NCBI GenBank assembly: GCA_030603385.1
Contig: JAUVXW010000019.1
Location: 1-64,000 of the forward strand
Reading direction: 5' to 3'
Source of the DNA: Promethearchaeota archaeon
GTDB lineage: Archaea > Asgardarchaeota > Lokiarchaeia > Sigyniarchaeales > SOKP01
DNA: 64,000 bases
Shown here: piece by piece, positions 1 through 64,000 of the stretch
Layout of the letters: the number at the start of each line of letters is the position of its first letter
Position numbering within the stretch: the first letter of the stretch is position 1
Notes under the pieces: model-generated
Databases searched by the model: none
Seen by the model: only the letters and a program-made list of their open reading frames with translations
What the model was told of the DNA's origin: nothing
Made by a program: the position numbers and the translations under genes

Positions 1-731
1 ACTACTGCCGCCTTCCATTCACCCATCAGCCATTTCACTGTGATCCCATTTGTTGGTAAATAAAAGTTAATAGGAAAATTTCCGTGAAAACGCAGATCGA
101 GATCTGTCGAAGCTACATTGAAAATGGGTTGAGTATATCCTTCCAAGATAACAATTTCTCCACAATGTTGGCATTCATAATGAGATTTCATTTTATTCAT
201 TTTTTGTGCGTATTTTGGACAAGTTCTATTTTCAATAATTCTATATTTAATGATTTCTAATTTTTTTTCTTTTTCTAAGTCCTGTTTTGTTTTTGGCTCC
301 TTTTTTTCATATTTTCCTTCCCAACCCCAAAATTCATCAAAAGAATCCTCAATTTTTTCTAAAGTAATAATCAAATTATTAAGAACATCTTTATCATAGA
401 TTTTAAACATACCTGCATGCTGATAATTCTTCCACCAAGATAATCTAACATATTTCTCATTTGTTAAGTAAGCGCTATGACAAATTAATACAGCAAATAA
501 CCGATTTTCTGTTTTGTTTACTGTTATTCCTTTCTCACAAATTTCATATTGTTTATTTAAACTTGCATTTTTATGAAAATACTCCCCCTCTTGAAATTCA
601 CCTTTTTCTACTCTAGATTTATCCTGTGCAATTTCTTTATCCTTTTCTTTAACTATTTTTTTACATTGAGGACATTGAAAAATACCAGCAACTAATGACT
701 CCATTTCTACATTACATGCAGGACACTTCAA
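1..731 (-). CDS. Zinc-ribbon hypothetical protein, truncated by the window edge (not in the ORF track)
   Basis: Manual translation from TTG at 731: MKCPACNVEMESLVAGIFQCPQCKK...RTCPKYAQKM...YECQHCG..., open to position 1; starts 2 nt after the stop of 734..1834. Confidence 0.8.
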   Translation of the reverse strand, partial: MKCPACNVEMESLVAGIFQCPQCKKIVKEKDKEIAQDKSRVEKGEFQEGEYFHKNASLNKQYEICEKGITVNKTENRLFAVLICHSAYLTNEKYVRLSWWKNYQHAGMFKIYDKDVLNNLIITLEKIEDSFDEFWGWEGKYEKKEPKTKQDLEKEKKLEIIKYRIIENRTCPKYAQKMNKMKSHYECQHCGEIVILEGYTQPIFNVASTDLDLRFHGNFPINFYLPTNGITVKWLMGEWKAAV

Positions 732-733
732 AA

Positions 734-1834
734 TTAATCTTCACTGCTAGTTATTATTAATCTTTCATAATCTAAATTTAATAATTTTATTTCTTTCTTA
801 GTTACCTTTAAAGCTTCTTCATTAATATTCATTAACTCTTTTCTTAGGTTTACTAATGTTTCCTGTATAAAGTCTAATGTGTTATCTTCATTATAAGTAA
901 CCTGTTCAATAAATTCAAGGTATTTGAATTTTTTATTCTTACCCGAATAATAATTTTTTAAATCAACGATTTTCTTTTCAATTTGAGCCATCTGATATCT
1001 AATTTTTAGTAAAAAGACTAACTTGGAGTTCCATTCTTTAAATAAAGTATCTTGTTTATTTATATTATCAAAATTAAATTTATCAGGCAGCGCAACGTTC
1101 TTTTCTTTTAGATACTTTATAATATCCTTATTTTCCTCCATTGCTTGATTGATTTTTTTTAAAACAAGTTTTGTATTTAAAATTGGGTCAAAAATTTTTA
1201 TGAATTCATTAACTTTTTCCTCAATTTCCTTAAATCTTTGATAAAAACCTTCTATGGTTATTTCTATTTTGATTGCTTGATAGATATTCCCGTATTGATC
1301 TAAAATATAATACAAATCATCTGCTAATGTATAATCATGTTCACCAATTTCATAAATTAATGAATGTATGACACTGCTTTTTTCACATCTTACGCCCTTT
1401 AATCTTGTGAGAGCCAAATTAAAATTTCTTCTTGTTAAAAACTTAAATTTCTTGTTAATTATTAAAAACAATGTATCATCTGGAACAGAAATAGTATCTT
1501 GTTCAATTGTTATCGTTTCTTCTCCTAATTTTATTATAAAATCATCATCTTTTTGTTCAAACTCTCTATTACTGCGAATATTTTTAATTAATCCTAAATC
1601 AATATAAATTTCAATAAATTCTTCATCCCAAAAATTAACGATGTTACTTTTATAAATATCATCTATGATTAGAATTCTTTCATAAGATTCTATGAGATTC
1701 TTATCACCTAAATTCTTAAATAAATCATTTCTAATTACATAAAGGAATAAAAGTATATATCTCATATCAACATCGTCCATGATGTTATCTATTAATTTTG
1801 CATCATCTTCCATCGTTAATCTTTTATGTTCCAT
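734..1834 (-). CDS. Hypothetical protein with a helical/coiled-coil C-terminal half
   Basis: 366-aa ORF with host-like composition; no recognised motif. Confidence 0.7.
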   Translation of the reverse strand: MEHKRLTMEDDAKLIDNIMDDVDMRYILLFLYVIRNDLFKNLGDKNLIESYERILIIDDIYKSNIVNFWDEEFIEIYIDLGLIKNIRSNREFEQKDDDFIIKLGEETITIEQDTISVPDDTLFLIINKKFKFLTRRNFNLALTRLKGVRCEKSSVIHSLIYEIGEHDYTLADDLYYILDQYGNIYQAIKIEITIEGFYQRFKEIEEKVNEFIKIFDPILNTKLVLKKINQAMEENKDIIKYLKEKNVALPDKFNFDNINKQDTLFKEWNSKLVFLLKIRYQMAQIEKKIVDLKNYYSGKNKKFKYLEFIEQVTYNEDNTLDFIQETLVNLRKELMNINEEALKVTKKEIKLLNLDYERLIITSSED

Positions 1835-2044
1835 ACCTAAAATCCACTCATTATTTTTTAAATTGCGAAAACGTTTCAGTTAAAAAGAGTAATATAACTA
1901 ATTAATCATTCCTAAAAAATTTTTCTAAATTCATTAAAACAAGTTATTATAAAAGCAAAAATTTTTAGTTCTTGTTTCTATTTAATTAATTAGAAATTTT
2001 GAATTCATTTTTATAAATAATATCAATTTTAGGAGATTATTAAT

Positions 2045-2654
2045 ATGGGACGTCGTAAAAGAAAACAAGCTGCACCAAAAAGGGTTAAAAGAGTACCTAA
2101 GATCTTCACCTGCCCAGATTGATAAAATTGATTCCCGATTTTTCATGGATTGCGGTGAAAAGAGTGTTAAAGTTACTGATATTAAGAAAAAAGGTGCTTT
2201 TGCAACCGTAAAGTGCGGAAATTGCAGTCTAACAAAACAGGTATTAGTTAATTCTATTTCAGAACCAGTTGATGCCTTTGGAGATTTTATAGATATTTTT
2301 TATGCAGATCAAGAGATCCAAAGGTTAGAGAAGCGAAATCATAAATTAAAAGATGAGAATGAATGGGGAGAACTTGCGTTTTCTTACTCAATTTTATCAG
2401 ATCTTTGCAAAACCAAAGCTGCAATATTATTGGAAGAAGAAGATGTTAACCTGGAAGAAGTGAATGATTGGAAAATAAGAAGTGAGTATTATAAAAACCT
2501 TGAAAAAGATGCGCTTTTGAAACTTGAAACGGATGAATTAGAGAGAGGAGTAAGAACAGATGAAGAATCATTATTCGCTGAAAGCGATACAAAAATAAAA
2601 AAAGAAAGAAAAATAGACGATATATTTGATGATCCCGGTTTTCTAGAATTTTAA
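2045..2654 (+). CDS. elf1: Transcription elongation factor Elf1 with a C-terminal acidic extension; spliced gene, join(2045..2119,2151..2654), 192 aa
   Basis: Exon 1 MGRRKRKQAAPKRVKRVPKIFTCPD plus exon 2 CGEKSVKV...VKCGNCSL...SEPVDAFGDFID gives the Elf1 signature (basic N-terminus, FTCPxC, CxxC, EPVD). SD-like AGGAGA at 2031-2036. Confidence 0.9.
2120..2150 (+). other. Candidate 31-nt bulge-helix-bulge-type intron in elf1 mRNA
   Basis: Exon-exon stem TTCACC(T)GC/GCGGTGAA; central helix CCAG/ATGG with one G.A; 3-nt bulges ATT at 2118-2120 and 2149-2151; inner hairpin GA(T)AAAATTG-ATTCC-CGATTTTTC. Cutting after the 2nd nt of each bulge restores the frame. Confidence 0.8.
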
Positions 2655-2849
2655 AAATAAATTCTTGTTTTCTCATGAATATAATATAATGTTAAAATTC
2701 CTAACTAATCATCCTATTTGATTTACTAAATATTCACTTTTAATTGAATATATGATTAAAAATAGGTTTTAACAATATATTTTTGATTGTTACATATAAA
2801 GTATTATCTACAAGAAACCTTAAAAAATAGGGTTTTTTAAGCACCTTAT

Positions 2850-3140
2850 TTAAATTCTAATTTTAACACCTAAATTAGTAAAAATTTCTTTAATCTTCAA
2901 AGTGTTTTCTAAGGGATTGCCCTGCAATGAAATAAGTTTTAAAGATCTTAAACTGTAAATAGACTCAGGAATTCTTTCTAATAAATTACTCCTAAGTCCT
3001 AAATTGTCTAAATTAGTGAGTTTGGTCAATTGTTCTGGAAAAGTTGAGATCTTGTTCCCCCCAAGGTCAAGAAATTGTAATAAATTCAAATTGCCAATCG
3101 TTTCAGGTATAATTTCTAGTTGATTATCATCCAAGCTCAA
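2850..3140 (-). pseudogene. Leucine-rich repeat protein C-terminal fragment, probably degraded
   Basis: About 4 LRR units (LxLxxNxLxxIPExIGNL); begins mid-repeat and the upstream frame hits a stop after about 15 codons. Confidence 0.6.
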
Positions 3141-3326
3141 GTGTTGAATATGTCTAATGAATTCTGTAATTTTAAAATTTAAGTGTTATATTAATTACTA
3201 AATCGATTCTAAAAGACTGTAAATTAAAAGAAAAAATTGACTTTCTTTGTAATAGAACTCATTAAATAATATCTCTTTTCTAAATAAATAATTTAATTCT
3301 TGGATTTTGGTTTGTGGTGAACCTAT

Positions 3327-3758
3327 TCAACCAGATGTGGATCTTCGCTTAGAAAACAGTTCTTTTAACTCTCCCATTATTGCCCCTCTCAGAGATACAG
3401 GACTTGCGGGTCTAGCAGGGGCAAGACCTCCAGGTGAACCCGGTGGACTTCCAGGTGCTGGTGGAACGCTTCTTGGTGGAGGACCAGGCGGACCAGATGG
3501 TGCCGCAGGTGCAGAGGCTGCTGGAGCTATTCCAGAACGTGATTTGAGCGCACTAATATCACTATTCACAGCATTTATTTGATTTTGCAAATTAGAAACA
3601 TTTGAATTGATACCTTGTAGGCTTTGGTCTACTAGATCTGGTATTTTTAGCACAATTTGCATTATCTTTTCAACAATTTCACCGAACGCATTTAATTTTT
3701 CTTCCATCGGTGCTTTTCTTGTACTATCTAAAAAAGAAGCAAATTCTTCTGCACACAT
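3327..3758 (-). CDS. Coiled-coil / polyproline / C-terminal amphipathic helix protein (nucleation-promoting-factor-like architecture)
   Basis: Heptad region, then PSGPPGPPPRSVPPAPGSPPGSP, then SLRGAIMGELKELFSKRR. Confidence 0.75.
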   Translation of the reverse strand: MCAEEFASFLDSTRKAPMEEKLNAFGEIVEKIMQIVLKIPDLVDQSLQGINSNVSNLQNQINAVNSDISALKSRSGIAPAASAPAAPSGPPGPPPRSVPPAPGSPPGSPGGLAPARPASPVSLRGAIMGELKELFSKRRSTSG

Positions 3759-3887
3759 TTTTCTACAATTTTTATAATTTCAAATATGATCTTACTATTA
3801 ATTATATAGATTTTTATTTAATAAATTTAAGTCTAAGCAAAGTAATGAAAATTTGATAATAATATAAAAAAAGAAGAATATATTTTT

Positions 3888-4511
3888 TTAACTTAATTCT
3901 GCTACGGTGTCTTTTAACTTAAGCCATAAGGCATTAATCTCATCCCTTACCTCTCTAAATTGATGGATTTTTTTAAGTAGAATATCACGAGCTCTATCGA
4001 AATCTCTTTGAACATCATTCAATTCTTGGTCAAGAACATTTAATTTATCACCGTCAATTAACTTATTTTTTACTTTTTCAACGTTTAAAGCTTTTTTTAT
4101 TACTAAAGATCTTTTATTTGCGACATCAGATAAAGCTTCTACAAATTCATCTTTTTTTGCAACTAAATATTCTTTTTGGACTGCTAAATCTTTGATTGCA
4201 TTCAAATATGTATTATTACCTTTAATGTACTCATCATTTTCTCTTATTATTTCTTGAAATAACTTCACTTCTTCATCCTTAATATTAGATCTATGTTCTC
4301 GAGCGAGTGTTTGCATTTGTTTCAAAACATCTCTAAAAGTCCGATTAAGCATTTCTCTTGTGTTATTTGCTTTTGAGATGTTTTCCGCATACTTTTTTTG
4401 GGAGCTGATCAGAGTACTTTGCGCTCTAGACAATTTTTTAAATTGCGAAACCAGCTCCTTCTCACTCTTGGCGAGTTCAAGTTCATCTGAATGCGTAATT
4501 ATAGGACACAT
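3888..4511 (-). CDS. All-helical coiled-coil protein, BAR-domain-like
   Basis: 207 aa of long amphipathic helices; the C-terminal KKALNVEKVKNKLIDGDKLNVLDQELNDVQRDFDRARDILLKKIHQFREVR resembles helices 2-3 of SNX/Vps5 BAR domains (by eye). Confidence 0.6.
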   Translation of the reverse strand: MCPIITHSDELELAKSEKELVSQFKKLSRAQSTLISSQKKYAENISKANNTREMLNRTFRDVLKQMQTLAREHRSNIKDEEVKLFQEIIRENDEYIKGNNTYLNAIKDLAVQKEYLVAKKDEFVEALSDVANKRSLVIKKALNVEKVKNKLIDGDKLNVLDQELNDVQRDFDRARDILLKKIHQFREVRDEINALWLKLKDTVAELS

Positions 4512-4598
4512 AGATTTCTAAATCTCCTATGTAATATAATTTTTTTTTTATTCTATAGTATATAAATCCTTCTGATAAAATATTAATGGCGATTCAAG

Positions 4599-6308
4599 TT
4601 ATAAATAATTATCCATCTTTTTCTGATCATCTTTAGTATTATAAAATTTATTATAGTCTATTTCTGGAATATTTGCTAATTTCTGATTTGATAGGTGTTC
4701 ACATTGGTTAGTTATATATTGTTGCATATTATTAGGACTGATAAAATAAGGTACTTGAATTAATGTAACATCATTTTGTTTACATAGTTCTAGTTTTCTT
4801 AGATCATCTCTAATTCTTTGTTCTAAGTCGTCTAAAGTCTGGTTAAAATGTGGTACAGCGCGATAATGCTGTTCACCTTGAGCTTCAAATGCCAACTTTA
4901 AATCTTTATTATAACCATCTAATTCCATTTGATTACCTCGAGAATTTACTAGCCAATTTGGTCGTTCCTTTGGGAATTCTTTTTGAAAAATTTCTTCGAA
5001 GAACTTCCTTGATAATCTTTCAAATTTTCCTTGAGAACATTGAGGACACCAATCCCCTCTTATAAAGTTTGATGGGGCGCTTTTAAATATATGGTTCTCA
5101 CTGCATAGTATTTTCAAATTTTGATGTTGATTTTTGTAGTCTTCTGGTTTAGTAAGACACTTACCTCCCCTTTTCTCAATTAGATTTTGAATATCTTTGA
5201 ATGATCCTCTAAGTTTTTCGCCTATAACTTTATAACTGCACTCCCTACACCATTTTCCTTGTTTTAGGTCTTGAGCTCTAGTAGTAAATTTATGGTCGGC
5301 TTTACATCTAATTTCGAATCTTGTTCTTTGATTAAACAGCTTTTCTTTAGGGTTCTCATAGATGACTTTAATTAGTCTACCCCCCTTTTCTGTAATAATT
5401 TTTTTATGATCTCCAACAGAACCTCTCTGAGTATCCACTCGTTGTTTAACTGCACATTTCGGACACCAACTTTTTTTATTTATAATTGTATCTACACTTG
5501 TTTTCCAAGAATGGTTGCATTTTCCGCATTGGTATGACAATTTCGATTTGACAGTTTTAAATTCTTCGGGTTTTGATAAAATTTTTCCAGGTACTCCAGT
5601 TCTATTTATACTATTTGTTTTAACAATTTTTTCTACGTCTTTAAAAGTATATTTCTTCATGAGTTCTTTATATTTTTCTTCCCCCATCAGTTGCTTCATT
5701 CTGGTTTTCATAGTCGAAATTGAAGGGACTTTTTTACCTTCTTCGTGTAAATGATTACGGACTCTCTCGAGACTTTTGTATTGCTTGTATTGCTGGATCC
5801 AATCTCTGACATGTTTCTCCGAATATCTTCGCCTAGTTAAGCCCTTCGCAGGATCTTGGATTATGTTTTTTGGTAGCAGAGAAGGGCTATTATCTATACT
5901 TGAGGGATCATTTTTGTGCCCTAATGATGGATTCTTTGGTTCCTTCAGTGTTTTTGAGGGATCATTCTGAGGTCCCAATGCAAGGTTCTTTAACTCCTTC
6001 GGTGTTTTTAAAGGATTATTTTGAGGTTTTATTGCTAAATCCCTTGGTTCCTTCAGTGTTTTTGAGGGATCATTCTGAGGTCCCAATGCAAGGTTCTTTA
6101 ACTCCTTTGGTGTTTTTGAGGGATCATTTTGAGGTCTTATTGCTAAATCTCTTGGATTCTTCAGAGTTTTTGAAGGTTCATCCTTAGATCTTGATAAGGG
6201 ATTTAATGAACCTTGTTTTGGTTCAGGTTCTACTTTTGATAAGCTCTTGTCTGATTCTTTTTCAGGTTTCCGAGTTGGTTTAGCGTGTTCTGATAATTTT
6301 GAATCCAT
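4599..6308 (-). CDS. Putative endonuclease: repeat-rich N-terminus, HTH-like segment, three zinc-ribbon repeats, C-terminal PD-(D/E)xK/Vsr-like nuclease
   Basis: C..H.[WF]...WC..C units x3; ELDGYNKDLKLAFEAQGEQHY...DLRKLELCKQNDVTLIQVPY. Confidence 0.7.
   Translation of the reverse strand: MDSKLSEHAKPTRKPEKESDKSLSKVEPEPKQGSLNPLSRSKDEPSKTLKNPRDLAIRPQNDPSKTPKELKNLALGPQNDPSKTLKEPRDLAIKPQNNPLKTPKELKNLALGPQNDPSKTLKEPKNPSLGHKNDPSSIDNSPSLLPKNIIQDPAKGLTRRRYSEKHVRDWIQQYKQYKSLERVRNHLHEEGKKVPSISTMKTRMKQLMGEEKYKELMKKYTFKDVEKIVKTNSINRTGVPGKILSKPEEFKTVKSKLSYQCGKCNHSWKTSVDTIINKKSWCPKCAVKQRVDTQRGSVGDHKKIITEKGGRLIKVIYENPKEKLFNQRTRFEIRCKADHKFTTRAQDLKQGKWCRECSYKVIGEKLRGSFKDIQNLIEKRGGKCLTKPEDYKNQHQNLKILCSENHIFKSAPSNFIRGDWCPQCSQGKFERLSRKFFEEIFQKEFPKERPNWLVNSRGNQMELDGYNKDLKLAFEAQGEQHYRAVPHFNQTLDDLEQRIRDDLRKLELCKQNDVTLIQVPYFISPNNMQQYITNQCEHLSNQKLANIPEIDYNKFYNTKDDQKKMDNYL
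5900..6185 (-). repeat. Intragenic 54-bp (18-aa) tandem repeat with a 108-bp higher-order period
   Basis: PQNDPSKTPKELKNLALG / PQNDPSKTLKEPRDLAIK units, about 5 copies; DNA ggttccttcagtgtttttgagggatcattctgaggtcccaatgcaaggttctttaactcc occurs twice, 108 nt apart. Confidence 0.9.
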
Positions 6309-6336
6309 TATGTTTTCCTCACTTTTATTTCAATTT

Positions 6337-8316
6337 CTATATATTTAAAGTTCGAATAGCATATTTTTCTCCTGTAGCTCCGTTAAGTATGAGTGCATTA
6401 CGGAATTTTTGACGAGTGAGTTTTTTTTGCTCTTCCATTGTTAGTGCATTAAATAGTTTACTACTGGAGCCATCTAGTCGGAATAAAATTTTAAGGCTGG
6501 GAGAAGTTGCTACATCATCAAAAAGTTTGTGAGGTTCTTGATCGGCTATGATGAAGGCTAATCCTCGTGCTCGAAATTCATTTAAGAGGTTTTTAAATAC
6601 TTTTTCTAACTGATCTCTTGTGATTGCTTCTACATCATAATAATGAGGAGAAATTTTTGCTCGTTCCATAATTTGATGAGCTTCATCAATCACAATAAGA
6701 TTTTTAAGTTGATCAGTATCGCTTACGCGTGGGGCTAGTGCAATTATCATCTGCAGTAAGGCGCTCACAATTAATCTTTTTGCATCAATGCTACACATTG
6801 ACATATCAAGGAAAATCTTTTTTCCTTTTCTCCATTCATTATACCAAGAAGGTAACTCATGTGTTAATTCTACGGTTTTCTGTAAATTGATATCACCTAA
6901 AACCCTATATACACGGTCTTTTATCAATTGAGTAATATCTTTCTGGAATTTATCATGATAAGGATGCTCTTCAAACCAGTCCAATAATCCCCCATATAAT
7001 TCCCCTAATTGCTTGGGTATCTTATCTGCACCATAATTCTGCATAACATTAATTAAATTAGTTTCCACTACGCGTATTCCAACAATTGCAGCCAAATAAG
7101 TAGCCGTATCAAAAATACATTGCCTAACATCAGGACCTTTTACGAAATAAGGTACACCAAATTCTTTATACCTCAGAATGATATCTGATTTATAATAAAT
7201 ATCTTGGTTTCGTTTATTTCCTAAATAAACCGTCAAAATTCCAATATCAGGGCATTTTTCATAAAATTCATGTTGGATCTGACAGATTTCTCGGGTTTTT
7301 CCTGCCCCACTCACCCCTCCAATGAACATGCTTAATGAAAAGTGATTTTTATCAATAAATGCGTATTGATTATTTACAACCCCTTGCTCAATAACTTTTC
7401 CAACACAGATAAAATTTTCGTTTTCTTTTGAAATAGGATAAGAAATAATATTTGTATCATCCCACATTAATGGTTTCGTCAATCCTGAATACTTTGGAAA
7501 GTTAAAATCGAGCATTTTAGGTTTTAGGTAATAAAATTGTAGCTCTTCTGGAATGGAATCCCATATTATGTGATATTGCTTTCCTGTGAGTTTATTATCT
7601 TCATTTCTAATAAACACATTCCCATTTAAAATCCGTCTTTGTGTGTTCCGAGGGGCAAATTTAAAATAAGCACGTTCATTAGTTGCGTCATAAATATCCA
7701 TTGTTAAGAATTCCAATTGATCTTGGATAAGATCTTTATTAAGTAGATTATTATTGCTCTTGAAATAGAAACCAAAATATATTTTTACTTTAAACAAATC
7801 ATTAATAGGAATTCTATATCTTTGACCCCTTTCAAGAGCATCATCTTTTTGCCAGAGGATATAAAGCGTTGAAATCTGGTCTTTTTTTCTATTTTTTCGG
7901 AAATTATGAATAAACTCTTTAATTAAGGCGAATTTCCCCGTATTAATTAAGATCATTTTTGGAATTACCAATTCATAAAGGGTGAATTCTTGATATACAA
8001 ATCCTGAATAAATAGGTAATGTTATTAATGTACCCGTAAGCCCTGGAAACAACTTTTCTAAATACAATAATAGCGAATTTCCTTTATTATTCGCTTCTTG
8101 CTCATTTTCTGCTCTTAAAAAGAACTTCCAGTTTAATTTTTCACCATCTGTGCTTAGTTCAAGTCCATATACTGTTAAATCCCGAAAATAATTGCGTAAC
8201 CACGTTTTTGGTATCTCTATATTAACTCTGGTTTCATAATCGAAAATAACTTCTCTCTCTTGGTTTATTGGCCCTTGTTCAAGGATCACTTGTGCTAAAT
8301 AAAACTCAACTTCCAT
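6337..8316 (-). CDS. HerA/FtsK/VirB4-superfamily P-loop ATPase with an uncharacterised N-terminal domain
   Basis: Walker A GVSGAGKT, Walker B LIVIDEAH, EFRARGLAFIIADQEP and KILFRL motifs typical of DUF87/HerA-like ATPases. Confidence 0.8.
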   Translation of the reverse strand: MEVEFYLAQVILEQGPINQEREVIFDYETRVNIEIPKTWLRNYFRDLTVYGLELSTDGEKLNWKFFLRAENEQEANNKGNSLLLYLEKLFPGLTGTLITLPIYSGFVYQEFTLYELVIPKMILINTGKFALIKEFIHNFRKNRKKDQISTLYILWQKDDALERGQRYRIPINDLFKVKIYFGFYFKSNNNLLNKDLIQDQLEFLTMDIYDATNERAYFKFAPRNTQRRILNGNVFIRNEDNKLTGKQYHIIWDSIPEELQFYYLKPKMLDFNFPKYSGLTKPLMWDDTNIISYPISKENENFICVGKVIEQGVVNNQYAFIDKNHFSLSMFIGGVSGAGKTREICQIQHEFYEKCPDIGILTVYLGNKRNQDIYYKSDIILRYKEFGVPYFVKGPDVRQCIFDTATYLAAIVGIRVVETNLINVMQNYGADKIPKQLGELYGGLLDWFEEHPYHDKFQKDITQLIKDRVYRVLGDINLQKTVELTHELPSWYNEWRKGKKIFLDMSMCSIDAKRLIVSALLQMIIALAPRVSDTDQLKNLIVIDEAHQIMERAKISPHYYDVEAITRDQLEKVFKNLLNEFRARGLAFIIADQEPHKLFDDVATSPSLKILFRLDGSSSKLFNALTMEEQKKLTRQKFRNALILNGATGEKYAIRTLNI

Positions 8317-8489
8317 AAAGATTACTCATTTATTTATTAATCCTAAATTTTAATTGATGTATTGATAAGATAAATTTTTAATAATTGGAATTGTTTTTAT
8401 TACCATTTTCTTTAAAAATTTTAATATTGATAAATCAGGATCAGTTGATTTTATTTAAAGAAAAAACATAAAATGAATAAAAAATTCAG

Positions 8490-8573
8490 TGTCTTCCAAG
8501 TAGTTGAGTTCTTATATCTGGCTGTAACACTTTACAAAGCGGAGTCAGAATTAGAAATTCACCAATGGATACA
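8490..8573 (+). ncRNA. Candidate structured intergenic RNA (long imperfect hairpin), function unknown
   Basis: Nested pairings TGTCTTCCA/TGGATACA, TGAGTTCT/AGAAATTCA and TCTGGCT/AGTCAGA; G.U pairs favour the + strand. Confidence 0.3.
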
Positions 8574-8631
8574 AATTTAGGATCTAGGTCAAACTGTATT
8601 TTGATTTATATAATTATTTTAATATTTAAGT

Positions 8632-9663
8632 TTATATTGGAAAAACTGCGGTTAAAATGTTATTTTTATAGTTTGCCTTTATAATTCTAGCGTTAATCTT
8701 CTTACCAATAAAATTCTCTGAATTGATTGATGGCTCGTTTACAAGTACTTTTACTCCAAAATCATCATCAATTTTTCCAATAAATTCATTTTTCCAACGA
8801 CCTTTAGAGATAATAGTTAGTTTTATAAATTCATTCTTTTTAACGTCTAAGGATGCAATATTTTTCCGTTTATGAATATTAAAATCTCTTGGACCAAGTT
8901 TTAGTTTAATCTTGTATCTTTTTTCTAATCTAGATAATTGTTTATAGAAGAAATCCCAGCTTTTTGGTCTAATTTTTTTTAGTTTTCTTCCTGTTTTATA
9001 AATTAAGTATTTTTGGATTCCAATTTGAATTTTCTTTTCAGAATAACCTTGGTCTCTTAAATCGATTATAAATTTAATTATTTCTTCTATATCATCATCA
9101 TTCTCTCCTGGAAACCACACAGGAGCAATCAATACATTGATTTTAGAGTTTAATAGTGTTTTTATGTTTTTTAACAGAGCATCTATATTGAAATATGAAT
9201 CACACAAGTAGCTTGCTTTTTCTTCATTTAAAGAATTTAAACTAATATTGATGCGTGTTAATCCTACTTCTTCTAGCTCTTTAATTATTCCTTTATTGAG
9301 GAGCATTCCGTTAGATTGCATAGTTATTGTTTCAATTCCTTCTATTTTCCAAAGATTTTCAATTAATTCTATAAGTTTTGGATAAAGTAAAATTTCTCCG
9401 TATGGTGCTAAATGGATTTCAATATTATACCTTCCTTTATTTTCTATGATTGCATCTACTTTCTCGATTAAGTAACTAGGATCGACTATAAAATTATTAT
9501 TATAATCACCGGCACTTACAAAACAGTATTTACATTTTAGGTTGCATAATGTCAAGGGTTTAAGTTCTATGACATTTGTACCTCGGTCAATTACTCCCAT
9601 ATAATCTATTCCATATAGGGGAATTCCCGATTTTTTATTAACATAGATTGATTCAGTTTTCAT
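8632..9663 (-). CDS. Archaeal radical SAM protein with a C-terminal TRAM-like domain
   Basis: CNLKCKYC motif; GIPLYG..GVIDRGTNVIE N-terminus typical of a conserved archaeal family. Confidence 0.85.
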   Translation of the reverse strand: MKTESIYVNKKSGIPLYGIDYMGVIDRGTNVIELKPLTLCNLKCKYCFVSAGDYNNNFIVDPSYLIEKVDAIIENKGRYNIEIHLAPYGEILLYPKLIELIENLWKIEGIETITMQSNGMLLNKGIIKELEEVGLTRINISLNSLNEEKASYLCDSYFNIDALLKNIKTLLNSKINVLIAPVWFPGENDDDIEEIIKFIIDLRDQGYSEKKIQIGIQKYLIYKTGRKLKKIRPKSWDFFYKQLSRLEKRYKIKLKLGPRDFNIHKRKNIASLDVKKNEFIKLTIISKGRWKNEFIGKIDDDFGVKVLVNEPSINSENFIGKKINARIIKANYKNNILTAVFPI

Positions 9664-9672
9664 ATTAATTTA

Positions 9673-10746
9673 CTAAAATTTATATCGTAAAATTCCAACT
9701 AATGATCCTAAATTTACCAATTGATCTCCAGCAACATTTTCAGAACTCATAATATTTATTGCTCCTCCTGCATTTTCCACGTTAGTTATGATCTCTTCAA
9801 TTTTTAACTTATGATCTTTCGAGGCTCCTCGAATCATTACATCTGCAATTAAAAGTTGTTTAATTGCACCCCTCTCAGAAGCACTAGAAACCTCATCCAT
9901 TCCTATAACGATAAGATCAGCGTCAAGGGCGAATTGGGCGATAACGCTTTCAATGAGTACAGTTTCCTGTAAGATCTTAACTTCCTTTTTTAATTGCGCT
10001 AGTTTTTTAGATTTTAACGTTTCAATAATTGCACTTTCTGTTCCAGAGCTTGCATGACAAATCTCAATTCTAGTTGAATAACTAGGATCAAGGGTTTTCC
10101 TCAAATGGTCAACAAAATTATTTTTTGTATTTCCTGGACCACAAATGATTATTAGATTCACATCATGTATTTTTAGATTTTCCTTTACGACCTTCCCAAT
10201 ACCCTCATAAAATTCTAATAATGCCTTATTACGATATGTTTGTTGATATCTTTTTCCTGGAATGTGAGTTTTGATCGTAGCAACCCTTTTATGGCTGAAA
10301 TTGGTTATAAGAGCAATTGTTGCTAAACCTGTTTCAATTGCTACAAGCAATATAATGAAATTATTCTCAAATTTTGAACTTTCTTTTAATCGTTTTAATT
10401 CGTAATTTGACCACTTTTCCTTGACTATAGTAATTTTTTGTAATTTTTCTATATTAAATGTGTGATAAGACCCGTAGCTAACAAAATCATCAGGGCCCTC
10501 AAGAATTTTTCCTTTTACCCTTAGTCGATTTGAAAATTCATGAAAAGCAATTGTTTCTACCTTCAATTTCAACTTCATTACTTTTCTCTCGCCTTTAGAT
10601 CCTTCTTTCAATACAACTCTTCTCTGTGTGCGGGCGGATATCTCATCGCCCTCACTTATGATATTATAAAGGGTCCATAAATCGTTAAGATTCTCAGGTT
10701 TAACTATAATCTCCCTATGTTTCTGATCAATTTCTAGAATTTTCAA
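9673..10746 (-). CDS. pelA: mRNA surveillance / ribosome rescue protein Pelota (Dom34)
   Basis: PENLNDLWTLYNII, RLRVKGKI, GSYHTFNI, IPGKR, GPG, LGSLVGILRY. Confidence 0.95.
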   Translation of the reverse strand: MKILEIDQKHREIIVKPENLNDLWTLYNIISEGDEISARTQRRVVLKEGSKGERKVMKLKLKVETIAFHEFSNRLRVKGKILEGPDDFVSYGSYHTFNIEKLQKITIVKEKWSNYELKRLKESSKFENNFIILLVAIETGLATIALITNFSHKRVATIKTHIPGKRYQQTYRNKALLEFYEGIGKVVKENLKIHDVNLIIICGPGNTKNNFVDHLRKTLDPSYSTRIEICHASSGTESAIIETLKSKKLAQLKKEVKILQETVLIESVIAQFALDADLIVIGMDEVSSASERGAIKQLLIADVMIRGASKDHKLKIEEIITNVENAGGAINIMSSENVAGDQLVNLGSLVGILRYKF

Positions 10747-10900
10747 ATCCTAAAACTAACTCCAAATAGTTGCTATTTAAAATTAATCAATAGTTTAAGA
10801 TAAGCTTAATTTAATTTGAGATTGAGAAATATTGAATTAAAATAAAATAAATAAAATAAATAAAAAAAGATAAAAAATATCCTAATTAAACTAATAAACT

Positions 10901-11056
10901 CTAATCTTTTTGCCCTAAAGCTGCTTTTACTTTTTCAAGTTCTTCCATGCGTTTCTTCTTTTCTTCTTCCCGTTTTTCGAGTTCTTCTTCATCAACTTTT
11001 TCGAGCGAAACACCTTTCTCAATTTCTTCTTGAAGTTCTTTACCAATGGGTGCCAC
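10901..11056 (-). CDS. 51-aa micro-protein with a WH2/beta-thymosin-like motif and a charged helix (not in the ORF track)
   Basis: GTG start after SD-like GGGGTTGA; MAPIGKELQEEIEKGVSLEKVDEEELEKREEEKKKRMEELEKVKAALGQKD*. Confidence 0.75.
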   Translation of the reverse strand: MAPIGKELQEEIEKGVSLEKVDEEELEKREEEKKKRMEELEKVKAALGQKD

Positions 11057-11148
11057 TTTTTATCAACCCCTTTTATTTAAAATTGATATGAAATAATTAA
11101 TATTGATATTTACACATATTATAATAGAATTTATTTATAAGTTTTAGT

Positions 11149-11607
11149 TTATAGAGAGTCTATAAATAATTCCATTAAATAGGCACTTTCTCCAGATTGA
11201 TAATAATTCTCAATTTTTTTTGGATTTTTTCTAAAATTAAATTTCTCGTATAATTTAATTGCTTGTGAATTACTTACTTGAACGTTTAATACCACTTTCT
11301 TGATCTCTTTTAATTGTGTTATCCTCTGTATTGTATTTTTTAAGAGAAGAGCACCATACCCTTTGTTTTGAAATCTTGGGTTTATGAGAAAATTAATAAT
11401 ATTAATTCTGTCTTTTCTATCTTTTATGAGTATTATAAAACCAATAAGTTCATTTTTATTTTTACCATTAGCTAATTTTAAAAATAAAGTATTGCGGTGT
11501 ATTAATTCCCCCATTAAATGTTTAGAAAATGCATTTTCCCTGAATACCTCTTTTTCAAGGATCATAATTTGTTCTAAATCTCTTGAATTAACATTTTTAA
11601 CTTTCAT
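11149..11607 (-). CDS. rimI: GNAT N-acetyltransferase (RimI/Ard1 family)
   Basis: FQNKGYG acetyl-CoA motif, LNVQVSNSQAIKLYEKFNF, NYYQSGESAYLM. Confidence 0.9.
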   Translation of the reverse strand: MKVKNVNSRDLEQIMILEKEVFRENAFSKHLMGELIHRNTLFLKLANGKNKNELIGFIILIKDRKDRINIINFLINPRFQNKGYGALLLKNTIQRITQLKEIKKVVLNVQVSNSQAIKLYEKFNFRKNPKKIENYYQSGESAYLMELFIDSL

Positions 11608-12748
11608 TTAAGCCAAATTCTTCTTTAAATAATTTTATTGGGGTCTTTTCTGTTATTTGTTGATATTTTTGCTGTCTAAAGGGTATCATTTCCACAATAT
11701 ATCCTTTAAGTTGAAATCTTTCAAATAAGGATATAATTTGGTTATCTATTGAGAGATATAAAGGTAATTTTATGTCATTCCCATTAAATAATATAAGATT
11801 TTTATTTATTTTCATTTCTGTTAATAAGATATTGCTAAATTTTTCTAGATCATCCTTATTTCCCTCGATTTGGGCGAACATTAAAAGCCCTTCTTCAGTA
11901 ATTACCTCAAATGGTAATTTTATATTTTTAGCCCTTCGTAAGTACCTATTTTTTAACTGATAATAATCCTTTGAATGTATAAGACAAAAATGCATTTTGA
12001 TGGAAACTTTATTACTCAAATCTTTCATTAGATCAATTGCAACTTCATAACTATTGACTACAGATGCAATGGAACCTTTTTTCAATTGATATCCTCGGTT
12101 TTTTAATGATTCACTATTAGGAAAACAATATTCAAATTCATTTAGATTTATAAAGTCTACCCCTATACTATTGAGATAAATGATAAATTTGTGAAGCTCT
12201 TTTAACTTTTCTTTATTTGGTATGACGGGAACTTCTGCACCAACAACCAATCCTTTATTCAAAGCAAGTTCAATGTTTGACCAGTTTTCTTTGGGAGGAT
12301 GGAATCTAATCTCATCCAATCCTGCTAGAGCGAGTTTACTGGCAATTGAATTATTGAAGTTAATGCCATTCGTGTATAGATGAACATGGAATTTATAGCC
12401 CTTTTGAATTTTTATATATTTAATATAATCAAGAGTTTTCTCTAAATTCAATTCAGAAAGTGGTTCACCGCCAGTAATACTCATTCCTTTGGCATCGATC
12501 TTATTTACTTCTTCTAACAAACCCTCTTTTGAAGTAATTTCGATCTCATTTGCGAAAGTTAAATTTTTATCTCTTCTTTCTGTTGAAATCGGGCAATACC
12601 AAGAGCAATGATCGGGTTTTTGACATATTCCATTTAAAAATAATACTGTTTTTTGTCCTTTTAGACAAAGTTTACATCCTTTAGGAAGTCCTCTTCCCTT
12701 TATATATAAATTATTTTCTTTCGATTTGATAACTTTAGCTTTTCTCAT
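11597..12748 (-). CDS. Archaeal radical SAM protein
   Basis: LPKGCKLC, CQKPDHCSWYC cluster motif, TGGEPL, GLDEIRFHP. Confidence 0.85.
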   Translation of the reverse strand: MRKAKVIKSKENNLYIKGRGLPKGCKLCLKGQKTVLFLNGICQKPDHCSWYCPISTERRDKNLTFANEIEITSKEGLLEEVNKIDAKGMSITGGEPLSELNLEKTLDYIKYIKIQKGYKFHVHLYTNGINFNNSIASKLALAGLDEIRFHPPKENWSNIELALNKGLVVGAEVPVIPNKEKLKELHKFIIYLNSIGVDFINLNEFEYCFPNSESLKNRGYQLKKGSIASVVNSYEVAIDLMKDLSNKVSIKMHFCLIHSKDYYQLKNRYLRRAKNIKLPFEVITEEGLLMFAQIEGNKDDLEKFSNILLTEMKINKNLILFNGNDIKLPLYLSIDNQIISLFERFQLKGYIVEMIPFRQQKYQQITEKTPIKLFKEEFGLNES

Positions 12749-13452
12749 GATTTAAGTAGTTTTTTTCTCACTATCGCCTTTCTTTTAGCAAGGTTTTTTA
12801 ACACTTCCTCGGTAGATTCATTAAATTCGAGATTTCTTTTTAAAAATACTCCAGTTCTCCCATGTTTCTCTCGTCTTAATAATACTCTTTTGCGTTCATT
12901 CACAGTATCAATACTTACTCCTACTTCTTTGGCAGCAAGAGCTTCGTTCCCAATAACTGAAATTTCCTCATGGCCGTGTACGTTAGGTTTAATTAATACA
13001 AGTCTTTTATCTATCCCAGCTACTCTATTCTCTGATTTTAATTTATTTAAGGTTAATTTTCCTCCAAAATTATAGAATTCAAAAATCCTTTTATCAAATT
13101 TAGAAAGGGGGACGGTGATGCTCTCCAATTCACTTAAATGAATATACAATTTGATTGAATCTAGTGGTGTTGCCATAATAATTTCTCTAAAATAATTTTC
13201 ATAACCGTTTTTATTTAAAACATATTCAATCTGGAAGGAAGGAACTTTTTGAATAAATACGATATCGATGTCGCTAGACTCATGAACATCACCACGGGCA
13301 ATACTTCCATGTACAATGGGCTTAAAACCTTCATTAACAAACAATTCTAATAATTTTATAGCATTTACTCTTTTACTTTTTAATAAAGCCCATTTATCTT
13401 CCGAGTAGGTTATAATATTATGGTGATCTCTTAAAATATTTTTATCCTTCAT
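12745..13452 (-). CDS. Archaeal pol-beta-family nucleotidyltransferase
   Basis: HGSIARGDVHESSDIDIV, RVAGIDKRL, GRTGVF. Confidence 0.85.
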   Translation of the reverse strand: MKDKNILRDHHNIITYSEDKWALLKSKRVNAIKLLELFVNEGFKPIVHGSIARGDVHESSDIDIVFIQKVPSFQIEYVLNKNGYENYFREIIMATPLDSIKLYIHLSELESITVPLSKFDKRIFEFYNFGGKLTLNKLKSENRVAGIDKRLVLIKPNVHGHEEISVIGNEALAAKEVGVSIDTVNERKRVLLRREKHGRTGVFLKRNLEFNESTEEVLKNLAKRKAIVRKKLLKS

Positions 13453-13455
13453 GAA

Positions 13456-14298
13456 TTAAGTGTAATTTTTAGATTTCATTAATTTATTTTCTAGTATATC
13501 AATAATAATGCCTAAGAGAATCGTCTCATAATATTTAAAACTTTTAGTGGATTTCTTTAGTGTTATTAATTTTGCTTTATTTGTGATATTTTCATCAAAT
13601 TCCTTAGTAAAATGTTTTAAATCATTATTTTTTAAAATAAAGAAGCTCCTTTTACTAAAAATATAAAATAATTGAGTATATTGTGGTAAGGTATGAAAAG
13701 TTTCTTTTAATCTTCCAATATTGTACTTATTCATCCTTGGATTAATTAATATGAATCCAATCTTTTCTGGATCTGTTAAAATTTCTGTGTTTGGAACGAA
13801 AGGTTTTGATAAATTTACTAGAATGTATTTAGAATTCCCGATAAACCCTTTATGTTTAAAATAATCTAGTAATAATGAAATTAGGGATTTTATCTCATCA
13901 TTAATAGTTTTATTTAACATATTTGAACTTGAATCAAGTTTAATATTAAGTTTCAAATTAATAACATTGAAACCATAGCTGTTTAAACCCTCTGTTATGA
14001 TTTTCGTTAAATGTTTTTTAAAACTTGTTCTTAAAATTAAGATTAACGGACATTCATCAAACTGTTTATGTAAAGAAGAATTTCTCGTCAAACTACAGTG
14101 TTTTGTTTTGATGTAATGACTCTTACCAAGATCATATGGTTTTGGAAAAGAATAATATTCTAAAGCCACGTTAGAAAAGCTTAAGCGCCATCGATGAGTT
14201 GATTTGAAAATTTTTACACCTAATAGAAGTAACAATAATAAAATAATTATTAGTGTATCAACAAAAACCCAATCTACTTGAAAAGCATTGCTTACCAT
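13456..14298 (-). CDS. Membrane-anchored hypothetical protein
   Basis: N-terminal hydrophobic helix, then a soluble alpha/beta-looking domain; co-oriented in the operon. Confidence 0.6.
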   Translation of the reverse strand: MVSNAFQVDWVFVDTLIIILLLLLLLGVKIFKSTHRWRLSFSNVALEYYSFPKPYDLGKSHYIKTKHCSLTRNSSLHKQFDECPLILILRTSFKKHLTKIITEGLNSYGFNVINLKLNIKLDSSSNMLNKTINDEIKSLISLLLDYFKHKGFIGNSKYILVNLSKPFVPNTEILTDPEKIGFILINPRMNKYNIGRLKETFHTLPQYTQLFYIFSKRSFFILKNNDLKHFTKEFDENITNKAKLITLKKSTKSFKYYETILLGIIIDILENKLMKSKNYT

Positions 14299-14323
14299 GA
14301 TTTAAAGTAAATAATTTTTTTAT

Positions 14324-14638
14324 TCAATCAACAACGTCTTTAATCCAATTTAAATATTTTTTAGATCCTTTTTCAATCTTTAGACCAATGCATTCAGGAT
14401 TCTCGTAGGAATGAATTTCATTTATTTTTTGAATTAATAAGTCACTCTTCTCTTCGGTAGTTTTGATCAATAATAAATGTTCACTATCCTCCTCAATTTC
14501 TCCTTTCCATCTATATATTGAAGATATGTTTTTAATAATGTTTACACAAGCTACAAGTTTGCTTTCTACTAAATTCCTAGCAATTTTTTGCCCCTCATCA
14601 ATATTTGGAACAGTTACTAAGAAAAGATAATAGTTCAT
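14324..14638 (-). CDS. cutA: CutA divalent-cation tolerance protein
   Basis: LVACVNI, SIYRWKG, LLLIKT, HSYENPE. Confidence 0.95.
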   Translation of the reverse strand: MNYYLFLVTVPNIDEGQKIARNLVESKLVACVNIIKNISSIYRWKGEIEEDSEHLLLIKTTEEKSDLLIQKINEIHSYENPECIGLKIEKGSKKYLNWIKDVVD

Positions 14639-14751
14639 TTTATGTCTGTATTATATTTATAGTTCTGATTAATGCATTACTTAATATCAATTTATTTAAG
14701 ATTTATTTCATTTTTAACTCAAAAATTCTTTTATAATTTCATTTTATCTTT

Positions 14752-17418
14752 TTGGAGTTGGTAATGATATTGCAAAAAGTCGAAAAAATTTCATTGGATG
14801 GATTTTGGGAATTAAAAAATTCTGAAAAATCAATTGAAATAGATGCTCAAGTACCTGGAACTGTTTTTGAAGCTCTACTTAAAAATAATATTATCGAGGA
14901 TCCTTTTTATGGTGAAAATGAGCATGAGATGGAATGGGTTTATGAATCTAATTGGTTTTATGAAAAAGAATTCAACTTGGATCCAGAATTTTTAGAACAT
15001 AAGCACATTATATTACGGTTCAATGGATTAGATACAATAGCAGAGGTGAACTTAAATGGTGAATTAATAGGTTCCGTAAACAACATGTTTGTTAGATATG
15101 ATTTTGAAGTAAAATCTAAATTAAATAGTACTGGGAACAAGTTAAAGGTAAGATTTAAGAGTCCTACGGTAGAAGCTTTAGAGAACATAAAAAAAAATAA
15201 TCTGGGGTTAAATACTGGTTATGCCGCACTACCTGGAGTACCCTACTTAAGGAAAGCTCAATATAGTTTTGGATGGGATTGGGGTCCACAGATTCCAGAT
15301 ATAGGAATTTGGAAGGAAGTCGAATTGATAGGGTATGATAAAATCAAATTGGACTCCGTTTATATTGAACAAAAATTCAACTATAATTTAGATCCCTTGT
15401 CTATTAAAAATCCAGATCAAATTTCTGAAATAATTGTTGATTCTGTTCAAATGGATATTCATCTTGACATTGTTACAGAACTCAAAGATTTAGAGAAATC
15501 GGGTATTCAAATAGATGTTGTACTTATAGATTCTGGGAGTAAAGTTATTTCAAAAAATGTTCCCCTTCATTCAAAAACACAGAAACTTAGTTTATTAATT
15601 GACCATCCTCGTCTATGGTGGACTCATGACCTTGGAACGCCTAGACTTTATGATTTAGAAGTTTCCATAATTAATCAGGAAAATATTGAAAAATGCACCC
15701 AGAAAGTAGGAATTAGAGATATTAGATTGATAAGAAACAATGATAGATGGGGTGAGAGTTTCTTCTTTTTGCTTAATGGTGTACCAATATTTGCAAAGGG
15801 TGCAAATTGGATACCTATTGATAGTTTCATCCCGAGAGGAAAGAAAAATGGATTATATCAAATGAACTTAAATTATGCAAAAGAAGCAAATATGAACATG
15901 ATCAGAGTGTGGGGCGGAGGAATGTACGAAGATGACCTATTTTATCAACTCTGTGATGAATTGGGAATATTAGTTTGGCAAGATTTTCCGTTCGCTTGCG
16001 CACTCTATAAGTTAGAGAATGAAGAATTCGTTAAAAGTATTATACTTGAAGCAGTACAAAATATCAAAAGGATACGAAATCATGCAAGTTTAGCACTATG
16101 GTGCGGTAATAATGAAATTGAAGTATTATGGAATAGAGTACTAAGAAGTTTAGGATTAATTGATGAAAATAATGCAAAAGTATGGCTAAATCCTAAAGAA
16201 GTTTCTTCGTTTTTAAAAGGATATCGAAATATGTTTGAAAACATCTTACCAGAACTAATTAGAAAATATGATGGGAAACATCCATATTGGCCAAGTTCTC
16301 CCTCTAATGGGATCGGAAAAAAGAAGGGAGCTTTAATATCAAATTCACCTGATGAAGGGGATTCGCATTTTTGGACAGTTTGGCACGGTGGAGCTCCTTT
16401 TCAAGAATTTAGAAATTTTAACTCAAGATTCATGTCTGAATTTGGGTTTGAGTCTTTTCCATCATTAAAAACGATTAAATCTTTTTGTCCTCCAGATCAG
16501 TTTGATATTTATAGCGAAATTATGGAAAACCATCAAAAAAACCGAGCTGGCAACAAATTAATAATGGACTACATGAAAAAAAGGTTTTCGGTTCCAAAAG
16601 TGTTCGAATCGCAATTAATCTTATCACAAATCACTCAAGCTGAAGCCATTGAATATGGAGTAGAACATTGGAGACGAAATCGCAATGATAACCATTGCAT
16701 GGGATCTCTTTATTGGCAGTTGAACGATTGCTGGCCTGTTGCGAGTTGGTCTTCATTAGATTATTATGGGCGATGGAAAGCTCTTCACTATTATGCAAAG
16801 AGATTTTATCAGCCAATTTTCGCTAGTATAAAAGAGAATTCTCAACAAGTTGAATTTTGGGTAACAAATGATTTAAGAAAATCTTGTGAAATTGAGTTAG
16901 ACTGGAAAATTCTAAATTCAGAGGGGAATACACTCATGAAAGGAATTTATAATTCTAAAGTCTCTCCTTGTAGCTCTTTAAAACTAGGGTTAGCAAATGT
17001 TAGCAATATTAACAAAGAAGAATTTAAAATGAAAAATAATATCATCTTCTATAAATTATATTCTAACAATGGCAAAAAAGAAATAATATGTCGAGGATTT
17101 CGTTTATTTGATGCACCAAAATTCTTTAATCTAAGAGATCCCAAAATATCAAGTTTTATTGAAGATATAGAAGGAGAAAAGAATAATAAAATTCAATTTA
17201 AATTGAAATTGAAAGCTAAGAGTATTGCTTTATATGTCAACATTGATTCAGATTTAGTTGATTTTATAGCTTCTGATAACTTCTTTTCTATAGAACCTAA
17301 TGAAACTTGGGATATTGATATTGAAATTGTAAGTGGTCTTGAAGCAGATAAAGATCATTCAAAACAGGAAATTATAAACTCTTTTAAAATTCAATCTCTT
17401 TATGATATCATTAAATAA
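14752..17418 (+). CDS. Beta-mannosidase, glycoside hydrolase family 2
   Basis: [32 protein letters not shown] (acid/base), SEFG (nucleophile), WQLNDCWP. Confidence 0.92.
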
Positions 17419-17517
17419 AATTGATTTTTTTGTTATTCATGAAGAGATTTAAATTATCATAATCTTATTAAGTATACATTAAGAATAAAGTTGTAAAATA
17501 TTGTCGAGGTTTTATAA

Positions 17518-18243
17518 TTGTTACATAATTTTTACTTGATTCATCAATACACAGGAATCTGTTTAATTCATAGGAAGTATGGAAGAATAGAATTTAATCA
17601 AGATTTAGTGAGTGGTTTTCTTACCGCACTTAAAGATTTTTCGGTTGAATTCTCCAAAGGATCAGGAGAATTAAAAGTAATAGATATGCAAGTATTCTAT
17701 CTTCTGCTTGTTTTTAAAGAGGGAGTGTTATGTACAGCGGCAGCTGACAAGAATGATGATGCAAAAATTACACATAAGGCTTTAACTGATATAATAGACA
17801 GATTTGTAGCTAAATTTGGAGACCAGCTTGAAGGATGGTCTGGTGATGTGCGAATTTTTCGGGATTTTGAGGGCGTAATAGATGAGATACTGAAGACTGG
17901 TAAAGTTGCCGAAATCCAGCTTAAGATACCAATATTGAAAATATTCAAGAAGGATTTTCTGAAGTCTCGGAAGCAAATTGCCAAGAAGGGGTTAATATTA
18001 TCGGAGGAGGATTTGCGTGAGGTGAAGGACGTGAAGCCAGAGTGGACGGCTAAGCGTTTACCGAAACAGATAATCGCACAGGGGGTTTTAGATGAAGAAG
18101 AGTTTGATATCGCCCATTTAGCAGATGGATTCCACACGATTGCTGACATCGGGGAGGTATCGGGTCGTCCGGAGACAGAAATTCAGAAGATAATGAATAA
18201 TTTAGACAAGTTAGAACTTCTCTCATTTGTAGAAATTAAATAA
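17518..18243 (+). CDS. Longin-like domain protein with a C-terminal winged helix-turn-helix
   Basis: FYLIHQYTGICL...QDLVSGFLTALKDFS longin/sedlin-like pattern; DGFHTIADIGEVSG...IMNNLDKLELL HTH. Confidence 0.7.
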   Translation: MLHNFYLIHQYTGICLIHRKYGRIEFNQDLVSGFLTALKDFSVEFSKGSGELKVIDMQVFYLLLVFKEGVLCTAAADKNDDAKITHKALTDIIDRFVAKFGDQLEGWSGDVRIFRDFEGVIDEILKTGKVAEIQLKIPILKIFKKDFLKSRKQIAKKGLILSEEDLREVKDVKPEWTAKRLPKQIIAQGVLDEEEFDIAHLADGFHTIADIGEVSGRPETEIQKIMNNLDKLELLSFVEIK

Positions 18244-18387
18244 CGAATTAACATCTTTTAAGGAATTATATTCTATTTTTAATTTTAATACTTCATTTTT
18301 TATGTCTAAAGTAGATTAATTGTAATTAAATTCAATATCAAATTTTATAAAGTTATAATGTTAAATGAAAATATTTTTGAAAATTGA

Positions 18388-19878
18388 TTGATTAATAATT
18401 TTAAGATGAATGTAAATAAAGTTGGGGAGAATATTTACGAGATCCCTCCTAAGACTTTGATGGCAAGGATTCAAGGGAATATAGAGAAGTTCCAGATGAG
18501 AGTTCCTGTTAGAATTTATGCAAACAACTATATATTAGAAAAGATAAAACAGGATCGCACATTAGATCAAATAGCTAATGTAGCTTGTTTGCCAGGAATA
18601 CAGAAACATGCTATTGTGTTATCTGATGCCCATCAAGGATATGGATTTTGTATAGGTGGAGTTGCTGGAACTGATGCCGAGACGGGAATGATTTCTCCTG
18701 GAGGTGTTGGTTATGATATTAATTGCGGTGTACGTTTATTAAGAACAAATTTATTTCTCAACGACATTAAAAAGGTGCTTCCAAATTTATTAACCAATAT
18801 TTTTAATAAGATCCCTTCTGGTTTAGGTTCAAAAGGTAAATTAACTATAAATTATTCTGACTTAGATAACGTTTTGAATAACGGAGTGAACTGGGCTTTA
18901 GAAAAGGGGTATGCAATTGAAGAAGACATAAAACATTTAGAAGAAAACGGATGTTTAAAGAATGGTAATGCAGATTTAGTATCTCAGAAAGCAAAGCAAA
19001 GAGCGATTAAACAACTTGGCTCTTTAGGAAGTGGAAATCATTTTCTTGAAATCCAAAAAGTAGATCAGATTTATAATAAGACAATTGCAGAAAAATTAGG
19101 AATAACTGAAAAAAATCAAATAACTGTAATGGTTCATACAGGAAGTAGAGCATTAGGTCATCAAGTTTGTACAGATAGTTTACGAAATATCGAACAAGCA
19201 ATGAAAAAATATAAAATTAGAGTACCAGATAGAGAACTTGCCTGTGTGCCAGCAGATACACCTGAAGCACAAAATTATTTACAGCAGATGGCATGTGCTG
19301 CCAATTTTGGTTTCACTAATCGTCAGTTGATAACTTATTGGTTAAGAGAATCCTTTCAAAATGCATTTAATAAAGATGTTGATGCATTAGATATGCATAT
19401 GATTTATGGAGTTTGTCATAATATTCTAAAAATAGAAGAACACAAAATAAATGGTAAAAAAATGAAACTGAATGTCCATCGTAAAGGTGCAACAAGAGCA
19501 TTTCCACCAAACCACCCTGCGTTACCTCAAGATTATAAAGATATTGGTCAACCAGCCTTTATTCCTGGAACTATGGGATCTGCTTCATATTTATGTGTGG
19601 GTAAACCAAAAGCTATGGAATTATCTTTTGGATCTACTGCTCATGGTTCTGGTCGTTTAATGTCTAGATCGAAGGCTATAAAAAGATATTGGGGTACTAA
19701 AGTAAAAGAAGATCTAAGAAAGAAAGGTATTTTAGTAAAAAGTGCTTCTATGAAGGTTTTAGCTGAAGAAAGTCCTGGAGCTTACAAAGATATTGATCAA
19801 GTAGTTCAAGTAAGTCATGATCTAGGAATTGTCGAAAAAATTGTAAGGCTTGTTCCAGTAGGGGTTGTAAAAGGGTAA
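18388..19878 (+). CDS. rtcB: RNA-splicing ligase RtcB
   Basis: DAHQGYGF, GVGYDINCG, GSGNHF, HTGSR, HRKGATR, STAHGSGR, EESPGAYK. Confidence 0.97.
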   Translation: MINNFKMNVNKVGENIYEIPPKTLMARIQGNIEKFQMRVPVRIYANNYILEKIKQDRTLDQIANVACLPGIQKHAIVLSDAHQGYGFCIGGVAGTDAETGMISPGGVGYDINCGVRLLRTNLFLNDIKKVLPNLLTNIFNKIPSGLGSKGKLTINYSDLDNVLNNGVNWALEKGYAIEEDIKHLEENGCLKNGNADLVSQKAKQRAIKQLGSLGSGNHFLEIQKVDQIYNKTIAEKLGITEKNQITVMVHTGSRALGHQVCTDSLRNIEQAMKKYKIRVPDRELACVPADTPEAQNYLQQMACAANFGFTNRQLITYWLRESFQNAFNKDVDALDMHMIYGVCHNILKIEEHKINGKKMKLNVHRKGATRAFPPNHPALPQDYKDIGQPAFIPGTMGSASYLCVGKPKAMELSFGSTAHGSGRLMSRSKAIKRYWGTKVKEDLRKKGILVKSASMKVLAEESPGAYKDIDQVVQVSHDLGIVEKIVRLVPVGVVKG

Positions 19879-19892
19879 AAACTTATAATTGA

Positions 19893-20330
19893 TTATATAT
19901 CAAACACTATATCAATTACAACTTTATTTTTTTTTTCTTCAATATTCATAAATGAATAAGTAATTGCCTTTACTTCTGTACCAATTTCATGTTTGTCTTT
20001 ATCGAATTTTTCCCCCCTTACTACAGCATTTAATTTATATTTATCTTCAATTTTTTCAATAGATTTTACCGAGATATAACTAAAGACTAATTCTTCTACG
20101 TCAAATATATAAAGGAACTCTGATAAGAAGTCAAAACATAATGCATATTTATCTTCTGATTCTATCTCAATCTCTTTTTCGACATTTGTTGAAATTTTTT
20201 TCAAATTAGGAGTAATTGTAGCCATTAAACTTAATGCCGTTTGAGAAAAAGCTTCTTCTAAGTTTCTACCCCAACTTTTGACGCTTACATCAGCAGTATG
20301 ATCCCTAAATTCAAAACCGGCTCCTTTCAT
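19893..20330 (-). CDS. Archease (RtcB cofactor)
   Basis: DHTADV, EVKAITYS, C-terminal VFDI; convergent with rtcB. Confidence 0.95.
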   Translation of the reverse strand: MKGAGFEFRDHTADVSVKSWGRNLEEAFSQTALSLMATITPNLKKISTNVEKEIEIESEDKYALCFDFLSEFLYIFDVEELVFSYISVKSIEKIEDKYKLNAVVRGEKFDKDKHEIGTEVKAITYSFMNIEEKKNKVVIDIVFDI

Positions 20331-20395
20331 CTCTCTTTAATAAAATAAAATGAATCTTATAAACTTGATAATTATTAAATTTTTTGACTAATTAA

Positions 20396-20941
20396 GTGAA
20401 TTTCTTAGTACTTTTTATTTTTCCCTTGAGAAATTTTTACATGGGTTTTTATACTATAATCGATGATTTATATTTCTACCAAATGTTATCATTTGTAAGA
20501 AAATATAGTAATTTTGAGCTTAAATTAAATACGTATTTTTATAATAAAACTAATGGAATAACTCCAGAATTTATTGTAGTAATAAACAAATTTATTTTTT
20601 TCTTTGTAAGAAAAGATAAATATTTTACTTCTAAAATTTATCTAGGCTCTATTAGAAGAGAGATTACGCCCAAAAAGGTTTTGATTATAAGAGCTGAGAA
20701 TGTATTTATTAATTTGTTATTTAGTTTTTTTCCAGATTTATACATTCATGATATCAAGATAGAAAATAATACATCAGGAGAAAGAGAAATTTCATTATAT
20801 TTTTTGAGTTATAAAGATCGGGGTATCGCAATTGGGCGACGAGGAGAGTATATTAAATGTTTAAATGAATTATGCCAAAGATATATAATTCTTGAAAACA
20901 AAATAACACCACTAGAAATTAAATGTAAAGCTTTAGATTAA
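20396..20941 (+). CDS. NusA-like KH-domain protein (divergent paralogue; true start probably ATG at 20441)
   Basis: KKVLIIRAE and DRGIAIGRRGEYIK (KH GxxG loop) resemble archaeal NusA. Confidence 0.65.
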   Translation: MNFLVLFIFPLRNFYMGFYTIIDDLYFYQMLSFVRKYSNFELKLNTYFYNKTNGITPEFIVVINKFIFFFVRKDKYFTSKIYLGSIRREITPKKVLIIRAENVFINLLFSFFPDLYIHDIKIENNTSGEREISLYFLSYKDRGIAIGRRGEYIKCLNELCQRYIILENKITPLEIKCKALD

Positions 20942-20946
20942 AATTT

Positions 20947-21717
20947 TCAGTAAGGGACAGACTTTAACCCCACTAAATAGGCAACAGTATTAGCAATAAT
21001 ACTTACAGCCGGTGTTATAATTATTAGAAAAATGAAAATATAAATATCAGGGAATAAAAATATTGTTGGAGAAATAAAACTAGGGATTGCTACAAATAAA
21101 ATCGCTATTAAGGCGAAATCTAATTGATCTACAATCCAAAATGGTGCTCCGCTCTTAATATCGAATCGTCTTTTTAAAAAAGAGCCTGCTAAATCACCTA
21201 TTACCGCACCATAAGAGGCAAGTATAATTCTTATTAATAATACTAAAAAATTCATTGGAAATTGACCACCAATAAAATAATATTTAAATACTTCAAAATC
21301 ATTGTAGAGCATATATTGCCCTTCATTTAAACCTTGAATTACTATATCTTTTATTGGTTGCCAAAGAATTATAAAAAGTAGAAATAACATAATTGAAATA
21401 GGAATACCAACATATAAAGGTCCTTTTAACCCATTTACGGTTTTATGGTCACCCAATATCCTTCTTCCATCTCGAAAAAGTTTACCCCCATCAATTGGGC
21501 GACCTCCACCTGTGAAAACCATTGATGCGTTTGAAAGATAAGCGGGAACAATCAATAATAGCGAAAAGATTAATAAACTAACCCAATCTGCCCATGTAAA
21601 AAATACTGACATAACTAAGAAATTTACTAAGAGTAAGCAGGCGAAAAACAGGGCTAGTATAAATGCGATCCTTTTATTCCTATTTTCTCTTTCTTCTAAA
21701 GTTTCGGTTGCTGTCAA
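20947..21717 (-). CDS. carS: CDP-archaeol synthase
   Basis: PAYLSNA, PIDGG..FRDGRRILGDHKT, GDLAGSFLKRR, DQLDF. Confidence 0.93.
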   Translation of the reverse strand: MTATETLEERENRNKRIAFILALFFACLLLVNFLVMSVFFTWADWVSLLIFSLLLIVPAYLSNASMVFTGGGRPIDGGKLFRDGRRILGDHKTVNGLKGPLYVGIPISIMLFLLFIILWQPIKDIVIQGLNEGQYMLYNDFEVFKYYFIGGQFPMNFLVLLIRIILASYGAVIGDLAGSFLKRRFDIKSGAPFWIVDQLDFALIAILFVAIPSFISPTIFLFPDIYIFIFLIIITPAVSIIANTVAYLVGLKSVPY

Positions 21718-21993
21718 ATTGTTCTATTACCCTATTTACTAAAAATTTATTAAAAAATTGAATAATTTTACAAATTCTTGATTAAATTAAATTCTTATTA
21801 AACCTATTTTTATTAACTAGATCTTAATAAATATTGCTTCATAAATAATATTCTTTTAAAATACCGACAATAATTATATAATTTATTGAAAAGATTATTC
21901 AAAATCAGATATTAAAGCTTTAACATTTTTCTATTAAATTAAAGATTAATAATTAACTTTATAAATGCAATAGAAATATTACATAATACAGTA

Positions 21994-22006
21994 TTTCGAG
22001 TGGAAA
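21994..22006 (+). promoter_or_regulatory. Mini-ORB-like Orc1/Cdc6 binding site upstream of cdc6
   Basis: TTTCGAGTGGAAA resembles the ORB core TTCCAGTGGAAA; lies in an AT-rich 327-bp intergenic region; only one copy seen. Confidence 0.35.
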
Positions 22007-22044
22007 AAAATTCTCTTATTAAAATGAATCTCTTGGTGCCATAA

Positions 22045-23352
22045 TTGTTGAACAATCATGAAAATAATTATCAATTTAATATTGACAAATTTTACAAAAA
22101 TTATCTTAAAGGACCAAAAATTTTCAATAATCGTAATGCATTAGAACCATCCTATATCCCTGAGATATTACCTCATAGAGATGTTCAAATAAAAGATATT
22201 GCTGAAAAAACTGCATGTGCTTTACTAGGGGATGCACCTCCAAGTTTCTTATGTTATGGTCAAACTGGAACAGGTAAAACTGCTACTATAAGATATGTGA
22301 GCCAAAAGTTAGCACAACAAAACTCAGAAATTAAACCTTGGTGGATTTATATTAACTGTAATGTTGTTTCCACACCATATCGTATTTTAGCTCATATATA
22401 TAACACAATCTCACGAGATGAGAAAATTCCACCAACAGGACTTCCAAAGGATATAATTTTTAAGAAATTGCTAGGTTTACTCGACTCCAGAGTAGGGGGG
22501 TCAATATGCTTTTTGGTGTTGGATGAGATAGATATTTTAGTGGATAAAAAAGGTGGAAACGAAATATTATATGATTTAACTAGATTGAATGAGAATTTGG
22601 ATCATTGCAAGTCTAGCTTAATAGGTATCTCTAATAAATTAAAGTTTAGAAATAGTTTAGACCCCAGAATTTTGTCAAGTTTAGGAGAAGAACATATAGT
22701 TTTTCCTTCTTACGATGCAAGTGAGCTTAGAGATATTTTAAATGAGAGAGCAAAAATTGCTTTTCATGACTATGTTTTAAAGGAAGATGTAATTCCTTTA
22801 TGTGCGGCACTAGCTGCAAAGGAACATGGAGATGCGAGAAAAGCATTACAACTACTAAGAAAGGCTGGAGAATTAGCTGAAAGAGCTCAAAGCAAAATCG
22901 TAACGTCAAAATATGTTGAGAAAGCTCAAGAAGATATAGAAAAAGATTATATTATGGAATACATAAAAGGCATGCCACTCCAAGCTCAATTAGTTTTAAC
23001 TTCAATATATTTGATCTCAAAATTTAGTCCTGATCATATTATAATTTCTGGAGATATATATGATGTACATTCTGAAATAAGAGGATTGATTCCTGGAGTC
23101 CGTCAATTAACTAAACGGAGGATTAGTGATTATATAAATGAATTGGCTCTATCTGGCATAATTTCTGCTGAGGTTAAATCTATGGGACATTATGGTAGAA
23201 CTAAAATAATTAAATTTGATGTTGGAATAGATATTATTGAAAAAGTTCTTTATGAAATCGATAAAATTCAAGGGATTTTAAATCATAAACCGATATTATT
23301 ACAAACAGATAAAGTTAAATTGAAAAATAATATCTTTAAGAAATTAATTTAA
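22045..23352 (+). CDS. cdc6: Orc1/Cdc6 replication initiator
   Basis: LPHRD, Walker A GQTGTGKT, LVLDEID, GDARKAL, C-terminal winged helix with GHYGRTK. Confidence 0.96.
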   Translation: MLNNHENNYQFNIDKFYKNYLKGPKIFNNRNALEPSYIPEILPHRDVQIKDIAEKTACALLGDAPPSFLCYGQTGTGKTATIRYVSQKLAQQNSEIKPWWIYINCNVVSTPYRILAHIYNTISRDEKIPPTGLPKDIIFKKLLGLLDSRVGGSICFLVLDEIDILVDKKGGNEILYDLTRLNENLDHCKSSLIGISNKLKFRNSLDPRILSSLGEEHIVFPSYDASELRDILNERAKIAFHDYVLKEDVIPLCAALAAKEHGDARKALQLLRKAGELAERAQSKIVTSKYVEKAQEDIEKDYIMEYIKGMPLQAQLVLTSIYLISKFSPDHIIISGDIYDVHSEIRGLIPGVRQLTKRRISDYINELALSGIISAEVKSMGHYGRTKIIKFDVGIDIIEKVLYEIDKIQGILNHKPILLQTDKVKLKNNIFKKLI

Positions 23353-24032
23353 ACTCTAAATTCCCATTTATCAATGTTCTCTGCTAAATCTTTAAGGAAA
23401 AACTCAGCAGAGTCCTCCTTTTCCTCTTTTAAAAGCAGAAAGAATCTAGCTAAATGCTTGCAAAATTGTTTGTTTTTACTCCTTCTTGTTTCAAAATCAT
23501 GGCAATTGTGTTTTAATAATTTTTTATTTATATCAATTTCAATATAATAGGGTTCTTCCTTAGAACCTGAAACTGTCGATTTCATAACACCTTTCGTGGT
23601 ATCTATTTCTTTTATATCAAAATCAGTACTCGGTATATTTGCTGCTCTATTTATTGTGCCCTTCTCTACAAAAGATTTTAATAAAATACTAAAACTTGTT
23701 GTTTTATCTTTTTCAATTATGCTTGTCATTTGGGTGGTCTTTTTAGCTGTATTTATTTTTTTTAAAATCTCATTTTTTCTTTTTTTTTGCCAGGTTTTTA
23801 ATTTCTCATTTAGAGAAGTAGATAAATTAAGCATTCCATTATCATCTTTGGTTAATAGATTGCTCTTAAGGCAGTTTTTAACAAATATACTTGCTTTATT
23901 TGGAGGAACTAAAAATAATTCATATGAAATTTTATATAAAAGGTTATTCAGTGTAATATAGGGTAAATCAATTATTTTCCAAAGATATAATAACAATTCT
24001 GTATTATCTTCACGAGGAATTGCTAAATTCAT
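23349..24032 (-). CDS. SWIM-type zinc-finger protein
   Basis: VSGSKEEPYYIEID...HNCHDF...FCKHLA. Confidence 0.7.
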   Translation of the reverse strand: MNLAIPREDNTELLLYLWKIIDLPYITLNNLLYKISYELFLVPPNKASIFVKNCLKSNLLTKDDNGMLNLSTSLNEKLKTWQKKRKNEILKKINTAKKTTQMTSIIEKDKTTSFSILLKSFVEKGTINRAANIPSTDFDIKEIDTTKGVMKSTVSGSKEEPYYIEIDINKKLLKHNCHDFETRRSKNKQFCKHLARFFLLLKEEKEDSAEFFLKDLAENIDKWEFRV

Positions 24033-24071
24033 AGATTATTATAATTTTTTATCTTTTATTAAATTGAATTA

Positions 24072-25880
24072 TTAAAGCCTGATTTTTAAGTCTAATTGTG
24101 TTCCTTTCAAAGAATCTAAATCTATTATTGATATAATCCCTGGTGTAGGGTGGATTCCTAGAGAATTCATAAAATCTGTTTGGCTTTGAAAACATCCCGA
24201 ATTAACCAAAATAATATTATTGTAAGTACCCATATCATTAATATGAATATGTCCTGTGTGAAAAATATCTGGAATTTTATCAATTACAAGCCAATCCTTA
24301 TTAGTGGGTGCTATTTGGGTTTTCTTCCCATAAACAGGAGCTAAATGCCTACATTTTAAAAGCTCTTTCATTGTTTCAACGGATTTACTATTTTCCATTC
24401 CAGGGATTAACATATTTACGTCGAGAATACTATCCCCGTGGAAAACTAAAGTATTTACATTATGAGTTTTAACAAGAGATGGGTTTCCAATACAAGTTAC
24501 CCCTAAGTTTATAAGTTCTTCTGAATATTTTTTGGGTACAGCAGGTCTAGGAATAGCATTTCTTACAGGTTCGTGATTTCCTGAACTATAAAAAATTTTA
24601 ATATATTCCGGAATTCCCGAGAGTAATTCTACTGCCTTATTAAATTGTTTATAAATATTAGATATTAGAAGGTCGCTTTTCTGTGTTGGATAAACTCCTA
24701 TTCCATCAACTAAATCTCCATTGATTATGATATATTTAATTCTCCCAGCTCTTTCTCTTTGAGCTTTATTTCCTATTTTTCCATTTAAAAAATCTATAAA
24801 TCTCTTCCATAACTTTTCATCAAATTCTTTACTACCAATATGGGTATCGGAAATTAAAACAATAGATAATGGATCAGTAGATTTATTTGGCTCACAATCT
24901 CTTGGAATATCAATTTTAGTTATATAATTCCCATAAATTATGCCTGGTTTACCTTTATCACCTGGATTATAAGTACCCTCTATATAAACCATTTGATCGT
25001 TAAGAGTTCTTTCAGCGATTTTTACGTTATCGGGATTTTCTGTGTCTTTTCTAATAATTACTTTTATTAAGCCAGTAAGATCTTCTAATGTTAGTAAGTA
25101 AAATCCATTTTTAGTTATTCTAATATCGTTTACAAGACCAATAATAGATACTTCTACCTTATTGGATAATCTTAATATATTATTGATATTGTCAGCATTG
25201 TGGACTTCTGTTCTTTTTCTCATTAGATTTCGAAGTTTGTTAAATTTATCAAATGTTAAATTATAAAAATCCTTATAATCTCCATTGGTGTACAATTTTC
25301 CAGTAGGGTCCTTTAAAATTTCAAATTGAGAATTGTATTCCTTTGCCATAGGATTAAATGCAATTGTAGATTTAGTGCCTTCTATTAATTTTATTTTTGT
25401 TGTTCTATTAACTTCCAAATTCACAGAGTTATTGCTATATTCCAGTGTTGGAGAAGATTGTGGTTTAATTTTATAATCATTCATTCTTTCACTAACAATA
25501 GCAGTCTCTTTAACGGAATTTGATCTAATGGTTTTTTGCGAAACGACTTTTGGTAAAGGTGTTTGAATTTCCTCATAATTGTCTATTATCTTTAACTCCT
25601 CTTTACTAGAATTTATTTCTTTCTTAACGAGTTTCCTTTTCACTATTTTCTTTATTTCTTCATTGGATATTTTATTTAAAATGTTTTCAGTCAAATGACT
25701 CTTGAAACTAGCTATAAAACTCGAATCTTTAATTATCAGATTAATTTTATTAAGAGGATTATCTAGGGTTAAGATAAAGTCCAAAAGAGGAGGAGTGATA
25801 TTTATACCCGAATTCACTAGCTTTTTTACAATAATTTTTTTTACTTCAGTATTTTCTGCTATCAATGTTTTCCATTCCAA
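24072..25880 (-). CDS. polB: DNA polymerase D small (exonuclease) subunit DP1
   Basis: OB fold (LEDLTG), ISDTHIGS, GDLVDGIGVYP, GNHE, FHGDS, HTGHIH. Confidence 0.95.
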   Translation of the reverse strand: MEWKTLIAENTEVKKIIVKKLVNSGINITPPLLDFILTLDNPLNKINLIIKDSSFIASFKSHLTENILNKISNEEIKKIVKRKLVKKEINSSKEELKIIDNYEEIQTPLPKVVSQKTIRSNSVKETAIVSERMNDYKIKPQSSPTLEYSNNSVNLEVNRTTKIKLIEGTKSTIAFNPMAKEYNSQFEILKDPTGKLYTNGDYKDFYNLTFDKFNKLRNLMRKRTEVHNADNINNILRLSNKVEVSIIGLVNDIRITKNGFYLLTLEDLTGLIKVIIRKDTENPDNVKIAERTLNDQMVYIEGTYNPGDKGKPGIIYGNYITKIDIPRDCEPNKSTDPLSIVLISDTHIGSKEFDEKLWKRFIDFLNGKIGNKAQRERAGRIKYIIINGDLVDGIGVYPTQKSDLLISNIYKQFNKAVELLSGIPEYIKIFYSSGNHEPVRNAIPRPAVPKKYSEELINLGVTCIGNPSLVKTHNVNTLVFHGDSILDVNMLIPGMENSKSVETMKELLKCRHLAPVYGKKTQIAPTNKDWLVIDKIPDIFHTGHIHINDMGTYNNIILVNSGCFQSQTDFMNSLGIHPTPGIISIIDLDSLKGTQLDLKIRL

Positions 25881-26106
25881 GATTGAATTGCATTAATTAT
25901 TGTTTGACAAAATTAAATCCTTTTTTATTAAAGGAAAAACATGATTTCTTTTTATTTCAATGGGGTGTCATAAATTAACATTCTCTTCACATTTATAAAT
26001 GAAATAGCTGATTAATAAATGAATTTAATTTATGGTAGGAAATAACTATAATAATATCGATAATATTATCTTTACACTTGAAAAAATTTTTTAGAAAGGG
26101 TACAAT

Positions 26107-29100
26107 ATGGTAGAAATGAATAAGGAGATTGAGAATTACTTTGTTTCAATCCAAAACCAAGTAGATCACTGCTATTCAATAGCTGAAAAAGCACGTAGTA
26201 AAGGATTTGATCCAGAAAAATACGTAGAATCTCCTCAAGCGAAAGATTTAGCTGGGAGAGTTGAAAAATTAGTTGGACCAGAAGGTATTGCTGAAGCAAT
26301 AAGAAATTTGAAGAAAATTGGATTAAATGATGATGAAATTGTTTTTAAAGTAGTTACTGATATATTAGATAAAAAAGTTGGAAATATTGAATCCCTAGAA
26401 GAACGAGTAGAAAGAGCTATAAGAGCAGGATTGGCAATAAAAACGATGGGGGTGGTAAGTGCCCCACTTGAAGGAATTTCCAAGATCTTAATACGGAAAG
26501 ATCAATTCGGTAAGAAGTACTTATCTTTATTCTTTGCGGGTCCAATAAGAGCTGCAGGGGGGACAACTGCCGCTCTATGTGTATTAATTGCTGATTATGT
26601 TAGAAAGAAATCGAATATTCCAAAGTATGAAGCAACTGAGGCAGAAATCGGAAGATATGTAGAAGAGGTAAAACTTTATAATAGAAATGTTCATTTGCAA
26701 TATCCTTCTTCCAATCGTGAGATACGATATGCTGTTAAAAATTTACCCATTGAAATTAATGGTGATTCAACTGAGGTTGAAGAAGTTTCTGCTTTTAGAG
26801 ATTTACCGAGAATTGAGACAAATAACATAAGGGGTGGGGCGTGCCTTGTTTTAAATGATGGAATCTTATTAAAAGCCCCAAAACTGTTGAAAATTGCAAA
26901 AGCTATGAATTTAGAAGGATGGGATTGGTTAGATGATTTGAAAAAAATTACCCAAAAAGAAGAATCTGAAAAGAGCCAAATAGAAAATGTGAAAAACAAA
27001 AAGGAAGAGGTGGAATTTATAGCCCCAAATTCTAAATATGTTGCGGATATTATTGCTGGTAGACCTGTGTTTAGCTATCCCTCCGAAATTGGAGGTCATA
27101 GAATAAGATATGGTCGATCTCGGAATACTGGATTGGCAGCAGGAGGAATGCACCCTGCGACTATGGGAATTTTAGATGATTTTGTGGCTATTGGCACACA
27201 GCTTAGAATTGAAAGACCTGGTAAGAGTACAAGCATTTGTCCTGTAAGTGCTATTGAAGGTCCTATTGTAAAATTAAAAGACGGAAATGTTATTAGAGTT
27301 TCTTCGTATAAAATGGCTAAACAAGTATTTCCAGATATTGAATCAATATTATTTTTAGGAGATATTCTTTTTGGGTTTGGAGAATTTGCTGAGAATAATC
27401 ATAAATTAATCCCTTCTGGTTATGTTGAAGAATGGTGGACATTAGACTTGAAAAAAGCCATTAAAAATCAAAAAGGTATTAATCCTAGACTATTAGAATT
27501 AATAGAAAATCCTTTTAATCTTAAACCTACAGCAGAAGAAGCAATAAAAATATCTCAGGAGTATAAAATCCCCTTACATCCTTCTTTCACCGATTTTTGG
27601 GGGAATATTTCAATCGAAGAACTCTATACGTTAAGAAATGCCTTCATCACAGGATTTTCAGATTTAGAAAAAAAAATCGTTTTAAACAATAATGAGAATA
27701 TTAAAAAAATACTAGAAAAAGCCTTTATTATTCACAGTGTCAAAGAAAACAAAATTATTTTTAGCAAGAGGATGAATTTCATCCATTCAGAAATATTTAA
27801 ACTTAGGGATAAAAAGCAAATAAAATTTGAAAAGGATGAAAGTGTTTTTTCATATTTTAATAAAATTTCTTCAATAAAAATTAAAAATAAAGCACCTTAT
27901 TTCATGGGATCTCGAATGGGAAGACCAGAAAAATCTGAGAGAAAAAGTATGAAAGGAATTCATACTTTATTTCCTTTAAGTGATAAAGTTGGAAGCTCGA
28001 GATCAGTAGCAAAGGCACTTGAACTTCAAAAAGTAAAGATAGATGTGTGCAGAAAAAAATGTCCTAAGTGTGGTACAATTAGTATATTCAATATTTGTCC
28101 CAAATGTTCTACACACACCGAATTAGGATCAATTTGTGAAAAATGTAAAAAATTATATCCACGTATTGAACCAAAAAATGAAGAGAGATGTCCTCAATGT
28201 AATGGAAGATTAAAGGCATCTAAAGAAGCATTTTTTAACCTTAAGAACCATATTAATTCAATTTTAAGGTCTTTACAAGTTCCTCTTCCAAAAAAATTAA
28301 AGGGTATTTATGGATTAACTAATCAGTTTAAAGTTCCTGAACCTTTAGAAAAAGGAATTTTGAGAGCTAAAAACAATGTTTTAGTATATAAGACTGCTGA
28401 AATAAGATATGATGCTACAGACATACCTTTATCACATTTTAAACCAGAAGAAATTGGAATATCAATTAAACAACTTAAGGAGTTAGGGTATACTCATGAT
28501 TATAAAGGAAATATTTTAACTGAAGTCAAACAAATTGTGGAACTAAGGGTTCAAGATATAATTCTATCAGATGATTGTGCTAACTACTTTATCAAAGTTG
28601 CAAATTTCTTAGACGATGAATTAGATTACTTTTATAAAATGAATCGTTTTTATAATATTACTAAAAGAGAAGACTTGATTGGACATTTGGTTGTTGGTTT
28701 AGCACCTCATACTAGTGCGGGGATAACCGGGCGGATTATTGGATTTAGTCCTGCAAGATCTATTTATGCTCATCATTTTTGGCATTCTGCTAAAAGAAGA
28801 AATTGTGATGGAGATGAAGATGGAATTATGTTGTTATTAGATCCTCTTTTAAATTTTTCAAGACATTATTTACCAAATAAAATTGGAGGTAGAATGGATG
28901 CAACCTTAGTAATTTCATCGATATTAGATCCAAATGAAGTAGAATCTGAAGCTCATAATGTAGATGTAATGTTTAGATACCCTTTAGAATTTTATGAAGC
29001 TAGTGAAATTTATTCAATGCCATCTGAAATTGAGGAAATTATGGATTTAGTCAAGGATCGTTTAGGAACACCAGAACAGTATGAAAATCTTGGGTATAAT

Positions 29101-29562
29101 ATTCCAACAGAAAATATTAATGAAGGCCCTAAAACTACAGCGTATAAATTATATGAATCTATGGATGAAAAAATAGATGCCCAATTACATCTGGGGAAAA
29201 TCATTAGGGCTGTTGATGTAAGAAAAGTTGCAGAGAAAATTTTGGCAACTCACTTTAATCCAGACATTTTAGGAAATCTAAGAAAGTTTAGTGTACAGGT
29301 ATTTAGATGTGTTAAATGCAATTCTAAATATCGAAGGCCACCTCTCTCAAGTGCAGGAAAATGTCCTAAATGTGGAAATAAAATAATATTAACTGTAAAT
29401 CGTGGAGGAATTGAAAAGTATATCCCTAGAGCTTTAAAGCTTTGTAAGAATTATAATTTAGATGAGTATACTGTTCAAAGAATGGAATTAATTGAAGAAT
29501 ATGTAGAGAGTTTAACTAACAATCCTAAGATTAAGCAACATAAGCTAGCTGACTTCTTCTAG
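26107..29562 (+). CDS. polC: DNA polymerase D large subunit DP2 (no intein)
   Basis: FAGPIRAAGGT, RYGRSRNTG, RMGRPEK, catalytic KRRNCDGDED, C-terminal zinc fingers, PIP-like QHKLADFF. Confidence 0.97.
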   Translation: MVEMNKEIENYFVSIQNQVDHCYSIAEKARSKGFDPEKYVESPQAKDLAGRVEKLVGPEGIAEAIRNLKKIGLNDDEIVFKVVTDILDKKVGNIESLEERVERAIRAGLAIKTMGVVSAPLEGISKILIRKDQFGKKYLSLFFAGPIRAAGGTTAALCVLIADYVRKKSNIPKYEATEAEIGRYVEEVKLYNRNVHLQYPSSNREIRYAVKNLPIEINGDSTEVEEVSAFRDLPRIETNNIRGGACLVLNDGILLKAPKLLKIAKAMNLEGWDWLDDLKKITQKEESEKSQIENVKNKKEEVEFIAPNSKYVADIIAGRPVFSYPSEIGGHRIRYGRSRNTGLAAGGMHPATMGILDDFVAIGTQLRIERPGKSTSICPVSAIEGPIVKLKDGNVIRVSSYKMAKQVFPDIESILFLGDILFGFGEFAENNHKLIPSGYVEEWWTLDLKKAIKNQKGINPRLLELIENPFNLKPTAEEAIKISQEYKIPLHPSFTDFWGNISIEELYTLRNAFITGFSDLEKKIVLNNNENIKKILEKAFIIHSVKENKIIFSKRMNFIHSEIFKLRDKKQIKFEKDESVFSYFNKISSIKIKNKAPYFMGSRMGRPEKSERKSMKGIHTLFPLSDKVGSSRSVAKALELQKVKIDVCRKKCPKCGTISIFNICPKCSTHTELGSICEKCKKLYPRIEPKNEERCPQCNGRLKASKEAFFNLKNHINSILRSLQVPLPKKLKGIYGLTNQFKVPEPLEKGILRAKNNVLVYKTAEIRYDATDIPLSHFKPEEIGISIKQLKELGYTHDYKGNILTEVKQIVELRVQDIILSDDCANYFIKVANFLDDELDYFYKMNRFYNITKREDLIGHLVVGLAPHTSAGITGRIIGFSPARSIYAHHFWHSAKRRNCDGDEDGIMLLLDPLLNFSRHYLPNKIGGRMDATLVISSILDPNEVESEAHNVDVMFRYPLEFYEASEIYSMPSEIEEIMDLVKDRLGTPEQYENLGYNIPTENINEGPKTTAYKLYESMDEKIDAQLHLGKIIRAVDVRKVAEKILATHFNPDILGNLRKFSVQVFRCVKCNSKYRRPPLSSAGKCPKCGNKIILTVNRGGIEKYIPRALKLCKNYNLDEYTVQRMELIEEYVESLTNNPKIKQHKLADFF

Positions 29563-29758
29563 TTTAATATACCCCCAAATCGATACTTCTCAAAGCATGG
29601 TAACAAATTCCTTAATCCCTATTTAGATTTTATTTAATTTTCTCCTGATTACAAACCCATCTTTAGCGATCAATCCAATCTAAGTTCCTAACATATCCAT
29701 ATTGATATTTCTAGATTGGAGAGATCTCCAATAGAATAGAATTATTGAATCTTGAAAT

Positions 29759-29910
29759 TGCAGGAGGTGGGATTTTCGATAGAGATCGATATGATCTTTC
29801 ATCAACATTCGAACCCACGAAGACCTATGTCACTAGAACCTCAGTCTAGCGCCGTTAACCGCTTGTTCAATTTAATGGACTAAGCTTAGACCAGGCTTGG
29901 CAACTCCTGC
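29759..29910 (-). tRNA. tRNA-Leu(GAG) with two non-canonical introns (D-loop 29855-29886, 32 nt; T-loop 29773-29807, 35 nt)
   Basis: Acceptor GCAGGAG/CTCCTGC+A; anticodon arm CTAGA-CTGAGGT-TCTAG; long variable arm; removing both inserts gives D-loop AAGCCTGGTCTAC and T-loop TTCGAAT. Confidence 0.9.
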
Positions 29911-30188
29911 TTTAAATTGTTTTTTTATACGTTTTTTTCTAAATACAAAGAACAAAAAGTATAGGTAATATTGAATTTAGATAATGTATACAGTTTTTAA
30001 AATCTTTTTCCTTTATTATTGTTAATTACTTTAAATGCTTAGTTCTAATTTAGATTGGCATTCTACTTATTTTTTTTAACTAAATCTCTTAATTCTAAAA
30101 AAGTGAAGGATTATCGTTTTCTATAAATTTTTAAGATAAACTTATTATATTAAATATTAAAAAACAAATTACCGAGGTTATTAAATTC

Positions 30189-31202
30189 ATGTCGGTTGAT
30201 CGAGATAAACTAGAAGCATTGCTAAAGTGGTATAAACAGGACATTGGAAAACATTTGATTGCTACTATTATTGTAAATAGAGAAGGATTAGTAATGGCCG
30301 CTCTAAAAGGAGATTCAGAAACAGAAGTAGAAGAAGATGTAATTGGGGGTGTTACTGCATTAGTAGAGCCTGTTCTAACTAGAATCACTGAAGAATTCAG
30401 TTCAGGTGCCTTCGGAACAGGTACGTTTGATACAGAAGAACATCGGATTATTTTTTGCGAAGCAGGACCTGAAGCAATTTTGGTTACTGTTTTAGATTCG
30501 ATTGCTATGGTCGATCCAATTTTTCCATATGCTTATTTAGCTGCAGAGAAGATCGCCCGAATTTTTGATGGAAGAACAGTAAGTCCTGTAATTCCTAAAC
30601 TGATTTTAGATCAAAATGTTCAAAATATTGAAAGAAAAATAGATAAACTTCAAAAGATTAAAGTAAAATCAGGAGAGTACGCATATAAACTAATTTTAGG
30701 GGGTGAAGGAGGAGTAGGTAAAACTAGTATGGTTCATCGTTTTGTAGAAAACTCATTTCAAGCTGATTATAAATCCACAATAGGAACCTCAATAATGAAA
30801 AAAGAATGCGATTTTGAAGGTTTAGAATCAAAAGTCCGTTTTGTCCTTTGGGATTTGGCAGGACAAGCTCAATTTAAGCGTGTAAGACAATCATATTTAT
30901 CGAGTGCTGAAGCTGGTATTTTGGTTTATGATGTGACTCGTAAAGATACTTTTGAAAGTATAGAAAATTGGTTTAATGAAATAAAAAATGTTTCACCGAC
31001 AATATCCTTAATCTTAGTAGGAAATAAAATAGATTTGACAGAAGATAGGTTTATTTCAACTGAAACTGGAGAGGAGCTGGCAAAAAGACTAAATCTTTCT
31101 TATATTGAAACATCAGCAAAAACAGGGGAAAACATTAATGATGCATTTAAAATGCTTGCCTTACAAATAATAAAACAATATGTTTTTACTGAGGAAGTGT
31201 AA
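30189..31202 (+). CDS. Roadblock/LC7 domain fused to a Rab-like small GTPase
   Basis: N-terminal IIVNREGLVMAA roadblock pattern; GEGGVGKT, WDLAGQ, NKID, ETSAK. Confidence 0.9.
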   Translation: MSVDRDKLEALLKWYKQDIGKHLIATIIVNREGLVMAALKGDSETEVEEDVIGGVTALVEPVLTRITEEFSSGAFGTGTFDTEEHRIIFCEAGPEAILVTVLDSIAMVDPIFPYAYLAAEKIARIFDGRTVSPVIPKLILDQNVQNIERKIDKLQKIKVKSGEYAYKLILGGEGGVGKTSMVHRFVENSFQADYKSTIGTSIMKKECDFEGLESKVRFVLWDLAGQAQFKRVRQSYLSSAEAGILVYDVTRKDTFESIENWFNEIKNVSPTISLILVGNKIDLTEDRFISTETGEELAKRLNLSYIETSAKTGENINDAFKMLALQIIKQYVFTEEV

Positions 31203-31206
31203 TTAG

Positions 31207-31296
31207 AGCCTCTGGGGGGAATTGAACCCCCGACCTTCAGATATTTCTTCTACATTTGAATACGAATCTGATGCTATACCACTAAGCTACAGAGGC
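31207..31296 (-). tRNA. tRNA-Thr(CGT) with a canonical 37/38 intron (31243-31260, 18 nt)
   Basis: GCCTCTG/CAGAGGC acceptor; TCAGA-TTCGTA[intron]A-TCTGA; T arm GGGGG-TTCAATT-CCCCC. Confidence 0.92.
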
Positions 31297-31363
31297 AAAA
31301 ATATATTAAAAATTCGAATTTATTCAAAAATTATAGTAGTTAAAAAATTTTAAATTTTATCTA

Positions 31364-32389
31364 ATGAATAATAATCTTCAGATAGGAAATCTTGGAGAAA
31401 ATAAATTAATAAAACTTATTGAAGATTTGATATTAAAGAAAACTGGAAAAGTTTTATTAAGTGATGATTCTTTTTTTTTCAGCCCTAAAAGCGGAAATTT
31501 GGATGATATATTGGTTTTGAATTCAGATATGCTAGTTTCCACCACTGATGTTCCACCCCTAATGAATTTTTATCAAATTGGGAAGAAATCAGTTATAATG
31601 AATATTAGTGATTTATTAGTTAAGGGTGTCAAACCAAGGGGAATAATTATATCCTTAGGTTTGCCAAAGGAACTTAAAAAAGCAGAATTCATTGATATTA
31701 TAAATGGAATAATAGATTGTTCTTTGAAATTTGATCTTGGATATATTGGAGGAGATATTAATGAAACAAAAGAATTGATAATAAATCCTACTGTATTTGG
31801 TTTCAAAAATCCTTCAGATGTAATTTTTCGAAAAGGAATAAATATTGATGATATTTTAGTAGCTAATAATAAATTTGGATTAACTGGAGTGGGATTTGAC
31901 ATCCTCTTGAATAGAGACGGAAACCTCAAAAGTTTTTCAAATTATAAAAGATCTATTATGAGTGTATTGGAGCCTAATATCTCTGGATTGGAGGCGTTAA
32001 TAATGTCTGAGAGAAAATTAGCAACTTCAAGCATAGATTCATCAGATGGATTATCAAAGTCTTTACTAGATTTAATGATCTCAAATCCAAATTTAGGATT
32101 TGAAATTGCTTTTAATGATAATTTAATTGACCCAGAAGCTATAGCCTATTCTCAAGAATTTAATCTTCCATTGGAAAATCTTATATTTAATGGGGGTGAA
32201 GAATTCATTCATTTATTTACGATAACTGAGAGAAATTTCTCCAAGGCTAAAAAAGAAATACAAACAAGAGGTGGAAAACTTTTTAAAGTTGGCAATGTAA
32301 TATCTGGTGAATATATATATGTCTTAAAAGATAATAAAAGAAGTGAATTAAAAAGCTATGGATTTGAGCATTTCAATAAATCAGCTTAA
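31364..32389 (+). CDS. thiL: Thiamine-monophosphate kinase
   Basis: LGENKLI, NISDL, GGDIN, DSSDGL, GGEEF, GFEHF. Confidence 0.9.
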   Translation: MNNNLQIGNLGENKLIKLIEDLILKKTGKVLLSDDSFFFSPKSGNLDDILVLNSDMLVSTTDVPPLMNFYQIGKKSVIMNISDLLVKGVKPRGIIISLGLPKELKKAEFIDIINGIIDCSLKFDLGYIGGDINETKELIINPTVFGFKNPSDVIFRKGINIDDILVANNKFGLTGVGFDILLNRDGNLKSFSNYKRSIMSVLEPNISGLEALIMSERKLATSSIDSSDGLSKSLLDLMISNPNLGFEIAFNDNLIDPEAIAYSQEFNLPLENLIFNGGEEFIHLFTITERNFSKAKKEIQTRGGKLFKVGNVISGEYIYVLKDNKRSELKSYGFEHFNKSA

Positions 32390-32508
32390 AATATGAATGG
32401 ATTTTTATAAATTACTCATAATTGAAAGAAGAGACACTCTATAAAATAAAATTTTTATATTATAATTGATTTATTGCATATACTATCTGTACCTATTTAT
32501 ATTAAGAT

Positions 32509-32612
32509 GGGCTATTGGCGCAGGCAGGTAGCGCAACAGGCTTTTAACCTGAAATTTATGGGGGATCCTCTCATAAAAAGGAAGGTCGGGGGTTCAATTC
32601 CCCTATAGCCCG
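32509..32612 (+). tRNA. tRNA-Lys(TTT) with a non-canonical variable-region intron (32554-32583, 30 nt)
   Basis: GGGCTAT/ATAGCCC+G; CAGG-CTTTTAA-CCTG; insert hairpin TTTATGGGGG/CTCTCATAAA; splicing restores variable loop AGGTC. Confidence 0.9.
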
Positions 32613-32731
32613 TAATTTCTCACAAACTATAGAGAATTCAAATTTATATATAAGTAAAACATTTTTTAAGAAATATTTATGAAATTTCTAATTTTATAAC
32701 TACATAAATAGTCTCCTCACGATTTTCTAGT

Positions 32732-33736
32732 ATGACATTTTCAGATTTCAAATTACCTTCTGATGAACCTGAGCAATTATTACTCAAATCACAAGATACT
32801 ACCAATCCAAATTATGGATGTGAGCCAGAAAGTAGAAGTATAACAAAGCTTTTACAGTATGGAGTAATAAATTTAGATAAACCAAGTGGTCCAACTAGTC
32901 ATGAAGTGGTATCGTGGGTTCGCAAAGTATTAGGAATCTCAAATGCAGGTCATGGAGGAACTTTAGATCCTAAAGTTACTGGGATATTACCTTGTGCTCT
33001 TGGAAGAGCTACACGAGCTTTATCATCGTTATTGAATGCGGGTAAGGAATATATAGGTGTTCTTTATCTCCATTCTCCTGAAAAATTGATGAGAATCGAA
33101 AAAATATTCAAATTATTCACTAGAAAGATTTATCAAAGACCTCCACTAAAATCATCAGTAGCTAGAAAACTTAGAGTTAGAGAAATATATTATAGTCAAG
33201 TTATTGAAGTGAAGAATAATCATGTTTTATTTAGAATAGGTTGTGAAGCAGGAACTTATATACGAAAATTTTGTTTTGATATTGGAGAAGCTCTTTGTTC
33301 TGGTGCCCATATGCTAGAACTGAGAAGAACTAGAGTTGGAAATTTTACAGAAAATGATAATTTAATTACTCTCCAAAATTTAAAGGATGCCTATACAATT
33401 TATCAATTGGAGAACGACGATCATTATTTAAAAAAGATAATATTTCCAATGGAAAAAATGGTTTCTCATTTACCAAAAATCTATATTCGAGATACAGCTG
33501 TTGATGCTATATGCCATGGTGCAGATTTAGCTTCAGCGGGTATTTGTCATATTGATGCTAGAATAAAACCTAACTTGTTAGTTGCCATAATGACCTTGAA
33601 AAAAGAGTTAATCGGATTTGGTACTTCATTAAAAAATGCTATGCAAATGTACAAAGCTAAATCGGGTATATTAGTAAAAGCAAATAAAGTTTTTATGGAG
33701 AGGGGATTATACCCTCGATGGAATGAAAAAAAATAG
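32732..33736 (+). CDS. cbf5: H/ACA RNA-guided pseudouridine synthase Cbf5
   Basis: LDKPSGPTSHEV, GHGGTLDPKVTG, YQRPP, GTYIR, PUA domain. Confidence 0.96.
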   Translation: MTFSDFKLPSDEPEQLLLKSQDTTNPNYGCEPESRSITKLLQYGVINLDKPSGPTSHEVVSWVRKVLGISNAGHGGTLDPKVTGILPCALGRATRALSSLLNAGKEYIGVLYLHSPEKLMRIEKIFKLFTRKIYQRPPLKSSVARKLRVREIYYSQVIEVKNNHVLFRIGCEAGTYIRKFCFDIGEALCSGAHMLELRRTRVGNFTENDNLITLQNLKDAYTIYQLENDDHYLKKIIFPMEKMVSHLPKIYIRDTAVDAICHGADLASAGICHIDARIKPNLLVAIMTLKKELIGFGTSLKNAMQMYKAKSGILVKANKVFMERGLYPRWNEKK

Positions 33737-34400
33737 AGAAATTAGTTTCAGATTGTTTTTTACTATGGAAAATAATAATCAACATTATTATAGTGAATTT
33801 CCCAATGTGGAAGTAAAGATTTATACAATTTCTGAAAGCCTGAGAAGGCATCTTTATATTTTTAAAACTATTACAGGGGTATTTTCTTTCCGTAAAATAG
33901 ACTTAGGTACAAAAGTATTTATTGAGCATATGGTTATTCCTAAGGATCCTAGCGTTCTACTTGATTTAGGGTGTGGGTATGGACCTATTGGTATTGTTTT
34001 AGGTTATGAATCACCAGATAGTAATGTGTATTTAATAGATATTAACAAACGTGCTATATGGTGTGCTAAGGAAAACATAAAAATAAATCTAAATAGAGAT
34101 AAAAAAAGTGTTCTAACATTATCTGGAAATTATTTTGAACCTATCAAAAATAAGAATTTAAAATTTGATGCAATTTACATGAATCCTCCTATGCGACAAG
34201 GTAGAAAAGATTTTTTGAAGCTGATTGAAGTTATTCCGAGTTATTTGAAATCAAAAGGTTATTTTCAATTTGTAATCAAAAAGAAAATGGGAGCACCTTA
34301 CATTCTTAATTTTGTTAACAAAAATTTTCCAAATAATAATATTGAGATAATTTGTAAAAGAAGTGGTTATTGGGTTTTTAGATTTTTTCAACTGAATTAA
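33723..34400 (+). CDS. RsmC-like class I SAM methyltransferase
   Basis: GVFS..IDLGT, LDLGCGYGPIG, NPPM. Confidence 0.88.
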   Translation: MKKNREISFRLFFTMENNNQHYYSEFPNVEVKIYTISESLRRHLYIFKTITGVFSFRKIDLGTKVFIEHMVIPKDPSVLLDLGCGYGPIGIVLGYESPDSNVYLIDINKRAIWCAKENIKINLNRDKKSVLTLSGNYFEPIKNKNLKFDAIYMNPPMRQGRKDFLKLIEVIPSYLKSKGYFQFVIKKKMGAPYILNFVNKNFPNNNIEIICKRSGYWVFRFFQLN

Positions 34401-34507
34401 AATAAATTCACCCTTCATAATATATTGAAAAATGAAGAAAATTGGTAAAATTTTTTAGAAATGTATTATTTCTTTAATTATAAATTGTCATATAAGAGGA
34501 TTTTTCC

Positions 34508-34765
34508 TTGACTAAGAAAAAAAAAATAGACGTCTTATTACATAAGTTTGTTCCTCAACATCTTCTTTTAACTAAAGAAGAATCTCAAGAACTTTTTGAG
34601 AAATATAAAATAGAAGTAACCGATTTACCTCAGATATTTGAGAAAGATCCAGTTGCGATAGCTATCGGAGCAAAAGAGGGAGATATTATAAGAATAGTCC
34701 GAGACTCACAAACAACAGTAAAGAACATAGATTACTTTCGCTATGTAAAGAAGGAAAAAGGATAA
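34508..34765 (+). CDS. rpoH: RNA polymerase subunit Rpo5 (H)
   Basis: HKFVPQH, LPQI..DP...IGAKEGDIIRIVRDS. Confidence 0.96.
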   Translation: MTKKKKIDVLLHKFVPQHLLLTKEESQELFEKYKIEVTDLPQIFEKDPVAIAIGAKEGDIIRIVRDSQTTVKNIDYFRYVKKEKG

Positions 34766-34811
34766 TATGATTTTTTTATTTAAATTAATAATTTGTATGG
34801 TATGATAGATT

Positions 34812-37800
34812 TTGAGTACTGAAAAATTATCAAATGAAGATAAATGGGTTGTTTTAAAAAGCCTATTTGATGAGAAAGGTTTGGTTCGCCAGCATTTAGA
34901 TTCATACAACGGGTTCATTGAAGATGAAATGCAATCTATTGTAGACGAGTCAGGTGAAGTTATACCTGATATCCCCGGCTTTAAAATCAAATTTGGAAAA
35001 ATTATAATTGGATCGCCTAAAGTAAGGGAAGCCGATGGGGCAACTATGGAAATAACCCCCATTGAAGCAAGAATAAGGGAGCTTAGTTATGCTGCAGATA
35101 TTACATTAGAGATGACCCCGATCACTATAGATGAACGTACACAGAGAGAAGAAGCCGAAGAAACTCTTGATATATATATCGGTAAAATCCCAATAATGTT
35201 AAAGAGTTGTCGATGTCCATTAGAGAGCTTGTCTGAACAAGAGTTAATCAATAGGGGTGAAGATCCGCTTGACCCAGGAGGTTATTTCATAATTAATGGA
35301 ACAGAGCGAGTTCTCGTGACCCAAGAGGATTTAGCCCCTAATAGAATATTAGCAGAGGAAGCAAGTAGAAGCTCCAGTGCCACCCATCAAGCAAAGGTTT
35401 TTTCGACGAGAAGCGGATTCCGCGCACCTGTTACAATTGAAAGGAAAAAAGATGGTAATTTAAGAGTTTCATTCCCCTCGGTACCTGGTAAGATTCCTCT
35501 AGCAATTCTTATGAGAGCTTTGGGTTTGCATTCAGATAGAGAGATTTTCGAAGCCATATCAGAAAATGACGAAATTCAAAAAGAATTGATCCCTGTAATA
35601 GACGTAGCTTCTGAGATCCAAGTATTAAAGGATCCAGAGAAATCTCAACAAAATGCTCTTGATTATATTGGAAAAAGGGTAGCAATTGGGCAGACCAAAG
35701 ACTATCGTATTAGAAGAGCTCTTCAAGTTCTAGATAGATATTTATTACCTCACATTGGAAATGCTGAAGATGACAGAATCAAAAAAGCATATTATTTAGG
35801 CCAAATGGCACAAAAAGTAATGGAACTTGCACTAGGATTAAGAGAACCAGATGATAAAGACCATTATGCAAATAAAAGGTTAAAATTAGCTGGAGAATTA
35901 TTTACTGGCCTATTTAGAGTCGCTTTTTTAAATCTTGTAAAGGATATTAAGTATCAACTGGAAAGAACTGCTGTTCGAGGAAGAGCACCAAATATAAAAA
36001 CAGCAGTCAGAGCAGATGTAATAACAGAAAGAATTAGACATGCCTTAGCCACGGGAAATTGGGTTGGAGGTAAGGCAGGTGTGAGTCAATTATTAAATAG
36101 GGCTAATCATGTTGGTACATTGAGTCATTTAAGAAGAGTTATATCTCCTTTAAGTAGAAGTCAACCTCATTTTGAGGCTAGAGATTTGCATCCGACTCAG
36201 TGGGGAAAAATTTGTCCTGCAGAAACCCCTGAAGGGCCAAATTGTGGTTTGGTTAAAAATCTTGGATTAGCCTCCATAATTTCTGTAGGAACTGATGAGA
36301 GAATAATTGAAAATATTTTGTTCGATTTAGGAGTCATTCCTATAAATGAAGTGAAAAATGTAAAAGGAGATAAGGTAAAAGTCTTTCTTAATGGAAAACT
36401 GGTTGGTATTCATCAACAATATAACCCTTTTATTAGACAACTTAGAGAAAAAAGAAGGAAAGTAGAAATAGGTCAACATGTAAACATAGGATATTACCAT
36501 GACTCTAGAGAGATTCAAATTAATTGTGATGCTGGGAGAGCAACAAGACCACTTTTCGTATTAAAAAATAAAAAACCATTGATTATTAAGGAAGATATTG
36601 AGAAGATAAGACAAAATAAATATATTTGGTCAGATTTAGTTCAAAAAGGTGTAATTGAGTATTTAGATGCTGAAGAAGAAGAAAATGCTTATATAGCTAT
36701 GTTTGAAGAGGATCTGACTAGTGAACATACTCATTTAGAAATTTCTCCTGCTGCAATTCTCGGAATTTGTGCTTCAATTATTCCATTTCCAGAGCATAAT
36801 CAATCACCAAGAAACACATACGAAGCAGGAATGGTAAAACAGGCATTAGGTTTATTTGCTGCAAATATGCATCTTAGACTTGACACAAGAGGGCATACAT
36901 TGCATTATCCTCAACAACCTTTAGTAAAAACAAGTCCAATGGAGATTATCGGAATTAATAAACGACCTGCTGGGCAAAATTTTATTATTGGTATGATGAG
37001 TTTTGAAGGTTTCAATATTGAAGATGCTATAATAATTAATAAAGCATCAATTGAGAGAGGCCTTGCTCGAAGTCATTTCTTTAGGACATATAACGCTGAA
37101 GAAAGAAAATATCCAGGAGGAGAAGTTGATAAGTTCGAAATTCCAGAAAGAGGTGTTAGAGGATTTAAATCTGCTGAATCTTATCGACTTTTATCAGAAG
37201 AGGATGGCATAATAGAACCAGAAACCCAAGTTAATGGAGGAGATGTTCTTATTGGCAGAACTTCTCCACCGAGATTTATAAAATCCTATGAAGAATTTGA
37301 ATTAATGCAACCTAATCGACGTGAAACTTCGAAAAATATGAGGCATAATGAACAAGGAATAGTTGATACAGTAATTATTTCAGAAACTGTGGATGGAAAC
37401 AAACTGGTAAAAATAAAAGTAAGAGACTTAAGGATTCCTGAATTAGGAGATAAATTTTCTTCACGCCATGGGCAAAAAGGAGTCCTTGGATTAGTAGTTG
37501 AGCAATCTGATATGCCATTCACTTCATCGGGCGTAATTCCTGATATTATTGTTAATCCGCATGCTATGCCTTCACGGATGACTTTAGGGCAATTATTTGA
37601 GGGAATAAGCGGTAAAATTGCGTGTGTCAATGGAAAATTAGGTGATGCTACTGCCTTTGAATGGACGGACATTACTAAACTTCAAGAATTATTAGTGGAT
37701 TCTGGTTTTGAATTTAATGGTAGAGAAGTTATGTACAACGGAATGACAGGAGAAAAATATGAAGCTGGTATTTATTGTGCACCAATCTATTTTCAAAAGT

Positions 37801-38183
37801 TATATCACTTAGTTGCTGATAAACTTCATGCCAGAGCACGTGGTCCTGTTCAAATATTAACAAGACAGCCAACAGAAGGTAGAGCAAGAGAAGGAGGGTT
37901 ACGTTTCGGCGAAATGGAACGGGATTGTCTTGTAGGTCATGGTTCCGCGTTATTATTGAAGGAAAGGTTGCTAGATGAGTCAGATAGAACAGTTATATTA
38001 GTTTGTGAAAAATGTGGACTCCTAGCTGTGTATGATCGAAATCGAGACAAGCGATACTGTCCAGTGTGTGGAGAAAGCACAATTATATCAAAAGTTGTTT
38101 GTTCATATGCTTTCAAGTTGTTATTACAAGAGATGATGAGTTTAGGACTTGCTCCAAGACTCAAGCTCAAAGAAAAAATATAG
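34812..38183 (+). CDS. rpoB: RNA polymerase subunit Rpo2 (B), unsplit
   Basis: QHLDSYN, GYFIING, ETPEG, GDKFSSRHGQKG, GGLRFGEMERD. Confidence 0.98.
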   Translation: MSTEKLSNEDKWVVLKSLFDEKGLVRQHLDSYNGFIEDEMQSIVDESGEVIPDIPGFKIKFGKIIIGSPKVREADGATMEITPIEARIRELSYAADITLEMTPITIDERTQREEAEETLDIYIGKIPIMLKSCRCPLESLSEQELINRGEDPLDPGGYFIINGTERVLVTQEDLAPNRILAEEASRSSSATHQAKVFSTRSGFRAPVTIERKKDGNLRVSFPSVPGKIPLAILMRALGLHSDREIFEAISENDEIQKELIPVIDVASEIQVLKDPEKSQQNALDYIGKRVAIGQTKDYRIRRALQVLDRYLLPHIGNAEDDRIKKAYYLGQMAQKVMELALGLREPDDKDHYANKRLKLAGELFTGLFRVAFLNLVKDIKYQLERTAVRGRAPNIKTAVRADVITERIRHALATGNWVGGKAGVSQLLNRANHVGTLSHLRRVISPLSRSQPHFEARDLHPTQWGKICPAETPEGPNCGLVKNLGLASIISVGTDERIIENILFDLGVIPINEVKNVKGDKVKVFLNGKLVGIHQQYNPFIRQLREKRRKVEIGQHVNIGYYHDSREIQINCDAGRATRPLFVLKNKKPLIIKEDIEKIRQNKYIWSDLVQKGVIEYLDAEEEENAYIAMFEEDLTSEHTHLEISPAAILGICASIIPFPEHNQSPRNTYEAGMVKQALGLFAANMHLRLDTRGHTLHYPQQPLVKTSPMEIIGINKRPAGQNFIIGMMSFEGFNIEDAIIINKASIERGLARSHFFRTYNAEERKYPGGEVDKFEIPERGVRGFKSAESYRLLSEEDGIIEPETQVNGGDVLIGRTSPPRFIKSYEEFELMQPNRRETSKNMRHNEQGIVDTVIISETVDGNKLVKIKVRDLRIPELGDKFSSRHGQKGVLGLVVEQSDMPFTSSGVIPDIIVNPHAMPSRMTLGQLFEGISGKIACVNGKLGDATAFEWTDITKLQELLVDSGFEFNGREVMYNGMTGEKYEAGIYCAPIYFQKLYHLVADKLHARARGPVQILTRQPTEGRAREGGLRFGEMERDCLVGHGSALLLKERLLDESDRTVILVCEKCGLLAVYDRNRDKRYCPVCGESTIISKVVCSYAFKLLLQEMMSLGLAPRLKLKEKI

Positions 38184-38297
38184 ATTCCACATGTTTTTGG
38201 ATTAAATTCTATTATTTTTTATCTTATTATTTTTTATCAATTTTTAAAGAAATAAAGGAAAAAAATAGTAATTTGATTTTTTAGATTTTTGTGCTAT

Positions 38298-38741
38298 TTA
38301 AAATCCAGTTCCTAAGAATGTGTACAATTCAGGAATTAAACAGTATAGAACGTATAATATGAAAAGCGTCAATAATGAAACCCACACTGCATTATCCCAC
38401 GGTATATCGATTAAGAACTTTACAAGTACTAACAGAATAAGAAATCCAATAATAGGTGTTAAATTGGTTAAGAAATTTAGCCCCCCATCATCAAGTGCGT
38501 TCCTAATATCAGCTAAAGCATCCCCAATAGCACTTAGTACCTCGTTTATTGCATTTAAAACTATTGGTAAAAGCAATACTATTATAAAAGCTAATATAAT
38601 TATCAAGAATGTCTTATCTGAAGCCTTAGTTTTAGACTCTAAAAGAAGAACAACTATATATATTATTAAAGCTACAATTATCGTCGCAAGTATTAACCAT
38701 ATTATAAAAAAAATAGGTTCCACATCATCTTGAAATAACAT
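38298..38741 (-). CDS. Multi-pass membrane protein, unknown function
   Basis: About 4 hydrophobic segments. Confidence 0.7.
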   Translation of the reverse strand: MLFQDDVEPIFFIIWLILATIIVALIIYIVVLLLESKTKASDKTFLIIILAFIIVLLLPIVLNAINEVLSAIGDALADIRNALDDGGLNFLTNLTPIIGFLILLVLVKFLIDIPWDNAVWVSLLTLFILYVLYCLIPELYTFLGTGF

Positions 38742-38874
38742 TTTAATACCCTAAGAATAATATTTTTTTTTAGATTTAATAATAAAGATATTACATTTCT
38801 TCTTTTTAAAGATTAAGTTCTCAAATTATAAATGATAAAAATTCGTGTTTCTTATTAGAGGATTTAGATTCATC

Positions 38875-39075
38875 TCATATTCCCCAGCTTAACAAAAAGA
38901 AGTGAATAGCAAAACCTAGAAATATCGATGCTATAATTATACTTACTACTGATAATTGAACTGATTTTTCTCTACCATATCTTGTATAGACTACCAAAAC
39001 TGTCAGAGCAACTAATCCTATGAAAAGAAAAAGCCACGCTAAGACCCATAAAGTTAATGAAGGAACATCAGCCAT
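38875..39075 (-). CDS. OST5/TMEM258-like oligosaccharyltransferase subunit
   Basis: Two TM helices; SIIIASIFLGFAIHFFLLSWGI closely resembles the TMEM258 C-terminal helix (ASLFMGFG.LFLLL.VGI) as recalled. Confidence 0.75.
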   Translation of the reverse strand: MADVPSLTLWVLAWLFLFIGLVALTVLVVYTRYGREKSVQLSVVSIIIASIFLGFAIHFFLLSWGI

Positions 39076-39230
39076 TCGTATAAAACCTATTTTTTATAAC
39101 TGGTAGTTTTAAGTTATGATTTATTTTTTTTTAATTTTATTGATATAAATAAAATTTAAATTAATGATTTTTTGATATTTAATAAACAAAACTTATATTA
39201 ATATTCAAGAAAGATTTTTCTAAGATAAAG

Positions 39231-40007
39231 ATGCATTTTTTAAAAAAAATAATAGAATCTCCTAATTTAGAAGACCCTGCAAAACAACATATTGATGTTC
39301 ATCGTCATTTCTATAGATATTCAAAAGGAGAATTTCTCGGTCCAGCATTAAAGATATCAAAATCTAATACTCGTATAACGCTTAAAGGTGCTCATGAATA
39401 TGAAGATTTAATTCTCGAGGTAGTAGTTAATACTCTTTCTAAAGAGGAAGTTGAGATAAATGGTATATTAATATCTGGTAATGATATAAGTGATTTAATT
39501 AAAAACTTAGGGTTTGATTGGATTTTGAAAAAATCAACAGGTCAAACCAAGAATTATAAAGCTAATATTTTGAGCACAACTAATAAAGAAACCCTTTTAG
39601 AAAGTATTGAAGCTTTTAGAAAAACTAGTTATTACTTGATTTCTTTCAATATTAACCCTACGTGCAGGGTAACAACTAAAAAAAGGATCCCGCAACCTTC
39701 TAAAAAGAAAGCAGAGGAAGATGTTGTAAATAAGAGGATACAGTTTTGTTCAGGTGTTATGAATAATACTGAACATAACTTGAGAACTGTATTAGATTTA
39801 GTATTACCTGATTTTAAATCAGAACTTCCTGAAAAATGGAAAAACATCATTATAACAAATAACTATAGGATAACAGATATTATCCTACCTGAAGATGTCG
39901 ATAATTGGGGATTAAAGAGAATATTAGCAATAAGGAAGGGTAAATTGTTTCGATCCATAGATGTTGATAAAGAAATTATAGAAAAGCAATATAATTTTGT
40001 TGCTTAA
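39231..40007 (+). CDS. Conserved-looking hypothetical protein
   Basis: 258-aa ORF, host-like composition. Confidence 0.65.
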   Translation: MHFLKKIIESPNLEDPAKQHIDVHRHFYRYSKGEFLGPALKISKSNTRITLKGAHEYEDLILEVVVNTLSKEEVEINGILISGNDISDLIKNLGFDWILKKSTGQTKNYKANILSTTNKETLLESIEAFRKTSYYLISFNINPTCRVTTKKRIPQPSKKKAEEDVVNKRIQFCSGVMNNTEHNLRTVLDLVLPDFKSELPEKWKNIIITNNYRITDIILPEDVDNWGLKRILAIRKGKLFRSIDVDKEIIEKQYNFVA

Positions 40008-40129
40008 TTCTAGATTTATAAGTCTTTTAATTAATTTTAATTTTTTAAAAAAATTTAATTTTTATGAAAAATAAATAATTATCAACTTAGTAAACAAGGT
40101 AGATCTGTATTAAAGAATTAAACCCTTTT

Positions 40130-40684
40130 TTGAAATCTTTTCTATATATTATTGCTGGAGAGATAGGTATTTATGTTGGAATGGAGCTTTTAAATTCTGA
40201 ATCTAAAGATATAACAGATGAGGATATTACAGTAAATATAAAACAACAAATTGAAGGTACGGAAATTGACTTTGAACCCGATGATACCGAAGTTTTAAAG
40301 TTGAATTCAGTGCGTAAAACACTTTATAAATTATATTCAGAAAAACTTGCGAAATTCAGGCGTATTCGAGATAAATCTACGGGATGGTTTATATACTATT
40401 GGTGGCACGAATTTGATCTGTTAGAGGAGATTCTTATTGAGAAGAAAAAATTAGTAGATAATAAATTAAGAGAGCGATTAGACTTTGAGGAAAAGAATTA
40501 TTTTTTCTTTTGTAAAACCTGTCAAAATATCAATATTAAATATAATTTTGATGAAGCTTTTGAACTTAACTTTAAATGTCCTGATTGTGGAAGTCCTTTA
40601 GAAGCCCAAGATAACCAGAAAATCATTGAATTTTTAAAAAACAAGATTGTCTTAAACCAGAACTTAAAGATATCAATTGATTGA
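40130..40684 (+). CDS. tfe: Transcription factor E (TFIIE-alpha)
   Basis: LNSVRKTLYKLY, RIRDKSTGWFIYYW, CKTC...FDEAFELNFKCPDCG. Confidence 0.93.
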   Translation: MKSFLYIIAGEIGIYVGMELLNSESKDITDEDITVNIKQQIEGTEIDFEPDDTEVLKLNSVRKTLYKLYSEKLAKFRRIRDKSTGWFIYYWWHEFDLLEEILIEKKKLVDNKLRERLDFEEKNYFFFCKTCQNINIKYNFDEAFELNFKCPDCGSPLEAQDNQKIIEFLKNKIVLNQNLKISID

Positions 40685-40759
40685 AATAACTATTAGCTAA
40701 ATTTAAAACTAAGTTCCGTTGTCAATAACCTTAAATTAATTATAAATTTGTAACTATTT

Positions 40760-42784
40760 ATGGATGAAGTAGTTAGATTTGGAACATGTACAAAAGACTG
40801 TTATGGTTCTTGTGTATTTAATGGGATTTGGAATGATAATGCTATAGAACATAAATTACTTTATGCAAGGCCTTTAAAAAATCATCCTTTTACTAAAGGT
40901 TTTTTCTGTTCTAAATATAATAATCGGCAAGAATTATTATATCACCCAAATCGTTTAAAAAAACCATTAGCTAGGATTAGTCTAAAACCTGAAAATAATT
41001 TCAAAATTATTTCTTCTCAACAAGCAATAGAAATTATAGCCCAAAAAGTAATAGAAATTAAAGAAAAAAGGCAGGAAAAATCTATAATTGGGGCGTTTTA
41101 TGCTGGAAATTCTGGATTGATATCTATGCATTCTCCTCTTAGGTTTTTTACTAAGATTGGAGGTACAGTTACCAGTGCGGGCCTATGTAATGAAGGTGGG
41201 TGTGAAAGTTTAAAAAAAATATTTGGAACTTATTCAATATCCAATCCTCTTCAAATAATTAATCCAGCGACCTCTTTAATTGTGATTTGGGGGAGTAATC
41301 TTTCAGAAAGTAATATTCATGCTTATTTTTTGGTTAAGCAAGCAATTAAAAATAAAACCAAGTTAATTGTAATTGATTCTCGAAATACTCGAGTCGCTAA
41401 AAAATCTAATTGTTTTCTACAAATAAATCCTGGTACTGAACATTTAATGGTTACAATGTTAGTTAAAGCACTTGATAACCAAAATGCATGTGATATTGAA
41501 TTTTTAAAAGAAAATATTGATTCATATTCATCAATTTTTTCAGATATCGGGGATTTTGATGAAAATAAGTTATTGTCCCAAATAGGTATCAATTTTGAAA
41601 GATTTCAGGAATTTGTTGATTTGTTAGTTGAGCATAAACACCATACATTATTTATGATTGGTTATGGAGTTCAGAAAGATTTTTACGGAGGAAGAATTGT
41701 TCAATCCATTGCTTTACTCCAAATCTTACTTGGAAATATCGGTAAACAAGGAACAGGCTTATTATATTCTCAAAGTGATTTTATAAAGCCTATAACACTA
41801 CCAATTTTGAATTATATTACCTCTTCTACAATTAGTTCCAATTTAAAGGAAATTCCTTTAATTAATCTTGGTAAAGCTTTATCTACCGGAGATTTTAAGC
41901 TATTATTTGTATATAATTTTAATCCGGTGAGCTCTTTACCTAATCAAAATTTATTGAGAGAAGCACTTTTAAAGAAAGATTTATTTGTGGTTGTTTTAGA
42001 TTTATTTTTGAACGAAACCACGAATTATGCAGATATCGTAATACCAGCAAAGTTTGATTTGGAATCATCTGATATAATTACCCCGTATTATTTTCCTAGC
42101 ATATCTATAAATTTAGGGGGTCCGTGTCCATATTCGGATTGTATGTCAAATTATGAGTTTTTTCAGCAATTAGCTTGGAAAGTAGGTTATAAAAAATCAG
42201 CAATTATTAAAGAATCTGAGGAAGATATATTTAATAAATGTTTAAACATGCTGCCACAAAAAATTTACAAAGATCTTATTTCAAAAGGATATCATTTATT
42301 ATTCGATCAAACTCAGATTCCATTTAAAAATCTTAAATTTCCTACGCTAAATCATAAAATCCAAGTTCAACATATAAATCTTAGATTTGGTGAGAAGGAA
42401 TTAAATCAGAAACTTAACCGCAAAAAAAATGAATTTATACTAATTTCACCATCTCATTCTTATTTCTTGCATTCTCAATTAGGTCAGTTGAATTCTAAGT
42501 ATTATGAAGATTTTGGTAGAATATTTTTAAACCCAGAAGATATAAAGACTTTAGATGTAGATATAGATGAAGAGGTGATAGTTTCTAATGAATACGGTTA
42601 TGCTAAATATATACTAGCCGAACTCCCATCTCTAAAATCTGGTATTGCGCTAATCTATTCTGGAGTATCATCACCTTATAATGAAAGTACAAATGTTAAT
42701 CTTTTTACTCCTGATATTCCTGAAGAATCGGGTCTTTCGGGTGCATATAATTCTTCGGTAATAAAAGTTAAAAAAGTGAATTAG
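40760..42784 (+). CDS. Molybdopterin oxidoreductase (DMSO reductase family)
   Basis: CTKDCYGSC...C Fe-S motif, RLKKPL, IWGSN, DLFLNETTNYADIVIPA. Confidence 0.88.
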   Translation: MDEVVRFGTCTKDCYGSCVFNGIWNDNAIEHKLLYARPLKNHPFTKGFFCSKYNNRQELLYHPNRLKKPLARISLKPENNFKIISSQQAIEIIAQKVIEIKEKRQEKSIIGAFYAGNSGLISMHSPLRFFTKIGGTVTSAGLCNEGGCESLKKIFGTYSISNPLQIINPATSLIVIWGSNLSESNIHAYFLVKQAIKNKTKLIVIDSRNTRVAKKSNCFLQINPGTEHLMVTMLVKALDNQNACDIEFLKENIDSYSSIFSDIGDFDENKLLSQIGINFERFQEFVDLLVEHKHHTLFMIGYGVQKDFYGGRIVQSIALLQILLGNIGKQGTGLLYSQSDFIKPITLPILNYITSSTISSNLKEIPLINLGKALSTGDFKLLFVYNFNPVSSLPNQNLLREALLKKDLFVVVLDLFLNETTNYADIVIPAKFDLESSDIITPYYFPSISINLGGPCPYSDCMSNYEFFQQLAWKVGYKKSAIIKESEEDIFNKCLNMLPQKIYKDLISKGYHLLFDQTQIPFKNLKFPTLNHKIQVQHINLRFGEKELNQKLNRKKNEFILISPSHSYFLHSQLGQLNSKYYEDFGRIFLNPEDIKTLDVDIDEEVIVSNEYGYAKYILAELPSLKSGIALIYSGVSSPYNESTNVNLFTPDIPEESGLSGAYNSSVIKVKKVN

Positions 42785-42879
42785 AAAACATTTTTATAAG
42801 CACAATTAGTTTATTAAAAAGCTCTTGTTAGGGAATCATCTTATGATTCTCGATCTGTCTTTCAATAGAGTAAATTAGA

Positions 42880-43428
42880 TTAGGAATTTGAATCTTTACT
42901 TTTTCTTTTAATGAATGCAATATCTCCTAAAGAACTACCAGTTGATTTTTTCATAAATTTAGTTTCTTGAACATTAAACTCCGTCTCATCAACTTTCTTT
43001 AATAGTTTGATTTTATATACCTGTTGGATTTTTTTTGCTAGTTTGATGGTTGGCTCCACTTTTCCTGCTTCAATTCTCCGGAGTAATGATGGTTTTTCAT
43101 TTAATTTCTGAGCAAATTGATCTTGATTGAGTCTAAGATTACCTCTAACATTTCGAATCCTTTTAGCATAATCCAGAACGATTTCTAATTCTTCAATTCT
43201 TTTAGGTTTAAATGCTTGCTTTTTTAGATTAGTTTGAGGTTTCTTTTGAGCGGTTTTCTTTATTTGAACATTGTTAGATGGTTTATAGATTTTTGTGCCA
43301 TGTTGAGCACAATTATCACATACTGTGATTTTAGCACCCTCTAATAAAACTTTCTGTCCCTTTCCCCATATTATACCTCCGCATATTGGGCATTCCTTAT
43401 CTACCTCACTGTATCTAGTTTTTGGCAT
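42880..43428 (-). CDS. mbf1: Multiprotein bridging factor aMBF1
   Basis: CPICG..EGAKITVCDNC zinc ribbon, Cro-like HTH, SLGD. Confidence 0.93.
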   Translation of the reverse strand: MPKTRYSEVDKECPICGGIIWGKGQKVLLEGAKITVCDNCAQHGTKIYKPSNNVQIKKTAQKKPQTNLKKQAFKPKRIEELEIVLDYAKRIRNVRGNLRLNQDQFAQKLNEKPSLLRRIEAGKVEPTIKLAKKIQQVYKIKLLKKVDETEFNVQETKFMKKSTGSSLGDIAFIKRKSKDSNS

Positions 43429-43672
43429 AAACTCATCTCAAGTTTTACTAATTGATAGAATCCTCTTTCATATATAGAAGGGATTTGAGAACTCTTATAA
43501 TTTATGGTTATTATTCCATTATATTTTATAATCTAAAAATTTTTTAAAAAATGAGATTTTAAAGCAATAGTAAAGAAATAACCTTAAATTTAAATGAAGA
43601 AAAGTTTATTATTAAATCAAAGCACGTTCTTAAGATTAATAGAAAATTGAGAAAAGAAGGAGTATAATCTTT

Positions 43673-44881
43673 TTGACTACGACCAAGGATAAGAGAAAAA
43701 GAGAAGAAACTAAAGATGGCGAGTATTTGATAACTTATACTAGACATCTAGAGAAAAGGTTAAGAAATTTAGAGACAGAAAAGCAACTATTAGACGCAGA
43801 GCGATTAAGGTTAGAACAAGAACTACATAGTTTAAGAAATGAAATTGATAGACTAAGAGAACCACCTTTGGTTTCTGCGACTATTATAGATTTTTTAGAT
43901 GATAAAGGAAGAGCAATTGTAAAAAGTTCAACAGGACCAAGTTTCGTTGTCAATGCCAGTAGAAAAGTAAAAAATGAAAAATTAGCACCAGGGATGAGAG
44001 TTGCTTTAAATCAGAGAACATTCGCTATTATGGAAGTTTTACCTACAAAACTTGATCCATTTGTTAAAGGTATGGAAGTTATTGATTCAATTCCAGATAT
44101 TTCCTATGCCGATGTTGGAGGTCTGGAAGATCAACTACGGGAAGTTAGAGAAACTGTCGAACTACCATTGAAGAAGCCAGAACTATTTGAAAGAATAGGG
44201 ATTGAACCACCTAAAGGTGTATTATTATATGGGGCTCCAGGTACGGGAAAAACATTATTAGCAAAAGCAGTTGCTCATGAAACAGAAGCCACATTTATCA
44301 GAATTATTGGATCTGAATTAGTTCAAAAATTCATTGGTGAAGGTGCTCGCTTAGTTAGAGAAATTTTTAATTTAGCAAAACAAAAAGCCCCCACAATATT
44401 ATTTATAGATGAACTAGACGCAATCGGTTCTCAGAGATTAAAAATAGCCACATCTGGAGATAGAGAGGTTCAGAGAACTTTAATGCAATTATTGAGTGAA
44501 TTAGATGGCTTTGAAGAGCGAGGAGATGTGAAAATTATTGGTGCTACAAATCGAATTGATATTTTAGATCCCGCTCTATTGAGACCTGGAAGATTTGATC
44601 GAATGATAGATTTTCCTATTCCAGATGATGAAGCAAGGAAAGCTATTTTTAAGATTCATACTAGGAAATTGAATATAGAAGAAAAATTAGATCTCAATAG
44701 ATTAGTAAATTTAACAGAAGGAGCAACTGGTGCGGATATAAAGGCTATTGCTACAGAAGCAGGTATGTTTGCTATTAGAAAGGAAGCTGAGAAAATCGTT
44801 GGTAAAGATTTTATTGATGCTGTTGATAAGGTCATGAATAAAGTAAGAGATAAATGTATAGAATCTAGGCTATACTCATAA
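43673..44881 (+). CDS. pan: Proteasome-activating nucleotidase
   Basis: Coiled coil plus OB fold, [27 protein letters not shown]-terminal HbYX (LYS). Confidence 0.96.
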
Positions 44882-44953
44882 TGAGTATAGATTAGAATTT
44901 ATTTATGTTTTGATTGCTTATTTTAATATAACCTATTTTATTATTTATTACAA

Positions 44954-45445
44954 ATGGAAAATAAACTTTTATTAGGATTAAGACAAGTCAAAGCAATTTC
45001 AGATTATCAATTTGGCAAAGATATAACTAACATTCTATTTAATGAATTAGAGAATATTCTTATTGAAAGATCTCGTGCTACTAATAAAATACGATATATT
45101 TTTCATAAAAACAATTTAATACTTACATTACGACCTAATAACGGTTTCTTTACATTAAGTTTACACTCAGCCAGTATGATAATCAACAATATTTCAACTC
45201 CAAAGTTAAGAGTTATTGTTTTAAACGAGATTTCTGAGTTCATAAAGAAGGGGAGGAATGTTTTCTGTAAGCATGTGGTTGATATTGATGAAAATTTAAG
45301 ACCCTTAGATGAAGTAATTGTAGTTAATCAAAATGACGAATTATTAGCTATTGGTAGATTAAAATTACCTATCTCATATATTAAGTCTTTTTCAAGTGGA
45401 GTTGCTGTAAATGTTCGAAAAGGAGTTTATAAATCAAAAATTTAA
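44954..45445 (+). CDS. PUA-domain protein (archaeosine TGT C-terminal-like)
   Basis: DYQFG, GRNVFCKHV, DEVIVVN..DELLAIG, GVAVNVRKG. Confidence 0.85.
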   Translation: MENKLLLGLRQVKAISDYQFGKDITNILFNELENILIERSRATNKIRYIFHKNNLILTLRPNNGFFTLSLHSASMIINNISTPKLRVIVLNEISEFIKKGRNVFCKHVVDIDENLRPLDEVIVVNQNDELLAIGRLKLPISYIKSFSSGVAVNVRKGVYKSKI

Positions 45446-45487
45446 ATTGCAGATTATTATATAATTATATAGAAATTACTTTTAAAA

Positions 45488-45976
45488 GTGAAGATCTTGG
45501 TAAAATTGCCAAAAGAAATGCAAGATAAAATTAAAAATAAACCTAAACGCCCACAAGCAGCACCAAAGAGAGAAGGGGGCCAAGTTGGATCAAGACAGAT
45601 GCGAAGAAGAATGCAACAACAAGGCATCGAAATGGAACAAATTGAAGCAACAAGAGTTATAATCGAAGGATCAGAAAAAACCTTAGTATTAGAACAACCT
45701 GAAGTTGTTCTAATGAAACAAGCAGGTCAAGAGATTTATCAGATAATAGGACAAGCAGAAGAGCTTTCTTCGGATGATCTTACTATTGTTGCAGATACAA
45801 AAATTGAAGATGATGAATCAATAGAAGAGACAGAATTTAAACCCACTATAACAGAAAACGATATCATGTTAGTTGCAAATCAAGCGAACGTCGATAAAAA
45901 AGAGGCGGAAACGGTATTAAAAGAATGCGATGGAGATATTGCTAAAGCAATTTTATTCTTAAAAAATAGACCTTAA
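45488..45976 (+). CDS. nac: Nascent polypeptide-associated complex protein
   Basis: RQMRRRMQQQGIEM, YQIIG, UBA-like DIMLVANQA...GDIAKAIL. Confidence 0.93.
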   Translation: MKILVKLPKEMQDKIKNKPKRPQAAPKREGGQVGSRQMRRRMQQQGIEMEQIEATRVIIEGSEKTLVLEQPEVVLMKQAGQEIYQIIGQAEELSSDDLTIVADTKIEDDESIEETEFKPTITENDIMLVANQANVDKKEAETVLKECDGDIAKAILFLKNRP

Positions 45977-46062
45977 TCGAATTATTTTTTTTAATTTAGA
46001 AATCATAAAAATTAAGAATTATAAAATTTTTAATATTCAAAAAGAAGGTTATTTGATAAGGA

Positions 46063-46416
46063 ATGTCAAAAGTTAGGAAGAAACAAATTGAGCGCCAAAA
46101 AACTCTTTCAGAATTAGATATTAAATTTGAGAAAATTATTCAATTTTCTGGTTGGATGTTTTTATTTGCCCTTGGAGGTTTTATGGGAGGTTGGGTCGTT
46201 CTCGATACAATTTTAGAAATAATAGATTTAAATATAAATGCTATGACTTTTAGCTTAATTATATTTACTGGAACGAACTCAGCGGTTAGTTTTGGGGTAG
46301 CTTCAAAAATAAAAAATGACCGAACAAAAAAGAGAGAATTTTTTCTTGATTGGTTAATAGGAGAATTTCTTTTGTGTATGTTTGCGATATTTGCTGTTGC
46401 CGCTTATCAATGGTGA
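46063..46416 (+). CDS. Small three-TM membrane protein
   Basis: Three hydrophobic segments. Confidence 0.65.
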   Translation: MSKVRKKQIERQKTLSELDIKFEKIIQFSGWMFLFALGGFMGGWVVLDTILEIIDLNINAMTFSLIIFTGTNSAVSFGVASKIKNDRTKKREFFLDWLIGEFLLCMFAIFAVAAYQW

Positions 46417-46474
46417 ATATTTCCTTATTTTCTCCCTGTTTCTTGTCTGAATTTTATATAAAAAAATTAATAAA

Positions 46475-46804
46475 TCATTTATAATCTTCCCTGGCAGGAT
46501 GGAAAACATCAATCACTTCAGAATCTTCTAAAATTATGGCACCATGTTTTTCATTTGAGTCAAAAATATAGCTAGCACCCTTCTTAACTATAAATTCACC
46601 GTTCTCTGTGAGGAATTTTAATTTTCCATCTATTACATATCCAATTTGGTGTTCTTTGTGAGAATGCAAAGGGATCTCTGCATTCTTTTCAAGTGTAAAA
46701 TGACATAACATAAGATTCCTGTTATATAATAACGTTTTTCGATAAACTCCTTCAAAAACCTTTATTTGCTTGGCATTATCCTTACTCTTAATATTTTTCA
46801 TCAT
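46475..46804 (-). CDS. Cupin-domain protein
   Basis: PLHSHKEHQIGYV..G, SNEKHG, DVFHPAREDY. Confidence 0.88.
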   Translation of the reverse strand: MMKNIKSKDNAKQIKVFEGVYRKTLLYNRNLMLCHFTLEKNAEIPLHSHKEHQIGYVIDGKLKFLTENGEFIVKKGASYIFDSNEKHGAIILEDSEVIDVFHPAREDYK

Positions 46805-47144
46805 TATACCTTCCCCTTATTCAACCAATTTGATAAATTTTTTTGTTTAAATATACATATAATTAATTTTTATGGAATTATTTTATTTCAAATTTAATAA
46901 AAACTGTAATCTCATCGACAAAACTTTGGGTTATTGGCAAATACAAAAATAATAAATTACAAATCAATTAGACTCCAAATAATTATGTATTTGTTTCTGA
47001 CTTAAACAACCAATAAAGGAAATTACAAATAAAGCGTTAATAAAATAACTTTAAATTGGAGAAACAAATAAATTTTTATATCAAAAGAGGTAAAATATTA
47101 ACGATAATAAAGAATTAATAATTCTCTTAATTCAGATCACGCCA

Positions 47145-47161
47145 CCGACAAAATTTTATAC
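47145..47161 (+). promoter_or_regulatory. Putative BRE/TATA promoter of nrdD
   Basis: CCGACAAAA followed by TTTTATAC about 70 nt upstream of the start. Confidence 0.4.
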
Positions 47162-47232
47162 TTTTAAGAATCATAGATTATAGTTCTTTATTGTTAAAGA
47201 TAATTTGAAATTGAAAAAAGAGATGTTAAACA

Positions 47233-49368
47233 TTGGTATTGTTATCAGATCCTAAAACTATAAAAGAAAAAGATGGTGAAAAAATAAAGCGGAATTATTT
47301 AACAAAATTAATACCTCAAGTTTTTAGAACTGAAGGTGATGTTGTACCTTTCGATCCAGTTAAAATTGAACACAGTCTTATCAGAGAAACTGGTTTAGAT
47401 CAAAGATCTGCTGATAGGATTACTGAACTTGTTGTCAGAAGAATAATTTCTTCAGGGATTAAATTTCTATCAGGTCCGCATATTAGAGAAATAGTTTGCT
47501 CAATTTTATCAGAACAACATTTTGAAGAAGAACGTAAAATATACACTAGAATTGGAATGCCATTGATGGATTATGAAGCTATTTTAGAATATGGAGTTGA
47601 TGAAAATGCAAATCAAGATATGAACCCTGAAAGCATTCATCATTGGGCTGCAAATAGGATCTCTGATGAATATGCATTATTAAGAATTTTAGACTCAGAA
47701 GAAGCACGTGCTCATCTATTTGGTGATCTTCATGTTCATATGCTTCGGTATTTCGATTTGCGACCATTCTGCCAAGAATGGGATCCCAGGATGATTCTTG
47801 AAAATGGGTTACCACCTGTAGAGAGTTGGGTCCATTGTAGTAAGTCTGGCCCAGCAGGTAGTTTGCGAGTGGCCGTTACACATTTAGCAAAATGGTTAGG
47901 GATTATTCAAGGTGAATTTAGCGGTGGTCAGGGATATGATTATATAACCACCTTTTTAGCTCCTTATGCACGTGGTATCTCTGATAGAGAAATAGAACAA
48001 TCGATGCAGTGTTTAATTTTTGAAACTAATCAAATTTTTGCTGCAAGAGGAGGACAAGTTCCATTTACTTCAATCTCCTGTACTCCAACAGTACCAGATG
48101 GTTTATTAAATATACCTGCAGTTGGGCCTCATGGAAAAATAGGAGGAACTTATGGTGATTATAAAGATGAGTGTCTTAAACTCTTTGATGCTTTAACTGA
48201 CGTATATATTCAAGGTGACCATAATGGAAAACTCTTTGCTTTTCCGAAACATGAGATTAAAGTTAAAAAAGAATGGTTAAGTGAATTTGAACCATCTTAT
48301 TTAAAACTAATGGAAGAAGTCGCAACAATGGGAACTCCATATTTTCTAAATATGTGCCCAGATTGGATGCCTGATGAAATTCATAGTCAATGTTGTAGAA
48401 AGTTTTTAAGTGGAAATCAAATAATAGAGCAATGCATCCTTGATCCCGAAAAAAGAAAAAATGCTAATGTGTGGGAAAATTATGTTACAATTGGTTCATT
48501 ACAAAGCGTCAGTTTAAATTTACCTCGGTATGCTTATCTTTCCAATAATACAGATGATTATTTTACATTATTAGATATGAAAATGGAACTTTCAGCTAGA
48601 ATTCTTAGAAAAAAATGGAATTTAATGGAAAAACGGTTAAAAACGGGTCATTTACCTTTATGCAGTGGGAAAATTAATGGCAAGCCTATTTTTAATATTA
48701 ACGATCAGAATCTTTCAATAGGGTTTACTGGATTAAATGAAGCTGTGAAAAGCCTAACTGGATATGAATTACATGAACATGATACTGCTTATGAATTAGG
48801 AAAAAAAATATTAAGTTATATGGTTGCTAAATGTAATAGTATGACAGAAAGAGATAATAAATATTATTCTCTTTGGGAACAACCTGCAGAATCAACAGCT
48901 AATCGCTTAGCAAAATTAGATTTAAAACATTTTCCAAAGAAAGCTATCCCTCAATCACATGGTAATACTGCCTATTATACAAATTCAGATCATTTTAGAT
49001 ACGATGCAGGTATTTCTTTATCAGAAAGGATTAAAAAACAAGGTGAATTTCACCCGATAGTAAATGGAGGTGTTATCACTCACATTTGGCTTGGCGAACA
49101 AAAGCCAGATATTTATGCTTTATGGGAACTTACTAAGAATATCTGCCTTAATACGAATACTGCATATTTTGCATATACTATTGATTTCATTTATTGCCCA
49201 TTATGTAGAAAGATGATTAGAGGGTCTCAATTTAGCTGTCCAATGTGTCATTCTGAAGATGTAAAAGTTTATTCCCGAGTCACAGGATATTATAGTGAAG
49301 TAAATAGATATAATCCTGGTAAAAAAGCCGAATGGCAAGCTCGTAAACGAGAATATATTTTTCATTAA
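47233..49368 (+). CDS. nrdD: Anaerobic (class III) ribonucleotide reductase with an ATP cone
   Basis: ATP cone; RPFC; finger-loop SQCCR; PAES; CPLC..CPMC zinc site; glycyl-radical loop SRVTGYY. Confidence 0.95.
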   Translation: MVLLSDPKTIKEKDGEKIKRNYLTKLIPQVFRTEGDVVPFDPVKIEHSLIRETGLDQRSADRITELVVRRIISSGIKFLSGPHIREIVCSILSEQHFEEERKIYTRIGMPLMDYEAILEYGVDENANQDMNPESIHHWAANRISDEYALLRILDSEEARAHLFGDLHVHMLRYFDLRPFCQEWDPRMILENGLPPVESWVHCSKSGPAGSLRVAVTHLAKWLGIIQGEFSGGQGYDYITTFLAPYARGISDREIEQSMQCLIFETNQIFAARGGQVPFTSISCTPTVPDGLLNIPAVGPHGKIGGTYGDYKDECLKLFDALTDVYIQGDHNGKLFAFPKHEIKVKKEWLSEFEPSYLKLMEEVATMGTPYFLNMCPDWMPDEIHSQCCRKFLSGNQIIEQCILDPEKRKNANVWENYVTIGSLQSVSLNLPRYAYLSNNTDDYFTLLDMKMELSARILRKKWNLMEKRLKTGHLPLCSGKINGKPIFNINDQNLSIGFTGLNEAVKSLTGYELHEHDTAYELGKKILSYMVAKCNSMTERDNKYYSLWEQPAESTANRLAKLDLKHFPKKAIPQSHGNTAYYTNSDHFRYDAGISLSERIKKQGEFHPIVNGGVITHIWLGEQKPDIYALWELTKNICLNTNTAYFAYTIDFIYCPLCRKMIRGSQFSCPMCHSEDVKVYSRVTGYYSEVNRYNPGKKAEWQARKREYIFH

Positions 49369-49407
49369 TTTTCTATTTTTTATATAATCCCGTATAATAT
49401 TCTATAT

Positions 49408-49734
49408 ATGGTAAAAGAGAATTCATTAATAGAAATTCAAAATTTAGTTGATCATTGGATTTGTGAACATGGTGGATACTGGTCTCCTTTATCAATGATT
49501 TGTGCGATTATGGAAGAGTTAGGAGAAGTGGCTAGAGAGGTTAACTCTCTTGAAGGATATAAACCTAAAAAATCTAGTATATTGAATTCAAATTTAGGAG
49601 AGGAATTAGCTGATCTTCTATTTTCTATAATATGCATCGCTAATCATTATAAAGTTGATTTGGGAAAAGAATTTAATAATATAATTGATAAATACTCTAA
49701 GAGAGATTCAAAGCGGTTTTTAGATTTAGAATAA
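49408..49734 (+). CDS. MazG-like nucleotide pyrophosphohydrolase
   Basis: EELGEVARE, EELADLLF. Confidence 0.9.
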   Translation: MVKENSLIEIQNLVDHWICEHGGYWSPLSMICAIMEELGEVAREVNSLEGYKPKKSSILNSNLGEELADLLFSIICIANHYKVDLGKEFNNIIDKYSKRDSKRFLDLE

Positions 49735-49852
49735 CATCCTATTGTTTAATGGAATACCATTTGAATTTATTTTTAATGCAAAATTTTAATTGATTAAATT
49801 TTTCTATTTTATAAGTCATTAGTAATGGGTTACTAATTAATCGTTAAAACTC

Positions 49853-51028
49853 ATGTTGAAAAATGGATTGGAAAAGCAGGAAATACTTCGTATACTAGAA
49901 GAAAAATTAAAATTAGATAAGTTGTATGATTCAGGATCAATTTTAGGATCTATGTGCACAGAACCACTTGATTTAGGTATTGAAATTTGCATGAAATATA
50001 TATCTAAAAATTTAGGTGATCCTGGATTATTTTTAGGGACAACAGCTTTAGAGCAAGAATTAGTTTCAGAGATAGGTGAGCTTTTTGGAGGAAAACATAT
50101 AATGGGTACTTTTACTACAGGTGGTTCAGAAGCAAATCTAATTGCATTGAGGATCGCTAAGAAGTTGAGACCTGATATAAAAAATCCTGAAGTTGTGTTA
50201 TCTCAATCTGCACACATTTCATTTGATAAAGCAGCTGATTTACTCGATATAAAGCTTCGGAAAGCACATTTGAATGAAGATTTTACATTAGATATGAATC
50301 ATTTTGAGTCTTTAATGAATCAAAATACATGCGGGGTAGTAGGAATTGCTGGAACTACATCTTTAGGTCTAGTTGACCCCATTGAAGAAATTGGTAAAAA
50401 AACCGATGGGAAAGATATCTCCTTCCATATAGATGCAGCATTTGGAGGATTTGTGTTACCTTTCTTAGAAAATTTAAATCTCCATAGCTCTCCCTGGGAT
50501 TTTTCGGTCAAATCTGTTGATTCAATTACAGCAGATCCTCATAAGATGGGAATGGGAGTAATTCCTACTGGCGGAATTTTTTTAAGAGATAAATCAATCT
50601 TACAAAAAATCGGATTTGAAATTCCTTATTTAGCTGGTGGAAATTTTAAACATCTTCATATTGTTGGGACAAGACCAGGTGGAACAATTATTGCATTTTG
50701 GGCAATTCTAAAGTCTTTGGGAATAAACGGATTTAATAAAATTGTTGAAAAATGTATGGACAATACCAATTATTTGGTGAAAAGAATTGGGGGGATTAAA
50801 GGAATCAAAATAGCGACTAAACCTGTCATGAATATCGTAGGTATTACGACCGAGAATGGAGATACAATATGTAAAATTGATGAAGAATTGCGTAAAAGGA
50901 ATTGGATGACAGGGAAATTCGAGAAACTCAATTTAATAAGAGTGGTAGTAATGCCGCATGTTCAAAAAGTCCATTTAAAAAATTTTGTTAAAGATTTAGA
51001 AAATATTGTAAAAATTTTAAAATTTTAA
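49853..51028 (+). CDS. mfnA: PLP-dependent L-tyrosine/L-aspartate decarboxylase
   Basis: GSMCT, NLGDPGLF, GGSEAN, HIDAAFGG, DPHKMG, GTRPG. Confidence 0.92.
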   Translation: MLKNGLEKQEILRILEEKLKLDKLYDSGSILGSMCTEPLDLGIEICMKYISKNLGDPGLFLGTTALEQELVSEIGELFGGKHIMGTFTTGGSEANLIALRIAKKLRPDIKNPEVVLSQSAHISFDKAADLLDIKLRKAHLNEDFTLDMNHFESLMNQNTCGVVGIAGTTSLGLVDPIEEIGKKTDGKDISFHIDAAFGGFVLPFLENLNLHSSPWDFSVKSVDSITADPHKMGMGVIPTGGIFLRDKSILQKIGFEIPYLAGGNFKHLHIVGTRPGGTIIAFWAILKSLGINGFNKIVEKCMDNTNYLVKRIGGIKGIKIATKPVMNIVGITTENGDTICKIDEELRKRNWMTGKFEKLNLIRVVVMPHVQKVHLKNFVKDLENIVKILKF

Positions 51029-51325
51029 TAAGTTAAGCTAATACAAAAATTCTTTCCTATAATTTTATATTCTATTTTATGTAATTTTATACTTATTTCC
51101 ATCTCAATTTATGAAATTTTAAATGTAAAAGATATAGTTCTAAAATTGTATCATCTACCTCTTTAATTAATTCTTCTTATTTTATCAAATCCAAATCAGT
51201 TTGATACTGAATCTACTACTCTAAACCATATTACCAACAAAAAAATATATTTAGTACTTTTTACTATTTAATATTTAGTAAAAATTTATTTGGGAGTTTA
51301 ATTTCATAAAGTTTGATTTAGTGAT

Positions 51326-52105
51326 ATGGGGAAAGAAAAAAAGGCATTAGGGATAAAGACAACTCGATATTTTACTAAAAATTGTTCTAAATGTGATTTT
51401 GAGTATCCAAATTGGTTTACTAATTGCCCAAAATGTGGAGCAGCTTGGGATGAAATGGAAGCAAAGGCATTTTCAACTACCGTAGCAGATCAAAAGAAAA
51501 CAATCAAGATTGTAGTAAAGATAACTGAAGAAGATTTTAACAGAGCAATACTATATGTGAATTTAATTTTTAGTGCAGATCAAGGGAAGTCGTGGTATCA
51601 AATGCCAATGGACACAAAGATGGATTACTATATTGCTGAAATTGATGAAATCCCTTCGGGTTCAATTATTACTTATTACATTGAAGTTTATTTAGAGAAT
51701 GGAGAAAGAATTATTGAAAATAATGATAATAAATATTTTTATTATAAAGTGGGTGTATCTATTGGAGAACCTGAAGAAAAACCTACCGAAAGGGAAAAAA
51801 AAGCGTTTAAAGAACAAATTAAAGAATCTCCAATCAAACCTAAACAATACTCTAAAGATTCCAGGGAATCTCAAAAATCAGAAACTTATGTAACCAGAAA
51901 TCTGATTGAACAATCCACAAGGATCCCTCAAGAACCAATTAAGTCCAATACAGATGCTAGTTCTCAAGAACAATCTTCAAATGATTTAACGATTTTTGGC
52001 AAACCTCAAACAAAAATTGATCCTGAATTAAAAGTTTGTACTTATTGTAATTCTAAAATAAAGAAAATGTGGAGTACTTGCCCAATTTGTGGAAAAGATC
52101 TATAA
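51326..52105 (+). CDS. Protein with N- and C-terminal zinc ribbons, a central beta-rich domain and a disordered linker
   Basis: CSKC..CPKC; beta-strand-rich core; CTYC..CPIC. Confidence 0.75.
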   Translation: MGKEKKALGIKTTRYFTKNCSKCDFEYPNWFTNCPKCGAAWDEMEAKAFSTTVADQKKTIKIVVKITEEDFNRAILYVNLIFSADQGKSWYQMPMDTKMDYYIAEIDEIPSGSIITYYIEVYLENGERIIENNDNKYFYYKVGVSIGEPEEKPTEREKKAFKEQIKESPIKPKQYSKDSRESQKSETYVTRNLIEQSTRIPQEPIKSNTDASSQEQSSNDLTIFGKPQTKIDPELKVCTYCNSKIKKMWSTCPICGKDL

Positions 52106-52207
52106 CTAATCCTAACAATTAATTTAGGCAATAAAGAATGCATTAAACATTGAATTTAATTAAAATACTTAAATTTTGTTCATATAAAAAATACATATTA
52201 AAAATAA

Positions 52208-53893
52208 TTATAAGTGTGAACCACACTTGTTACAAAAAGCATAATCAGAAGATAATATTGCACCACAATTTTTACAGATTATTAGCTCTTTACTACCTGA
52301 TTTGGAACCATTGCTTTGAGGTGTTGGTGTTGACTGAATTGGCGTGAAACCACTAGGTTTACTTCCTATATCAGCAGCGTTTGGAATTATCCTCAGTTTA
52401 CTGTTTTCTTGAATTTGTGATTCTTTTTTTTCGCTAAATGGAACAAAGTGAGATGAATGAGCATTTGTTGTTTCATCATCTTTCTGTGTTAAGGCTTGAA
52501 AAAGAGAAGGCGTACTAGTTGGTTTGCTTACGGGAGTTATAGGTGGAATTGGAACTGCAGCCGTAGATTCTACTTTCGCTTTCTTTTCTTTTTTAGGTTT
52601 TTCTTTCTTTTCCTTTTTAGTTTTTTTCATTGCTTCTAGTAATTGTTGCTGTTTTTCTTTTTCTTCTTGAATTTTCTTTTCCTTCTCTTCCTTCTTTTTC
52701 TGTTTTTCAAGTTTTTTCATATCTTTCTTTGAATAAATCGGTTCAGGCATGTAATCCATTAAAGAATCAGATTTTGGTTGAGGTTCTCCTTGTGACCTAA
52801 GAAAAGGAGTGGGTGGTAGATTAGAGCTTTCTGCCGTTGGAATTTCTTTAACAGATTGAAATCCTTCTGGTGCTGGTGCTGGGGTGGGAACATTTGAAGC
52901 AAAAGGAACGGCTTTTGGCTTGTAAGTTTCCTCACTAGTAGATATTGAGGATCCTTGAAAAGGAATAGAACTGGTAACTTCTTCTGACTTTTCTTCTGCT
53001 ATTATTTCTTCCGGTGTTTTAAATTCAAAATCTGTTGATCCCATGTTTTGGGTTCCAACCTTTGATTCAGGAATCGGGATTTCTGGCTCAGATTCTGGCT
53101 CGAAAGAGTGACTTGGGGCGGGAGATTTTATAAGAGCGGGTTCTGGAACTGGGGGAGCTTCATATTCAAATTCTGGTTCTGGTTCAAATGATGATACTGG
53201 TTCTTGTTTCACCGTCGTCATAGGTTCTGGAACTGGTGGAGCAGAATAGTCAAAATCAGGCTGCACTTGAGCTGAGGTGGGTGTATAGGCTTCAGAACCT
53301 GTAATTGGTATAAGTCCGGGGTTAAATACCACATTATTGGATATAAGCTGATCTGGAACTCCTGATCCTATCATTAGGCAAGCGAGAATATAGAAACAAT
53401 CGCCGACACCGTCTCCTGTCTTTGCAGAAGTCTCCATGTAATATAAATTAAAATCACGTGTGAATGTGTTGATTTCATCTAAAGATACAGCCCTTTGATC
53501 TACTAAATCGCTTTTATTTCCAACTAATAGTAAAGGAATCTCGGTCTTTACATTTGCTCTAACCTCTTCAATCCATCCAGGCAGATGTTCAAAACTAGCA
53601 GAATTTGTTAAATCAAAAATCAATAAGGCTCCTAATGATCCTCTGTAATACATTGGTCTAATTGAGCTAAAACGTTCTTGTCCGCCTGTATCCCATATTT
53701 GCAGTTTTGATCGAATTAGTCCTTCATTAGAATCAATATTAATTGTTTTTACGTGAAAATCCACACCGATTGTCATCTTATAATCCTCTGTAAAGAAGCC
53801 CTTAGAGAATCTGAGAGTTAAAGCAGTCTTTCCGACGCCTCCATCTCCTACAACAATCGATTTAAAAAGATAGTCATATTCTTCAGCCATCAC
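52208..53893 (-). CDS. Rab-like small GTPase with a long Pro/Glu-rich disordered tail and C-terminal zinc ribbon
   Basis: YDYLFK, GDGGVGKT, TIGVDF, KLQIWDTGGQERF, YYRG, NKSD, ETSAK; terminal CKNC..CNKC. Confidence 0.92.
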   Translation of the reverse strand: MMAEEYDYLFKSIVVGDGGVGKTALTLRFSKGFFTEDYKMTIGVDFHVKTINIDSNEGLIRSKLQIWDTGGQERFSSIRPMYYRGSLGALLIFDLTNSASFEHLPGWIEEVRANVKTEIPLLLVGNKSDLVDQRAVSLDEINTFTRDFNLYYMETSAKTGDGVGDCFYILACLMIGSGVPDQLISNNVVFNPGLIPITGSEAYTPTSAQVQPDFDYSAPPVPEPMTTVKQEPVSSFEPEPEFEYEAPPVPEPALIKSPAPSHSFEPESEPEIPIPESKVGTQNMGSTDFEFKTPEEIIAEEKSEEVTSSIPFQGSSISTSEETYKPKAVPFASNVPTPAPAPEGFQSVKEIPTAESSNLPPTPFLRSQGEPQPKSDSLMDYMPEPIYSKKDMKKLEKQKKKEEKEKKIQEEKEKQQQLLEAMKKTKKEKKEKPKKEKKAKVESTAAVPIPPITPVSKPTSTPSLFQALTQKDDETTNAHSSHFVPFSEKKESQIQENSKLRIIPNAADIGSKPSGFTPIQSTPTPQSNGSKSGSKELIICKNCGAILSSDYAFCNKCGSHL

Positions 53894-54201
53894 ATGTCCT
53901 CTGTTTACTGTTCACTTTAATATATTTTTAAAATTTTCAAAAATGTTCAAGCTTATATATATTATAACTATAAATACAAATTTATAATTTTATTTATATC
54001 TATAAAAGGAGATTCCGTTATTATACTAATAATTAAATGAGTTATCGAGGTATTATTTTTTTGGCAAATAGAGATAAAATAATTCTAAATTTAATAATTG
54101 TATCAAAATATTAAATAATTTAATTTATAGCTTCTTCATTTTTTTGTTAAAAAGATTTTTTATAAACGATTCATATACTTTTTACAAGTTTTAATTGGAA
54201 G

Positions 54202-55239
54202 TTGAAAATTATGGTAAACCCTAAAGATATTGATTTTTACTCATTAGGATTTAATTTTGTTGAAACTAAGACTATGTTCGTTTCTGATTTTAAAGACGGT
54301 AAATGGGATGAAGGTAAGCTAGTACCCTTTGGTAATATTGAAATTTCTCCTGCGGCATGTGTGTTAAATTATGGACAAGGAATTTTTGAAGGAATGAAAG
54401 CTTTAAGAGCAAAGTCAGGAGAGATTACCTTATTTAAGCCAAATGAAAATGGAAAAAGATTTAATCAAAGTGCTAAAAGAATGCTAATGCCGAAGTATGA
54501 TATTGATAAATTTATAGAAGCAATCAAAAATGTGGTAAAGGCAAATGAAGATTACATCCCTCCTTACGATAGTGGAGGAGCTTTATACATCCGACCTATG
54601 TTGTTTGGGAATGGACCAATGTTGGGTGTAGCTTCGGCAAAAGAATTCAAGTTAATCATTTTTACAGCTCCTGTTGGACCTTATTTCCCCGAAGGTTTTA
54701 ACGGTATTGATTTAGAGATTTCGAAAAAGTATACAAGAGCCGCACCTGGAGGAACTGGCTCGACAAAAACAATCTGTAATTATGCTGGAACAATGTTACC
54801 AGCAAAAGAAGCAAAGTCTAGAGGTTTTGCTCAAATTTTATACTTAGACGCAGTCAATTTAGAGTTTATAGAGGAGGTTGGAGCTGCTAATTTTTTTGGA
54901 TTAATAAATGGTAAATTAGCCACTCCTAGAAAAACAGGAACAATTCTTGAGGGAATCACAAGAGAATCTATTTTAGAATTGGCATTAAAAAAACTAGGAA
55001 TAGAAGTCGAAGAAAGAGATATTTCTTATAAAGAATTATTCGATGAGAGTTGTACTGAAGCTTTCTGTTCAGGAACTGCTGCGGTTATAACACCTATAGC
55101 TTCAGTTTCTTTAGAGGGTAAAGAAAAGATTTTCAATAATAAAGCACCTGGTGAAATTACAACAAAATTATATGAAATACTAACGGGAATTCAACGTTTA
55201 GAAATTGAAGATGAATTTGGATGGATAGTTAAAGTCTAA
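54202..55239 (+). CDS. ilvE: Branched-chain amino acid aminotransferase
   Basis: LNYGQGIFEGMKA, LYIRP, KTICNY, ILEGITR, GTAAVI. Confidence 0.95.
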   Translation: MKIMVNPKDIDFYSLGFNFVETKTMFVSDFKDGKWDEGKLVPFGNIEISPAACVLNYGQGIFEGMKALRAKSGEITLFKPNENGKRFNQSAKRMLMPKYDIDKFIEAIKNVVKANEDYIPPYDSGGALYIRPMLFGNGPMLGVASAKEFKLIIFTAPVGPYFPEGFNGIDLEISKKYTRAAPGGTGSTKTICNYAGTMLPAKEAKSRGFAQILYLDAVNLEFIEEVGAANFFGLINGKLATPRKTGTILEGITRESILELALKKLGIEVEERDISYKELFDESCTEAFCSGTAAVITPIASVSLEGKEKIFNNKAPGEITTKLYEILTGIQRLEIEDEFGWIVKV

Positions 55240-55254
55240 TTAGCAATTTTTCTT

Positions 55255-55764
55255 TTAATTTGATAATTTTTCAATTAGACTATAAAAAGCCTGTTTTACA
55301 TTAAATCCTGTTTTTGATGATATTTTTAAATATCCTATTACGTTCTTATTATTCCTTATAATCTCTGAAATATAATCGTCAAAAATATGTGCTTCGCTAG
55401 TATCAATTATATCACTTTTTGTACCTATAATATAAGCAGGTATATTTCCATAATGATTTAATTTATGAATCCATTCCTCAACGCCTTCGAGTGTATTAAA
55501 TCGCGATAGATCAAATAATACGAAAGCAGCAAGAGAACCATTTACAAAATCAGATAATAACTTCTTAAATTGATTTTGACCTGCAAAATCCCACATTACA
55601 AAGTTATACTCATATCCATTAATATGGACATCTTTTGAAAAGAAATCCACTCCCTTAGTTAATTCGCTATTCATATCAAAATTATCATGTATTAAGCGGT
55701 TAAGAAATGAGGTTTTTCCTACTCCTCCATCTCCAGAAACAATGAGTTTAATCGTTTTTTTCAT
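55255..55764 (-). CDS. Ras-superfamily small GTPase (Rab/Roc-like)
   Basis: GDGGVGKT, WDFAGQ, TKSD, SSK. Confidence 0.88.
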   Translation of the reverse strand: MKKTIKLIVSGDGGVGKTSFLNRLIHDNFDMNSELTKGVDFFSKDVHINGYEYNFVMWDFAGQNQFKKLLSDFVNGSLAAFVLFDLSRFNTLEGVEEWIHKLNHYGNIPAYIIGTKSDIIDTSEAHIFDDYISEIIRNNKNVIGYLKISSKTGFNVKQAFYSLIEKLSN

Positions 55765-55935
55765 TTTAATATATACTATTTTATTTCAAATTTAAAAAAG
55801 TACAATAAAATTTGTTTTCCGTAATAGTAGAACATAAAAAAAGTTTGTTAGTTGAATAAATACTTTTATACATAAACGTAAAATAAATATATAGTATATT
55901 TCTAAAGAGATTATTATAGGGAGAACAAATTAAAT

Positions 55936-56385
55936 TTATGAGATCCGGAGAAGTTGTGAACCACCTGTGCTAATTAGTTCATTTTCTCCATTCCAGACTT
56001 TTGCTTTACAGAAATAAATATTTTTTCCACTCTTTATGCATTTTGCTTTTGCTAAAAGCCGTCCTTTAGAAACAGGTTTAAGAAACTCAACTTGCAAATC
56101 TATGGTTGTAACATAACCATTAGGATATATTAATGAAAATGCAGCACATGCACATGAAGAATCAATTAGAGATGCTATAACACCTCCATGAACCATACCA
56201 TTCTGAGTTAAATCTTTTCTAACAATAATTTCAAAATTAGCTCTTCCATTGCCAATCTCTAGCAGTTTAAGACCTAATGTTGAGTAGTAAGGAATTCTAT
56301 TATAAAGAACTTTTTTTAATTCTTCCATATTATTTATCTCTTTCTTTTGGAATTTAATATTTATTACCTGCTTTCTTAAATGCAA
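55936..56385 (-). CDS. PaaI-family hotdog thioesterase
   Basis: QNGMVHGGVIASLID, TIDLQVEFLKP. Confidence 0.9.
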   Translation of the reverse strand: MHLRKQVINIKFQKKEINNMEELKKVLYNRIPYYSTLGLKLLEIGNGRANFEIIVRKDLTQNGMVHGGVIASLIDSSCACAAFSLIYPNGYVTTIDLQVEFLKPVSKGRLLAKAKCIKSGKNIYFCKAKVWNGENELISTGGSQLLRIS

Positions 56386-56415
56386 AGAAATAAAACTTAA
56401 TTAAACCACAAATTC

Positions 56416-57303
56416 TTGATGCTTAAATTTTCAATAAATGATCACCTTGAGCTTAGACTAGAAAATAACAAAACAAATATTTATGTAAATAATGAGTTGT
56501 TTATCCAGTGTAAATATCTTCTATTAAACATATCTATAGAGGAAATGGATAATTTAAAAGATATAAATTCGATTGACGAGGCTGTTGTAAAACTAAATAG
56601 ATCTTTTGAATTTTCAAGCCCAAAGGCGATTAAGATCTCCCCAGAAGTTCAATTTTGGGGACATTGTTCTAATTTACAAGTATGGTATGAAAATAATTAT
56701 AACTCCTGCCTAATCCATAGTAATTTAGCTTTTCCATTGCTTAAAAAACTCACAGAGGCAGGAGATCTTTGTGCAAAAAAAGTATTTAAAGAAGAAATCG
56801 CAAAGAGGTTTGAGAATGGACATTTAGGTACTGTTCAATTTTTTGTTTATAACAATTACTTAGATTTTTTAAATAAAGGAGAATTGGAATGTTTATTTGA
56901 GCAATCGAGTGCTATTCTAATTGAAAATATTCTAAATCAATTAAAAAAATTAGTGATTTCTAGCTTGACTAATTATAGAACAATAAAAGAATTAATAGAT
57001 TTAATTTTGTTTATAGATTTAAAGTTTAATAAAATCCTTCTGATTGAAATATTTAAACACTTTCCTCAAAAATACGAAGAGCAATTTGCAAAATTAGTTT
57101 TACTACATTTAAACTATAAAGAATTTAATAACTACAAAATCCCTTATGGTAAATTTTATTATTATTTCGAACAGTTCATTACCTTTTTGTATGAAAATTA
57201 TCCTTGCTTCAATAAACTAAACAAATTTTTGGATTCTGGTTATTATAATTCTTCTTATTCTTTAGAGGAGAGATTTGCTTATGGTGCAGTTACTTACAAA
57301 TGA
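56416..57303 (+). CDS. Hypothetical protein of an expanded Lokiarchaeia-type family (FWGHCSNLQ motif)
   Basis: FIQCKYLLLNI, FWGHCSNLQVWYEN, HSNLAFPLLKKLTEAGD; shares a motif with the 62489-63010 pseudogene. Confidence 0.7.
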   Translation: MMLKFSINDHLELRLENNKTNIYVNNELFIQCKYLLLNISIEEMDNLKDINSIDEAVVKLNRSFEFSSPKAIKISPEVQFWGHCSNLQVWYENNYNSCLIHSNLAFPLLKKLTEAGDLCAKKVFKEEIAKRFENGHLGTVQFFVYNNYLDFLNKGELECLFEQSSAILIENILNQLKKLVISSLTNYRTIKELIDLILFIDLKFNKILLIEIFKHFPQKYEEQFAKLVLLHLNYKEFNNYKIPYGKFYYYFEQFITFLYENYPCFNKLNKFLDSGYYNSSYSLEERFAYGAVTYK

Positions 57304-57454
57304 AAAGTCTAAAAAATGCGATCATGAATTTTAATTTCAAGCTTATAAATTAACGGTTTTTAATAATTAAGAATAACCTTTAAAGATTAATTATCAAATT
57401 TAATCAAAAACTAAAGAAATTAATAAAAATAAGCATTTGCGGATTTGAAGAAAA

Positions 57455-58507
57455 ATGAAATCATGGATGTTATATGGGGCTTATGGGTATACAGGAAGTT
57501 TGATCGCACAAGAAGCAAAAAACCGTGGTCATTCACCCGTATTAGCTGGACGTTCTGCCGAGAAACTCATTCCATTCGCAGAAAAATTAAACTTAGATTA
57601 TATTGTACTAGATTTAAAAAATGAAAATGCTTTAGTAAATACTCTTGAAGAATTTGATTTAGTTTTTCATTCAGCAGGGCCTTATAAATTTACAAGTGCT
57701 CCTATGGTGAAAGCATGCTTAAAATCCAGTACAAATTATGTTGATATTACCGGTGAAATCCCTGTTTTTGAACAGAATTTTAGATATGATACTCAAGCAA
57801 AAGACAAAGGAATTGCAATTATATCAGGAGTTGGATTTGACGTTGTTCCTACTGATTGCTTAGCTAAATATGTCAGTGAAAAGATTATAAGGCCAACATC
57901 TTTGGATCTTGGGATAACAGCTATGAGTAATCCAAGTCCTGGCACTCTTAAAACGATGTTAGAACATTATAATATTGGACAATTAGTCAGAAGAAATGGA
58001 ATCCTTATACCTCTTGAGAAGGAAGAAATCCGAAAGATACAGTTTTCTGATAAAGAACGGACAGTAAGACCAGTTACATGGGGTGATTTATCTACTGCTT
58101 ACCGAACAACGGGTATACCGAATATAACTACTTACTTTCCTTTACCGAAGAAATTCCCCAATTTACTTGGTTCTGTTGGAGTTTCGCCTAAACAAATGTT
58201 TGAAAATAAAGAATCTAAGAAAAAGGTTGAAAGATGGATTGAAGAAAATATTCATGGACCTGATGAATTTAAACGAAAAACCTATCGATGCTATATATCA
58301 GCTTCAGTATATAACAATGAAGGTATGGAAGCGCATGCTTGGCTTGAAACAATGGAGTCTTATCGTTTCACTGCTGTTTCAGGAGTGCGATCTGTAGAAA
58401 AATTATTCGATATTGAACCTACAGGTGTGTTAACACCGGCTTTAGCTTTTGGAGCAGACTTTATATTAGAGATTCCTGAGACAAAGCGTATTGATTCTAT
58501 TAATTAA
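57455..58507 (+). CDS. Saccharopine dehydrogenase-like NAD(P)-binding oxidoreductase
   Basis: YGAYGYTG, AGPY, YVDITGE, GFDVVPTD. Confidence 0.88.
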   Translation: MKSWMLYGAYGYTGSLIAQEAKNRGHSPVLAGRSAEKLIPFAEKLNLDYIVLDLKNENALVNTLEEFDLVFHSAGPYKFTSAPMVKACLKSSTNYVDITGEIPVFEQNFRYDTQAKDKGIAIISGVGFDVVPTDCLAKYVSEKIIRPTSLDLGITAMSNPSPGTLKTMLEHYNIGQLVRRNGILIPLEKEEIRKIQFSDKERTVRPVTWGDLSTAYRTTGIPNITTYFPLPKKFPNLLGSVGVSPKQMFENKESKKKVERWIEENIHGPDEFKRKTYRCYISASVYNNEGMEAHAWLETMESYRFTAVSGVRSVEKLFDIEPTGVLTPALAFGADFILEIPETKRIDSIN

Positions 58508-58601
58508 GATATTAACAATAAACTTATTTTTTATCCAAAATATTCCATTAATAAAATCAATTTACTATACTTGAATTCTCAAAACATTACGATTAGCATT
58601 T

Positions 58602-58874
58602 ATGACAAATCCGTCAATTATAGCAAAGTTAAATATTAAGAATTGTATTGGTTGTGGTGCTTGTGTTGAAATTTGCCCTAAATGTGCAATCCCATATTCT
58701 CTAATTGGATTTATATCATCATTGGCAAAAATTAATGCTAATAGATGCGATGGATGTGGAAAATGTGTTGAAATCTGCTCGCATAGAGCTATCGTAATGA
58801 TTAAACAAAATTGTCAATATTACCCGTTAGATAAGAACTATTTTTTTAGGACCTCTGCAAAGTATATCATCTAA
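58602..58874 (+). CDS. 2x[4Fe-4S] ferredoxin
   Basis: CIGCGACVEICP and CDGCGKCVEICS. Confidence 0.88.
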   Translation: MTNPSIIAKLNIKNCIGCGACVEICPKCAIPYSLIGFISSLAKINANRCDGCGKCVEICSHRAIVMIKQNCQYYPLDKNYFFRTSAKYII

Positions 58875-59015
58875 ATTTTGAACAACATCTAGATTACTGA
58901 TATATTAGATTTAGGAGTATTAATATTTAAGTAGCAAAAAATTATCATTAGAAAGATTTATTAAGGTTCCAAATTAACTGGAATAGTAAAAAGCTTCTAA
59001 AAGTGAGATTTTTCT

Positions 59016-60284
59016 ATGGAAAAAGAACATATTTTTTTGAAATTATTTGGTCAAAAACTCATTAGTTATAAGAAGCTTAAAAATGGTCAAGTTGCAGGAA
59101 CTGGTCTTCTCAACCCTCTCCTTGATAGATTACGGATATATCGTCTAGTTTTTATGATACTCTTACAAGCTAAATTCTATAAAAATTATGACACAATTGG
59201 AAAATGGGAAGGAAAAATGGTTGCAAATACATTTGCTCCCCCAGTTGGAAGCCGTCCTATGCTCCGCGCTTTAAAAGGATTAGTAAAATCCCAATTAATG
59301 CCTTATCCCTTTCCTGTTGCGATGACTTTTGCGATTACATATAAATGTCAATGTAAATGTGTTCATTGCAGTGCCGGCAGGCATTTTAATAAAGATAGGA
59401 GAGAATTATCCACAGAAGAGGCTAAAAAACTAATTGACGACGCACAGAAATTAGGCGTAACTATCATTGCCTTCACAGGAGGAGAACCCTTACTGCGCGA
59501 AGATGTTTTTGAGCTTATCTCTCATGTAGATAAAAAAAAAGCAATGCCTGTAATGTTTACAAATGGTCAATTTCTTACAGATGAAAATGTGGATAAATTA
59601 GCTGATGCAGGTCTTTATTCATTATTTTTAAGTATTGATTCCCCTGATCCTGAAAAACATAACAAACTAAGAGGGATGCCAGGATTATTTGAGACTGCTA
59701 TTGAGGGACTTAAGAAGGTGAAATCAAGAGGGATTTTTGCGGGTTTTTCCTCTTATGCAACCCGCTCTGGAACAGAAAAAGGAATATATAAAAGGCTACA
59801 TGAATTAGCTATTGAACTTGGTCTCCACAATATAATCCTCTTTGATTGCGTGCCTACAGGAAATATGTTGAAAGATACAAGCGAAATGTTGACATTTGAA
59901 TTGCGAGAAAAACTTCATAATTATTCTGCTGAAGTATTTAAAAATAAAATTGTTCCGCCAATTTCATCTCAAGCCTGGCAGAATTCTGTGGAAGCATACC
60001 TTTCTGGGATAGGATGTTTAGCTGCAAATATTCAATGCTACGCTTCTGCTTATGGAGATATCGCTCCTTGTGATTTTACACCTATTTCTTTTGGAAACAT
60101 CAGAAAGGAATCTTTAAAAAAGATATGGATGCGGATGGTGAAACATCCTGCATATAATCACCGAAGTCCTTTCTGTAGGATGCAAAATAAAGAATTCCGA
60201 GATCTTTATATTAATCCAATACCTGATGACGCTTATCTTCCATACGAAATAAAAAAACTTCCTATCGTTGACTATCGAAAATGA
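59016..60284 (+). CDS. Radical SAM / SPASM-type protein
   Basis: CQCKCVHC, FTGGEPLL, GCLA...GDIAPC..GNI. Confidence 0.9.
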   Translation: MEKEHIFLKLFGQKLISYKKLKNGQVAGTGLLNPLLDRLRIYRLVFMILLQAKFYKNYDTIGKWEGKMVANTFAPPVGSRPMLRALKGLVKSQLMPYPFPVAMTFAITYKCQCKCVHCSAGRHFNKDRRELSTEEAKKLIDDAQKLGVTIIAFTGGEPLLREDVFELISHVDKKKAMPVMFTNGQFLTDENVDKLADAGLYSLFLSIDSPDPEKHNKLRGMPGLFETAIEGLKKVKSRGIFAGFSSYATRSGTEKGIYKRLHELAIELGLHNIILFDCVPTGNMLKDTSEMLTFELREKLHNYSAEVFKNKIVPPISSQAWQNSVEAYLSGIGCLAANIQCYASAYGDIAPCDFTPISFGNIRKESLKKIWMRMVKHPAYNHRSPFCRMQNKEFRDLYINPIPDDAYLPYEIKKLPIVDYRK

Positions 60285-60342
60285 AAAATTTGTAAAATGA
60301 ATCTCGTTCTACGCAAGCAATCTATTTATGTTCATTTTTTCC

Positions 60343-60888
60343 CTATTTTTTCATCATATATTCCTGAGGAATTTCTTGCCCTAATCCCGCTTCTTTAAAT
60401 TTCTGACCATTATCTACATAAAGATTAGAGCCCCATTCTCCCATTCTTCTACGTGGATATTCTTTCTTTTTGATAGCAGGTACACCAGCATAAAGACAGT
60501 TATCTTCGGCTTTTCCTATAATAACAGATCCGCCTGCTATAACTACTCCTGTTCCAACTTTTGAATCTTGAAGAACTATTGCTCCAATTCCAATCAATGT
60601 TGAGTTGCCAATAGTAGAGGGGCCGTGTACCATTGATAAATGTCCAAGAGTTACATTTTTACCTATTTTACATAACCCTTTAATTGTTGAATGGATTACA
60701 CAGTTCTCTTGAATACTTGTGTTTTCTCCCACTACAATTTTACCCCAATCCCCTCTTAATTTCGCACCAAACCATATATTTACATAAGCACCAATCTCTA
60801 CATCCCCAATAATAACCGCGTCTTTAGCTATAAATGCAGTGGGATGAATACTTGGGGTTGTTCCATTATATGGTGATGCAACAATCAT
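60343..60888 (-). CDS. Gamma carbonic anhydrase family (YrdA/PaaY-like) hexapeptide protein
   Basis: LRGD, IQENCVIH, GHLSMVHG. Confidence 0.9.
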   Translation of the reverse strand: MIVASPYNGTTPSIHPTAFIAKDAVIIGDVEIGAYVNIWFGAKLRGDWGKIVVGENTSIQENCVIHSTIKGLCKIGKNVTLGHLSMVHGPSTIGNSTLIGIGAIVLQDSKVGTGVVIAGGSVIIGKAEDNCLYAGVPAIKKKEYPRRRMGEWGSNLYVDNGQKFKEAGLGQEIPQEYMMKK

Positions 60889-61076
60889 GTTTATGACCTC
60901 AAAATCTTTTAAAAAATATTTAGGTTGAATTCTAAAGACTCAAAAATTATTTAAGATTTTTGGATAAAACTCTATTCCTATATTCTCGAGAAAAGGATAA
61001 TTCCCTTTTATGAAAAATTATTAAATACGAAATTTTATTTCTTTGTTACACATCATAAGTTAGATTGAAGCGATAA

Positions 61077-61556
61077 ATGAAAATTAATGTAATGTATGAA
61101 GACAGTTTTCAAATAAATGTTAAACAAGCATTTGATTTAACAATGCAATGGTTATTAGGTCAACATAAAGCAAAGATTAAAGAGTCAACACCTTCCAAAT
61201 ATATCGAAGCTAAACAAGGGACCATGATGACAAATACCGGTCATGATCCAAATTGGAAAAAAAGAATTCGGATAAATTTTTATGAGTTAGAGGGAAAAAA
61301 AACACTTATAAGGATTGAAGCTATTCCACTTGCACGAAATATATTCAGAGTAGAAAAACTCAAACAATCTTGGTTTGATGGATTATTCTCTCATTTATTT
61401 TCACTTCTTCAAACTGTTGGAAAACAGCAAAAATCAGAAGCTATTTTAAAGTCCAACTTTGAGACAGTAGAAAGGATAAAATATTGCCCATATTGCGGAA
61501 AAAAAGTTGAAGAGAAAACCTTAATTTGCCCTGACTGTGGTATCGATTTAGTTTAG
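61077..61556 (+). CDS. Hypothetical protein with a C-terminal zinc ribbon
   Basis: YCPYCG...CPDCG. Confidence 0.75.
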   Translation: MKINVMYEDSFQINVKQAFDLTMQWLLGQHKAKIKESTPSKYIEAKQGTMMTNTGHDPNWKKRIRINFYELEGKKTLIRIEAIPLARNIFRVEKLKQSWFDGLFSHLFSLLQTVGKQQKSEAILKSNFETVERIKYCPYCGKKVEEKTLICPDCGIDLV

Positions 61557-61729
61557 TCAATAAGAAGAACTATAGAAATTAACAATAAACTAAACATTAA
61601 AATCATCAATATAAAGCTTATTACATAACAAGACTCTCTAGAATTGACATGACATATTGATGAAACAGTAATATATAAAACCGTGACATAAATAAATGAT
61701 AAATATGATACTGTGAGTTTATATTTCAT
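61553..61729 (-). CDS. Possible 58-aa two-TM micro-protein (not in the ORF track)
   Basis: MKYKLTVSYLSFIYVTVLYITVSSICHVNSRESCYVISFILMILMFSLLLISIVLLID*; fills the gap between two genes. Confidence 0.35.
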   Translation of the reverse strand: MKYKLTVSYLSFIYVTVLYITVSSICHVNSRESCYVISFILMILMFSLLLISIVLLID

Positions 61730-61764
61730 TAAAATAGAATATACTTTTATTTTATTAAGGTTTT

Positions 61765-62256
61765 CTACAGTTTGAAATTCTTCTTTTTTAACATATGAGT
61801 CATTTCAAAAGACATGATAAATTTTTTTGTTAAATCTATATTAACCTTATTGACTGTAAATAAAGAGTATAATATACCTCTGTCAGAATATGTTTTTGAT
61901 TCTTTCTTATTGAGAATATTAACTTCTACTTCCATTGTATCACCCACTCTTAGAGAATCTTTAAATTCTAAATTCTTTATCCCTAGTAATGCAATAACAG
62001 TTCTCTCATATATACCAAGTTTCAAAAAAAGACCGATTGCTAAAGGAATGATAAACGGTCCAGGAAAAACGTGAGACTTATAGGGCATTTCTTTTGTAGC
62101 ATATATCTCATCGAAAAACATGGATAAATTAAACCAACATAAATTACAAAAGTCAAGTAAGTCTGCTTCCCTTAAGGTTCTCCTTGATGTAATATATAGT
62201 TCTCCCTCATGAAATTCCTCATAAAATTTTCCTCGCATTTCAGAAATATAGATCAC
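61765..62256 (-). CDS. MaoC-family dehydratase-like hotdog protein
   Basis: GKFYEEF..G, RRTLREAD, LRVGDT; the usual catalytic D...H segment appears altered. Confidence 0.8.
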   Translation of the reverse strand: MIYISEMRGKFYEEFHEGELYITSRRTLREADLLDFCNLCWFNLSMFFDEIYATKEMPYKSHVFPGPFIIPLAIGLFLKLGIYERTVIALLGIKNLEFKDSLRVGDTMEVEVNILNKKESKTYSDRGILYSLFTVNKVNIDLTKKFIMSFEMTHMLKKKNFKL

Positions 62257-62488
62257 CTAAATTATCTATGTTCTTATTAAAAAATTATAATGATAATTTT
62301 AAATGAATTTTGCGCTGAAAATAACTTTTATTGAAATTCATATTCAATTCATTTACTATGTTCAATTTATATTCTTTACCTTTTACTAAAATTTATAATT
62401 TTTTTACCTTTTCTTTCTGTAAGCAAATATGTACCTCAAGACTATAGATAGGAATTTTTAAGAATGAATTTGTAGAGTCGTAAAGTTA

Positions 62489-63010
62489 ATGAAGGAACAT
62501 GTTAAACAGGATAATCATATCATTATAAAATAACATGAAATCAATGATTATATTTCTATAAAAATAATTCACTTACCTTTTGATCATAAGATTAAAGAAT
62601 ATGAATCTTATGTGTATTCTGAAAAAGGGACTAAAGTAGTAATTTGTATAAGGAATGAACCTTTAGTAACAATACCTAGCGCTTTGTTTCCTTCATTAAA
62701 GACGATAATTCAAGAAAAAAAAGATCCTACAGATAGATATGAATATAATCAGAAAAAAAATTTAACAGAAACAATTTTCCGAAGACTTCTATCAAATCTA
62801 ATCATCTGGTCTGAAAATGATTATAATACTCAAATCATAGACCACAAAATTGCGTTCCCCTTATTGAAAAAACTAAGGGAGGTTGGAGATACCAAATTTC
62901 AAATTATTTTACAACAAGAAATATTGAAGGCATATTCTACAAGTACGTTTCAGGTAAAAGAATTTTTAAAACGTGAAGGATATTTAAAACTTATTGGTGA
63001 CTTTTTCTAA
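62489..63010 (+). pseudogene. Paralogue of 56416..57303 with an in-frame TAA at 62531
   Basis: ATG 62489 MKEHVKQDNHIIIK*HEINDYISIKI... continues in frame into ORF 62612..63010 with DHKIAFPLLKKLREVGD. Confidence 0.6.
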
Positions 63011-63052
63011 CTTATATGTTAAAAAAAAAGATTAAAATTGAAAAAAAATACT

Positions 63053-64000
63053 TTAAGCTTTATTTAATTCATCATTAATCCCTGCAATTCTTTTTACAAT
63101 CTCTTTTCTAGATTCAATATCATACTGAGTTGTTATTGCAATACTTTCCATCACAGGTGAACCCCCACCATGATAACTTCCAAAGAGATGAACCCCTGCG
63201 GTTGCAGAACAGTATATATCACCGACATACCGCCAGAATTGTGCAGCATTTTCAGGTGAAATCTTAGGATTTCGGGTAATATATTTGTAAAGTTGTTCTT
63301 TTAATTCTGGATTCACAAAATCTCTTTCATGAGGGAAAGTTGCAGGAATACCTCCTGAAAGATCAACTATAATCTCAGCTTCACGAAAAACATTTTCTCC
63401 TGATAAACATCTTCCAACATTACAATAAATTGAATTTGGAATATAGCTTCCAGGTCCATAAGGAATAAATCCTACACCAGGCATATATACTTCTGGTTTA
63501 CCTAAATCGGAAGCAGTATATCCTGCAGCATAACCTAGTTCTGTAACCATAATTAATTCAGCTAGCTTACTCCTTACATGTGATGCTCTATGGATATTAT
63601 TATATTCTGCTGCTAAAGCGGCAGTTCCTACAACTAAATCTCCTATTGCGGGTTTACATCCTGAATAGCTATGACGATGAAATAGAGCGAATAACAATGC
63701 AAGAGTACCAGCATGTTGATATTCGCCGCATAGAAAAACCCTTTCCCATGGAACAAATACGTCATCAAAAATGATGTATGAATCTGTTGCCCCTGGCATG
63801 AATCCACGTTTGAAGTGTTCTCTTTCGCGTAAGTTGTGAATGGTAACGACTTGTTTAACACCTTCATAATCAGCAGGCAATGCAAATGCAACAGCATAAT
63901 CCTTATCTTCTGGTCTCAATGCTCTGGTTGGAACAACTATAATCTCATCTGATACAGAAGCTTCTGAAATGTGAACTTTGCATCCACGAACGATAATTCC
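63053..64000 (-). CDS. 4-hydroxybutyryl-CoA dehydratase-like (AbfD/HpaB family), N-terminus outside the window
   Basis: Frame open to the window end: GIIVRGCKVHIS...PTRAL...DYAVAF; FDDVFVPWERVF; HRHSYSGCK; HGGGSP. Confidence 0.85.
   Translation of the reverse strand, partial: GIIVRGCKVHISEASVSDEIIVVPTRALRPEDKDYAVAFALPADYEGVKQVVTIHNLREREHFKRGFMPGATDSYIIFDDVFVPWERVFLCGEYQHAGTLALLFALFHRHSYSGCKPAIGDLVVGTAALAAEYNNIHRASHVRSKLAELIMVTELGYAAGYTASDLGKPEVYMPGVGFIPYGPGSYIPNSIYCNVGRCLSGENVFREAEIIVDLSGGIPATFPHERDFVNPELKEQLYKYITRNPKISPENAAQFWRYVGDIYCSATAGVHLFGSYHGGGSPVMESIAITTQYDIESRKEIVKRIAGINDELNKA

What the first reader, a model, noticed from the sequence alone, without database searches (positions are those of the whole stretch)
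2045..2654. tRNA-type (BHB) intron interrupting the elf1 mRNA inside its zinc finger: candidate non-spliceosomal mRNA splicing in an Asgard archaeon
Seen in the sequence: a typical Elf1 N-terminus (ATG 2045, MGRRKRK...IFTCPD) runs into TGA TAA, and the rest of Elf1 (CGEK...CGNC...EPVD) resumes 31 nt later in another frame. Deleting 2120-2150 gives CCA GAT TGC GGT = CPDCG and a 192-aa protein. The region folds as exon stem TTCACC(T)GC:GCGGTGAA, a 4-position central helix CCAG:ATGG (one G.A), two 3-nt ATT bulges on opposite strands and an inner hairpin with a 5-nt loop. Cleavage after the 2nd base of each bulge removes exactly 31 nt. The exon codons forming the stem end in C (TTC ACC TGC) in an AT-rich genome. 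Established: the archaeal splicing endonuclease EndA cuts BHB motifs and RtcB ligates; the crenarchaeal cbf5 intron is the classic protein-gene example; eukaryotic XBP1 uses a short frameshifting intron ligated by RTCB. Inference: Elf1 output here depends on the tRNA-splicing machinery and may be a regulatory switch. Standard gene callers would give only a truncated hypothetical ORF. I cannot verify whether this has been described.
Basis: partly seen in the sequence, partly recalled or inferred. Interest (0 to 1): 0.95.

Follow-up and report, generated by a model that had tools for sequence, protein, structure and literature searches.

The report
tRNA-type mini-intron splitting Asgard elf1
The gene for transcription elongation factor Elf1 in this Loki-type Asgard archaeon is broken by a 31-base insert shaped like a tRNA intron; relatives either keep it with compensating mutations or lack exactly those bases, so the mRNA is very probably cut and rejoined by the tRNA-splicing enzymes, which the papers I could search report for only one other archaeal coding sequence (cbf5).

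Summary
elf1 (Pfam PF05129) is split into exon 1 (2045-2119) and exon 2 (2151-2654) by 31 nt (2120-2150). These fold as a relaxed bulge-helix-bulge (BHB) motif.

One sequence alone is weak evidence: fold z-score -1.8, and 0.3% of genome positions fit as well. The comparative evidence is strong:
- 18 distinct same-site introns in related Promethearchaeota genomes, against 44 exact intron-less junctions.
- Compensatory changes in 9 of 23 pairs, including one between the wobble base of the Pro codon and the intron.
- Intact exons, with median dN/dS 0.06.
- TTC-ACC exon codons tied to intron presence.

Two divergent elf1 paralogues in the same genome carry a 30-nt BHB at the same codon. BHB geometry, not reading frame, picks the CxxC-restoring junction there. 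The same geometry rule hits position 37/38 in four tRNA introns of this genome. Two EndA paralogues and RtcB are present.

Splicing itself was not seen: the only joined RNA contig comes from an intron-less relative. Strains about 98.6% identical lack the intron, so an essential regulatory switch is unlikely.

This scan has already noted BHB mini-introns in protein genes on other Asgard DNA and on other contigs of this genome. None of the notes returned concerns elf1. Verdict: new member of a known kind.

The parts
2045..2119 (+). elf1 exon 1 (25 codons, MGRRKRK...IFTCPD). It carries the first Cys of the first CxxC zinc knuckle.
   Evidence: PF05129 profile positions 1-26. Conserved in all 17 intron-bearing orthologues.
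2120..2150 (+). 31-nt BHB intron. It begins with in-frame TGA TAA. The inner hairpin is 2121-2144 with a 5-nt loop.
   Evidence: Relatives about 98.6% identical lack exactly these 31 nt.
2151..2654 (+). elf1 exon 2 (167 codons plus stop). It holds the rest of the Elf1 zinc ribbon (C-GEK...CGNC) and a C-terminal extension of about 110 aa.
   Evidence: PF05129 profile positions 28-77, 38.5 bits.
2105..2113 (+). 5' strand of the outer exon-exon helix (TTCACC-T-GC), built from the Phe, Thr and Cys codons.
   Evidence: helix 1, 97.5% paired. The codon choice is tied to intron presence.
2114..2117 (+). 5' strand of the central 4-position helix (CCAG). It pairs with 2145-2148 (ATGG): 3 pairs plus a G.A position.
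   Evidence: Column 18:49 covaries as AU 11, UA 3, GC 2, with none unpaired.
2118..2120 (+). Bulge 1 (A-T|T). The predicted 5' cut is after 2119.
   Evidence: The cut rule was validated on tRNA introns.
2145..2148 (+). 3' strand of the central helix (ATGG), inside the intron.
2149..2151 (+). Bulge 2 (A-T|T). The predicted 3' cut is after 2150.
2152..2159 (+). 3' strand of the outer exon-exon helix (GCGGTGAA), built from the Cys, Gly and Glu codons.
18568..19875 (+). rtcB, the RNA 3'-phosphate ligase presumed to join the exons. It is the only RtcB match in the genome.
   Evidence: PF01139, 558 bits, profile positions 1-426.

Best explanation
elf1 carries a genuine archaeal BHB intron of 31 nt.

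Proposed mechanism (inferred):
- In the pre-mRNA, codons 20-23 of exon 1 pair with the first three codons of exon 2 to form the outer helix.
- The next four exon bases pair with the last bases of the intron to form the central helix.
- The intron forms an inner hairpin.
- This leaves two 3-nt bulges on opposite strands.
- The splicing endonuclease cuts after the second base of each bulge. Here it is probably an (alpha-beta)2 heterotetramer of the two EndA paralogues, the type that tolerates relaxed motifs.
- RtcB joins the exons, giving an mRNA for a 192-aa Elf1 with an intact CPDC...CGNC zinc ribbon.
- Unspliced mRNA ends translation at the UGA that forms the first intron codon.

Splicing is most likely constitutive housekeeping, not a switch. 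The intron is old: it is shared with a lineage about 70% identical and with two paralogues. It is repeatedly and exactly lost.

Shown: the motif, its conservation and covariation, selection on the exons, and the presence of the enzymes. Inferred: the cleavage, the ligation and their efficiency.
For: (1) The split lies inside one Pfam domain, at profile positions 26/28.

(2) There are 18 distinct intron-bearing junctions (17 of 31 nt, one of 32 nt) at the same codon, against 44 exact intron-less junctions. Among 34 classified genus genomes, 10 carry the intron.

(3) Structure counted on alignment A1:
- 89.9% of cells are paired, against 45-50% when the 3' partners are slid.
- 9 pairs show changes on both sides.
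- 0 of 500 shuffles reach the observed values.
- 7 of 9 inner-hairpin pairs are compensatory.
- The central pair between the Pro wobble base and the intron reads AU 11, UA 3, GC 2 and is never broken.

(4) Among the six cut positions that give the same product, the coding junction is the unique best BHB register in all 18 alleles.

(5) The same cut rule lands exactly on position 37/38 in four canonical tRNA introns of this genome. Two of them also have only 3 of 4 central pairs.

(6) Two paralogues on contig C2 have 30-nt inserts at the same codon with a perfect CCAA:UUGG central helix. BHB geometry gives CPK|CG, a CxxC motif. An intron-less relative reads CPKCG.

(7) Spliced CDSs of all intron-bearing genes are intact. 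Median dN/dS is 0.063 over 119 pairs.

(8) Exon codons TTC-ACC occur in 16/17 intron-bearing genes and 2/43 intron-less ones. In independent sister pairs the trait goes the same way in about 5 and the opposite way in 0.

(9) Only 3 of 18 alleles have any in-frame start codon for exon 2. No uninterrupted elf1 was found in this 94%-complete genome.

(10) Two EndA paralogues, each with N-terminal and catalytic domains, and one RtcB are present. [quoted passage not shown]
Against: - No spliced RNA of this allele was seen. The one RNA contig with the 31 nt missing is only 94% alike. The same joined form also occurs in a DNA run, so it belongs to an intron-less relative.
- The central helix has one mismatch in 17 of 18 alleles, and RNAalifold leaves it open.
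- In the majority group an alternative GAG:CUC pairing competes with it.
- The outer helix shows no double compensatory change; it is only conserved.
- The single-sequence fold is not significant (z = -1.8).
Confidence: 0.85

Rival explanations
1. The same EndA/RtcB splicing occurs, but it is used as a regulatory switch of the XBP1/HAC1 kind. Elf1 output would be tuned by the activity of the tRNA-splicing or RtcB pathway, with the unspliced form giving only a 25-aa peptide.
For: - A stop codon is the first or second intron codon in all 18 alleles.
- All three elf1-like genes of the genome carry the intron.
- The intron has been retained across deep divergence.
Against: - The intron is absent, exactly, from strains about 98.6% identical.
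- It is absent from 24 of 34 classified genus genomes.
- The gene tree needs at least 7-12 changes of state. A required switch would not be lost so often.
- The UGA follows from structure: the third bulge base plus the first two inner pairs.
- There are no expression data.
Confidence: 0.1
2. Programmed translational bypassing, as in phage T4 gene 60 or the mitochondrial 'byp' elements. The ribosome would take off at the codon before the stop and land on a matching codon 31 nt downstream, with no RNA cutting.
For: - A stop directly follows the take-off codon.
- A hairpin lies in the gap.
- Take-off and landing codons are identical in 14 of 18 alleles (GAA/GAA or GAT/GAT).
Against: - The two codons differ in 4 alleles: L003 GAA/GAT, L032 and L034 GAA/AAA, L072 AAT/GAT.
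- They also differ in both paralogues (AAA/GAT), where a matching-codon hop would not give CxxC.
- The covariation is between exon 1 and the 3' end of the intron, and between exon 1 and exon 2. That is BHB-specific and has no role in bypassing.
- The identical codons follow from the two-fold symmetry of the bulges.
Confidence: 0.04
3. A decaying gene: a small insertion with a 5-bp target duplication (GATTG) that inactivated elf1.
For: - 5-nt direct repeats flank the insert.
- The insert brings immediate stops.
- Intron-less alleles are common.
Against: - Homologous inserts occur in at least 16 distinct sequences with compensatory changes.
- Exons are intact, with dN/dS 0.06 at saturating dS.
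- No other copy of the insert exists in the genome.
- No intact elf1 was found to replace it.
Confidence: 0.02
4. A split gene giving two polypeptides: a 25-aa N-peptide plus a 169-aa protein started at the intronic ATG 2145. This is how public gene calls read it.
For: - ATG 2145 lies in frame with exon 2.
- The 169-aa ORF is what the databases hold.
Against: - 15 of 18 alleles have no in-frame start codon between the last stop and exon 2.
- The 169-aa product would lack half of the first zinc knuckle.
Confidence: 0.02

Closest known systems
BHB intron in the cbf5 (pseudouridine synthase) pre-mRNA of Crenarchaeota (Watanabe 2002; Yoshinari 2006; Yokobori 2009, PMC2738675)
   Same: - A BHB intron inside a protein-coding sequence.
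- Presumed removal by a hetero-oligomeric splicing endonuclease plus ligase.
- Lineage-specific losses.
- It causes wrong gene calls.
   Different: - A different phylum (Asgard/Promethearchaeota) and a different gene (elf1, three paralogues).
- Far patchier: 10 of 34 species, and polymorphic at about 98.6% identity.
- The exon part of the motif shows covariation with the intron and a codon-choice signature.
- cbf5 splicing was shown by RT-PCR and in vitro; here it is inferred.
tRNA introns of the same genome (canonical 37/38 BHB introns)
   Same: - The same geometry: a 4-position central helix, 3-nt bulges, and a cut after the second bulge base. It was verified on four tRNAs, two of which have 3 of 4 central pairs.
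- Similar size: 17-22 nt against 31 nt.
   Different: - The host RNA is an mRNA.
- The outer helix is made of codons rather than the anticodon stem.
- There is no tRNA body to help recognition.
BHB intron in the 5' UTR of Haloferax volcanii HVO_1309 (PMC7714728)
   Same: An mRNA substrate of EndA. It was shown by circRNA-seq and in vitro cleavage.
   Different: It lies in the UTR and does not interrupt codons. That paper states that cbf5 was then the only other mRNA case.
IRE1/RtcB splicing of XBP1/HAC1 mRNA in eukaryotes
   Same: - A short, frame-changing, non-spliceosomal intron in an mRNA (XBP1 intron 26 nt, from my own knowledge).
- Ligation by RtcB in metazoa.
   Different: - The cutting enzyme is IRE1, which recognises twin stem-loops, not EndA on a BHB.
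- XBP1 splicing is stress-regulated, and nothing here indicates regulation.
- This is a resemblance in how it works, not family membership.
Translational bypass elements (T4 gene 60; mitochondrial byps)
   Same: A short coding gap with a stop after the take-off codon, a hairpin, and mostly matching flanking codons.
   Different: The matching codons are not universal. The covarying pairs define a BHB motif.

Membership tests
Archaeal BHB (splicing-endonuclease) intron | [quoted passage not shown] | tested here: met
   - The bulges are A-U-U at 2118-2120 and 2149-2151.
- The central helix is 2114-2117 with 2145-2148: 3 pairs plus G.A.
- It is therefore a relaxed motif, not a strict one. The helix is perfect (4/4) in L072 and in both paralogues.
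- Two of four bona fide tRNA introns of this genome also have 3/4.
Archaeal BHB (splicing-endonuclease) intron | Flanking helices: an outer exon-exon helix and an inner intron helix (hBHBh'). | tested here: met
   The outer helix of 10 pairs is 97.5% paired. In the inner hairpin, 7 of 9 pairs are compensatory.
Archaeal BHB (splicing-endonuclease) intron | Cuts at the symmetric bulge positions give the functional product. | tested here: met
   - A cut after the second bulge base removes 2120-2150 and restores CPD|CG in frame.
- This is the unique best register in 18/18 alleles.
- In the paralogues it picks CPK|CG, which matches an intron-less relative.
- The rule reproduces position 37/38 in four tRNAs.
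Archaeal BHB (splicing-endonuclease) intron | The structure is conserved by covariation across homologues. | tested here: met
   9 pairs and 26 cells with changes on both sides, reached by 0 of 500 shuffles. Slid controls give 45-50% paired.
Archaeal BHB (splicing-endonuclease) intron | The cognate enzymes (EndA, RtcB) are encoded. | tested here: met
   Two EndA paralogues lie at C44:18795-19019 and C9:36254-36502, each with PF02778 and PF01974 domains. RtcB is at window 18568-19875.
Archaeal BHB (splicing-endonuclease) intron | The intron is absent from mature RNA, or a circular intron is present. | tested here: inconclusive
   The joined form in RNA run X17 lies on a contig with 30 differences in 497 letters. 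It is also present in DNA run X1. It therefore comes from an intron-less relative.
Archaeal BHB (splicing-endonuclease) intron | Cleavage by the endonuclease in vitro. | not testable with these tools
   This needs recombinant EndA alpha/beta and a transcript of about 2090-2170.
Elf1 (Pfam PF05129 Zn_ribbon_Elf1) | A domain match over the curated cut-off and four zinc-binding Cys residues. | tested here: met
   - Exon 2 alone scores 38.5 bits (cut-off 29.8).
- Exon 1 matches profile positions 1-26.
- The spliced product reads C-P-D-C ... C-G-N-C.
- Intron-less 192-aa cluster mates are recorded as PF05129.
Programmed translational bypass (gene 60 / byp type) | Matching take-off and landing codons. 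| tested here: not met
   The codons are unequal in 4 of 18 alleles and in both paralogues.

The most novel reading that the evidence does not exclude
Elf1 supply in these Asgard archaea is gated by the tRNA-splicing/RtcB pathway, as an archaeal counterpart of XBP1/HAC1 splicing. All three elf1-like genes of this genome need EndA and RtcB. Unspliced mRNA stops at the first intron codon. The intron-plus and intron-minus haplotypes that coexist within a species would then be functionally different alleles, kept by selection or exchanged by recombination together with their flanking exon codons.
Probability: 0.1. Interest if true: 0.9.

Novelty: new member of a known kind. Interest (0 to 1): 0.7.

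Why it matters
(1) It adds a well-supported case of tRNA-type splicing of a protein-coding message. Here it lies in a core transcription factor shared with eukaryotes, in their closest archaeal relatives. The literature I could search knows this inside a coding sequence only for crenarchaeal cbf5. PMC7714728 says so explicitly. A 2026 survey of Elf1 in 218 Asgard proteomes (PMC13289920) does not mention introns.

(2) Public gene calls are wrong here. They hold a 169-aa ORF that starts inside the intron. Proteome-based surveys will therefore miss or truncate such genes.

(3) The elf1 intron offers an unusually clean natural experiment. Intron-plus and intron-minus alleles differ at about 98.6% background identity, with five clustered synonymous differences in the exon part of the motif. 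That shows how an RNA structure constrains codons, and what happens after intron loss.

(4) The exact, repeated losses next to 5-nt direct repeats give a testable model of intron turnover in prokaryotes.

Tried and rejected
- RNA evidence. Only metatranscriptome contigs with small shares were available. The single 31-nt skip in RNA (X17) sits on a 94%-alike contig. It also occurs in DNA (X1), so it is an intron-less relative and says nothing about splicing. X15 and X16 do not cover the junction.

- Exact scan of metagenome contigs for the joined junction. It gave five hits, all on contigs of 4.9-34 kb, which by their length are probably DNA carrying intron-less alleles (sources not checked, contigs not examined further). 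None is transcript evidence.

- Database look-up for a 192-aa protein identical to the spliced product. None was found. The nearest has 2 differences and lies on multi-gene DNA contigs.

- My own genome-wide BHB plus ORF-join scan. It gave 40,472 raw candidates, 7,868 after a codon-usage filter and 23 after a fold filter. elf1 ranked third. The scan missed both paralogues and the uL11 case, and most other hits look spurious. It is too insensitive, so I dropped it as a census.

- Exon-exon complementarity counted with G-U pairs allowed. It does not discriminate. I replaced it with codon identity.

- Alternative pairing GAG:CUC in place of the central helix. It is possible in the majority group, but only 66.7% paired, and column 49 follows column 18 better than column 24.

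- Mobile-element idea. There is no second copy of the intron in the genome, only chance 11-14-nt matches.

- A search for the C2 paralogues in 54 genus genomes found only the main orthologue elsewhere.

Full report
**What is there.**
The window (contig C39 of a 3.9-Mb, 30.8% G+C genome) carries an elf1 gene.
- Its first 25 codons (2045-2119) end in ...IFTCPD and run straight into TGA TAA.
- The rest of the protein (CGEK...CGNC...) resumes at 2151 in another frame.
- Pfam PF05129 matches exon 1 to profile positions 1-26 and exon 2 to 28-77 (38.5 bits, cut-off 29.8). So 31 nt (2120-2150) interrupt one contiguous zinc-ribbon domain, between the third residue and the second Cys of the first CxxC knuckle.
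- Named relatives are Promethearchaeota/Promethearchaeia MAGs. The Asgard assignment therefore holds.
- The insert is not an assembly artefact. A Logan contig of the best-holding DNA run covers 2047-2177 without a difference. The truncated ORF is recorded from three contigs.

**The fold.**
The minimum-free-energy structure of 2100-2165 has these parts:
- an outer helix between exon 1 (TTCACC-T-GC) and exon 2 (GCGGTGAA)
- a short central helix between the last exon-1 bases and the intron's 3' end
- a 3-nt bulge on each strand
- an inner hairpin with a 5-nt loop.

Read as a BHB, the central helix has 3 pairs plus a G.A position. Cutting after the second base of each bulge removes exactly 2120-2150.

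On its own this is weak. The z-score is -1.8, and 0.3% of all genome positions meet the same geometry at one length.

**Comparative evidence.**
I collected 78 orthologous loci from whole-genome searches and the named GTDB collection.
- They give 18 distinct intron-bearing junctions (17 of 31 nt, one of 32 nt), always at the same codon. They also give 44 junctions that lack the insert exactly.
- Of 34 species genomes of the genus that I could classify, 10 carry the intron.

On the alignment of the 18 intron regions (A1), the BHB structure behaves as follows:
- It is 89.9% paired, against 45-50% when the 3' partners are slid.
- Nine pairs show changes on both sides, and 0 of 500 shuffles reach the observed values.
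- Seven of nine inner-hairpin pairs are compensatory.

Most telling is the central-helix pair between the wobble base of the Pro codon (exon) and an intron base. It is A-U in 11 rows, U-A in 3 and G-C in 2, and it is never broken. The neighbouring central position is a mismatch in most alleles, so the motif is relaxed.

RNAalifold leaves the central helix open as a symmetric 7/7 loop. An alternative GAG:CUC pairing is possible in the majority group but fits worse.

Six cut positions would give the same product, because of the 5-nt repeat. Among them, the coding junction is the unique best BHB register in all 18 alleles.

**Calibration on tRNAs.**
Four tRNA genes of this genome have canonical-position introns. 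The same geometry rule scores best exactly at position 37/38 in all four, with central helix 3-4 of 4 and outer helix 5 of 5. The cut rule is therefore right for this organism, and one central mismatch occurs in its bona fide substrates.

**Paralogues.**
Contig C2 holds two tandem, divergent elf1-like genes. Their exon 2 again starts at Pfam profile position 28.
- Each is interrupted at the same codon by a hairpin insert.
- Reading frame alone would allow a 27-nt gap, giving CPKN|CG or CPKD|CG.
- BHB geometry, with a perfect CCAA:UUGG central helix, predicts a 30-nt intron and CPK|CG, which is a proper CxxC motif.
- An intron-less relative (G007, L085) reads CPKCG.

The structure thus predicts the right protein where the frame does not. 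A family search finds no uninterrupted elf1 in this 94%-complete genome.

**Selection.**
- Spliced CDSs of all 17 full-length intron-bearing genes are intact. Median dN/dS is 0.063 over 119 pairs at saturating dS.
- Only 3 of 18 alleles offer any in-frame start codon for exon 2. The two-polypeptide reading is therefore not conserved, although it is exactly what public gene calls contain (a 169-aa ORF from ATG 2145).
- The exon codons that build the outer helix are TTC-ACC in 16 of 17 intron-bearing genes and in 2 of 43 intron-less ones. In independent sister pairs the association goes the same way in about 5 and the opposite way in 0 (p about 0.06).

**Turnover.**
- On the gene tree, intron presence needs at least 12 changes, 7 of them on well-supported branches.
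- Intron sequence types follow the clades (a TGATAA type against a TGAGTA type). A lineage about 70% identical (L072) has a 31-nt intron at the same site. The intron is therefore old and vertically inherited, and it is lost exactly many times or exchanged by recombination.
- Metagenome contigs 98.5-99% identical to the window over 3.6 kb lack exactly the 31 nt.
- In that background of 1.4% divergence, five synonymous differences cluster in the 21 nt upstream of the site, where 0.29 would be expected (Poisson P = 1.4e-5). AAG, ATC, TTC, ACC and CCA become AAA, ATA, TTT, ACA and CCT.
- Two readings fit. The haplotype block may move by recombination. Or, after loss, the leftover exon-exon hairpin may be selected against. 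Junction 60-mers with TTCACC fold at a median of -10.5 kcal/mol, against -7.75 for the others.
- The 5-nt direct repeat (G-A-[A/T]-T-G) at both borders follows from the two-fold symmetry of the bulges. It offers a simple route to exact deletion. This last point is inference.

**Machinery.**
The genome encodes two EndA paralogues of about 200 aa, each with the N-terminal and catalytic domains.
- This fits the (alpha-beta)2 type. By PMC5829648, that type and epsilon2 are the only ones that cut non-canonical introns.
- A 2026 preprint finds two full-length paralogues in 44 of 60 Asgard genomes (10.64898/2026.10.13.758758).
- The only RtcB gene lies in this window (18568-19875).

**What was not shown.**
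No RNA of this allele with the intron removed was found.
- The one joined RNA contig (run X17) differs at 30 of 497 positions. The same joined form is present in a DNA run, so it comes from an intron-less relative.
- Searches of metagenome contigs and of the protein collection for the spliced form found only intron-less DNA alleles.

Splicing therefore remains an inference, though a strong one.

**Rivals.**
- Translational bypassing deserves mention: a stop follows the take-off codon, there is a hairpin, and the flanking codons are equal in 14 of 18 alleles. But the codons differ in four alleles and in both paralogues. The covarying pairs link exon 1 to the intron's 3' end, which only a BHB explains.
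- The pseudogene, mobile-insertion and two-polypeptide readings are contradicted.
- A regulatory switch is not excluded, but it sits badly with the intron's absence from near-identical strains.

**Known or new.**
- In the papers I could search, a BHB intron inside an archaeal coding sequence is described only for crenarchaeal cbf5 (PMC2738675). A 5' UTR case exists in Haloferax (PMC7714728, which states that cbf5 was the only other mRNA example).
- Searches combining Asgard or Lokiarchaeota, BHB, mRNA and Elf1 found nothing on this.
- Earlier notes of this scan report the same kind of mini-intron in other Asgard genomes and in other genes of this very genome. None of the notes returned concerns elf1.
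- I checked one of them in part. The single uL11 gene (C41, about 68050-68150, minus strand) is indeed frame-broken by a hairpin insert between ...ALVTGG and ...ASGGPPIGP.

The elf1 intron is thus a new member of a known kind, and probably one element of a genome-wide set of spliced mRNAs.

Noticed in passing
G000 contig C2:857-2511 (locus L083), outside the window: Two tandem, divergent elf1-like genes (about 41% identical to each other). Each has a C-terminal YPYPYVFKPP stretch and an extra zinc ribbon, and each is split by a 30-nt BHB insert at the same codon as elf1. With this query they were found in no other of 54 genus genomes. Whether the 11.9-kb contig C2 belongs to the chromosome or to a mobile element is open.
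   Followed up: partly
G000 contig C41, about 68050-68150, minus strand (locus L116): The only uL11 gene is frame-broken between ...VKALVTGG and ...ASGGPPIGP by an insert that folds into a long hairpin with the flanking exons. I confirmed the break and the hairpin, but not the exact cut sites.
   Followed up: partly
window 2099-2119 against loci L128-L130: Five synonymous differences cluster in the 21 nt upstream of the intron site. They separate this genome from intron-less strains about 98.6% identical (expected 0.29, P = 1.4e-5). The cause is either co-converted flanking exon sequence or fast selection against the leftover exon-exon hairpin.
   Followed up: partly
window 2145-2654: Public records (NCBI, Logan; 3 contigs) call a 169-aa ORF that starts at an ATG inside the intron. 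Cluster mates at 90% identity or more are 192-aa intron-less Elf1 proteins.
   Followed up: yes
window 31206-31296, minus strand: A tRNA-Thr (CGT) of 91 nt, about 15-19 nt longer than a standard tRNA. It may carry an intron at a non-canonical position that ARAGORN's intron mode did not report.
   Followed up: no
window 18568-19875, plus strand: The genome's only rtcB lies 16 kb downstream of the split elf1. I saw no evidence of a functional link beyond the shared contig.
   Followed up: no
whole genome G000: ARAGORN finds only 18 tRNA genes in 3.9 Mb, 7 of them with introns. Many tRNA genes are probably missed because of non-canonical or multiple introns. This fits the preprint on heavily interrupted Asgard tRNA genes (10.64898/2026.10.13.758758).
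   Followed up: no

Follow-up and report, generated by a model that had tools for sequence, protein, structure and literature searches.

The tRNA-Lys(UUU) gene of a Promethearchaeota archaeon is interrupted in its variable region, which raises the question of whether the interruption is a genuine intron and, if so, what its likeness to an insert in the protein-coding gene elf1 of the same contig means. A preliminary description of this DNA had noted that both inserts share the same relaxed bulge-helix-bulge (BHB) geometry. It drew two consequences from this: that, if the tRNA is functional, the endonuclease of the organism tolerates exactly the deviation seen in the elf1 motif, and that introns may have moved between tRNA and mRNA genes. 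Marck and Grosjean are said to have described, in 2003, non-canonical tRNA introns with relaxed (HBh'-type) motifs. Relaxed introns outside the canonical site occur in the tRNA genes of Thermoproteales/Crenarchaeota and of Asgard archaea (PMC4090602; preprint 10.64898/2026.10.13.758758). The reading that we favour here, and consider probable, is that the Lys insert is a genuine tRNA-type intron with a relaxed motif, and that its likeness to the elf1 insert is generic, the mark of a permissive enzyme and not of common descent or transfer.

The window (the whole 64,000-nucleotide stretch that we analysed) is part of contig C39 in an assembly of 3.89 Mb and 31% G+C. The nearest relatives of the genome's EndA gene belong to MAGs labelled Promethearchaeia/Promethearchaeota (Loki-type Asgard archaea). 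The Rfam model RF00005 finds two tRNAs in the window, tRNA-Thr(CGU) and tRNA-Lys(UUU), and has 23 matches in the genome (G000) as a whole; an added scan for T-arms and acceptor stems brings the catalogue to about 27 genes. That being the number detectable in a 3.9-Mb genome that is 94% complete, our tabulation of introns is incomplete. Many tRNA genes are probably masked by multiple introns or by introns in the T-arm, and tRNA genes with either are known from other Asgard families (preprint 10.64898/2026.10.13.758758). Three multi-intron genes were recognised, all on the minus strand: C10:63913-64045 (133 nt), C41:50637-50822 (186 nt) and C30:130962-131100 (139 nt). The first encodes tRNA-His and has a clear 29-nt canonical intron; near positions 8-16 it has another insert, of 31-33 nt and with ambiguous borders. 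The first tRNA-His intron and the introns of the other two genes were ambiguous and were left out of the tabulation.

Some neighbouring observations are recorded for completeness. The ORF at 30189-31202 of the window appears, from its translation, to be a fusion of a Roadblock/LC7-like N-terminal half with a small Ras/Rab-like GTPase, an Asgard-typical gene. Elsewhere in the genome two tRNAs are unusual: G000:C19:24438-24521 is a tRNA-like gene of 84 nt whose anticodon is ACC and whose variable arm is long, and G000:C41:48217-48304 is an 88-nt tRNA with the selenocysteine-like anticodon UCA.

Table 1. Features discussed in the text. Coordinates are those of the window unless preceded by a genome, contig or locus handle.
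Feature	Position	Strand	Remarks
tRNA-Lys(UUU) gene	32509-32612	+	Rfam RF00005, 53.6 bits; 31-column insert in the variable region
tRNA-Lys exons	5' 32509-32553; 3' 32584-32612	+	mature length 74 nt
tRNA-Lys 30-nt intron	32554-32583	+	variable loop, between Sprinzl positions 44 and 45
CCUG, 5' strand of central helix	32548-32551	+	positions 39-42; doubles as 3' strand of the anticodon stem
5' bulge A-A|A	32552-32554	+	cut after 32553; register from intronless orthologues
Intron hairpin (helix h')	32555-32577	+	9-10 bp, loop of 3-5 nt; present in the minimum-free-energy fold
AAGG, 3' strand of central helix	32578-32581	+	A32578 opposite G32551 (G.A)
3' bulge A-A|G	32582-32584	+	cut after 32583; no exon-exon helix behind it
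tRNA-Thr(CGU)	31207-31296	-	18-nt canonical 37/38 intron at 31243-31260; 1.2 kb upstream of Lys
elf1 exon 1	2045-2119	+	ends ...FTCPD; Pfam PF05129 positions 1-27
elf1 31-nt insert	2120-2150	+	its removal restores CPDCGEK
elf1 exon 2	2151-2300	+	PF05129 positions 15-77, 41.8 bits; checked over the Pfam match
elf1 BHB	central helix 2114-17 with 2145-48; bulges 2118-20 and 2149-51	+	
elf1 BHB, outer parts	exon-exon helix 2110-13 with 2152-55; hairpin 2121-2144	+	
RtcB RNA ligase gene	18568-19875	+	PF01139, 558 bits; full length; only copy found in the genome
EndA alpha subunit	L008:1453-2049	-	contig C44; closest to 3P1Z_B (A. pernix catalytic subunit), E 8e-36
EndA beta paralogue	L009:1438-2040	-	contig C9; catalytic His replaced
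Sister tRNA-Lys loci with T-loop intron	G021:C5:28230-28400; G032:C102:860-1030; G008:C105:19400-19570		

The tRNA-Lys(UUU) gene carries a tRNA-type intron in its variable loop

The borders of the insert follow from two observations. With a cloverleaf scorer of our own, the Lys gene reached its top score (29), with anticodon UUU, upon deletion of 30 nt after precursor position 45, which is Sprinzl position 44 because the D-loop has nine bases. The 104-nt gene was compared by BLAST with 60 relatives; of the 36 that belong to the same genus, at least 30 have a full-length, intron-bearing orthologue, 88-95% identical. Three genomes (G012, G030 and G033) have instead a 74-nt intronless gene, in which the sequence runs ...CCUGAC|GGUC... 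and precisely the 30 nt are missing. The borders given by these intronless orthologues are the sites predicted by the BHB register, and they make exact the non-canonical position of about 44/45 that had been proposed for the intron of tRNA-Lys(TTT). ARAGORN, run with introns allowed, wrongly placed a 19-nt intron at 39 and was replaced by our scorer; on variants spliced in silico it returned false solutions, for example by taking the intron hairpin for a T-arm.

The helix that frames the insert, CCUG:AAGG (CCTG:AAGG in the DNA), is present as the preliminary description had it, with C-G, C-G and U-A followed by a G.A beside the 5' bulge. The interval then singled out, 32548-32587, covers the motif, of which the intron itself is the part from 32554 to 32583. 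With three of four central pairs standard and the first outer pair unpaired, the motif departs from the strict hBHBh' form, for which we required four standard central pairs, two 3-nt bulges and an outer helix on either side. It belongs to the relaxed HBh' or bulge-helix-loop form, which we defined by at least one 3-nt bulge flanked by a central and an outer helix and at least three of four central pairs; the intron of this genome has the 3-nt bulge, the flanking helices and three of the four pairs.

Such a motif carries little weight by itself. We counted 281 relaxed BHB shapes in the 128-nt region of the Lys precursor, and dozens more inside ordinary coding sequence; because these shapes arise by chance in an A+T-rich genome, the relaxed motif alone is not significant. 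What establishes the intron is the agreement of the register with evidence obtained apart from it. Removal of the insert restores the cloverleaf at borders that owe nothing to the motif, and the intron hairpin, in the same register, covaries: across 31 distinct sequences 92% of cells are paired, with compensatory changes at two pairs. The Lys insert is a genuine archaeal intron of the tRNA type.

Taken alone, the intron is nothing unusual for a lineage in which non-canonical tRNA introns are already familiar. Like the relaxed introns of crenarchaeal and Asgard tRNA genes, it is short, lies outside 37/38, has a 3-nt bulge between central helix and hairpin and lacks one outer helix, and its lineage has an (alpha-beta)2 EndA with the specificity loop. 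It is no different from them in kind and adds a further example from a genus of Promethearchaeia. Our literature search did not find this variable-loop intron locus of tRNA-Lys(UUU) described.

The elf1 gene carries a BHB-type insert present in some relatives and absent in others

In elf1 the Pfam match to the Elf1 zinc ribbon is split across two frames at about position 2119. The 31-nt insert at this point and its central helix CCAG:AUGG (CCAG:ATGG in the DNA), in which C-G, C-G and A-U are followed by a G.A at the same position as in Lys, were confirmed as first described. The insert occupies the same site in ten of 30 same-genus orthologues and is exactly absent from the remaining 20. Among the ten that bear it, the hairpin has compensatory changes at five of nine pairs, the exon-exon helix is 100% paired, and the third base of the Pro codon covaries with its partner in the intron, from A-U to U-A (exon-intron central pair 17:48). 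All ten have exactly one central mismatch, whose place varies: G000, G004 and G003 have it as a G.A beside the 5' bulge, six others as a C.C or C.U at the second pair, and G026 as a C.A at the first pair. In the plain minimum-energy fold of this genome's elf1, G2117 shifts into the bulge and 32 nt would be excised, breaking the frame, so that in-frame splicing needs the register with the G.A.

The insert could in principle be skipped by the ribosome, in the style of phage T4 gene 60, in which case it would not be spliced and tolerance by the endonuclease would not be needed there. In this genome a GAUUG direct repeat flanks the insert; the take-off codon would be GAU, with a UGA stop directly after it and then a hairpin, and landing would be on GAU again. 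G027-type orthologues similarly read GAA / UGA / GAA. We nevertheless find bypass scarcely credible and rejected it on two orthologues, since the take-off and landing codons of G004 differ (GAA and GAU), and in G026 landing on GAA would resume translation out of frame. The BHB register, by contrast, works in all ten orthologues, and the covariation at 17:48 and the six other BHB inserts of this kind in protein genes of the genome also speak for splicing.

Splicing of the elf1 insert would have a precedent in the intron of the cbf5 pre-mRNA of Desulfurococcales and Sulfolobales, which is of BHB type, is often relaxed, is gained and lost among relatives and has been explained by a heterotetrameric endonuclease of relaxed specificity (Yokobori 2009, PMC2738675). 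The preliminary description argued in the same way for elf1. Both are BHB-type inserts in coding sequence with a relaxed motif and a patchy presence among relatives. They differ in host gene and in lineage, which here is Asgard. The cbf5 gene is the one archaeal protein gene known from publications to have a BHB intron, in Crenarchaeota; in this genome it lies directly downstream of tRNA-Lys (32732-33736) and is itself an uninterrupted ORF of 334 codons.

The shared G.A lies within chance expectation

We assembled a curated set of 18 introns of this genome with unambiguous solutions, 11 from tRNA genes and seven from mRNAs. The mRNA introns lie in histone, RNase HII, proteasome-alpha and elf1 genes and were located where a Pfam match was split; for the six outside elf1 the borders are those of the best-scoring BHB among the ORF-restoring options, which may overstate the perfection of their helices. 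A genome-wide scan for ORF-restoring BHB hairpins was also tried and set aside as noise. It gave 286,762 structural candidates, 5,885 of them past the ORF filter, with no peak in length; gene junctions and A+T-rich hairpins were their source, and the scan would miss elf1, whose hairpin has a bulge.

Four central pairs are present in 12 of the 18 curated introns, and a single central mismatch in the other six. Three of these six have a G.A beside the 5' bulge: Lys, elf1 and tRNA-Thr(CGU), whose central helix is UUCG:AGAA and whose orthologue in G003 has a G.U at the same pair. At this pair 11 of the 18 introns have G on the 5' strand, and A, at 36%, is the commonest intron base, so that G.A is the mismatch most to be expected here. 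The G.A shared by Lys and elf1 lies within chance expectation. All three window introns have it and none of the 15 other curated introns does, a distribution that looks non-random but is a post hoc observation on small numbers. The possibility that CCNG is a preferred target for insertion was rejected, only two of the 18 introns having this motif.

The Lys motif also varies among relatives. In 31 distinct orthologues the 3' strand of the central helix reads AAGA in 20, AAGG in nine (this genome included), and UAGG and GAGG in one each. The outermost pair is C-G in 11 and C.A in 20, and the two middle pairs are invariant; the pair beside the 5' bulge is non-standard in 30, as G.A in 29 and G.G in one, and is G.U in G002. 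Only two standard central pairs are left in the 20 AAGA sequences, where the relaxed definition is strained.

The 'same relaxed geometry' of the preliminary description is an exact match as far as this genome goes. As a specific link between Lys and elf1 the match fails: Thr(CGU) has the same G.A, the mismatch of elf1 moves among its orthologues, and most Lys orthologues add a C.A. The likeness is real in this genome but generic, the product of a permissive enzyme and A-rich introns. Where chance BHB shapes are as common as they are in an A+T-rich genome, the motif likeness of two introns is not evidence that they are related.

The only tRNA-Lys(UUU) gene found points to a tolerant endonuclease

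Whether the Lys intron is informative about the enzyme depends on whether its gene functions. AAA is the most used codon of the genome, making up 6.1% of all codons and 78% of those for Lys in a count over 909 long ORFs. The preliminary description had recognised that another tRNA-Lys(TTT) elsewhere would undercut its argument; no second tRNA with a UUU anticodon was found in the genome by covariance model, BLAST or T-arm scan. It seems to us extremely improbable that the interrupted gene is a non-functional copy and so uninformative on what the enzyme tolerates. The incompleteness of the assembly and the many undetectable tRNA genes do leave room for a hidden copy, and pair 27:43 (window positions 32535 and 32552) is mismatched, as A.A here and G.A in relatives. 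But intronless orthologues share this mismatch, the exons are almost invariant in the 31 distinct orthologues while the intron loop varies freely, and the gene keeps its place beside cbf5 and thiL in relatives.

EndA is present in the genome as two paralogues. The alpha subunit retains the catalytic Tyr, His and Lys, and its K-P-R loop aligns identically with residues 44-46 of 3P1Z_B (K44-P45-R46). It is like A. pernix EndA (3P1Z) in conserving the equivalents of K44 and R46 and in having a second, non-catalytic paralogue beside it. Of 24 genus genomes, 22 have both this beta paralogue and alpha, and the two also occur together in every other genus searched, closed single-contig genomes among them; beta is therefore not contamination. 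Asgard EndA has been reported as (alpha-beta)2 with an L1 loop (PMC5829648), and by homology we predict that the enzyme here is likewise of the broad-specificity (alpha-beta)2 type with a specificity loop, which supplies the EndA type that the preliminary description had left to be identified. The Crenarchaea-specific loop of A. pernix EndA gives a broad substrate range (Hirata 2011, PMC3241643; PDB 3P1Z), and EndA enzymes with a specificity loop cut bulge-helix-loop substrates (PMC3241643). In a literature search we found no test of a G.A inside the central helix for any EndA. RtcB, the expected exon-joining enzyme, is encoded in the window (Table 1).

The sole Lys(UUU) gene found, the rank of AAA among codons, the near-invariant exons and the retention of G.A in 29 of 31 orthologues together support the view that the enzyme tolerates the Lys deviation, and on this point the reasoning of the preliminary description holds up well. 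A motif at least as imperfect as that of elf1 must be processed efficiently. The Lys intron can serve as an internal control in this sense: an imperfect motif is no argument against the splicing of the elf1 mRNA, or of other mini-introns in protein genes. This backing for elf1 is indirect, and the comparative evidence from elf1 itself is much stronger.

Two conformations of the Lys precursor compete

We infer that the Lys precursor is cleaved, and cleaved by this EndA, and the conformation proposed for the cut is likewise a prediction. The 5' site would be a helix-bulge-helix made up of a weak central helix (two to three standard pairs and the G.A), a 3-nt bulge and the hairpin of 9-10 bp. The 3' site would lie within A-rich sequence that no exon-exon helix follows. 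CCUG can pair either as the 3' strand of the anticodon stem or as the 5' strand of the central helix, and the two uses compete. In constrained folds the BHB-like and cloverleaf conformers differ by between -2.5 and +2.0 kcal/mol, with the BHB-like form ahead by a small margin in this genome and behind in the AAGA orthologues, which are the majority. Because its exon side is invariant, the central helix offers no covariation among the 31 orthologues, and with only two standard pairs it may fail to form in the 20 that read AAGA.

These properties allow a different account, in which the G.A 'pair' of Lys is physically absent. The precursor would keep its cloverleaf, and the four perfect pairs of the anticodon stem, CAGG:CCUG, would adjoin a 5' bulge made of A43, N44 and the first intron base, with the intron hairpin beyond it; cleavage at the 3' site would be independent and in a loop (bulge-helix-loop mode), and the likeness to elf1 would be an artefact of how the motif is drawn. 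Consistent with this, the anticodon stem is retained when 33 precursors are folded to a consensus, and the CCUG:AAGR helix is not. In the orthologues with AAGA, 20 in number, the cloverleaf is the more stable by about 1 to 2.5 kcal/mol, and among 31 sequences central pair 40:73 is unpaired in 20 and 43:70 in 30. EndA enzymes with a specificity loop also cleave bulge-helix-loop substrates (PMC3241643). Against it, the cut sites lie exactly four stacked positions apart around CCUG:AAGR, as the ruler of a dimeric enzyme expects. The BHB-like fold is the minimum-energy fold in this genome, is equally or slightly more stable both here and in 10 of 11 other orthologues with G at column 73, and becomes a full four-pair helix, with a G.U, in G002. 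We regard the cloverleaf account as possible but rather unlikely, and retain the BHB-like conformation as the one that would be cut.

The Lys and elf1 introns show no sequence relatedness

The remaining claim of the preliminary description was that the likeness hints at intron movement between tRNA and mRNA genes. Had the two introns a common ancestor, or had one been copied from the other, the CCNG:ANGG core with its G.A would be a family signature. The two are indeed of one length class (30 and 31 nt) and share the mismatch and the layout of bulge and hairpin, and more broadly the lengths of non-canonical tRNA introns (27-30 nt) and of mRNA introns (29-32 nt) put the two in a single size class. 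The sequences, by contrast, give no sign of relatedness. In global alignment the Lys and elf1 introns score z = -0.2, at rank 92 of 153 pairs, and nhmmer profiles of 33 Lys introns and of nine elf1 introns, searched against the genome, matched only themselves, the next best matches having E values of about 0.2-1. A few other pairs reached z of about 3 (Lys with Pro UGG, Lys with histone intron 2, elf1 with histone intron 1); these are not interpreted, because the shuffling null destroys hairpin symmetry. The CCNG strand, moreover, is exon in both hosts, belonging to the anticodon stem in one and to Pro plus Asp/Glu codons in the other, so it could not have been transferred with an intron.

Copies elsewhere in the genomes were sought with a degenerate Lys-intron pattern (up to three mismatches). 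It matched in 41 of 54 genus genomes, nearly always once and at the Lys locus; the extra matches come from tRNA-Lys duplicates, two of them Lys(CUU) genes with a homologue of the intron, and a backwards control pattern gave a similar count of stray matches. Apart from these duplicated genes, the Lys intron occurs once per genome. Introns of at least 70-80% identity in different hosts, the mark of a mobile intron family, were found in these searches for neither the Lys nor the elf1 intron. Transposition of introns between tRNA genes has been described in Thermoproteales (Fujishima 2010, as cited in preprint 10.64898/2026.10.13.758758), where the evidence consists of closely similar introns in different hosts, and evidence of that kind is absent for Lys and elf1. 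For Asgard archaea the same preprint found no copying between tRNA genes and does not mention mRNA introns (10.64898/2026.10.13.758758). We consider shared ancestry or copying very unlikely, and the claim of movement is not borne out.

The favoured reading, of a generic likeness, leaves the size classes to be accounted for. Canonical 37/38 introns are 17-29 nt long, with short hairpins and long exon helices, whereas non-canonical tRNA introns and mRNA introns have long hairpins and weak exon helices; canonical and mRNA introns differ at p = 0.0016, on small samples. From this pattern one could propose that the hairpin introns of about 30 nt that sit outside the canonical tRNA site (at 44/45 in Lys, near position 26 in Pro and, in sister species, in the T-loop of Lys) and the 29-32-nt introns of protein genes stem from one insertion process. 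We offer this as a speculation that is quite unlikely to be correct. If true, it would mean that a single class of mini-intron colonises tRNA and mRNA genes, distinct from the older canonical 37/38 introns, and that relaxed central helices are tolerated in both kinds of host.

Introns turn over at the Lys locus within one genus

Three sister genomes, G021, G032 and G008, have a tRNA-Lys(UUU) gene without the 44/45 intron and with another 30-nt intron in the T-loop. The motif of this T-loop intron is a perfect hBHBh': its central helix is UUCA:UGAA, both bulges are present, the T-stem serves as outer helix, and the hairpin starts with 5 bp. The Lys(CUU) genes provide some further cases. Extra tRNA-Lys(CUU) genes with a homologue of the 44/45 intron are present in the sister genomes G034 (C351) and G001 (C410), so the intron was carried along in a tRNA gene duplication or a change of anticodon. 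A Lys(CUU) gene at G025:C40:171646-171847 has a different intron at about 37/38, and that of G000 (C17:35957-36030) is intronless.

The intronless Lys(UUU) genes of the genus may retain a trace of the intron. Every gene of the genus, intron-bearing or not, has A43, the first base of the 5' bulge, opposite G27 or A27, whereas in three genomes of other genera the Lys gene is intronless and has U or C at position 43. Judged from this distribution of bases, A43 in the intronless genes could be the footprint of precise intron loss.

Within one genus the Lys locus displays intron turnover, having a relaxed intron at 44/45, a perfect one in the T-loop, or none, and it offers a handy natural series for probing what the Asgard endonuclease accepts.
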